This document shows, piece after piece, positions 1 to 36,781 of a DNA stretch of 36,781 bases. Every line of letters begins with the position of its first letter. Positions within the stretch are counted from its first letter, which is position 1. This stretch comes from Pelomyxa schiedti (lineage: Eukaryota; Protista; Evosea). The notes beneath the pieces are model-generated. The model was not told the DNA's origin and did no database searches. It worked only from the letters and a program-made list of their open reading frames with translations. The position numbers and the translations under genes were made by a program. Location of the stretch: assembly GCA_020536535.1 (NCBI GenBank), contig JAHLWZ010000418.1:1-36781 (forward strand). The letters are read 5' to 3'.

Positions 1-30
1 TGTTACACAAAACTTAATTTGATCTCTCAG

Positions 31-333
31 ACTGCACTTCACCATGCCTGCAGAGGTGGACATGTTCAAATTGTGGAACGACTTCTCTCATGTGTGAGGA
101 TTGACACCAACATCAAGGTTTATTTTCCCCCCTTACTGTTTGTGTCGTGGATGTGCCATGATTTACGTGGGTTGGGCACAGAACATGAAAAGAAAAACAG
201 CTCTTGAGTGCTGTCTAAATGATGAAGTGGGCGACTGTTTCAAGCTGCATATCCAGCAACAGCAATGCAGCCAGTCACCACTCCCAAATCAGCTCAACAG
301 CACTCACAACCACCCTCTGCTGAAAAAAGTTGA
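31..333 (+). pseudogene. 3' part of a truncated ankyrin-repeat gene, paralogue of the ankyrin-kinase copies A/B/C; 5' part lies outside the window
   Basis: Exon TALHHACRGGHVQIVERLLSCVRIDTNIK and next exon NMKRKTALECCLNDEV match copy A with the same intron positions. A frameshift near 229 restores RLFQAAYPAT...PKSAQQHSQPPSA, ending at TGA 331-333. No coiled-coil or kinase exons follow. Confidence 0.65.
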
Positions 334-646
334 TAGAGTAATCACTTCTAAAATAAGGACACAACAAACACGAAAACGCGCACCATAGATCAAGATAAAT
401 GCATTCTCAATAGCACACTAAAAAACACACACATAGAACAAACAAACCACCTACTGCGCATAGAACCGTCGACGTACTTTTCCAACTGTGTCCCAACTTG
501 TTCTTCCCATCATTTCATCAAACACCGCTTTCTCCTAACTCGTCAACGCCAAAGAAAAAGAAAAAAAACCGCGCCACCAAAGCAAAGAGGCGGGCTACCA
601 AACAAAAACAGAGGTCTCTCGTTTGTGTGTTTGCACTAAACACAAA

Positions 647-3600
647 ATGTCCGGGTTCTTCAAGAGGATGAGCGGGATGCTGAGCGGGTGGGCGACGGCG
701 TGCGAGACCGGCCAGCTCGACCGCGTCGACCAGTTCCTGTCCTCCACCTCCAACGTCCCCACGGCCGCCGAGGTCTCCCGCGGGCTCGTCTCGGCCTGCC
801 GCTGGGGCCACGTCTCCCTGGTCCTGCGCCTCCTCCAGCTCCCCGTCGAGCCCCCCTCCCCGAGCTACAAGGGCCCCCTGCGCCCCTCTGTCGTGGACCC
901 GATCCCCTGCGAGGGCGGCAGCGCGGCGGCCGCGAGCGGCGCCGGCGGGGGCGGCCCCCAGCCCCCGGGGGTGGTCACCGAGACCGCCGTGGGGGTCGCC
1001 TGCCAGGGGGGCCACACCGACGTCGTGAGGCTGCTGATGAGGGAGCCCGGCGCCGACTCGGCCGCCGGCACCCTGCTTATGTTCGCGTGCCAAGGGGGGC
1101 ACTCTGACATCGTGGACATGCTGCTGGAGAAGCCGCTGAGCTCGGTCACTCCGGAGGAGATTGGGCGGAGCTTCGTGGCTGCCTGCAAGGCGGGGTTCTA
1201 TGGGATCGCGGCGGCGCTGATTGCGCTGAACCCTCCGCACATGAGGCCGAACTTGGCGTTTGCTGCTGGGACCGGGGAGACTCCGCTGTGCGCTGCTTGC
1301 GGCGCCGGCGTGCTGGAAGTTGTCAATTTGCTGCTGGAAACGATGGGGAGCAGCACGGTTTACGCCAAGGAGATATGTGAGAGATTCGTTGTTGCTTGCA
1401 AGGGAGGGCACATTGACGTCGTCAATAAGTTCTTGAGCCTGCCGCGGCCAATGAGACCTTCGCTGAACCACATTTCGAAGCTGGAACGGACCGCTCTGAG
1501 TGCTGCTTGTGAAGCCGGGCACCAGAACATTGTGGAATTGCTTCTCAGGGAAGAGCAAGATGTCAACCTTGGAAACGCTCTGTGGCATGCCTCGAAGAAC
1601 AATCGCCTCGAGATAGTCGAAAGATTGCTGAGGCATCCCAACATCGCCGTGAACAAAATGTTTGACAACAAAACGCCGCTCGTTGTTGCGATCCTTGACA
1701 ATCAGACTGACAAAGATTTCCTTGTTGCCCGGTTCTTATTTCCCGTTCCGCATTGATCCCACCACGTTGCCAAGAGAGTGTTCTGAGCAAACTTGGTGGA
1801 TATCCGAAATTATGTGAGCTCTATCAGCTCGGTATGTTTGTCATGGATTCTGTTCCGAACTTATTTCACATTCAGCCACAAGTATCGAGCTTGCGAAATT
1901 ACTGTTGGATCGTCAACATCCAAAAGGTGAGAGAGCTCATTTGCGTTTCTTTTTTTTTTTTTGATAACAACAACTCCTCAGGCATACAACTGCCGGCAGT
2001 GAATAATCCAGGAAAAGCCAGTGACCCAGACGAAAACCAGGAAATGCACGCCGCTCATAAGAGTTGCATCTCCAATACTTTAAAAAAATACCACTCATTT
2101 CTGTTCCAGGGATTGCGGAATTGGAAACACAAATTAAAACCATTCAGGAAGAAAGGCTGGCCGATTTGGAGGAAAGAGAACTGAACCAACAGACATTTTA
2201 TGAAATCCAAAACTGTGTGCATATGTCTATCACCCACCCCGTGTCAAATTCCTAACCATATATATATATATATATATATATTTCACTAAGATACGGACCA
2301 TGTTTTGATGCATGTGGAAGGAGGATCGTGGTGCAACCTTCTCCCTGAATTTCCCCCTGAAGGCAACTGCAAGAAGGGTCAAATCAGCATTTCGTTTGAA
2401 GAGTACTCACCCTTTGTTGAAACCGTGTGCTGTTCTTGTCCTCTTGACATGGTATTCTGTTTTTTGAGCCTTGTTTCCCTTCTCTGTGTTTATTTCATCC
2501 TGCAAAAAAAAAGGTTGCCAAAATCATCATCGCAAGAAAGTTTGGCGTTGAACCCAAGGAACAAATAGTTTCCACTGTTGGATCAGACAACTCGTCAGAG
2601 GAACAGCTGACAAACACATCCAGAACGTTGACAGACCTTCGAAAAAGCGACACTGCGGAAGATAGAGTTGTGCAAATCAAAGTCCGGATCGCATCGGCAA
2701 TGACCATCCAAGACGAGGACCTGAAGGCTGTGTCTTCACTTGGAACAGGGTCTTATGGAAAAGTTTCCAAATGCCTCCACACCAAAACAAACAGACTCGT
2801 GGCTGTGAAGTCTCTTCATGATCTCATCAGGTCTGAGTTCAACAACAACCGATTTCAACAGGAAGCTACGGTATTTCTCCCTCCCTGTGACTGAAGGACT
2901 CACGAGTTCTTTTCAAAGATTTCGTCAAGACTGAGGCACCCGAATATCGTGAGCTGCCTCGGAACATGCGTGAACAGTACCGGTGGACTTCAGATCGTCT
3001 CTGAACTCATGGAAATGAGCCTCAGGCAGCTCCTTGCTCGAGTTCGTTCCCCCTTTTTTTTTTTACTTTACTCATGTCAGTGGAACAGAAAAGTTTGAGC
3101 TTTCAAGAAATAATTGCACTCTCGTTGGGGATTGCCAGAGGAATGTCCGCACTTCACAAGTTTTGACGCCTTTCCTTTTTTTTTAATCGAGCTTAATTCG
3201 AATTCAACTCTGATGCTGTGTTCAGGAGGACTGTTATGCACAGGGACCTGAGCAGCAACAATGTTCTGTTGGATTCTCGTGGGACTCCTAAAATCACCGA
3301 CTTCGGTTTTGTAAATTTCTTTTGTACTTCAAGGAATCTCTAACAAGTACCGCAGGCGTGGCCCATGTGCTCAGAACCACTTTTGTTTCCACTTTGACCA
3401 ATGGAGCCGGGACTCCTCCTTATGTGGCACCTCAGATGTACACTCACCACTACGGAATCCAAGGTATTCCATTCTCCATTTTTCCGGTTGCCTTTTATAT
3501 CGCCTCATTTCACGCAACAGGAGATATGTGGGAGTTTGCCGTTTTATTGGGTGAGATGCTGAAAGGAACCGTACCAGACTCCCGACTCCCAAAGGTCTTG

Positions 3601-4086
3601 AGCCAAATCTCAGAGTTTATGAGAATCCAGAGGGCGTCACTCTCTCCCCTCGACGTTGCCGGTTGGTTGATTTCCTTGCCCATAATCCCGCCGCACACTT
3701 AAAACACGCACAGAAGTGAACCGGCTATGCAGCGACCCTGAGGTCGGTGAAATGGCAATTGCAGAGTGCCTCGGCCGGCGCAATACAATCCTCGAGGCTC
3801 TGCGTTGTGAGCCAAAGTTCAACAACATCCCCCTGACTTGCGTACGAATTTTCGCACTCGTTATCGAGTCATGCCTCTCGATTCTAGGTTTTTTTTTGAT
3901 TCCCCCATTCCTCAATTCAACTTACCGCATGCACAACACTCACAAAAACCAAACTCAGAGAACAACCGGCCGCCGTTCTCGGCGATTGAAAAGCAGCTGA
4001 TGACGTGCGCGCAACTGGCATTTTGCCCCTCGGCTGACGACGATAACGTGGACGCGTGTGTCAAACGGTGCCTCGCTGATTTGTAG
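647..4086 (+). CDS. Multi-exon ankyrin-repeat / coiled-coil / ubiquitin-like / TKL-type protein kinase (gene 1)
   Basis: First exon 647-~1730 has many ACxGGHxDIVxxLL ankyrin repeats. Kinase motifs span short GT-AG introns: GTGSYGKV, VAVK, HPNIV, HRDLSSNN, DFG, GTPPYVAPQ, GDMWEF, RPPF. Stop at 4084-4086. Confidence 0.9.
2258..2281. repeat. (TA)n microsatellite in an intron
   Basis: Direct reading of the atatat run. Confidence 0.9.
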
Positions 4087-4216
4087 GCACTCGTTTTGGG
4101 TGACCTTTAGAACGAAGAAGCATTCCTTTTACAGTTTTATTTTTATTGCGTGATTCGTCTTTAGACGGGGGTTCTATTGATCATCAATATCGGGGCAGCA
4201 TCACTGGTGTCTGGGC

Positions 4217-7200
4217 ATGTTCACCACTACGTTGCACAACAACCAGTCACGAGTTGGGCCCCACGAGTGGTTCACCGCCGCGATTAGAGGAAACACTAAC
4301 TCACTGTGGGAGCTGCTGGCCGGCGACCCCCGCCTACTCAACTCTGTCAACGACCTACAACAACAAGTGGTGTGTAAACATTGTTTTTTTTTTTTTTTCC
4401 TTTTTTCTTTTTCTCACACCATCATCATTCAATACTACAATATACACAATAATTCAGACAGCGTTGCATGCAGCCACGTGGGGAGGGAGTCCAAAGTGCG
4501 TTGAGATCCTGCTGTCAATGAATATTAATGTCAGTTCCCAGGTTTGTTTGTGGATATGACCACTTATTTTGATACTCACAAACTTGTACCATCTCACTTC
4601 ACAGATTGTGTGTGACATACCTTTACATTCCCTTTTCTCTAAAATCACAAATTCTCCCCCCACCCTACACGGCCCTAGGGTGAGCCTGTATGTACCGCCT
4701 TATTCCCCAAACTCCTCTGACTTGCTCCAATTTCGCTCCTTGCCTCGTTTAGAATGTGTGCAAATGCCCCCACCAAACCTTTTGGTTTATCAATCACCAA
4801 TTATTATTATCATTCATCAATTTCTCTCACTTGCTTCAACTTTACTCCTTTCCTCACTCTGTGTTTAGGATGTGAGTAACTGCCACCCGTTTCATTGATT
4901 TCTCTGACTAACTTCCATTTCCTGCGTTGCTGCATGCTTAGTATGTGCGTAACCTGCCCCAACTCTTTTTTATTGCGTTATTAATCGATTTCTCTGTCTT
5001 GCTTCAATTTCCTGCCTTGCTTCACTATGTCCGTTTAGTATGTGTGTAACCCCTTGTTCATCATCTTTTCTGACTTGCTTTGATTCCAACTCCTTGCTTT
5101 GCTCTGTGATAAATTCAGGGAGTATGTAACAACTCCCCCAACCCTTTTGATAGAATTATACATCAATATCTCTGACTTGCTTCCATTTGCATGTTTAGTA
5201 TGTATGTGACCCCAACAACCCTTTTGTTGCATGACTCTTCGTTTCTTACTTGCCTCAATTTCACTCCTTGCCTGGCTCTGTGAAAAACTCAGGGAGTGTG
5301 TACCCTTTTTTATTATTCATCAATTTCTCTGACTTGCCTCGATTTCCTCCCTTGCTTCACTCTGCTACATGTAGTTTGTGTGTATCTGCCCCCCTCAACC
5401 CTTTTTTTTATTGCATTATTCATCAATTTCTCGGACTTGCTTCAATTTTCACTCTTGCTTTGCTCTTTGTGATAAATTCAGGGAGTGTGTTACCTTTTTT
5501 GTGTTATTCATCAATTTATCTGACTTCCTTCAATTTCACTCCTTGCTCTGTCTGGCGTGTTTAGATTGTGTGTAACTGCCCTCAACAACCCTTTTTTTTT
5601 CGCGTTATTTATCATCCGTTTCTCTGACTTTCTTCAATTTTCACCCCTTGCCTCACTGTGTAACATTTAGCAAGTGTGTAGCTTCTGCCCTCCTTTTTTT
5701 TATTGCATAATACATCAATTTGTTGCGTTGTTCATCAATTTATCTGACTTGCTTCACCATACTTTGCTCTGTCTGGTGTTTTAGCATGTGTGTATCCCTT
5801 ACCTCAGGTCTTTTATTAATATTATTCCCTAACTTCTCTGATTTGCTTCAATTTCACTCCTTGCCTCACTCTCTCTGTTCAGCGGGTGTGTAACTACCCC
5901 CACCCCACCCTGTTTTTCATGAATTATTCATCAACTTATCTGACTTGCATAAATTTCACTCCTTGCTTCACATCTGGCGTTTTTAGCTTGTGTGTAACTT
6001 TTTATTATTCATCAACTTCTCTGACTTGCTTCAACTTTCACTCCTTGCTTCACTCTGTCTGCGGCATGTGTTTAGTATGTGTGTAACTCATTCCACCCTT
6101 TTTTGTTGCATGATTCGTCTGTTTCTTACTTTCTTCAATTTCACTCCTTGCTTGGCTCATGAAAAACTCAGGGAGTGTGTACCTTTTTTGTTATTCAATT
6201 TCTCTGACTTGGTTTTTTCACATTTGTGGATTGTTGTATTGCCATCAGGGAGTAAGTAAACACTCCATTGCAGCTTTTCATTCTAACTTTCTGGATTTAT
6301 GGTATTTTGCACTGCAGATTGTACGAACTCACATCTTGATTCTATCTCCCTTGTGCTTACCTTATTATTTTTAAGGAAGTACGAGCTTTTTTCTTTTGTT
6401 CTTGTTGTCTTCCTTATATCTTTTCTTGGGGTCTCTCTCTTTCAACTGAAAGGGTGATGTAAGCCCCCCACCTCCAATGTGCTTTGTTTTCTTTCCCTTT
6501 TTTGTTGCTTATTTTATTTCCATCTTTCTCTCCCTCTTTAGACCGCACTTCACCTTGCCTGCAGATTTGGACATGTTCAAATTGTGAAACAACTTCTATC
6601 TTGTGTGGATATAGGTACTCACCTCAAGGTTGTTTTCCCCCTGTTTGATTGACATGTAATCTTTCTGTTGGCACAGAACAAGGATGGGAAAACAGCCCTC
6701 GAGTGCTCTAAAAATGATGAAGTGCGGCAACTGTTCCAAACTGTGTGTCCAACCACCACAACATTGCAAACAACAACACCAGAGGTCACCAATCCCAAAA
6801 CAGCCCAACAACAACCACATCCACAAGCCCCCTCTGCTCCGGACAATACATCATCATATGCATTCACATCAACAACGCAGGCAGCCACCACTCCTAAAAC
6901 AGCCCAACAACAACAACCACGGCTACCCTCTGCTCCAAACATGACTTCACTGCCACCATCCACCCCACCACAACCACAACCCAAACCAACAACTGTGGTG
7001 GCAACCACAACCACAACTGTGAGGACCAGCAAGGTGCTCCCGAAAGATCTCGAAGAACGTGGTGACATCATCATCAACGTCAGGAAACAAGAAAGAGACT
7101 CTTGGGAAATTGGGGCAAAGCAGCTGAATAGTTGAGTGAAACTCCCTCCTCCAATCAAATGCACAAACATTGGTGCCCATCATCTCACTCACTTTGTGTT

Positions 7201-10200
7201 CAAAAGACGAGATCACAGAACTGAAGGCACGAATCACACATTTGGAGTATAAAAACACCAAGTACCTGAACCTTCTCCATGAAGAAAGAAGATGCAGAGA
7301 GGCTGACCAACAACGAATCACACAATTGGAGGAAGAAAACGCAAAGAACCTGAATCTTCTCCATGAAGAAAGAAAACGCCATGAAACTGATCAACAAAGA
7401 ATTAAAGAAATGAAGCAACTCTATGAAAAGAGAGTAACTAACCAGCAAAGATTTCGTGAGCTGCAACAACAATGTTTGTGCTCCTCCCTCACCCTTTCCT
7501 TCCTTCTCCTCATTTCAGAGCTTCTTTTTTGTTTTTCTCATCTCATTTTCACATGAAGGGAAAAAGAATGCAGAAGTGTGTTTTGAACTTGTTTGCCTTG
7601 ATGATAATAAGTTTTCTTAACAACACACATCCACACAGATGGAGATCCAAAGGTTGCAAGAAAAAAGCACGTTGGATATGATGGCAAAGAACAAGGGTTT
7701 GAACACCTCCTCTTCCAGCAATTGAACTCATTAGCTCCCCTGCACTTTTTTTTTTTCCTTTTTCCAAACAGAGATTATGGAACTGGAGGCGCACATAACA
7801 ACACTGGAGGAAGAAGGTGCAAAGAACTTGAAGATGTTTTGTGACGAGAGAGCATCCTACCAACAAAGATTTCGTGATCTCCAACACTGTTTGTACTGTC
7901 CACCCAACACACTCCCTCACTTTTCTGACCACACACATGCAAAACCCAGTGCCCACTATTCTAACTGTAAATTCAGACACGAAACACGTGATGTCACATG
8001 TTGAACAAAGAGAAGGCACATGGTGCAACATTCTCCCTGAAAACAACAACAATGACTGCAAGCGATCACAAATCAGGATTACGTTTGAGGACCTTCCCTC
8101 TTTTGATGAAATTGTTTGTGCCTTCTGTCCCCTTCAAATGGTACCTCTCTTGAAACTCCCCCCTTTTCTTTTTTAAGCTTCCCTGCACTCCCTTTCTTGT
8201 GTTGTTGCTAACTGGTTGCTGTGTCAAAAAGATTGTGAAGCTTATCATTTCAAGGAAGTTTGGAGTTGAACCAACACAACAAGTAATTTTCACTGTTGGT
8301 TCAGAAAACAACTCTGAGGAGCTGTTGACCGATTCATCCAGAACCTTGGATGACATTCAACGACAACAAGAACAACAAGTCAGCCACAGCAGAAACGGAG
8401 CTGTTCAAATCAAGGTTCGAATCAAATCAACCATGTCAATACAAGAGAAAGACCTGAAAGTCATTTCAACACTTGGATCTGGATCGTACGGAACTGTTTT
8501 CAAGTGCACCTTCCTTCACAACACCACAACCACCCCTTCAGAAACAACAACAACGTTTGTGGCAGTGAAATCACTTCACGAAGCCATCAAGTCTGAGTTC
8601 AACATCACCAGGTTTCAGCAGGAAGCTCTGGTGCGTGAGACTTTGTCTCTGATATTGTGTTTGAAATTACTTCGTCAACTCACCATCATCACCACACACA
8701 GATTTCGTCAAGGTTGAGGCACCCAAACATTGTGAGATGCCTTGGAACGTGCATCACGAGCACAGGGTCACTCTGGATCGTGTCTGAGCTCATGGAATTG
8801 AGCCTCAGGCAGCTCCTTCATCATGTTTGTTTTGTTGCTCTCACCTCTTCTTTCTCCCACTTTACTTATTGGACTCACACAAATTGTAAATATGAAACTA
8901 CCAATCACAAAATTATTAGAAAGATTTGACATTCATGGAAGTTGTAGCAGTTTCCTCAGGAATTGCCAAAGGGATGACTGCACTTCACAGGTTTCATTCA
9001 ATTTAAGTTCTTCTTGCGCACTCTTTTAAAATAACCTTTATGTTGACCAGCTGCCATCTAATTCGCTTTCCCCAAAAAAAATCCAATTAAAAAAAACNNN
9101 NNNNNNNNNNNNNNNNNNNNNNNNNNNNNNNNNNNNNNNNNNNNNNNNNNNNNNNNNNNNNNNNNNNNNNNNNNNNNNNNNNNNNNNNNNNNNNNNNACA
9201 GGAGGAATATAATGCACCGGGACTTGAGCAGCAACAATGTTCTCCTTGATTCTTGTGGAACTCCAAAAATAACTGACTTTGGTACAATTGGCACACATAC
9301 ATACATCTCAACTCAATCCCAAAAACTGAAAAATGAAGGAGTGTCAAGAGCCCTCCAGCAGCACCAAACCAGCCGTGGTAGCAGATCAGCTCTGATTGGG
9401 AGTTTTACAAATGGAGCCGGAACACCGATTTACTTGCCACCACAGATGCACACTGGGCACTATGGGATTCAAGGTATGGATGGTGATAGTTCACACATAC
9501 ACACCAATATATTTCAAAAAGGAGACATGTGGGGGTTTGCAGTTTTGTTGAGTGAACTTCTTCAAGGCACCGTCCCGGAGGTCATACTCCCCAAGGCCAT
9601 TGCCAAAATCAGTGAGCTTATGAGGGTCCAGCGAGCATCACTCTCACCTCCAGAAATTGCCGGTTTGTTGTTGACAACAACACAAATTTTACTCGTCATC
9701 TGACTCACACACACACAGAAGTGGACCGGCTTTGCGACGACATTGGGGACATTCCCGTTGCGGAGTGCCTCGGCCGGAAGATTGCAATCATTTCCGCGTT
9801 GCGTTCCGCGCCCAAGATGAACGACGTGCACCGCGCGTGCGTTGGTCTGTTCTCTGTCCTTGTAGAGTCCTGCCTCTCGGTCCTCGNNNNNNNNNNNNNN
9901 NNNNNNNNNNNNNNNNNNNNNNNNNNNNNNNNNNNNNNNNNNNNNNNNNNNNNNNNNNNNNNNNNNNNNNNNNNNNNNNNNNNNNNCCCCCCCCCCCCCC
10001 CCCCCCCCAGTCTCTCCTGACTCCACAAAAACACGCAGAAACCGACCGGCCGTCGTTCCCGGTGATTGACAAAGTGTTGATGACGTGTGCCGAGATCGTG
10101 TTCACCAATAATTCCAGACCCAACCCGCCCACAAATACAAACAACACAGCCACAACGAGTGACAACCAGGACGTGGCGGGGCACATCACCAGGTGCCTCG

Positions 10201-10280
10201 CAAACATCGCAGCATCTTTCCCTGACAACCACCACAACCACACACAACCATCAACTCCTCCTCCCCTCTCTTCCTCTTGA
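4217..10280 (+). CDS. Ankyrin (with micro-exon loop) / PTQ-rich linker / coiled-coil / ubiquitin-like / kinase, copy A
   Basis: Exons 4217-4369 (EWFTAAIRGN), ~4458-4541 (TALHAATWGG), micro-exons, 6542-6628 (TALHLAC), 6677-7130. Then coiled-coil, UBL and kinase exons (GSGSYG, VAVK, HRDLSSNN, DFG, GTPIYLPPQ). Two N gaps fall within the gene. Confidence 0.88.
4605..6458 (+). other. Array of 22 candidate phase-0 micro-exons (20 x 3 nt, 1 x 9 nt, 1 x 6 nt) in copy A
   Basis: Each is flanked by AG and GT: ATT 4605, GGTGAGCCT 4679, AAT 4753, GAT 4869, TAT 4942, TAT 5039, GGA 5119, TAT 5199, GGA 5293, TTT 5375, GGA 5482, ATT 5565, CAA 5671, CAT 5785, CGG 5883, CTT 5987, TAT 6076, GGA 6172, GGA 6249, ATT 6318, GAA 6376, GGTGAT 6453. 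Intervening introns are 55-113 nt. Confidence 0.82.
4690..6215 (+). repeat. Degenerate tandem repeat of about 16-17 units of 70-115 bp; one unit = one intron plus one codon
   Basis: Recurring core TTCATCAATTTCTCTGACTTGCTTCAATTTCACTCCTTGC...TTTAG-NNN-GTGTGTAAC. Confidence 0.92.
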
Positions 10281-10478
10281 CAAACTGAGCACACCCAAAA
10301 GAGTGATTGAGCCGTCCCTCTCGATTCTCGGTTTTTTATTTCCCATTTCCCTTACAGGAGTGATCCCTGAAATTTGGCGAATCAGAACAACGTTCAGAGG
10401 ATGGGAAATCCTCCTCCTGGGCGCTGCGCCTATTTCGAGCCAGGTCAGTGTTTTATCTTTAACTATCAAAAGAAATGA

Positions 10479-11821
10479 CTATGAGGAGTGTGTCTCACTG
10501 AGATACAGACTGTTCCACTCGGGTAACTCAACAGTCAGAACAAGGAACTCAGAGAGAATGTCATAAACAAAAACCTTCTTGAGGTCCACTGACTGTATCG
10601 CACAGCACGACTCCAACTTTGTTTGTGAACATGCGGCCATCCCCTCTCCCCTCTCGTCTGGATTCACTTGACGAGGGAGTAACACTGCCATGAGTGGCTT
10701 GGGTCCTGGGATCTCACAATCCCACACTTCGTAATCAGGTCCGCCACATGCCTCTCTGCGGCTGACGGCGAACTTGGAACCAGACAACCATGATGTGTGC
10801 AGCCTTTCTCTCGAGTACGCAATCATTCGAGCAGCACCACTGCCTTCTTCCACATGAGTTATGTGCCAACTGTCACCAACAGGAGTGATTTCGCACCCCA
10901 CAGCAATGAACGAAGAGCCCCCACTTTGTGGATGATGCTGCCGGCTCTTGATGTGAATTACACTTTCCACGTCAAGAAGAGCTTGGTGGTCCACACTGAT
11001 GCTGCTGTGTGGAGCTGATCACGGATAAGCTCTTCGTTGAATGTGTCACTCTTGCATCGATTCGCACGAAGCTGAGAACCCGACCCACGTCCCCAGCCTC
11101 CAGAGGCAGCACCACCAAGATGATTTCATCAAGATTCTGGGTATTCGATGACAGAACACGTAGCACGTGAGTACGGCCAGTGTATGGCAGGGGAACGGTT
11201 ACAACGGAAGCACTATCATCATCGAGCCGCGATGAAGAGGAAGAAGAAGAAGAAGAAACATGTGGTGTCGGCTGAACCCGGAGCACGAACCTCAAGTGCT
11301 CTGAATCATTGACACCAGTTCCACACTGCACAAACCACTTGGAATTTGCACAGTCGTGCCGGCGCCCCAAAGGGCCACAACCCTTAACTCCTCCTCCCAT
11401 AAGTAGAACTCCCCGCCTCCCTGGCCGTACAAATAGTCGCGCAGCACATACTGGCCAGTTGGCGTACAGGTGATGTAGCGAGTGTCGTCGACCCACTGCC
11501 TCGGACACGCCGGCCGCACCTCGACCGGGCCCACGACGCCCAGCAGCGTCGGCGACACGCCGAACGCGAGCGTGCCCAGGTGCCGCGCGCCGGGTAGTCG
11601 GGGAGGCTGTACAGCTTGGCCGACACGCGCACCTGCGTGGCCGCGACGTGCGACCACACCAGCACCGCGACGGGGTGGGGGACAGGCGACGACGCGGGCC
11701 TAGAGCGCCTAGGCGCCAGCGCGGCGACTTGGGACCGAGCCGAGAGCGTGGGCCGAGCTACGAAGTTAATTGCCAATGTAGTTTCTAATGACAGCGCCTC
11801 TGCCTCCACGGCGCTCAGCAT
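10479..11821 (-). pseudogene. Frameshifted paralogue of the hypothetical-protein gene at 34983-36329 (LSARSQV family)
   Basis: Colinear with the intact paralogue (FVARPTLSARSQV, LAFGVSPTLLGVVGPVEV, RIDARVTHSTKSL, YDILSEFLVLTVE) but split over four ORFs, implying three frameshifts. Confidence 0.8.
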
Positions 11822-11924
11822 TCTCACCTTTTTGAGAGAGTTTTCATTCAAACATTGTAAAAACGCGACATAAGCCGTTACCCCCCAGTATTGTGCGTCG
11901 AGTGTGTTCTCTATCTCTCTCTTG

Positions 11925-14900
11925 TCAAGAGGAAGACAGGGGAGGAGGAGTTGATGGTTGTGTGTGGTTGTGGTGGTTGTCAGGGAAAGATGCCGCGATG
12001 TTGGCGAGGCACCTGGTGATGTGCCCCGCCACGTCCTGGTTGTCACTTGTTGTGGCTGTGTTGCTGTTGCCGGTGGTCACGGTGCCCGTTGCTGCTGCTG
12101 TTGCTGCTGCCGCTGCTGTTGTAGTTGACGGTCCGGAATTGGTGAACGCGATCTCGGCGCACGTAATCAACGCCTTGTCAATCGCCGGGAACGACGGCCG
12201 GTCGCTTTCTGCGTGTTGGTCAGTGAGGGATAGGGATGGAAGAGGGAGAGAGAGAGAGAGACTGCGGGGAAGAAGAAAAACAAACCGAGGATCGAGAGGC
12301 AGGACTCAACAAGGACAGAGAAAAGACCAACGCACGCGCGGTGCACGTTGTTGTTCAGCAGCTTGGGCTCGGATCGCAACGCGGAAGTGATTGCGATCTT
12401 CCGGCCGAGGCACTCCACCACCGGAATCTCTCCAATGTCATCGCAGATACGGTCCACTTCTGTGTGTGGTGCGAGTCAGATGATGGGTTTTTATTGTTGT
12501 AAACAACAACAAACCGGCAATTTCAGGGGGTGAGAGTGATGTCCGCTGGACCCTCATAAATTCTGTCACTTGAGCACCGGACTTTGGCATCTTCACTGAG
12601 GGCACTTCGCCTTGCAGAAGTTCACTCAGCAAAACTGCAAACTCCCACATATCCCCTTTTTGAATTTGTATTTGTGTTTATGTGTGTGGTGGTGCGGAAT
12701 TAATGTTGAGTGAACTAGCAAACAGGAACACCATCAATCATACCTTTGATTCCGTAGTGCCCAGTGTGCATCTGGGGTGGCAAGTAAATTGGTGTTCCGG
12801 CTCCATTTGTAAAACTCCCGATCGGAGGAGCTGGGTTACTCCCGCTGCCGAATTGGTTCTGCTGGAGGGCTCTTGACACTCCTTCATTTTCATTGGATTT
12901 AAGTGTTGAGACATGTAGAAAGTAGTACCAAAGTCAGTGAGTTTTGGAGTTCCACAAGAATCCAGGAGAACATTGTTGCTGCTCAGGTCCCGGTGCATCA
13001 CATTCCTCCTGAATAGCATCAGAATCGAATTAAATTGAGTTGAAAGGAAACGGAACCTGTGAAGTGCGGACATTCCTTTGGCAATTCCTGAGGAAACTGC
13101 CACAACTTCCATGAATGTCAAATCTTTCTGGTAATTGTGTGGTTTGGTATTTTCGTATTGTATTTACAATTGATTATGAGGTGAGAGCAAAACAAACATG
13201 ATGAAGGAGCTGCCTGAGGCTCAATTCCATGAGTTCAGACACGATCCAGAGTGACCCTGTGCTCGTGATGCACGTTCCAAGGCATCTCACAATGTTTGGG
13301 TGCCTCAGTCTTGACGAAATCTGTGTGGGTACATATATATTGATGAGTTGACGAATGATCAAAAAGTGTCTCACGCACCAGAGCTTCCTGCTGAAACCTG
13401 GTGATGTTGAACTCAGACTTGATGGCTTCGTGAAGTGATTTCACTGCCACAAACGTTGTTGTTGTTGTTTCCGACGAGGATGAGGAAGTGGTCACTGCGT
13501 TGTGAAGGAAGGTGCACTTGAAAACAGTTCCATACGATCCTACTCCAAGTGTGGAAACAACTTTCAGGTCTTTCTCTTGTATTGACACGGTTGATTTGAT
13601 TCGAACTTTGAGTTGAACAACCCTGTTTGTGCTGCGGCTATCTTGTTGTCGTTGTTGAATGTCCTCCCAGCTTATGGATGAATCAGTCAACAGCAGTTCC
13701 TCAGAGTTGTTGTGTTCTGAACCAACAATGAAAATTACTTGTTGTGTTGGTTCCACTCCAAACTTCCTTGCAATGATAAGCTTAACAACCTTTTTGTTTG
13801 TTTCCCCCACACAGCCAACCAGTTAGCAACAACATCACAACAAACAATGAGAAAGGGAGAAGGCGGGGGAAGAAAAGAAAAGGGAGAATGCGAGAGAGGA
13901 AAGGCACCATTTGAAGGGGACAGGAGCTGCACACAATTTCATCAAAAGAGGGAAGATCCTCAAATGCAATCCTGATTTGTGATCGTTTGCCGTTTTCAGG
14001 GAGAATCCACGTGCCTTCTCCTTGTTCAACATGTGACATCACGTGCTTCGTATCTGGATTTACAGTTAGAATTACACTGGTGGTGGTGCCAAGTTATGCA
14101 TGCGCGAAAAGGGAGGGAGTGTGATGAGTGGGTGGCAGCGCAAACAGTGTTGTTGAAGATCACGAAATCTTTGTTGGTCAGCTTCTCTGCATCTTCTTTC
14201 ATCATGGAGAAGCTTCAGATTCATTGTATTTTCTCCCTCCAAATGTGTGATTCGTGCCTTCAATTCTGTGAGGTCGTCTTCTGAACACAAAATGAGTGAG
14301 ATGATGGGCACCAATGTTGTGGCATTTGTTTCTATTGAAGAGGGGTGTTTCGCTCAACTCTTCAGCTGAGTTGCCTCGGTTTCCCAGCGGTCTCTTTCTG
14401 GGTTCCTGGTGTTGTTGTCGGAGATGTCACAACCCACCTCAAAAGTTTTGGGGAGCACCTTGCTGGCCCTCATGGTTGCCACTGGTGTGGGTTGTGTCTG
14501 TGTTGGTGTTTGTGCTTGTGGTTGTGTTTGTGGTTGTGATATGGATGGTGAGGATGACGTGGCATGAGCTGTTTTGGGGGTTGTGACTGCCCGTGCTGCT
14601 GTTGATGTTGTGGTGGCTGGACACATTATCTGGAACAGTTGCCGCACTTCATCATCGTCCGAGCACTCAAGTGCAGTTTTTCCCTCCTTGTTCTGTGTTG
14701 ACAGGACAATTAAACACACGCATTTCAGTCAGGCAAGGGGGAAACAAACCTTGATGTGAGGGTGAATACCAACCCGAGCCAGAAGCTGCCTCACAATTTC
14801 AACCTTTCCATCTCTGCAGGCAAGGTGAAGTGCAGTCTGAGAAGATGAAAATTAATTTTTGTTTCATGCAACATAAAACATAAAGAAAAAAAAAACCAAA

Positions 14901-16077
14901 GCACATTGGGAGTGGGGAGTCAGTACATCGCCCTTTCGTTTCCAAGAGACCCCAAGAAAATATACATGAGGGAAGAAACAATACCAACAACAAGAAAAAA
15001 AGTTCATACTGCCTTGGAAAACAAGTAAAAAAGAGTCAAGGTGTGAGGGTTCATACAATCTACAATGCAAAATCGTAATAGACAAATCCAGCCAAGTTAG
15101 AACGAAAAGCAGCAAGGGAGTATTTTTACTTACTCCCTGGACAATAGGGAAGTGTAAAAATGAGATAATAAGTGTCACAGAGAAATTGAAACAAAGTCAG
15201 AGACTGCATAAATATGGTTGAGGTGGGGAGGGGTCAATTGCACACCCACTAACATGCCAGTAAAGTGTGTTTGCAAACAAGGGGTGAAATTGAAGCAAGT
15301 AAGAGACATTGTTGTCGTTAATTATTACCCAATATAAAAGTGGGTGGTTACACACAATCTAACCACAGACAGAGTGAAGCAAAATGGAAGCAAGTCAGAG
15401 AATTTGATGTATAATTATTACGCAATAAAAAGGGTTTGGGTGAGGGCCAGTGACACACCATCTAAGCATGCCCACAGAGTGACGTAAGGAGTGAAATTTA
15501 CCAACAACGAAAAAAAACAAATTTAGCTTACATACTAGACATGCTCATAGAGCGAATTCGGAGATAAGGTGATGAATAATGCAATAAAGAAAGGATTGAC
15601 AGTATACATACAGGCTTACCCTGGGATGGAAGATATACGTTTTTAGAGAAAAGGGAATGCAAACACAATCAGAGGAAGGAACGTATACACTACATACAAG
15701 CTAGGAAAGTGAGATGGAACAGTGATGCTGATAACCCAACAAACCTGGGAATTGACTTTGATATTTTGCTTTGACAGCAGGAACTCAACACACTGTGGCC
15801 TCCCTCCCCACGTTGCTGCATGCAACGCTGTCTGTGTGTGTTGTCAACGTGTGTGTGTGTGTGCGGGCAAAACAATTACAATCATCACGTGTGAGAAATA
15901 GAAAGAAAGCGGTTTTTGGTTCGCGAACATCTCACTCACACACACCATTCGTTCTCCTTCGTATTTCACGCAGTTTAGGAGGGCGGGGTGGTCGGCCAGC
16001 AGCCTCCGCAGTGTGTCAGGGTCTCCTTGATGCGCGGCTGCGAACCACTCGTCAATCGTCTCTAGTGATGCCGCCAT
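11925..16077 (-). CDS. Ankyrin (micro-exon loop) / coiled-coil / ubiquitin-like / kinase, copy B
   Basis: Start MAASLETIDEWFAAAHQGD. Same exon structure and motifs as copy A (TALHLAC, GVGSYG, HRDLSSNN, DFG, GTPIYLPPQ). Stop at 11925. Confidence 0.88.
14927..15700 (-). other. Array of 10 candidate micro-exons in copy B
   Basis: On the minus strand, each AG|exon|GT: CTT 15698-15700, GGTAAGCCT 15612-15620, TAT 15532-15534, ATG 15459-15461, ATT 15356-15358, TGG 15246-15248, GGA 15134-15136, ATT 15057-15059, GCA 15010-15012, GGCGAT 14927-14932. Translation L-GKP-Y-M-I-W-G-I-A-GD. Confidence 0.82.
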
Positions 16078-16236
16078 TCGTGTTTCAGGTAAATGTTGTT
16101 GAACCTCTATCAATTCTGGAGTGAGACAGGCACCCTTCCCCTTGTGTTTCCCACAACACACGCCGACAGGAGGAACTCTGCTGCAAACGGAGTCAACATT
16201 TGGAAACCCTCAAACGAATGCACGAATCTCGACCGA

Positions 16237-18091
16237 ATGACCGCGGTTGCCACCAACGAAATCGCGTCGTTGGCTCGCTGCGCACTGAGCGCGGCGTCGC
16301 AGGTGGTCGCGCTGGGCGTCGGGGCCCGCTCGCGGCGGTGCGGCGCCCGCAGCCCCGCGCGGCTGCTGGACCCCTCGTCGCTGCGCGCCCTCGCCGTGTC
16401 CTGGGTCCTGCCCCCGGCCCGCCGCTCCCTCGTGTCCCTGCGCATCCCCTTCGCCGACGGGCCCCCGGACTTCACCTCCAGGAGGTACCACAACGAGGGG
16501 CAGCCCGACGACTACGGCGCGCTTCTGGTCTGGGAACAGGTTGCCAGGCGCCAGATGGGACCCGACGGCGGCGAGGAGGGCTACGACGTGGTGCTGCTCG
16601 TCGCGGTCACGCTGACCCTGGCAGCCACGGTTGTGCCCGTGGTGCAGCCGGACCGGCACATCATGAGCAACATCGAGGGGTGGCTGGACGCGGACCGGTT
16701 GATGTGGCGCGCGAGGCGGGCCTATGACATGCCTGTGGATATTCNNNNNNNNNNNNNNNNNNNNNNNNNNNNNNNNNNNNNNNNNNNNNNNNNNNNNNNN
16801 NNNNNNNNNNNNNNNNNNNNNNNNNNNNNNNNNNNNNNNNNNNNGCCACGGTTGTGCCCGTGGTGCAGCCGGACCGGCACATCATGAGCAACATCGAGGG
16901 GTGGCTGGACGCGGACCGGTTGATGTGGCGCGCGAGGCGGGCCTATGACATGCCTGTGGATATTCACGTTGGCGGCATTAGCAGAATCACTGGGAGCAGA
17001 GGAGGTAAACCCACCCATCCACACACTTTCCATTTGATACGATTAATAACTTTGAAACATTACTAATTAGAACACTATTTGACTACATAATAAATTTATT
17101 AATATATTTCCGGTTAATTAATTGTCGTCAACTATTTAACAACGAATAATATTTAATAGGAAATTAAATTGATAATGAATATATAGAATTTGAATTATTT
17201 CGAATTCATTCTCTCTTAGAAAGAAGTGAATTCAATGAGGATGAAGTGTTTGAGACTGATAAGCACCAGGGACTGATCCGATGCACCGGAAATTCCCGGT
17301 GGATGATTGCGGCTTACCACATGGAACTCCTGCTGTGGAAGAGGAGCGGCCCTGTTGTCAACAACCACCATCGCACCATTCCAATTCCACCGGGGCAGAT
17401 AGATATGAAGTGGATGACAGCAACAACCACCAGCAGCCTGCGCCAGAGTGATGTGCTGCAGCTGTTGATTCTGGACAACGGTGCTGCTCAAGTTCACCTT
17501 TTACCTGTGGATGTTCCAAGGTCCTTTGAGACCTCTTCTCTTCAGCTGGTATCCTCCATCCCCTCTGTGTCCTGCCCCACTCCAAGCTTGGCTTTTGGCC
17601 CTGGTGAGTTCTTCTGGAATTCAAACACAGGTGACATCTTCCTTCCCCTTGTTCTTGATGACACCACTGCATACACGCTCCAGGCTCTCTGCGTCCAGAC
17701 AGGCCACACTGTGCAGCTCCTTCAGTCACCCACCAACCTGGATGTGATCAGGGTGGATCACACCCACTTTGCTGCCCACTGCGCCGGATCGGGCATTTCG
17801 ATGCTTCTTCCACCACACTGCCGCTGCCCTGAGACAGGCACACTCTCAGTGTTTGATACCAACCGGATTCCATCAGAATCTGCCTCAGACCCCTGTGCTA
17901 CACTCACGTGCCAGGGTTCACTGTGGTCGTGCAAGAATGGCCTTATTGTGACCACCACAACGAGTAGTAGCCAGGATTTGAACATTGGTGGAGGAGGCCA
18001 ACAACAGGTTGTTATTATTGTTGATTGTTCCACTGGCCTGACTGTTGCCCAAGTGCCTGTGAGGTACACAAGCAAAATTGGTATGTGGTAG
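16237..18091 (+). CDS. Hypothetical protein, LSARxQ-motif family, two exons (intron 17005-17219)
   Basis: N-terminus LSAASQVVALGVGARSRRCGARSPARLL. A phase-1 GT-AG intron joins in frame to ORF 17246-18091. The N gap with duplicated flanks looks like an assembly artefact. Confidence 0.75.
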
Positions 18092-18252
18092 AAGAAGAAT
18101 GCTTGCAGTTTTTTCCTTTTTTCTTTCCAAAAGAACAATCTGGTTGGTGGTTGAAGAATGAAATTCACTTCCGCTCCCACAACCAGCAGGACTCGCTTTG
18201 GATTGTAGGTCTACATACAAAAAAATTTGATGAATAAATGGTAATGGCACCC

Positions 18253-20327
18253 TCACCACATTTGAATGGAACTGGCCTTCAGGCTGAGTGGAGTCGACCT
18301 AACTCCAGAGAGAGTGAGGATGAGTGCGCCTGTTGAAGGGCTGGTCACTTGCACAAATTCCTCCATGGGCCCACTTCCACAGGAGCAACTGCAGCTGCTG
18401 AAGAACAAGCCTCCCTCGGCAATCAGGCCATTCACCATGCCAGCACACTCAATCATCCTCAGAGGCCCTCCTCCTGCCCCTGCGTTGCTGCTGCTGGTGG
18501 TGGTGCAACAGTTGTTGATGTCCCAGATTTCCACCACACCAGGGTGCCAAACACAAAACTGTGACTCACCCAGCTGTGACATCATTACTGAATGCCCCCT
18601 TTGAGGAGGTCTCGCGAGTGGGGATGAAAGAACACTTAGAGAACTGCTCCCCTCCTCCACTTTGAACATGCCAACATCTGAATGCCAAGCATCAAAGACA
18701 TAAACACGAGAACCAGACTCTTTGAACAGAACAAAGGCGGCCCTGACACTACAAAGTTTAAATTTGGCCGTGCAGGTCGTGACGCTCAGTGCTGTCAATT
18801 TTTTTTGGGGTGTTGACCACGATTTCTCCACGTGAACTCTGTCAATTGAGAAGCTCTTCCATTCGCCAGAGTAACCAAGCTCGAGGATTGAGCACAAGAT
18901 GCCCTCATCAGGGCGTGTGTTGCTGAAAAAAAACTGCGTGTTTAATGGGGTCGTCCACCAGCCCACCGCACTGCAATATGGTTCGGTTGGCAATTTTACT
19001 TGGAGCATTCCCTCTTGAGGGTTTTTCTCCCGAATGCTTGCAATCACAACTGAGGGTAGTTCTGAGGGTGTGATTCCTCCAAACAAGAAAAAGAACCATT
19101 TGGCATTGTGTGAGAAGGTGAACGGGTGACAGTCAAAGTACACCAGAGGCAAGCTCTTTCCACTCTCAATGTTTCTCAGACTGTAACTCCAATGATCGCC
19201 ATTCTTACACTCCACCACGTTCCATTGATTTGCATTGATCACCTTGCGTCCAACAGACCCACACACCCACCTGACATCATCACCAATGACTGAGCCCAAA
19301 ATAGCGGACACCCTGAACTGAGCCACACAACTGAATGGAATGGTCGAGTCAGGCTCAACCGGCACAGAGAACAGCATCGTGACCTGGTGGCAGTACTCCC
19401 ACACAATCCTGATTGCCAAGTGATTGCCGTCGCGCTGTTGCTCTTGATACTCCTCGTGGTGGCGATGCAGGCGCGAAGGCAATGACAACAAGACCAAAGA
19501 AGACGGAGAGGAAGCATCAGCTGACGAGCCGACCTCAGAGGACGAAACCATGAAGTTGAGAAGGGAGCGGAGCTTCCCGCAGCGAGGGTGTGTCACCATC
19601 AGCAACGAAACGAACTGCTCCCGCGCACTCAGCGAAACAGCAGCCGACAAGTGCCGCTCCGCCTTCTGCTGAGGTTGCTGTATTACCGCTTCCGTGCCCA
19701 AAGATTCAGCTGCTGGTGCAGGCATANNNNNNNNNNNNNNNNNNNNNNNNNNNNNNNNNNNNNNNNNNNNNNNNNNNNNNNNNNNNNNNNNNNNNNNNNN
19801 NNNNNNNNNNNNNNNNNNNNNNNNNNCGAAACGAACTGCTCCCGCGCACTCAGCGAAACAGCAGCCGACAAGTGCCGCTCCGCCTTCTGCTGAGGTTGCT
19901 GTATTACCGCTTCCGTGCCCAAAGATTCAGCTGCTGGTGCAGGCATAACAGGGGGGTTCCACTCTTGCACCATTGCTGTGGAGGTGGTGGCTCCAGTCAT
20001 TTGGTTGGTGGGTGCTAGTTGTTGTGTTGTTATTGTTCCATCCAAAGACGACGAGGACGAGGACGAGGACGTAGAAGTGTATGACGTCGTTCTCCCTTTT
20101 TTTGCAGGCGTCAGCTGTTGGCGTTGTTGTGATGGTTGCGTCGGTCTATTGTTGTTGTTGTTACTGTTGTTGTTGATTTCGGGGTTTTTTCTGGGAGGCA
20201 CTGGTGTTGACGAGGCGGCGTCGTCCCCGTCGTGGTAGTGATGGTTGTCAGGGTCGCCACTGTCGGCACCACCATCGCCACCACGATGTGGTGGTTTGTC
20301 GTTGCTCCTACCGTTGCGACCCATCAC
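18253..20327 (-). CDS. Hypothetical protein, LSARxQ-motif family (paralogue of 33422-34897)
   Basis: Long ORF with LSAREQFVSLLMVTHPRCG, LAIRIVWEYC, VEIWDIN, TGALILTLSG. ORFs 19683-20327 and 18253-19725 join once the duplicated gap flank is collapsed. Confidence 0.8.
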
Positions 20328-20519
20328 TACAAAGGAAGAAAAAAATTAGTACATTATCACGAATGATCACTGGAGTGCTGATCGAGCCACGCTTCAGTGA
20401 TTATGCCTCATTCTCCTGCCTCCTGGGACCACCAGTCAGTACAACTAAATCCAAAAGTTGATTGCAACAAGCTTCCAACTTGGCGCGAGCGCAGTTTTTC
20501 ACGAAAATAAATAGATAGG

Positions 20520-21959
20520 ATGCAGCAGGCTCGCCAAGGGTACGCGGATGTGTCGGGTGTTCCCACGGAGCCAGCACCAAAGCGCCCGCGTGTCGTCGTG
20601 GTGGTGGAGGAGCAAAATCATAATCAAGGTGACCTCAACGGCGCCGATGGACGTGCCGGGGGGGGCGGTGCGGGTGACGGCGACGACGCAGTCACTTCCA
20701 CCGACGACGACGCGGCACGTGAAGCGAAGAAGAAGACTACGACGACGACTACAACGGCCGCCTCCGCCGCCAGCAGTGGATCAAAGAACGACGACGACGA
20801 GAGTTGTACTGTGCACAGCATTCACCGCCATGACACCGAGGTAAGGGCAACAATCTCGGATGCTGTCGCGTACTTGGATACACTGGCGTCTCAGGCTGAA
20901 GATGTATGTGTGATTACCAAGCTCCTTTTTTTTTTTTTTTTTTCTAATCACCAGTTAAAGAGCAAAAGGGAAGTCACCGTCGAGATTGAACAGTCCTTTG
21001 ATGAACTGCAATCTTTTTTGCAGAGGGAAGTTGCCCAAAATGTTGCCATGTTGAAAGCCGAAGCACAGAGAAATATGACAGTGTGTGCTGCCTTCTTGAT
21101 CTTTCTGGATCTGACAAATCACAGAGTTCATTGGCACAACTAAAGACACTCAACACGGCGGACTTCAAGGGAAAGCAAAGGGTATCATTCATTCCCAATT
21201 TCTTTTGTGGGGTAATGAAATGAAGCTCCTTTACCCAAAAGTACGTGTTCGCAAGGTGTTTGAGACCGCTTTTGGTGCCGTTTCTCGTTACATTTTTCTT
21301 GTTCAGGGTGTGTAATAATAATTTTTTTTTACCCTCCAACTTAAATCAACAAAGGTACTCACATCGTTGACCTGCCTATTCCCGTTTTGGTGCATATCCT
21401 GCAGTATTTGAACCCAACCTCTCTTATTGCAGTTCGTGCTGTGTGCTTTCAATTTTGGAAAGCTGTTTGTGAAGGTTTTTGTACCTATCAGTCAATTCTT
21501 GTACTAATTGTAATGAATGGATATAATACAGTAACCAGGACGGACTCTATCGCACTTTCCACTGATGTGCAGAGGAAACAAAAACATGACGGGGGCAAAT
21601 ACCGATGGAAGCTTGTTGACGGTGATACCTTGGAAACTCCCACTGGTGACTTTCAGTTCCTAGTTTCATCACCTGAAGAGACTATTTGTTTACGAATTTG
21701 TCTGGCCGCGAAGAGGCTCTTTGCACAACCCAAGCATTTCGAAGTAGTGATTACCACCGCTGCTGAAGGGGACAACAATAATGAAGAAGAGGTGCTGGAA
21801 TCCGATTATTTTGAGCTCACCACAGAATACCTGTATTCAATGGAAACGGAGTGTGATCGGATGCTCAACCTGCACTGCCTTCCTCCATCCTGTGGAAGAT
21901 TTCACATCACAATTACAGCCCAGGATTCCTTTTCTTTTCCCCTTGATCCCTCTTTGTAA
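20520..21959 (+). CDS. F-box domain protein (multi-exon)
   Basis: At ~21355-21470, HIVDLPIPVLVHILQYLNPTSLIAVRAVCFQFWK fits the F-box consensus (LP..IL..L....L...VC..W). Low-complexity N-terminal exon and a helical middle region. Confidence 0.75.
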
Positions 21960-22473
21960 AAAACAAACCAGCTCTTCCAGTGGAATTGCTTTACTTGTTT
22001 TTGCCAACTATTATGCATTTCCTTCGGAATGGAGAAAGTCCTTCGGGACGATACGATGCGAAAAATTATTAAAATATCTCATTGTGTCCTCCCTTGGTGT
22101 TGGCACTCGTCGTTGTCGTGCAGCACCACAAAACAACAAAAACGAAAAAACACAACACGCACAACGGTGCGCCAAAAACGACCAACACTCGTCATCACCA
22201 CCAAACACAGAAAAATAGCGTGGTAATTACCGTCTCAGGGATGAATGACCACAGGGCAGGGAACACCGACACAACACCACTCAACAACCCATGCAACACA
22301 AATCAAAAACTGTTGTGTGTACCAACACCATCCCCCACGGAAATGTGGAACCATCAAAAATGCCATCAAATCTTTGGGTTTGTGCTCCGATGTGGTGCCT
22401 CGTCGTCGTGCACCCAAAAAAATGCTTGGTTTGTTGTGTTGAATCGTTTTCTTTCGTTTTTTGTCTCTTAAGT

Positions 22474-25400
22474 TTACCAGCAGAGCCCCAACCGGAGAGC
22501 TTGCAGTTGGCCAATGGCACGAGCATCACCCAGGTCAGCTGCCCGATGCCACAATCCAATTGCCTTGTCAATGTCTTTGCCAATACCATCGGAGCCTTTG
22601 AAGTAACGCCATGCAATGCTGTTCATTGCTGCAGGATAGCCAGCATCAGCAGCCCTCTGAATCAGTGTAACTGCCTTGCTGATGTCCTTCTCAACACCCT
22701 TGCCTTTGAAATAACAGCAACCAAGGCCAGTCATTGCCCTGGCATTACCCACATCAGCAGCCCTCTGGTACAGTGTGACTGCCTTGTGAATGTCCTTCTC
22801 GACGCCATTGCCTTTGTAAAAACACACACCAAGGTTGCACATTGCGGTGGCATTACCAGCATCAGCAGCCCTCAGGGACAGCGTCACTGCCTTGTGAACG
22901 TCCTTCTCAACACCATTGCCTTTGTAAAAACACACAGCATGGTTGCACATTGCCCTGGCATCACCAGCATCAGCAGCCCTCTGGTACAGTGGCACTGCCT
23001 TGTGAATGTCCTTGTCAACACCTCCAACACCAAACTCATGGCAGAGGCCCAGAGATGTGACAGAGGAGGAACCCCAGTCAATTGGACCAACAGAACAAGT
23101 GATCGCAATGGGTTTTCCACTGGGAACACTGCATGGCGACGCTGCTGCTTGTGCCATGATTTCGGCTAAAAGGTGGCCTGCTGATGAACCTTCTTGGTGG
23201 TTGTCTGTGGATGAAGAGTAGCAGAACATACTCCACACGGCAAGAAAGTACATGCAAGACAACGACTGTTCTGCTGAAGATGTTGTGGATGATGACTGTT
23301 GATGATGAATGTTGAATCTCAGTGATGCTGTTGACACAAGGTCAGCCCATTCAGAAACAATGTACTCTTCTTTGTTGTTTGTTTCATTCAACACATGCAT
23401 GCAATGCATTCTCATTTCCTCTGGTGAGAAGGAGAGAGCACGAGAGAAAGCCAGCCACAGGCACGTGGGAATGTGCTGATGAAGTGACACGTGGTCATTG
23501 ATGACATAACGTACGCAAACAAGGAACAACAGACCAGGGAGGTAATAATAGTCATGATCTGTGGTGGTATTTTATTAACATTTGTGTTTTGTTGGACAAA
23601 AACAAAAATGTAGGTAGGAACACACCCGAGGTATTGATGATCATCTCAGATTCAAACAGGGAGAATGCGTTGGCAACAAGAGCAAGGGCAGAGTCAATGT
23701 TTCCCACTTGCAACTCCAAAAGTGCTTCCATCATCATCTCGTTTCGTGTGTAAATCACATTCCTCATAAAAATGGAGGCTGGTGTAACTGGTTCTTGTTG
23801 TATTGCTGCAATTGTCGTTGGGCTCTTTTTCAAAAGCAACAAGGCAGTGTTGTGGAAACTTTCAGTATCACCTGAAATGTGCCTTGTCCAGAGTGCCGTC
23901 AAAACCAATTCCGGGAGTGTGTTTCTATGTTTCTTGTTGATGATGGCTCTTGTAAATTCCACGTCTGTGGCTGTGAAGGATGCGGTCTTGCCTCTCAGTG
24001 ATGCAACTTCAACTGCTTGTTGATGACGACTGTCTGTTGTATGCTGGTTGCAAAAAGAGAGATAATGCAAAAGCAACAAAGCAGGTGAAAACACGGGGTC
24101 AACATCAAGTGCTTGGTGGAGGGTGTCAACACTGTCTTCCGTGGAGGAACCACAAAGAATCTGACATGTTGCCTTGCTTGTCAATGTAACTGAAATTGGA
24201 GTGTAAGTGAAAGATACTCCACCCTTATTCTTACAACCTGCATCGTTTGTCAGAGGAATAACACAAGAGTAAAAAGAGAGGAGTTCAGAAGGGCTTGGTG
24301 ACTCAATGTTCAACAGAACCTCAAATGCATCAAGTAAGGGCATTCTCTTATCAGGGTCACATTGCAACAATGAGCGAACGAGGTCACAGAACTCCTTTGG
24401 GAACTGTGGTGGCTTCATGGGGAAAAGCTCCTCACTCTCAAATAAGAATGTGACCTTTCTGCTTGGGCCATAATCATCAGGGTATCCTGGAAGTGGGTGC
24501 TTTCCGCACATGGCAAGCTCAAACAGGATGCACCCAAGTTCAAATGATGGTTGCTGTGTTTTTGTTGTTTGTGAGAGATGGACGAAGTTTCACATGATTA
24601 AATCCAAAATACCTTGTCACAACACAATGTTGAAGAGTGATCAGGGTTCTGCCTGTATCCTGCAATTCCATTGATGACCTCCGGTGCTCTGTGACTTGTA
24701 TTTCCTCTCACCGAAATGAGAGACCTTGTTTCCATCTCAAATGGTCTTCTTGTATTGCTGGTTCTGAGAAACTTTGTTGCACGACCAAGGCCAATCAAAA
24801 TCACTTGTTCTTTGTTCTGTTGATTAAATTGCATTTGGATGAGTATTTTGAGTGAACAAAAGAGAGGGCTGGGTGGGAACAGCACACACAGAAGAAACAA
24901 CGATGTTGTCCAGTTTGATGTCAAAGTGAATGGTTTGATTCACGAAAAGATGAACAAGAGCAGCACAGATATCCCTTGAATACTTGTGAACAATGGGCCA
25001 CGGTGTGGTCGTTGCACGGGGAGGAGCAATGTTTTTCATGTGCTTCAGGAAGTGTTCCAATGTCTCAGAGTGATGCTCGAACACAACCCACACACACACA
25101 CGCATCCTCTTCTGAACTGGGTCAAAGGCCATGCCCTTGGCCGCTGGTGGGAGGTAGTCATAAAACTCTTCTGGGATGCGGTCTCTGAAGTGACAGAAGT
25201 ACCGGTTTACATTTGGATGTGGTTCCAACGTGGAGGACACAACGTATTCATTCTGTTACAGGAGGAGAAGACAACAACAAAAAAGTAATGTCAATTGAGT
25301 TACGTCTCAGGCAGGAAGGATGTGCACGTTACCTCAAAGGCATTCTTCACACTTGCTGTAATACCATAATTCAAAATAGCCTTGAGGACATACGACTGGT

Positions 25401-25779
25401 CCCTGAATAGCTCAGGGTGCTCCTCTGCAACGCACTTCGCCTCATAAACGATTCCTGTCGTCACGTCGCGTGAATAGTGTAACTTTCAATATTTTTAAAA
25501 AACGACGGGGATGACGGTTCCATTTTGTTTCTAAAGTATGTTTTGGTGTATGAGTGCTAATAAATAACCTTTGTCACCATAGGAGAGGCATTTCACGACT
25601 TCGAAGTTTGTTGAAACAACAGAAGCTTCTGTGTCACTTGACAAAAAAAAAAATCCTTTTCCTCGTATTGTGTGCAAGACACAACAATCAAACAACGGCA
25701 CTTTGACGGCAACATGGTAGAGAAACACCAGTATAGCAATGAAACTGTCCTTTGGGTGAGACGTTTTCCGTGTCCGCAT
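22474..25779 (-). CDS. PINK1-like (pseudo)kinase fused to C-terminal Sel1-like repeats; start uncertain
   Basis: Spliced motifs SYGDKG|IVYEAK, LKAILNYG, LEPHPNVNRYFCHFRDRIP, HFDIKLDN, LIGLG, GNTSHRAPE, FELGCILFEL, DPDKR. Five 36-aa SLR repeats (AMCNLGVCFYKGNGVEKD..KA..LYQRAAD.G). Confidence 0.82.
22500..23055 (-). repeat. Five Sel1-like repeats (108-nt period)
   Basis: Near-identical 36-aa units in ORF 22474-23529. Confidence 0.92.
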
Positions 25780-26127
25780 CTGCTAAGAAACTACGCGGAC
25801 GCATCCGTCGCGGAAAGTTTCTGCTGGGCCAGACGTTGTCCGTGTCCATTTGTGGCCTTATAAGCTGCACTCGAAGCATCACAAATCCAAAAAAAAAAAA
25901 AAAAAAAAAACACAAATTGGCAGAGCTACTAGTGGATTGGTGCACCAACAGCGCTTTGTGGAGTGGTGATTTTTATCACCACGTCCTAACAATCATGTCT
26001 CTGGGCCAGTTCAACAGTACAAAGGTTGATATTATTGTTATTGTTGTTCTTTTTATTGTTTTGCTGTTCTGTTATATCGTTCTGTTCCTCATTTTTCGAT
26101 TGTACTCACTCTATGAAGAAGGTCTTT

Positions 26128-27657
26128 TATGCTATGACATGTGGAGAGAGTTCTTTGATGATGCATTTTTCCAGCAAGTTACTTCCGAAACTATCAGGTA
26201 TTTAATTTAATTTCTTCAAGCTGGCTTGCACAGGGAAAGTGCTTGGGAGGACCATTGGGTGCCTACTTGTGCCCACAGTTGGGTTAAAGCACTGTTCGAA
26301 CAAAACAGGTGCGTACTTCATCAGTACAACCAAGTTCATGTCATTTTCAGATTTTTCTTGATGAATCAAATGTTACACTTCTCAAATCCAGATGATAACC
26401 CAAGTGATAGACTGCGGAGTATACGATTCTTAATTGAGCACTTCAATAACAAATTTACATCTTTGTGGCACCCGGGTATGTATACTCAAATAAATACTTG
26501 TGTGTCTGACATTTAAAAGGGCGTAATGTAACAATAGATGAAGCTATTGTCCCTTTTAAAGGCCTACTTAATTTCCGGGTTTATGTGAAAAATAAACCTA
26601 AAGGCACTGGAGTAAAAATTTTTATGTTAGCGGATGAATACAGTGCTATTGTTAAATTCATTGTCTATGATGCCGCTAATTCTTATGGTACTGTGATTTG
26701 ATTTCTTTTCTAATACTTACCTTTTGACAAGGTGATTTGGATGCAAACCTTACTTTGAAGGCTCCAATTTTTCGAAAATTACACTTGGAGAATGTGCATC
26801 TCATTACTATTTTCATTTTATTTATAACATGTTTCAACAGAAAAACCTGTCTGCAACACAAAAAACTGTTTTGTCCTTACTCAGTGCGTTGCATTACCCA
26901 CAATCAACCCGCCTTACAATGGATCGGGGGTTTCCTACAGCTGCTTTGATACAGCAGCTTCACACTTGTGGAATAGAGTTTCTGGTGACTTGCAGACAAG
27001 TGCCGGAATGCTATGGTTTTTTTTTTTTTTTTTAATTTATCAATTGTACATAAGGTGTTTAAGAGCATTATCAGCACGCCAACTGATGACTGGTTGAAAT
27101 GCGAGTACCAGTAACTTTACTAATTTGTTTTTCTTATTTTAACACCATTTTCAGTTTTGCTATGATGAAAGACTTTTCAGTCACAGCCCTGATGTACCAA
27201 GACAATTGTTTAGTCAATTTTCTGTCAAATTATGTCTGCTGGCTGTTTTGTCCCAGTACCACATCCCCATGTTACTGCGTTCAAAGGCAGAGATTATGGT
27301 ATGGGCAGGGACACACATTTGTTTCTAATACCAAAAAAAACCAGATAAAAGCAATCCCTATGTGCGGTGGATAAAACCAGGTGTTTGTGGAAACTGCAAG
27401 CCATTTAAGGAAAGGGAGTGGAATACCTGCCAGCAATTGTACATGAGTACCGTTCACACTACCACAATGTGGATGTAGTAGACAAGTACTCTCTTTCTTT
27501 CAACTTCTATGAAGTTACACTTAACCCTAGATTTCCGAGTTTGTATGGAATCCGTCATGGGCATGGCAAGTGGACACATAAGTGCTTTTGGTTTTTATGT
27601 ACTTGTGCTGCCAACCAAGCAAGGATTCTTTACAACTCAACCAATCACAGTCCTTAG
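26128..27657 (+). mobile_element. Degenerate piggyBac-type (DDE_Tnp_1_7/PGBD) transposase gene with spliceosomal introns
   Basis: Spliced peptide EFFDD..., EDHW, RFFLMNQMLHF, DRLRSIRFLIEHFN, VTIDEAIVPFKG...KNKPKGTGVKIFMLAD, LTMDRGF, YQDNCLVNFLSN, PAIVHEYRSHYHNVDVVD, KWTHKCFWFL..AANQARILY. Catalytic Asp candidates at 26537, 26922 and 27472. Frame break near 27300-27410. No TIRs found. Confidence 0.85.
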
Positions 27658-28020
27658 GCCTTCTCAGGTGATCCCTGACAATTTGATTTGGAGGTACTCT
27701 GTGTCCCGGACGATGATTTTTCAGAGTTTCCAATTCCAAACTTGTGTCTGTTAAGTTTATGAGATATGTGGGACTGAGTTGACCAAGCCACACCAAGGTC
27801 ATCCTTTCTGCTTTCCTTGATTCCTGACAGTTAAGTCCATGAAGGAATAATAAATGTCTTTGAGTAGGGTAAAATTTGTCTCATTGTTTTTGATCAGACA
27901 GCATAGGTCACAATGCCTGTTTGGAAGTAGCTACACGTTCCCCTGGCGGTGTTGGTAGATGAAAAGGAAGGAGTGTCTGTTAATTGGTGTCGGGAGTGCT
28001 GCTCGGTCACGTGGTGGGGG

Positions 28021-31000
28021 TCAAGAGGAAGACGTGGCAGTGGTTGGTTCTGTGCGATTGCTGTGGCCAGGGAACGCTGCCGCTGCGATGTTGGCGAGGC
28101 ACCTGCTGATGTGTCCAGTAACGTCGTCGTTGTCCTCACTTGTGGGAGTGTTGTTGTGGGTGTTGGTTAGATCAGGTCGTCTGGAATTTGTGAACACCAT
28201 CTCGGCACACGTCATCAACACTTTGTCAATTGCCGAGAATGACGGCCGATCGATTTCTGTGTGTGGGTTGCGTGTGTTTGTGGGAGTCGGTGTGAGTGGC
28301 AAGGAGGGACGGAACGGGGAAGGAAAAACGAACCGAGGATCGAGAGGCAGGATTCGACAACGAGAGAGAACAGACCAACGCACGCGCGGTGCACGTTGCT
28401 GTTCATCTTGGGCTCAGAACGCAACGCGGAAATGATTGCAATCTTCCGGCTGAGGCACTCCACAACGGGATAATCTCCAACGTCATCACAAATCCGGTCC
28501 ACTTCTGTGTGTGCGTGTTAGGTGACGTGACGCAGAGAGTTTTTTGGCTTTTATTGTTGTCAACCGGCAATTTCTGGGGCTGAGAGTGATTCCCGCTGGA
28601 CCCTCATATATTCTGTCACTTGGGCACCGGACTTGGGCATCTTCACTGATGGAACTTCGCCTTGAAGGAGTTCACTCAACAAAACTGCAAACTCCCACAT
28701 GTCTCCTTTTGAATGTTTGTTCATGTGTGTGGTGCGGAATTAATTGGTGTTGAGTGAAAATTAAATCAACGGGATGAACACAACACAATCCAAAATAATA
28801 CCTTGAATCCCATAGTGCCCAGTGTGCATCTGCGGTGGCAAGTAAATTGGTGTTCCGGCCCCGTTTGTGAAACTCCCAATTGGAGGAGCTGGTTTGCTCC
28901 CGCCGCCGATTTGGTGCTGCTGGAGGGCTCTTGATACTCCTTCATTTTCAGTTGGGATTGAGAGAGTTGATTGTGTTGGCATGTGTGTGCGTGTCTGTGT
29001 CAATTGCAGAAATTACCAAAGTCAGTTATTTTTGGAGTTCCACAAGAATCGAGGAGAACATTGTTGCTGCTCAAGTCCCGGTGCATGTAGTTCCTCCTGT
29101 GTTTTTTTTTTGTATTGGTTTTAAGCCGATCAACATAAATGATATATATTATTTTTAAAAAGAGTGGCAAGAAAAACTGAATGAAACCTGTGAAGTGCAG
29201 TCATTCCTTTGGCAATTCCAGAAGAAACTGCCACAACTTCCATGAATGTCAAATCTTTCTAATAATTGTGTGGTTGGTATATTCGTATTTACAATTTGAG
29301 GGAGTCCAACCAAAAATAAGTGGGGGAGGAAAGAGGGAGCCAAAAAACGAACATGATGAAGGAGCTGCCTGAGACTCATTTCCATGAGTTCAGACACGAT
29401 CCAGAGTGACCCTGTGCTCGTGACGCACGTTCCAAGGCATCTCACAATGTTTGGGTGCCTCAAGCTTGACGAAACCTGGTTCGTGAATTTTAAGAACGCA
29501 AGATTATCGGAGACGGAACTCCCCCGTCTCACACACTAGAGCTTCCTGCTGAAACCTCGTGATGTTGAACTCAGACTTGATGGCTTCGTGAAGTGCTTTG
29601 ATTGCCACAAACGTTGGTGTTCTTTCCGATGAGGATGACGATGATGAGGAGGAAGTGGTCATTGCGTTGTGATCATCATGGAAGGTGCACTTGAAGACAG
29701 TTCCATACGATCCTACTCCAAGTGTGGAAACAACTTTCAGGTCTTTCTCTTGGATTGACACGCTTGATTTGATTCGAACCTTGATTTGAACAACAACTCC
29801 GTTTCTGCTGCTGCCACTGTTTTGTTGTCGTTGTTGAATGTCATCCAAGGCGATGGATGAATCGGTCAACAGCAGTTCCTCAGAGTTGTTGTTTTCAGAA
29901 CCGACGGTGAAAATCACTTGTTGTGTTGGTTCAACTCCAAACTTCCTTGAAACAATAAGCTTCACAATCTTTTTTTTGAACAAAACAAGCAGTTAGAAGA
30001 AACATCGCCAAACAACAGAGAAAGAAAAAGAAAGGAAGAAAGGGGGGGAAGGCTTCACAAGAAAAGAAAGGAAGGAAAGCACCATTTGCAGGGGACAGTA
30101 TCCACACACGATTTCATCGAAAGAGTGAAGATCCTCAAATGCGATCCTGAGTTGCGATCGCTTGCAGGTGTTGTTGGTATTATTGTTTTCAGGGAGGAGA
30201 ATGTTGCGCCACATGCCTTCTCCTTGTTCAACATGTGACATCACATGATTTGTGTCTGTATTGACAGAATTAGAATTGAGTCGGTGTGGTACTATGTTAT
30301 TATACGCTGCATGCATGAGAAAAAAAAAGGAGGGGATGGAGTGTGTTTTGAGTGGGCAGCAAGCACAAACAGTGTTGGAGATCACAAAATCTTTGTTGGT
30401 CAGACTCTCTCTCATCACAAAACATTTTCAGGTTCTTTGCACTTTCTTCCTCCAATGTTGTTATGTGTGCCTCCAGTTCCATGAGTTCTGTTTTTGGAAA
30501 AACCTCAACGAGGAGGGAGCCGATGATGAGCTCAACTGGAGGAAGGTGTGTTCAAACCCTTGTTCTTTGCAGTCATGTCGGACACGGCTTTTTCTTGCAA
30601 CCTTTGGAGCTCCATCTGTGTGTGGATGCATGTCGTTAAACAACAAAACACACACACACACACCTCTGAATTATGTTTCCCTTGATGATGTGCACAACAC
30701 GAATGAGAAGATGATGAGAAACGCAAAAAAAGAAGAGCTGAAAGGAGAAGGAAGGAGGAAAGGGGAGCACAAACACATTGTTGTTGAAGCTCACGAAATC
30801 TTTGTTGGTTGTCTCTTTCTCTTTCTTCATAGATTCGTTTCATTTCTTCAATTCTTTGTTGAGCGGACGCATGTTGTTTTCTTTCTTCATGGAGAAGATT
30901 CAGGTTCTTTGTGTTTTCTTCCTCCAATTGTGTGATTCTTCCCTTCAGTTTCGTGATCTCATCTTTTGAACACAAAAGTGCGTTATTGGCAACAATTTTC

Positions 31001-32754
31001 ATTTGATGGGGAAGGGGTTTTTCACTGCACTCTTCAGCTGCTTTGCCTCGATTTCCCAGCAGTCTCTCTCTTGTTTCCTGATGTTGTTGCTGGTTCCCAT
31101 TGTTGTTGTCGTTGGTCTTGCTGTTGCCCCCACAGTTGCAGTCGGTTGTGGTTGTGGTTTTGGTGGGGCGGATGAAGATCGTGATGGCCTGTTTGGAGCA
31201 GAGGGTGGTATCGGATATGGCTGTTGTTGTGGGGCTGTTTTGAGAGTGGCAACTGCCTGTGTTGTTGCTGATGTTGTGGCTGGACACACGGCTTGGAACG
31301 CTTGATGCACTTGATCATTTTTCGAGCACTCAAGTGCTGTTTTTCCCTCCTTGTTCTGTTCCGATAGGAAAATTACAACATATCAATCAAACAAAAGGGG
31401 GGGGGGACCTTGATGTGAGTGCCAGTACCCACACAAGACAGAAGTTGCTTCACAATTGCAACGTTTCCTTTTCTGCAAGCAAGATGAAGCGCGGTCTGAG
31501 AGGGAGAGAGGGAGACGAAAATTAAGTTTTGTGTCAAGCATCAAATAAAGGAAAGAAAACAAAGGACATTGGGAGGGGTGGGCGTACATCACCCTTTCAA
31601 TTTGAAAGAGAGACCCCCAAAAGATATATGAGTAACACAACAAGAACAAGAAAAAAATGTTGTACTTCCTGAAAAATAAGAAGGTAAGCACAGGAAATAT
31701 TCAAGGAGTGGATTTCATACAATCTGCAGCAGTGCAAAATATCATAAAAATCGCGGAAAGTTAGAATAAAAAAAAAGCCAGGGAGTACTTACTCCCTAAG
31801 GATCCAATTGTCCAACAATAGGTAGAAAAATGAGAGAAAGTGTTTCAGAGAAATTGAAGCAAGTCAGAAACTGATGAATAAACACAATAAAAAAGGGATG
31901 GGAGCAGTTACGCACATACTAAATATGCCACAGAGAGTGAAGCAAAGAGAGATAAATTGAAGCAAGTCATAAATTGATGATTAAACGCAATAAAAAAGTG
32001 TTGGGAGCAGTTACACAATACTAAATATGCCACAGAGAGTGAAAGTGAAGCAAAGAGAGAAATTGAAGCAAGTCATAAATTGATGAATACAATAAAAAGG
32101 GATGAGAGCAGTTACACACAGGCTAAACATGCCACAGAGAGTGAAGCAAGGAGGGAGAAATTGAAGCAAGTCAGAAATTGATGAATAAGTGCAATAANNN
32201 NNNNNNNNNNNNNNNNNNNNNNNNNNNNNNNNNNNNNNNNNNNNNNNNNNNNNNNNNNNNNNNNNNNNNNNNNNNNNNNNNNNNNNNNNNNNNNNNNGCA
32301 ATAAAAAAGGATTGAGAGTGGCAGTACGTACAAGATCCCCCTGGATTTACGTTGTTAGAGGAAAGGGAATGAAAACATAATCAAGATAGGTATTACATAC
32401 AATCTGTGAAGTGAGAGATACAAATTTGTGAGTGCCTACAAAATAAGGACCCTCAAACCTGAGAATTCACATGGATATTCATTGACAGCAGGAACTCGAC
32501 GCACTGTGGGTTCCCTCCCCACGTGGCTGCATGCAACGCTGTCTGTGTGTGGCGGCGAAAACGAATTATTATCGTGTGGAGAAAAAAAAAAAAAGAATTA
32601 CGCGCATTGCACTCACCACTCGTTCCCGTTCGTCGTTGACAGAGTTTAGTATGTAGCGGTCGCCGGCCAGATGGCGCCGCAGTGCGTCGGTGTCGCCATT
32701 TTTCGCGGCACGGAACCACTCCTCCGGTCCCACGCCTGTCCATAGTTCTATCAT
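28021..32754 (-). CDS. Ankyrin (micro-exon loop) / coiled-coil / ubiquitin-like / kinase, copy C
   Basis: Start MIELWTGVGPEEWFRAAKNGD. Same exon chain and kinase motifs as copies A and B. Stop at 28021. Confidence 0.88.
31588..32403 (-). other. Micro-exon array in copy C (at least 8 intact, one defective, partly hidden by an N gap)
   Basis: ATT 32401-32403, GGGGATCTT 32332-32340, [gap 32198-32297], CCT 32120-32122, defective TAT(T) 32017-32020, TAT 31916-31918, GGA 31793-31795, ATT 31721-31723, GAA 31666-31668, GGTGAT 31588-31593. Repeat period about 102 bp at 31850-32195. Confidence 0.8.
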
Positions 32755-33421
32755 CACAACACCGTTTAGAACTATAGCAATAAAATAATCAACAGACCGG
32801 AACGCTTTCGTGTCCTCGCCAGTCTCGGCGGTCTGGTGTTTTTTTTTATTCGGCCAGATCACACCCAGAGTGGGTTCCAAGCTGTTCCCAAAGGGTGTCC
32901 CAAAAGGGGAAAAACACTACCCAACAGCAGCCTGGCATCTCGTCCTCTCTCCACTGATCCTGTCCCTTGGAACAGCCAGGCTTTCCATCTCCACCACGGT
33001 GGCATCATCCAGCCACCCATAAGTCGGAATCGGCAGCGGGATTTCGACTGGCACGGCAGTGATGCCGAGCGTCTCCGATACCCCGAAAGTGACACACCGT
33101 CACCATCGACCGCCAAGCCGATTGTTACGACGTCTCCGAACCCAAGTTGTGCCGATGTTGCGCATCACAGAGACTGGCAGGAGGCGCACAGGAGCGGAGC
33201 TTATGCCGCCGCCGCTGCAGCCCGCGGCGAGGGCGACGAACTGGTCCCGGGCCAGCGTACTGTTGTTTTCTGAACAGTGTATGACGCCGTTCCTAAGAGC
33301 CAGAATTTGGCCTGGTCCCGTCTTTGTGTTCTTTGTGTTACAACCGCGGTGGTTGTTACCCATACTCAGGTTTGTTTTGTATTTTTTTTCTTTCAACGAA
33401 GCCACCGGTGTTGATCACACG

Positions 33422-34897
33422 ATGAACCGACATTGGGGGCCTCACCCGGCAGTGACTGTTTCGTTGAAGGCAAAGGACCAAGTCTCGTCGTTGTTGATGA
33501 TGACACATTCTCGTTGTGGTGGCCAACGACAACAACCACCCCAGCACCACACAATGTCCCACCAACACAACCACAGCAGCAACAGTCACAGGCATAATAC
33601 TCACCACAGCAAACATCACCAACATCAAAACCACAGCCACAGTCACTACTACTGCCATCAACAACAGCAACAGCAACAACGACAACATCTGCAACAGCAA
33701 CAATTGTGCCTGGCCATCAGGCTTGTGTGGGAATACTGTGTCGATGTAACCAGGGTCGTCTGCGTTCCCATTGGTTGTGTGGCTCAGTTCAGGGTGTCTG
33801 CTGTCTTGGGTTCTGTAATCATCATTGGTGACGACGACGACGACACGGTGCACTGGGTCTGCACTGGATCGTCAGTGTTCCATTTTCGTCACACCATCAA
33901 CGCGAACCACTGCAATGTGGTTGAATCTTTGGGCTATGTGGAGGACTTTGCCAGGGCGGCGTACATGAGGAGCAACGATGGGCGGCATGGATGGTGGTTG
34001 GTGCGAGATAGTCTTGTCGGCGATGCTTTCTCGCTGAACCCGAGGTGGTTTGTTGACCTGCAGGCTAAAAAGCACAATCTGGTGATTGCACCAACAACGA
34101 GTCCAGTGGAACGAACGAAGGGCACAGATGGTGCACCACTAGTTGTGGACGTGCCAATCATTGTTGAGGGTGGCGAACATGTGCAATTCTTTCTTGATAA
34201 CAACACATGCCTGGATGAGGGCGTTGTGTGCAAGCTCATCAAGAAAAGTGGTGATGGTGATGGTGAAAGTGCAGTTGTGGAGCTGACGAGAGTTGACATT
34301 TGGCAAACGTGGTCATCAAAGAGATTGACGGTGCTGAGTTCCACAAGGTGCCAACTGGGGAATGCTGTTTCCATACATGAAGCTTTGGTGCTGCACAAAA
34401 GAAATGGGTCTCGTGCTTTCATCCTCTCTGTAATTTGCGATCAGCATCGGTGTGAGCCACAAACCGTCTGCCATGTGGATGAGGGAAAAACACTGAACGT
34501 TTGCTCTTTGCTGCTCACTTTACCTCCTCAGTACCGCACTACACCAGGAGGAGGAGCAGGCCGTGATTGGGCAGTCAGCACCTCAAAACTGACTGACTCG
34601 CTGTTCTGCGTGGCATACCTCTCAGCATCCTTCTGTTCTTGCCACCAACAAGTGGAAATTTGGGATATCAACTGGACAGGCAGCAGAAGCATGCCACTGA
34701 AGGCAATCGAACTGAGTGCCTCAGTTCGTGAGTTGATTGCTGCTGGAGGCCTGCTGCTCAGCATAACAACAAGGGGAGGTGGTGAGTCACACAGTGACAT
34801 CTTAGTGACTGATCCAGAAACAGGAGCACTCATTCTCACTCTCTCTGGTCAGAGACAAAACAATTCACTGAGGGACACAATGTCCTTCTTGTGTTAA
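33422..34897 (+). CDS. Hypothetical protein, LSARxQ-motif family, with His/Gln-rich insert
   Basis: SLKAKDQVSSLLMMTHSRCG, LAIRLVWEYC, CVAQFRVSAVLGSV, VEIWDIN and TGALILTLSG are shared with 18253-20327. The start may extend to an upstream exon (~32950-33280). Confidence 0.8.
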   Translation: MNRHWGPHPAVTVSLKAKDQVSSLLMMTHSRCGGQRQQPPQHHTMSHQHNHSSNSHRHNTHHSKHHQHQNHSHSHYYCHQQQQQQQRQHLQQQQLCLAIRLVWEYCVDVTRVVCVPIGCVAQFRVSAVLGSVIIIGDDDDDTVHWVCTGSSVFHFRHTINANHCNVVESLGYVEDFARAAYMRSNDGRHGWWLVRDSLVGDAFSLNPRWFVDLQAKKHNLVIAPTTSPVERTKGTDGAPLVVDVPIIVEGGEHVQFFLDNNTCLDEGVVCKLIKKSGDGDGESAVVELTRVDIWQTWSSKRLTVLSSTRCQLGNAVSIHEALVLHKRNGSRAFILSVICDQHRCEPQTVCHVDEGKTLNVCSLLLTLPPQYRTTPGGGAGRDWAVSTSKLTDSLFCVAYLSASFCSCHQQVEIWDINWTGSRSMPLKAIELSASVRELIAAGGLLLSITTRGGGESHSDILVTDPETGALILTLSGQRQNNSLRDTMSFLC

Positions 34898-34982
34898 GTC
34901 TGTGGTAAAAATACCTTTGGTGTACTGTGCCACACTCAAACACAAACAAACAGCACTATTCCCACACAAACCTTCACTTTTT

Positions 34983-36329
34983 TTATGAGGAGTGTGTGTC
35001 ACTGAGATACACACTGTTCCAATGTGGGAACTCAACAGTCAGAACAAGGAACTCAGAGAGAATGTCATAAACAAAAACCTGGTTCTGGTTCACTGCCTGT
35101 ATCACACAGCACGACTCCAACTTTGTTTGTGTATGTGCGGCCATCCCCTCTCCCCTCTCCAGATGTGTTTGTGGTGGTAACTTGTCAGCATCAGCAGATT
35201 CCCAGAGCTCTCCCCTCTCTTCTTCTGGATTCACGTGACAAGGAAGTAACACTTCCTTGAGTGGCCTGAGTTCGGGGTTCTCACGATCCCACACTTCGTA
35301 TTCAGGATAATGTCCACATGCCTCTGTGTGACTGATGATGAACTTGGAAGCAGTCAGCCATGAGATCCCCAGCCTTTCTCTCGAGTAGGCAATCATTCGC
35401 GCAGCACCACTGCCTTCTTCCACTTGTGATATTTGCCAATTGTCACCTACAGCCGTCCTTTCACGCAACGCAGCAATGAATGAAGAGCACCCACTTTCTG
35501 GATGAGACTGCCTGCTCTTGATGTGAATGACCCAGACCACATGCTCTTCCTCACCAATGTTGCTGAGTGTGGAGCTGATCGCACATAAGCTCTTCGTCGA
35601 ATGTGTCACCCTTGCATCAATTCGCACCAAGCTGATAACGTCCAAGGTACCCAAAGGCTGCACAACCATGATGATTTCATCCAGATTCTGAGCATTGAAT
35701 GCCAGAAGCTGTATCATGTGAGAGTGGCCAGTGTATGGCAGTGGAACGGTAACAACAGCAGCTGCTGCGGGAGAAGTGGGTGATGCAGAAGAAGAAGAGG
35801 AAGAAGAAGAAACAGAAACATGTGGTGTTGGCTGTACCCGGAGCACAATCCTTTTCTCCACATCATCGAGATCGGTTCCACAGTCCACGAACCACATGGA
35901 ATTGATTCCCTGGCCCATTCGGTGGAATCTTCCTCCTCCCATAAGCTGTACGCCCCTGCCTGCCCAGTCCAAATCGCGCAGCACAAGCCGGCCATTTGGC
36001 GTCATGTCGATGTAGCGGGTGTCGTCGACCCACCGCCACGGCCACAGCGGCCTCACCTCGACCGGGCCCACGACGCCCAGCAGCGTCGGCGACACGCCGA
36101 ACGCGAGCGTGCCCAAGAGGCTCTGCTTGCCGCCCACGACGACCGGCGGGGTGCCGCGCACCTTGGCCGACACGCGCACCTGCGTGGCCACGACGTGCGA
36201 CCACACCAGCACCGCGACCGAGTGTGGCACAGCCGGTCCCGACGACGCGCGCGCGGCGAGCACGGCAACTTGGGAGCGAGCCGAGAGAGTGGGCCGAGCG
36301 ACGAAGTCGCATGTGGTAGTCGACGACAT
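34983..36329 (-). CDS. Intronless hypothetical protein, LSARxQ-motif family
   Basis: Uninterrupted ~448-aa ORF starting MSSTTTCDFVARPTLSARSQVAVLA; has a frameshifted paralogue at 10479-11821. Confidence 0.82.
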   Translation of the reverse strand: MSSTTTCDFVARPTLSARSQVAVLAARASSGPAVPHSVAVLVWSHVVATQVRVSAKVRGTPPVVVGGKQSLLGTLAFGVSPTLLGVVGPVEVRPLWPWRWVDDTRYIDMTPNGRLVLRDLDWAGRGVQLMGGGRFHRMGQGINSMWFVDCGTDLDDVEKRIVLRVQPTPHVSVSSSSSSSSASPTSPAAAAVVTVPLPYTGHSHMIQLLAFNAQNLDEIIMVVQPLGTLDVISLVRIDARVTHSTKSLCAISSTLSNIGEEEHVVWVIHIKSRQSHPESGCSSFIAALRERTAVGDNWQISQVEEGSGAARMIAYSRERLGISWLTASKFIISHTEACGHYPEYEVWDRENPELRPLKEVLLPCHVNPEEERGELWESADADKLPPQTHLERGEGMAAHTQTKLESCCVIQAVNQNQVFVYDILSEFLVLTVEFPHWNSVYLSDTHSS

Positions 36330-36781
36330 TGGAGATCCCTGCCAAGCAAAGGCACGAATTGTAATCAATCTGGAGTCAGCTTCTCAATGGAAATTCGTGG
36401 GACACACCTGGAACTCTGCAGCGGTATCCTAACAACTGAGACGAAACCAACATGCAGGCAATGATTGTTCTTTCCTTTGTGGGGTATGTTCCAATTTCGT
36501 ACTCCTGTCTACTCACTGGTATTATTGTTGCTGGGAAATCCCTGAATCAGTAGAAGTCATTTGAGTACGGCAACGCGTCAACGCCGTCTCCATGAATTTT
36601 ACAGTGATTTGCTCTTACACTAACGCTTGATGTATCATCACGCTCAACAGGAGGGGGAACGTGTGTACTTCCACAAAGTACACGAACTCGGCCTTGCTCG
36701 CGAGGCTCTGAAGTCTGGCGCACTTTAGCGGGATTGGAGAGACTGAGGACTGAGCCGAATCTGGACTATTACCAGAATGAG

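Follow-up and report, generated by a model that had tools for sequence, protein, structure and literature searches.

An ankyrin-kinase gene of the amoeba Pelomyxa schiedti carries, between two of its ankyrin-repeat exons, an array of 22 micro-exons, 20 of which consist of a single codon. This anatomy is unusual, and it is largely confirmed. Single-codon exons are spliced in the RNA of one paralogue, the codons of the variable units change rapidly in the amino acid that they encode, and the number of units is widely spread among paralogues. The explanation slightly favoured here is that all pieces are included in the mRNA and that the encoded loop diversifies in DNA, by gain, loss, and mutation of units under positive selection. 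Under full inclusion or skipping alike, the array would let a free-living protist vary one binding loop a single residue at a time, and twenty successive one-codon exons probe the limits of spliceosome geometry.

Architecture of the gene and its micro-exon array

Pelomyxa schiedti is an anaerobic amoebozoan, free-living among bacteria and harboring endosymbionts. Its assembly comprises 52.4 Mb in 5337 contigs (PMC8887013). The genome was made from the amplified DNA of seven cells, and odd gene copies (those on contigs C1936 and C479, and one with a TGA unit) may therefore be chimeras or errors. The window, i.e., the whole stretch of 36,781 nucleotides that was analyzed, holds the gene on its forward strand (Table 1). 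The encoded protein consists, in order, of a capping repeat, an ankyrin repeat, the loop, a further ankyrin repeat, a cap, a Pro/Thr-rich linker, a coiled coil, a domain unmatched in Pfam, and a protein kinase. Three successive stretches match Pfam kinase profiles and follow the order of the profile (E 1e-4 to 6e-4), each singly below the cut-off. No Pfam match was found for the exons at 7977-8430, between the coiled coil and the kinase, and no NACHT domain was found in the exons scanned, ankyrin and kinase being the only domains matched. The N-terminus does not appear hydrophobic by eye.

The closest proteins are hypothetical proteins of P. schiedti, whose models miss the loop, since they start either shortly upstream of the post-loop exon or in unrelated sequence. 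Protein searches for loop-bearing relatives, limited by length and words, returned only three public P. schiedti gene models, all skipping the loop. One-codon exons are invisible to standard annotation, and public models lack both the loop and the N-terminus. A metagenome scan with the exon-2 pattern gave three identical matches in unrelated sequence, which were rejected as chance.

The array occupies positions 4542-6541 and consists of 22 phase-0 micro-exons, of which 20 are 3 nt long and the other two 9 and 6 nt; they leave 23 GT-AG introns of 55-113 nt. These counts and all coordinates had been given by a sequence-only reading of the window and proved exact on recount. Full inclusion adds 25 residues, in agreement with the peptide proposed in that reading (I-GEP-N-D-Y-Y-G-Y-G-F-G-I-Q-H-R-L-Y-G-G-I-E-GD). 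None of the micro-exons is or contains a stop codon, which is nearly automatic since T is the last base in 243 of the family's ~320 array codons. A stop-codon depletion test (1 seen vs. 12 expected from position frequencies) was set aside, as the third base is mostly T and the units are not independent of one another. The array introns were also said to be of normal size, and the ordinary introns of the gene are indeed similar, at 48-100 nt (88 and 48 nt from the sequence, 71-100 nt from RNA joints). A branch-like CTGAC, CTAAC, CTCAC, or CTTAC lies 10-70 nt upstream of AG in most array introns, and a pattern search found none in four of them.

The motif AG-NNN-GT has 27 matches in the 2 kb, compared with 2.3 on average and never more than 6 when the dinucleotides were shuffled 500 times, and AG/GT spacers of 0, 2, 4, 6, 8, or 10 nt occur 0-1 times each. 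The matches comprise the 20 exons of 3 nt, one site inside the 9-nt exon, and six echoes located 4 nt downstream of a real exon. The sequence-only reading had stressed the fixed 3-nt length and the AG/GT borders in otherwise indel-rich units. Both recur across the family: in ~210 units located from the donor side, with a filter that still favored acceptor-like context, AG lies exactly 3 nt upstream despite indel-rich introns. A decayed copy has lost this spacing.

Table 1. Features of the ankyrin-kinase gene, its micro-exon array, and the paralogous arrays in the window.
Feature	Position	Strand	Evidence or conservation
Coding exon 1: start codon and N-terminal capping ankyrin-like repeat, 51 aa	4217..4369	+	Paralogue RNA contig splices exon 1 to exon 2
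Exon 2: ankyrin repeat helices, phase-0 end	4458..4541	+	Pfam Ank 23.1 bits (cut-off 21.1)
Frame micro-exon 1 (Ile)	4605..4607	+	ATT in 15/21 paralogues
Frame micro-exon 2, 9 nt (G-x-P)	4679..4687	+	9 nt in every paralogue where parsed; Gly first in most
Variable array: 16 tandem units of intron plus one codon, ~70-115 bp	4688..6248	+	Units 60-83% alike within the gene
3-nt exons of the variable array, starts	4753, 4869, 4942, 5039, 5119, 5199, 5293, 5375	+	
3-nt exons of the variable array, remaining starts	5482, 5565, 5671, 5785, 5883, 5987, 6076, 6172	+	
Frame micro-exon Gly, canonical GTAAGT donor	6249..6251	+	GGA in 20/20 paralogues
Frame micro-exon Ile	6318..6320	+	ATT in 17/20, ACT in 3/20 paralogues
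Frame micro-exon Glu	6376..6378	+	GAA in most paralogues
Frame micro-exon, 6 nt (Gly-Asp), giving G-x ahead of T-x-L-H	6453..6458	+	G-D in 22/22 paralogues
Post-loop ankyrin repeat exon	6542..6628	+	Pfam Ank 31.2 bits; DARPin and ankyrin matches in PDB
C-capping repeat and Pro/Thr/Gln-rich linker	6677..7130	+	Own transcript, 0 differences, spliced 7130 to 7207
Coiled-coil exons, 84-bp repeats	7207..7888	+	Coiled coil from sequence pattern only
Domain without assignment, then protein kinase (tyrosine-kinase-like; GxGxxG, VAVK, HRDLSSNN)	7977..9700	+	Pfam PK_Tyr_Ser-Thr/Pkinase, exon by exon
Paralogous array, common frame, four cassette codons	14837..15744	-	Within the window
Second paralogous array, broken by assembly gap	31496..32458	-	Within the window

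The paralogue family and divergence of its cassette codons

Exon 2 occurs 28 times in the genome and the post-loop exon 26 times, and the family numbers about 30 genes, partial contigs counted. A genome search with the unit motif gave 120 matches, the first 100 of which all lie on contigs of this ankyrin-kinase family. Most paralogues have a common frame (I, G-x-P, cassette block, G, I, E, G-D), in which the cassette block varies from 2 to 24 one-codon units of ~100 bp each; loop length ranges from 5 to 33 residues. The frame exons are nearly invariant in 20-22 paralogues, and adjacent intron positions are mostly 25-75% identical.

The shortest members, C361 and C1160, have three one-codon exons and one 6-nt exon only, and these spell the canonical five-residue ankyrin hairpin D-x-x-G-x (D-H-F-G-D and D-A-D-G-E, respectively). 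A canonical hairpin in four pieces implies that all four must be included for a normal repeat. These short members suggest a possible history in which a hairpin already split into codons was later expanded via duplicated intron-plus-codon units. The differences between two near-identical arrays, on C706 and C2695, are codon changes; these arrays may be alleles or recent paralogues.

Several other loci were noted. The end of a short ankyrin-only member without kinase exons occupies positions 1-330 of the window (see also C1160, L096), and a different ankyrin-kinase gene, with related coiled-coil and kinase exons, lies just downstream of it at 647 to ~4090. At 32000-32030 (minus strand) the donor of one unit has lost its first G, and reading on to a donor 3 nt further along gives a possible in-frame exon of 6 nt (Tyr-Cys). 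A 108-bp tandem repeat of 3.5 copies at 22640-23022 resembles a Sel1-like coding repeat on the minus strand. Outside the window, a decayed member is found on C530 (~205500-207000; L067), which has lost part of exon 2 and in which some units lack AG or have a damaged donor. The copies on C1936 (L003) and C479 (L062) end suddenly, inside exon 2 or behind the 9-nt exon, and are fused to other sequence, either by deletion or as amplification chimeras. On C219 (L069, minus strand), an array unit with TGA has a perfect splice context; downstream exons look intact, and the 5' part falls in an assembly gap.

Between units within genes, codon positions 1-2 are 30-32% identical, compared with ~50-85% at most intron positions. 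Of 54 unit pairs whose flanks diverge by no more than 5%, 35 encode different amino acids and one is changed only silently. When pairs were picked on one flank and scored on the other, intron divergence was 8-9% and divergence at codon positions 1-2 was 48-54%. Cassette codons diverge about sixfold faster than the rest of the unit, almost only non-synonymously; the associated p-values are inflated, because units are related. These comparisons point to strong diversifying (positive) selection on the cassette codons. The encoded residues are ~15% Tyr, 12% Gly, 11% Leu, 10% Phe, 10% Ile, 9% Asp, and 7% His, in a parse that let in a few frame codons. This Tyr/Gly-rich composition is reminiscent of antibody binding loops. 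The codons GTT, GGT, AGT, and GTA, which would make competing splice sites, are absent from 320 units, and CGT and TGT occur eight times.

Splicing of the array and alternative explanations

The genome has 25 matches to U1 snRNA (loci L078-L095), 18 of them above the Rfam cut-off and many in head-to-head pairs, several of which combine one canonical and one variant copy. Of the U1 5' ends, 14 are variant and complementary to GTATGT, two are complementary to GTACGT, and nine are canonical or near-canonical. The array donor is GTGTGTA in 230 of 320 units, and forms a duplex with the main variant U1 from +1 to +7 that includes one G-U pair. Array donors have a mean duplex energy of -6.7 kcal/mol with the variant U1 vs. 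-3.2 with the canonical U1, the donor of the frame Gly exon favors canonical U1, and the ordinary first intron of the gene has the same donor as the array. Judging from this complementarity, the variant U1 may be expressed and used at array donors. Since its pairing is restricted to the intron side, the codon would be left free to vary and the removal of each intron would be favored.

RNA data were those of one single-cell run as Logan contigs, aligned to 4000-9000 at 80% likeness; such contigs lose rare variants, and minor splice forms are hidden. The gene is transcribed, as a contig with no differences crosses the 7130-7207 joint; none of the contigs of this run comes from this gene across its array. 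A paralogue contig (depth 16.4) aligns to exon 2, and its letters before exon 2 match exon 1 of C361. After exon 2 it continues with GAT, CAT, TTC, and five bases from the start of the 6-nt exon; this is their genomic order, and no piece is skipped. In the C361 genomic sequence these four AG-GT-bounded pieces lie apart within a stretch of 358 bp, and at least one belongs to a typical repeat unit. Single-codon exons are thus spliced in the ankyrin-kinase family, with full inclusion in this one contig of a four-exon array.

Other RNA contigs cross or enter the array region. The joint 4488-6542 starts inside exon 2, where GT follows 4488, and would be out of frame if direct; the intervening letters are unread. 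Joints 5565-6542 and 5586-6580 also cross the array, with unread inserts, and the gene origin of all three joints is ambiguous. Some contigs retain array introns of paralogues.

In the favored explanation the array encodes an extended loop, similar to an antibody CDR3, in the hairpin between two ankyrin repeats of the kinase protein. The ankyrin hairpin is the usual binding surface of such repeats. The short introns would be removed successively, each through its strong intron-side donor, to give a main mRNA with all 22 pieces, and the 25-residue loop would present a fixed stem and a 16-residue variable tip on the hairpin. Diversity would lie mainly between genes and alleles and arise in DNA. 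Because each codon sits in a ~100-bp repeat, unequal crossing-over or conversion could add, remove, or swap single residues in frame, and positive selection would then fix new codons. The family would represent fast-evolving intracellular ligand sensors coupled to a kinase, with a possible role in non-self recognition.

The sequence-only reading had proposed micro-exons that build the ankyrin hairpin and are skipped in up to 2^16 combinations. The first part is supported by C361 RNA, the conserved frame, and the diversifying codons; the second is a hypothesis, the sole readable transcript being all-inclusive. Combinatorial skipping, in which frame exons are kept and the 16 cassettes are often skipped to give many loop isoforms per gene atop DNA-level change, nevertheless has an appreciable, if less than even, chance of being correct. 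Every unit is in phase 0 with near-identical donors and acceptors, so that an upstream donor could join any later acceptor, and a 3-nt exon cannot hold both splice complexes simultaneously. Paralogues show that loops of 5 to 33 residues are tolerated. Frame symmetry, however, is equally required for gain and loss of units in DNA and does not discriminate between the two models. Against skipping, the only readable transcript, that of C361, has every micro-exon, array donors look strong given the variant U1, and genomes with short introns usually define introns and seldom skip exons. The favored full inclusion, for its part, has to face the fact that its all-inclusive transcript is one contig of a four-exon array. 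The TGA unit of C219 and the 4488-6542 joint with its unread insert count for skipping and against full inclusion, and retained array introns also count against the latter, as do truffle microexons, a precedent for skipping, which are described as comparable and alternatively spliced in the citing papers (PMC4986451, PMC10197012). Skipping and DNA-level diversification can coexist. In a bolder version, which is somewhat less likely again, the amoeba would have an antibody-like receptor repertoire with a resolution of one amino acid: skipping would produce hundreds to thousands of loop isoforms from each of some 30 ankyrin-kinase genes, the arrays would in addition change by recombination, and a variant U1 would make the codon sequence irrelevant for splicing. 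Such a system would be convergent with truffle NLRs.

The choice of one cassette codon per transcript, as in Dscam, would hold the loop at about ten residues; the cassette block is flanked by a fixed frame, and one variable position would suit a compact hairpin. This is very improbable, as adjacent repeat-type units are included together in C361 RNA, arrays reuse one codon (His nine times in C1936) with no gain under such a choice, and no recurring complementarity between a docking site and units was found, only scattered inverted matches of 10-25 nt. Hardly any credence is given to an intronic minisatellite that mimics splice sites, with the ankyrin exons joined directly or via the last exons only. 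In its favor, the central units are a tandem repeat, through which a single chance motif could have been multiplied, the micro-exons are absent from public gene models, and no RNA contig covers the array of this gene. On the other hand, the six non-repetitive frame micro-exons are conserved across paralogues, and the three central bases of the unit are the part that changes fast and almost only non-synonymously. The splicing of repeat-type units in the C361 transcript largely refutes this explanation.

Comparison with known systems

A literature search found no report of Pelomyxa microexons or single-codon exons. The sequence-only reading had likened the array to schistosome micro-exon genes (MEGs) and Dscam, but the likeness failed on coding share for MEGs and on single-cassette choice (in paralogue RNA) and docking for Dscam, and the closest precedent is the nank family of immune-like receptors in truffles. 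The primary description of the nank genes of Tuber melanosporum is reportedly that of Iotti et al. in 2012. According to papers citing it, nank (NACHT-ankyrin) is an expanded family in which tens of 3-bp microexons diversify the sensor domain (PMC4986451, PMC3689799, PMC10197012). As far as these descriptions go, the two systems share tens of consecutive codon-sized microexons (20 of 3 nt here), an ankyrin sensor, and an expanded paralogous family, a likeness drawn from the citing papers. They differ in that the Pelomyxa partner domain is a protein kinase and not a NACHT NTPase, so that the gene works like nank and is not a member. Alternative splicing is reported for Tuber in the same papers, whereas the Pelomyxa transcript is all-inclusive and the demonstrated variation is between genes. 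Given the kinase partner and the amoebozoan host, the origin is probably independent of that in truffles.

Schistosoma MEGs encode small secreted proteins; micro-exons account for as much as 75% of their coding sequence and were shown to be skipped (PMC4015677). Runs of symmetrical (3n) micro-exons are common to both, but those of Pelomyxa amount to 75 nt of an estimated 2.7 kb of coding sequence (~3%) in a long multidomain kinase gene, are confined to a single loop, and with two exceptions have a length of exactly one codon. Brown-algal ROCO and NB-ARC-TPR genes are described as candidate receptors with DNA-level shuffling of exons as in-frame units (Zambounis 2012, via PMC10197012); going by that description, the Pelomyxa unit differs in being one codon plus an intron, and not a whole repeat.

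Tandem duplicated cassettes in a recognition domain are found both here and in arthropod Dscam1. In Dscam1 the cassettes are ~100-300 nt, mutually exclusive, and chosen by docking/selector pairing. The Pelomyxa units are far smaller, with no mutual exclusion in paralogue RNA and no recurring docking complementarity. Antibody CDR-H3 and LoopDARPins carry a long aromatic/Gly-rich loop on a stable scaffold; the loop of LoopDARPins is placed at the ankyrin hairpin. The variation demonstrated in Pelomyxa lies between genes, and none of it is shown to be somatic. The loop-on-ankyrin layout is a natural counterpart of the engineered loop DARPins.

Follow-up and report, generated by a model that had tools for sequence, protein, structure and literature searches.

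Arrays of predicted single-codon exons may extend one ankyrin finger loop in a kinase-linked paralog family of Pelomyxa schiedti

Pelomyxa schiedti is an anaerobic amoeba. The whole stretch of its eukaryotic DNA that was analysed (the window, 36,781 nucleotides) contains three paralogous ankyrin-kinase genes, A, B and C. Inside gene A, a long series of single triplets lies between two exons that encode ankyrin repeats, and each triplet is framed by splice-site dinucleotides. This raises the question whether the triplets are exons of one codon each, and, if so, what kind of loop they would build and what that loop would do. An earlier note on this DNA had proposed a loop rich in Tyr, Gly and aromatic residues that is placed in the binding surface of the ankyrin hairpins and resembles the CDR-H3 loop of antibodies. 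The features of the window are collected in Table 1.

Table 1. Features of the window, with positions counted on the forward strand; micro-exons are predictions from the DNA.
Feature	Position	Strand	Description
Tail of another ankyrin-kinase copy	1-204		
Further ankyrin-kinase paralog	539-3700		few introns
Gene A	~4217 to past 9000	+	ankyrin-kinase
Putative coding exon 1 of gene A	4217..4366	+	ATG start, 50 aa, GT donor at 4367; limits inferred
Ankyrin exon 5' of the array	4458..4541	+	28 aa, TALH start, ...NVSSQ end, phase 0; Pfam Ank 23.1 bits (cut-off 21.1), profile 4-29
Framework single-codon exon ATT (Ile)	4605..4607	+	AG/GT flanks; ATT or CTT there in B, C and other arrays
Framework 9-nt exon GGTGAGCCT (Gly-Glu-Pro)	4679..4687	+	Gly-x-x in paralogs, x-x variable
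17 variable single-codon exons	4753..6251	+	read NDYYGYGFGIQHRLYGG; AG before and GT(R)NGT after each
Variable exons 1-9	starts 4753, 4869, 4942, 5039, 5119, 5199, 5293, 5375, 5482	+	AAT GAT TAT TAT GGA TAT GGA TTT GGA = N D Y Y G Y G F G
Variable exons 10-17	starts 5565, 5671, 5785, 5883, 5987, 6076, 6172, 6249	+	ATT CAA CAT CGG CTT TAT GGA GGA = I Q H R L Y G G
Framework single-codon exon ATT (Ile)	6318..6320	+	conserved in A, B, C and other paralogs
Framework single-codon exon GAA (Glu)	6376..6378	+	B: GCA; C: GAA
Terminal 6-nt exon GGTGAT (Gly-Asp)	6453..6458	+	gives G-x of the ankyrin G-x-T-P-L-H motif
Ankyrin exon 3' of the array	6542..6631	+	TALHLACR... start, phase 0; Pfam Ank 31.1 bits, profile 4-28
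Downstream exons of gene A	6891-7130 and 7207-7337	+	RNA contigs, run X1; 76-nt GT..AG intron between
Exon with conserved pre-kinase segment and start of the protein kinase domain, gene A	8154..8714	+	Pfam PK_Tyr_Ser-Thr E = 1.9e-4; partial RNA contig coverage
Gene B	15831 down to ~12741	-	ankyrin-kinase
Copy B array	14927..15700	-	ten micro-exons: L, GKP, Y, M, I, W, G, I, A, GD
Gene C	32542 down to ~29133	-	ankyrin-kinase
Copy C array	31588..32403	-	I, GDL, P, [100-N gap], decayed TAT unit, Y, G, I, E, GD

In copy A, 22 micro-exons are predicted between the two ankyrin exons, i.e., 20 single codons, one exon of 9 nt and one of 6 nt. All 22 are in phase 0, and at the DNA level each lies directly between an AG and a GT. 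Joined to each other, they would encode a loop of 25 residues, which consists of IGEP, 17 variable residues, IE and GD. The 17 triplets between 4753 and 6251 that the earlier note had listed were all recovered at these positions, and they read NDYYGYGFGIQHRLYGG, with four Tyr, five Gly and one each of Phe, His and Arg. The introns between the 17 variable exons have lengths of 70-113 nt, and those of the whole chain of 55-113 nt. In the window, YAGNNNGTRWGT was counted 26 times, with 16 of the occurrences in copy A, while 1.99 were expected and the maximum in 100 shuffles was five. Genome-wide, a strict 16-mer version of the pattern was found 127 times in 52,367,397 bases (5337 contigs), compared to two times for the reversed control. 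Thus, the splice-flanked triplet pattern did not arise by chance.

The frame around the variable triplets consists of five framework micro-exons, and it is shared by the other copies. The Ile codon of the first micro-exon is conserved in most paralogs, and the 9-nt exon is in frame and free of stop codons in all of about 12 paralogs. In copy C, a GT donor is present only for the 9-nt reading of this Gly-x-x exon. The array of copy B is flanked by the ankyrin exons 15745-15831 and 14747-14836, and its variable codons are TAT, ATG, ATT and TGG on the minus strand. Copy C has two intact variable codons, CCT and TAT, alongside the 100-N gap, and the decayed TAT unit at about 32015-32020 has lost the G of its donor. 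Y, M, I and W from copy B as well as P and Y from copy C, which had been reported before, can both be read directly from the sequence.

The location of the array with respect to the ankyrin fold follows from the two flanking exons, which both score above the gathering threshold of the ankyrin repeat profile (Pfam PF00023). Both start at position 4 of the 33 profile positions, the T of TPLH, and the upstream exon covers the positions 4-29 plus two further residues. Positions 32, 33, 1, 2 and 3, i.e., the tip of the beta-hairpin, are absent from the flanking exons of copy A, and therefore the predicted loop would replace the five-residue tip. The two minimal paralogs, L019 (D, H, F, GD) and L028 (K, E, I, GD), fit this arrangement in that exactly five residues are contributed by their micro-exons; together with the 28-aa exon these five residues give a canonical 33-residue repeat with the motif G-x-T-[AP]-L-H. 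In copy A the tip would be expanded to 25 residues, versus five in L019 and L028. The proposed placement of the loop at the ankyrin beta-hairpin was thus borne out by the profile, because the flanking exons leave out just the tip positions. Ankyrin hairpins form part of the binding interface (PMC4986451).

The remaining parts of gene A indicate the type of protein to which such a loop would belong. The putative exon 1 resembles an N-terminal ankyrin cap, and it contains no hydrophobic, signal-like stretch; a Pfam scan of this exon gave no match. About four repeat-like units can be distinguished, and the loop would lie in the central hairpin, between units 2 and 3, which alone score as Pfam Ank. 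The exons within 6891..7337 encode a linker and a coiled-coil-like 84-nt repeat (TRF repeat 7229-7419), and they are followed by the kinase exon. The motifs HRD and DFG are visible in the kinase of paralog B. A NACHT domain was not found in the scanned exons and open frames of the genes A, B and C, which match Ank and protein kinase only. The product of gene A would consist of a small ankyrin domain, a linker with a coiled coil and a protein kinase, and it would probably be cytosolic, since the predicted N-terminus is devoid of a signal-like segment.

Gene A is a member of a larger family. The upstream ankyrin exon is present in about 28 copies in the genome, and about 28 paralogs carry such arrays. 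For the family comparison 28 loci were taken; some of the counts given below refer to 23 complete arrays, 26 arrays, 268 high-scoring units or 250 introns. The downstream ankyrin exon has a mean column identity of 83% across 21 aligned paralogs, and the number of variable units per array ranges from 3 to about 27, differences that leave the frame intact. All 23 complete arrays contain the terminal Gly-Asp exon, which lies 45-92 nt upstream of the exon that follows it. Its variants are synonymous only (GGT/GGC/GGA and GAT/GAC), which indicates purifying selection on the protein.

The variable units behave differently. AG and GT are invariant, and the first two codon positions have pairwise mismatches of 0.70 and 0.69, respectively, versus at most 0.53 at any other position. 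In eight young arrays, the number of parsimony steps per site at codon positions 1 and 2 was 7-20 times that of the intron columns, a rate comparison that was made by parsimony on unit trees built from the introns and that is noisy, with about 90 columns. The same two positions were the top-ranked of about 95 columns in the young arrays, and position 3 was intron-like. With position 3 close to invariant, almost every codon change replaces the amino acid. In the array of copy A, which is old and has diverged introns, the excess of codon over intron changes is just 2.6-fold and position 2 is unexceptional.

The third base and the rare codons carry a further signature. T is the third base in 211 of the 268 units, and codons with G at position 2 take A instead (GGA, CGA, AGA). 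NGT codons were found seven times versus 30 expected, and GTT was not found at all, versus 12.9 expected. Both would create a competing GT donor, and thus their depletion argues for selection on precise splicing of three nucleotides. A single stop codon is present among the 268 units, namely an in-frame TGA in L001, the splice sites of which are intact.

Next to these rules, the composition of the loops is biased. In copy A, 4 of the 17 variable residues are Tyr and 5 are Gly, so that the Tyr/Gly enrichment claimed for this copy is real (9/17, 53%). Part of the Gly count is explained by the duplication of a Tyr-Gly dimer unit, as indicated by the TRF period of 191 and by unit similarities. GGA units of copy A have remained GGA, and related NNT units, with introns that are about 82% identical, carry TTT, ATT or TAT. 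Throughout the family, Tyr makes up 15% of the residues, followed by Ile (12%), Leu, Gly, Asp and Phe (10% each) and His (7.5%). Neither Val nor Lys occurs, and there is little Ala, Ser, Thr or Cys. Compared with the T-rich base composition of the introns, TAT is 2.4-fold, GAT 4.8-fold and CAT 2.1-fold above expectation, while TTT and TCT reach only 0.7-fold and 0.3-fold of it. The naive chi-square value of codon use versus intron composition is 195 with 15 df, the P value of which is inflated because the units are not independent. At codon position 2, A is above background in 17 of 21 arrays. TAT is both the commonest and the most widespread codon, it occurs in 17 of 26 arrays, and at least 12 independent gains can be inferred for it. 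Codon rates, composition and TAT gains led us to reject plain descent from a Tyr-Gly dimer as the source of Tyr/Gly richness in the family; likewise, neutral drift from an ancestral TAT/GGA unit does not explain the family-wide composition, in which TAT is overrepresented and was gained repeatedly.

The comparison with CDR-H3 holds in part. Tyr is enriched in natural CDR-H3 loops, germline selection for Tyr codons in DH segments has been described, and hydrophobic residues, e.g., Leu and Val, are disfavoured (PMC7550431). More generally, Tyr is favoured in binding sites, including those of synthetic binders (PMC5405424). Like CDR-H3, the predicted Pelomyxa loops are hypervariable, variable in length and enriched in Tyr, in copy A also in Gly and Asp. 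In contrast to CDR-H3, they are rich in Ile, Leu and Phe (together 32% of the family-wide residues) and poor in Ser, Thr and Ala, and many paralogs are rich in Pro/Phe/Leu, in Tyr/His or in Asp/Ile (combinations of Pro, Phe, His, Asp and Ile also occur) and not in Tyr/Gly. Arrays that are rich in Tyr/Gly belong mostly, though not exclusively, to a single broad clade in the poorly resolved flanking-exon tree. In addition, the diversity of the Pelomyxa loops, as far as seen, is found between paralogs, while that of CDR-H3 is found between cells. Of the CDR-H3-like loop suggested before, the Tyr enrichment thus stood, the likeness in overall composition did not extend to the family, and the analogy is a partial one.

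The same data bear on an alternative in which the codons are spliced in, yet the loop is a flexible spacer or an aromatic/Gly "sticker" for self-association, the composition of which mainly reflects the splice constraint (NNT/NGA) and a T-rich mutation bias. The prevalence of T at the third base would be in line with it, as it leaves an alphabet of about 15 residues, with Lys, Trp, Met, Gln and Glu confined to units with another third base. Aromatic residues and Gly alternate in A, L003, L004 and L009, which would likewise be in line with it. However, the usage of NNT codons is far from the mutational expectation, with TTT and TCT being underrepresented and TAT, GAT and CAT being overrepresented, the fast change and the paralog-specific loops are better explained by diversifying selection, and the loop is placed at an ankyrin hairpin, a known contact surface. 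We therefore regard this alternative as improbable.

Transcripts and genomic reads were searched at the locus, using two single-cell RNA runs (X1, X2) and two DNA runs. RNA contigs of the two runs fell exclusively within three intervals, 3226-3310, 6891-7337 and 8233-8991, whereas the region 3397-6745, and hence the array of copy A, had none. One RNA contig contained a joint from 8991 to 3236 with nine letters in between; its reading as a 9-nt micro-exon was rejected, because it is a contiguous exon of a paralog. There was no sign of somatic rearrangement or hypermutation of the DNA: the DNA contigs of the two runs were colinear with the array and had almost no variants, although contigs can hide rare ones. 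The sole variant within the array was a single-base insertion at 5415 in one contig. The array introns have lengths of 44-160 nt (median 95.5, 250 introns), which overlaps with the 45-95 nt of the RNA-verified introns of the locus. A branch-like motif, CTRAC, is present about 47 nt 5' of the acceptor in 120 of the 250 introns, versus 33 expected.

A further alternative concerns the RNA level. Single-codon exons might be skipped, either stochastically or by regulation, so that one gene would yield many loop isoforms. As all exons are in phase 0 and have lengths that are multiples of three, any subset of them would stay in frame, and the TGA unit of L001 would be tolerable if it were skipped. 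The splice-site scores of the units vary from 5 to 36, and the codon-sized microexons of Tuber are alternatively spliced according to the accounts in PMC4986451 and PMC3689799. On the other hand, most units have strong and uniform splice sites, short introns favour intron definition and constitutive removal, and the array of copy A is the very region that RNA contigs do not cover. Regulated or stochastic skipping appears to us to be about as doubtful as a mere spacer.

That the triplets are duplicated pseudo-exons of an intronic minisatellite, and that the mRNA joins 4541 straight to 6542, is very improbable: such a satellite would agree with the lack of RNA contigs over the array in both runs, with the tandem duplication of the units, by which AG and GT could persist by descent, and with a database search in which the frame of the upstream exon gave no protein containing that exon, but the direct junction would drop five hairpin residues and leave a repeat of 28 residues, while the minimal arrays yield exactly five, the Gly-Asp exon is kept everywhere with synonymous changes only, the codon columns evolve much faster than the introns at fixed AG, GT and position 3, NGT and GTT fall below expectation and almost no stops occur. 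On these family-level signatures together, a satellite that is never spliced appears unlikely.

The explanation that we prefer, and that we consider reasonably probable, is that the array of copy A consists of codons that are spliced in, that they extend one ankyrin finger loop, and that this loop binds a ligand and is coupled to the kinase. The five tip residues would be replaced by the 25-residue loop, and each of the 22 micro-exons would be part of a short, self-contained intron unit. The repeated module pairs an intron with a single codon. If similar introns recombined unequally, residues would be added or removed with the frame being kept in every case, and substitutions at codon positions 1 and 2 would alter the identity of a residue. 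T as the third base, or A after G, would keep the donor unambiguous and would bar most stop codons. The units would presumably be spliced by intron definition.

On the level of the family, the about 28 paralogs would then represent a germline repertoire of differing finger loops under diversifying selection, and copy A would be at the Tyr/Gly-rich end of this repertoire. Binding of ligands is the most plausible role of the finger loops, and it would link recognition to kinase signalling. P. schiedti is a symbiont-rich amoeba (PMC10579272); that the loops recognise microbes or endosymbionts is speculation. A more far-reaching version of the spliced-in codon loop would add a second level of diversification. 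In the course of evolution, unequal recombination mediated by the introns and selection on two bases of each unit would build the germline repertoire, and stochastic skipping of codon exons within a cell would expand every gene into many isoforms of its loop. The result, in a protist full of prokaryotic endosymbionts, would be a repertoire of antibody-like, cytosolic, kinase-linked receptors that needs no rearrangement of DNA. We consider this version possible, yet unlikely.

Runs of very small exons occur in a few other systems. In Schistosoma, micro-exon genes (MEGs) have exons of 6-36 nt, which encode most of small secreted proteins. As in the MEGs, the Pelomyxa arrays are runs of symmetric, frame-preserving micro-exons that permit variation of the protein. 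In contrast to the MEGs, the exons are mostly of 3 nt, and they would build one loop of a folded intracellular domain.

The closest likeness is to the NACHT-ANK family of the truffle Tuber melanosporum, whose "tens of codon-sized microexons" are spliced alternatively according to Iotti 2012 (cited in PMC4986451 and PMC3689799). A full-text search of the literature revealed nothing alike for Pelomyxa or other protists, and the Tuber family was the only precedent that it found. As far as these citing papers describe the truffle genes, both systems have many consecutive 3-nt exons, which in Pelomyxa are predicted from the DNA, in the ankyrin regions of expanded, fast-diversifying, putative recognition paralogs. 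They differ in lineage, as Pelomyxa is an amoebozoan and Tuber an ascomycete, and in the effector domain, which is a protein kinase in Pelomyxa, where NACHT was not found in the scanned exons and open frames. A third difference, to the extent that the citing papers allow the comparison, is that the Pelomyxa array is confined to a single hairpin of a small ankyrin domain. In addition, alternative splicing is documented in Tuber according to the same papers, and it is a hypothesis for the Pelomyxa array.

Relatives of the loops were searched in other sequences. Protein databases contained no protein in which such a loop was found, and a homologous-protein search with the open frame of the upstream ankyrin exon gave no candidate of 83-264 aa. 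When a profile of 21 downstream exons was compared with protein representatives, the matches were swamped by giant multi-repeat ankyrin proteins, a profile of 30 residues being a poor query. No related locus was found in the metagenome contigs that were searched.

The second point of comparison is engineered. In LoopDARPins (Schilling et al. 2014, as described in PMC5405424), ankyrin libraries carry an extended, diversified loop at the beta-turn edge, which enlarges the binding surface. To the extent of that description, an ankyrin scaffold with an extended and diversified loop would be common to both. The LoopDARPins are engineered, while the predicted Pelomyxa loop is natural and germline-encoded, and its length and sequence vary between paralogs.

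If the codons are indeed spliced in, every residue of the loop would have its own exon, in runs of at least 20 exons of 3 nt, for which exon definition is impossible, and the mechanics of splicing would here be put to an extreme. Such a design would be highly evolvable, because the length of the loop changes by the duplication of units without any frameshift, and the residues vary between conserved splice signals. Standard gene annotation would miss loops of this kind entirely, and the rules of composition could aid their detection and annotation, i.e., T as the third base, NGA instead of NGT, no GTT, and a preference for Tyr, Asp, His and Ile. The Pelomyxa loops resemble a natural counterpart of the LoopDARPins. 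Provided that the codons do reach the mRNA, the truffle NANK design would have been invented twice, independently, and arrays of this "codon-exon" type may be a recurrent path to receptor diversity in eukaryotes that have no adaptive immunity.

The 268 single-codon units of the window and of the paralogous loci L001-L028 followed a simple codon rule: the third base was T, but it was A where the second base was G (GGA, CGA, AGA). In addition, NGT and GTT codons were nearly missing, which fits with the avoidance of a second GT donor beside GTGTGT. The introns of the arrays had a motif as well, i.e., CTRAC, which lies inside TCTCTGACTTGCTTC. It was present in 120 of the 250 array introns of the window and the loci, compared to about 33 in shuffled sequences, and its median position was 47 nt upstream of the acceptor. 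CTRAC is a candidate for the branch site, unusually far from the acceptor.

Features of the window and of one paralogous locus (L001)
Feature	Position	Strand	Evidence or remark
Ankyrin exon of the downstream type, from another member of the family (TALHHACRGGH...)	1-204	+	sequence
Ankyrin-kinase paralog	539-3700	+	ankyrin region free of micro-exons, in a single open frame of 405 aa; Pfam Ank_2, E = 9e-33
84-nt tandem repeat, about 2 copies	7229-7419	+	within RNA-supported gene A exons
Kinase-like gene of a different type, five Sel1 repeats	22477-24589	-	Pfam Sel1, E = 1e-47
Decayed array unit, copy C	32015-32020	-	after TAT: TGTGTAAC in place of GTGTGTAAC
TGA single-codon unit, L001 (G000:C219)	offset 1245 of reverse strand	-	AG/GT flanks intact

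The TGA of L001 was the only stop codon among the 268 units. Either splicing skips this unit, or L001 is a pseudogene, or the TGA represents an allele. In the decayed unit of copy C the replaced letters imply that the donor was lost, or that it was shifted, resulting in a 6-nt exon, and this points to a birth-and-death of units. The array of copy C also contains a scaffold gap of 100 N (32198-32297). For copy A, some contigs of the DNA runs X3 and X4 join array positions backwards (4716-6087), e.g., from 6087 back to 4716, separated by about 22 other letters. These contigs probably stem from paralogous arrays or from alternative unit arrangements, and, thus, the assembly may show copy A with an inexact number of units.

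In gene A, the 84-nt repeat codes for a segment that is rich in Lys and Glu, resembles a coiled coil and lies between the ankyrin part and the kinase part. A 108-nt tandem repeat (22640-23022) represents the 36-aa Sel1 units of the kinase-like gene.

The array of the family member at the left end would precede the window start. The paralog next to it has an insertion of about 45 Pro/Gly/Ala-rich residues in one inter-repeat hairpin (around 850-985), which includes the GGC repeat at 914-955. This paralog and gene A both have a long loop at an inter-repeat hairpin, predicted to be encoded by micro-exons in gene A, but encoded contiguously in the paralog.

Follow-up and report, generated by a model that had tools for sequence, protein, structure and literature searches.

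One-codon exons in an unannotated family of putative ankyrin receptor genes of Pelomyxa schiedti

Introduction

The nank (NACHT-ANK) genes of the truffle Tuber melanosporum are NLR-like genes whose primary description is reportedly that of Iotti et al. 2012. Three papers portray these NACHT-ankyrin genes as containing tens of 3-bp mini-exons that undergo alternative splicing (PMC4986451, PMC13449251, PMC9815663). Schistosome MEG genes encode secreted, mostly disordered proteins and have exons of 3-81 bp and introns of up to 5 kb (PMC10526429). Exon shuffling has been described for brown algal ROCO-LRR and NB-ARC-TPR genes, and repeat shuffling for fungal HNWD genes (PMC13449251, PMC9815663).

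Here, we report an analysis of a window of 36,781 nucleotides (contig JAHLWZ010000418.1) from the anaerobic amoeba Pelomyxa schiedti, whose assembly comprises 52.4 Mb in 5337 scaffolds and whose genes have 7.4 introns each on average (PMC8887013). Three full ankyrin-kinase gene copies (A, B and C) lie in the window, where a fourth relative is represented by its 3' end. Copy B belongs to an unannotated family of putative receptors with one-codon exons; the public gene models omit the array of these exons, and the genes are split or truncated in them. A similar design was previously known only from truffle immune-like genes, and a literature search found no description of such an array in Pelomyxa or other protists.

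Like the nank genes, the P. schiedti genes form an expanded ankyrin-repeat family in which codon-sized, 3-bp mini-exons diversify a presumed recognition domain. Unlike nank, they occur in an amoebozoan and encode ankyrin (-coiled coil-TKL kinase) proteins without NACHT; the Pfam lists of family members hold ankyrin and kinase families only. Since NACHT is absent, a kinase is present and the supergroup is different, the family is not nank, though it follows a like principle. A single hairpin, a fixed framework, tandem units of about 100 nt and apparent positive selection at codon positions 1-2 set the P. schiedti genes apart. Alternative splicing is claimed for nank, whereas the P. schiedti RNA contigs contain in-order joins only, none of them spanning the cassette. 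Truffle and amoeba seem to have evolved the one-codon-exon design separately, in both cases on the ankyrin fold.

With schistosome MEG genes the family shares runs of very short in-frame exons and variable proteins, but its exons are single codons, its introns measure 44-248 nt, and the variation falls in one loop of a folded intracellular domain; micro-exons make up most of the coding sequence in MEG genes, whereas in copy B 13 of about 790 codons lie in them and the introns are of 44-109 nt. ROCO-LRR, NB-ARC-TPR and HNWD genes resemble it as candidate immune receptors with unequal crossing-over of homologous units and positive selection at few positions. These systems shuffle a whole protein repeat, whereas in P. 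schiedti the unit shuffled would be a single amino acid together with its intron. Functional analogies exist in antibody CDR-H3 and Dscam, which combine a constant framework with a Tyr/Gly/Asp/aromatic-rich loop of variable length; they have no homology to the P. schiedti loop, and the likeness is functional only.

Results

Copy B and its array

Gene B lies on the minus strand, as do all of its features given below. Its first coding exon (15946-16077; 44 codons, ankyrin-like repeat 1, GTGTGT donor) is homologous to the N-terminus of the public model P0033. The array is flanked by two ankyrin exons of 87 nt (upstream, 15745-15831; downstream, 14750-14836), each of which, searched exon by exon, scores above the PF00023 cutoff over profile positions 4-30 of 33. 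Because the exon ends fall at Ank positions 30 and 4, the cells between them fill the hairpin. The rest of the gene (11928-14692) comprises the end of the ankyrin domain, a low-complexity linker, a coiled coil and a TKL-type kinase, and is open through all exons of the public model P0040. This model is copy B, maps to it exon by exon to the stop codon, and carries PF07714/PF00069, the TKL-type kinase domain lying in the open reading frame of the gene. It begins within the last-but-one intron of the array, splices exactly at the GD cell, and is without the remaining array cells and the first two exons. An assembly artefact was rejected, as copy B is unbroken in DNA run X4 and the allelic contig C5218 retains all five cells that it covers (the last five), despite several intron indels. 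Copy B is an intact ankyrin–coiled-coil–TKL kinase gene with a short cassette.

Between the two flanking exons, a 908-nt 'intron' (14837-15744) holds ten cells, each with AG directly 5' and GT directly 3'. In order they measure 3, 9, 3, 3, 3, 3, 3, 3, 3 and 6 nt, amounting to 39 nt or 13 codons, and lie among eleven introns of 44-109 nt each. They translate L, GKP, Y, M, I, W, G, I, A, GD, each where an earlier note on this DNA had placed it in its reading L-GKP-[Y-M-I-W]-G-I-A-GD. The first framework cell, CTT (15698-15700), encodes L in place of the usual ATT (I), and the homologous cell is spliced in L046- and L038-type RNA. The second, GGTAAGCCT (15612-15620), is the 9-nt cell (GKP, of the G-x-P/L family); it is present in public models P0033 and P0047 and is in keeping with the length of RNA contig X2 record 11. 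Internal GTAAGC and AAG motifs would on paper permit 1-nt or 3-nt readings of this cell; both are absent from the 9-nt cell of many paralogues, and the public models use the 9-nt form. Four cassette codons follow as putative exons: TAT (Y, 15532-15534), ATG (M, 15459-15461), ATT (I, 15356-15358) and TGG (W, 15246-15248). Cell calling and the alignment of arrays identified the framework cells GGA (G, 15134-15136, with a GTAAGT donor) and ATT (I, 15057-15059). The next, GCA (15010-15012), encodes A in place of the usual GAA (E), and the homologous GAA is spliced in RNA contig X1 record 3. The last, GGCGAT (GD, 14927-14932), supplies the G-x that precedes TALH in the ankyrin consensus and is spliced in P0040 and in RNA of three paralogues.

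Cell calling bore out the readings proposed for the other two copies. Copy A (array at 4542-6541, plus strand) has 22 cells and reads I-GEP-16 codons-G-I-E-GD. Copy C (31496-32458, minus strand) reads I-GDL-gap, P, (broken), Y-G-I-E-GD; its array contains an assembly gap and at least two intact cassette cells, and the middle cell has a damaged donor.

Several other features of the window were observed. Positions 1-330 hold the 3' end of the further paralogue, whose ankyrin exon is protein-identical to that of the minimal copy L048 (contig C1160) and whose next exon seems 1-nt frameshifted near 225. The kinase module and the domain preceding it (13379-13789, minus strand) are common to P. schiedti proteins whose N-termini have been swapped (for LRR, MORN, ubiquitin or ankyrin of other types) and which form a modular sensor-kinase superfamily. 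An ORF at 22474-23529 (minus strand) contains 108-nt (36-aa) tandem repeats, Sel1-like in look, and adjoins a kinase-like gene. At 16624-16965 and 19606-19947, exact 121-nt duplicates flanking N gaps are scaffolding artefacts.

The paralogue family

We searched the genome (52,367,397 bases in 5337 contigs) for the family and found about 30 further members, fragments included. In most copies, I/T and a 9-nt G-x-x cell precede the 3-24 cassette codons, and G, I, E/Q and GD follow them. Each cassette codon sits on its own repeat unit of about 100 nt. The lengths of all cells are divisible by 3, with phase 0 throughout, and introns range from 44 to 248 nt with a median of 96 nt. The 3-nt cells number 8 in B, 20 in A and up to 28 in L028. 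Protein searches and a profile-free HMMER search returned only P. schiedti gene models and no transcript-derived protein with the full loop. When metagenomes were scanned with the unit motif and with P0033, the sole result was an ordinary ankyrin protein encoded without introns, and no related array was recovered.

Among 24 arrays, the framework is kept as GD in 24, G in 22, I in 21 and E in 19, so that framework codons are conserved in 19-24 of 24 arrays versus a consensus of 50-75% at neighbouring intron positions; AG and GT in this comparison are fixed by the calling rule. The last cell is GGTGAT in 21 arrays and one of three synonymous variants in the others, in agreement with the view that GGT/GGC is a silent change. 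Three minimal paralogues have 4-5 cells only (D-A-D-GE, D-H-F-GD and N-N-N-A-GD), which yield a canonical ankyrin hairpin (D-x-x-G-D/E) ahead of TALH. Since these paralogues have an ordinary hairpin, the array represents a hairpin that has expanded, and a gene may have no cassette at all. The constant framework proposed in the earlier note thus holds for most of the 24 arrays and fails for the minimal paralogues, and single cells can be lost, as L042 shows with its I cell. In a tree of the flanking exons, whose resolution is weak, the minimal copies group loosely and no root is established. A single-sequence AlphaFold model of P0033, which is poor (pLDDT 53.5), places the insertion site between two helices.

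Two members deserve separate mention. L042 (G000:C530, ~182300) is expressed; its framework I cell is without AG, a second 9-nt cell is present, and the frame-neutral loss is tolerated. L059 (G000:C328:713-4625) consists of two tandem members that are apparently ankyrin-only, the kinase being absent, and that could be decoys or soluble binders.

Across 38 array regions, GT lies at a distance of 3 downstream of YAG 413 times, as against 29 in shuffled sequence and 69 on the opposite strand, the repeat units behind these counts not being independent. A chance origin of the cells was rejected, as this spacing is far above the shuffles. The unbiased test was to anchor units on an intron-body motif rather than on AG/GT: 261 of 267 units then have a 3-nt cell, 1 has a 6-nt cell and 5 have none. 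A dispersed transposon or satellite was also rejected, since a genome scan found the unit motif only in contigs of the ankyrin-kinase family.

Splicing of the framework cells

The RNA data are contigs from two single-cell RNA runs of one sample, in which four paralogues were informative and copy B had no high-identity match. X1 record 3 (L039/L012/L036 type) presents an intron end, GAA, GGTGAT and the next exon as contiguous, with the upstream intron retained; in DNA its GAA and GGTGAT are split by two introns. X2 record 6 has GGTGAC fused to the next exon of L042. For two further contigs, splicing was deduced from lengths and not from letters read. X2 record 7 (L046) has 279 letters between anchors, so that 103 nt must be removed, and removal of introns 1 (48) and 5 (55) is the only splice state within 3 nt. 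In X2 record 11 (L038 type), the repeat motif occurs within 112 letters versus 224 in DNA, as would be expected if introns 1 and 2 had been removed and both 5' cells retained. Public models, in turn, join Q-I, Q-I-GNP and GD-TALH. These contigs and models together indicate that splicing of the framework cells (3, 6 and 9 nt) proceeds in order and inward from the two ends of the array. The framework cells are real spliced micro-exons.

For the array as a whole, we favor, as the probable though by no means certain reading, in-order splicing into one long loop, with diversification at the DNA level by gain, loss and exchange of units together with positive selection. Combinatorial alternative splicing would instead keep the framework constant and skip subsets of the cassette, giving up to 2^n in-frame loops per gene on top of the variation in DNA. 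The four informative contigs end at retained introns, and none crosses a cassette codon or shows a mature loop; contigs drop rare forms, and the failure of a mature loop to assemble would fit slow in-order splicing as well as loops too diverse to assemble. Any subset of cells would keep the frame, and cassette donors (GTGTGT/GTGCGT) and acceptors are nearly identical between units and hence interchangeable, but the same donors are used by ordinary exons of gene B. One array, L036 (G000:C219:12197-12254, minus strand), has a TGA cassette cell flanked by intact splice sites; the gene that holds it seems intact otherwise, its downstream exons appearing open. Skipping would tolerate both this cell and the damaged cell of copy C, and both count against in-order inclusion. 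So does the truffle precedent, as papers on the nank genes report alternative splicing (PMC4986451, PMC13449251, PMC9815663). On the other hand, all RNA joins in the four partly spliced paralogue contigs are between neighbouring cells and no skip is seen; stops and broken cells are rare; and selection at the codon level already provides diversity. The median intron of 96 nt also speaks against skipping, since short introns favor intron definition. We therefore consider combinatorial splicing possible but rather unlikely, and the same tentative standing attaches to the two-tier, antibody-like repertoire that it would create, with DNA shuffling between paralogues and skipping of up to 24 one-codon exons in each transcript, all within a single ankyrin finger linked to a kinase.

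A Dscam-like mechanism, in which each transcript would receive just one of several mutually exclusive cassette codons and a single loop position would vary, is suggested by the tandem homologous alternatives flanked by constant exons and by a CTGAC branch-like motif whose distance is about 51 nt to the donor and 47 nt to the acceptor. Arrays are redundant, however (H occurs eight times and Y five times in L029), which would be useless for a one-of-n choice, and introns of 44-55 nt are spliced in the gene, so that there is no steric block. We regard such a mechanism as very improbable.

Variation of the cassette codons

Selection was examined in 119 pairs of nearest-neighbour units within arrays whose flanks are at least 95% alike. 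The flanks of these pairs diverge by 2.7%, a value biased downward by nearest-neighbour pairing, versus 41, 46 and 7% at codon positions 1, 2 and 3, with 78 amino-acid changes and 1 silent change; in unfiltered pairs the corresponding figures are 9.8% and 54-56%. Bases adjoining the cassette codons change in 0-4%. Unit counts, here and below, are related by descent, and none amounts to a formal significance test. Whole arrays behave similarly, as two pairs that are 95-96% identical show: L045 and L044 (95.7%) differ in 6 of 8 aligned cassette codons and by three units, and L038a and L038b differ in 3 of 4 aligned codons.

The 332 cassette cells, which include fewer than ten framework cells because three 9-nt cells were called as 3-nt, most often encode Y (55), G (42), F (37), L (35), D (31), I (29), H (21), P (17), R (17) and S (15). 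A single stop, TGA, occurs among them versus about 7 expected from base composition. There are two unit classes, a major one with NNT codons, in which a stop is accordingly impossible, and a minor one with NNA. For 179 of 302 units the nearest relative is in a different array, a distribution consistent with exchange between paralogues or with recent duplication.

A pseudogene copy, L032:1106-2260 (G000:C530:205605-206755), has a truncated ankyrin exon, a frameshift and decayed cells. Most decayed cells belong to this copy, which served as an internal control; the six codons that align with its sister, a small sample, are identical in the two. Since the codons of this pseudogene are unchanged, selection is favored over a local mutator. 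The comparison of units thus shows what is best described as apparent positive selection on the codons of the cassette core, beyond purifying selection on splice sites. Of the claims made earlier for the core, hypervariability is upheld (0-24 codons, with codon identity varying across paralogues) and stops and cells of other than 3 nt proved as rare as the counts above indicate; purifying selection on splice sites agrees with the 261 of 267 units that keep a 3-nt cell, and putative positive selection on the codons has to be added to it.

These data also bear on a reading in which exons are limited to the framework and the cassette would be a minisatellite within an intron, with a mutational hotspot imitating AG-NNN-GT. 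Its tandem-repeat structure, the absence of cassette codons from RNA contigs and their omission from public models would all suit such an element. Change, however, is limited to the two codon positions that alter amino acids while adjacent bases vary by the 0-4% noted above, stops are avoided, the pseudogene copy shows splice-site decay without codon hypervariation, and the unit is confined to one gene family. An intronic minisatellite is therefore improbable.

Discussion

According to the favored reading of in-order splicing, the product would be a receptor-like ankyrin (+ coiled coil + TKL kinase) protein in which the cells encode the beta-hairpin ('finger') linking two ankyrin repeats. The short introns would be removed singly, each 3-9 nt exon being fused to a growing, larger neighbour, as observed for the framework and presumed for the cassette. 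Intron definition would probably lead to the inclusion of mostly all cassette codons in order, giving one long loop per gene, of 13 aa in B and up to about 33 in other copies. Genes of the putative ancestral type have 4-5 cells, and expanded genes would have added 3-24 units of 'intron + one codon', each of about 100 nt. Unequal crossing-over or conversion between homologous introns may add, drop or swap whole codons with no frameshift, and positive selection would then alter codon positions 1-2. The position in an ankyrin hairpin and the aromatic, glycine-rich composition point to a role in variable ligand recognition, in which endosymbionts, prey, parasites or self/non-self may be recognized and the signal coupled to the kinase.

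The arrays provide a natural substrate for studying how the spliceosome joins 10-30 consecutive 3-nt exons, and as public gene models missed them, such systems may hide in other protist genomes. For P. schiedti, the family represents a candidate recognition system in an anaerobic amoeba, with a hypervariable binding loop that would be built codon by codon, introns serving as recombination handles so that both length and sequence may change without a frameshift.
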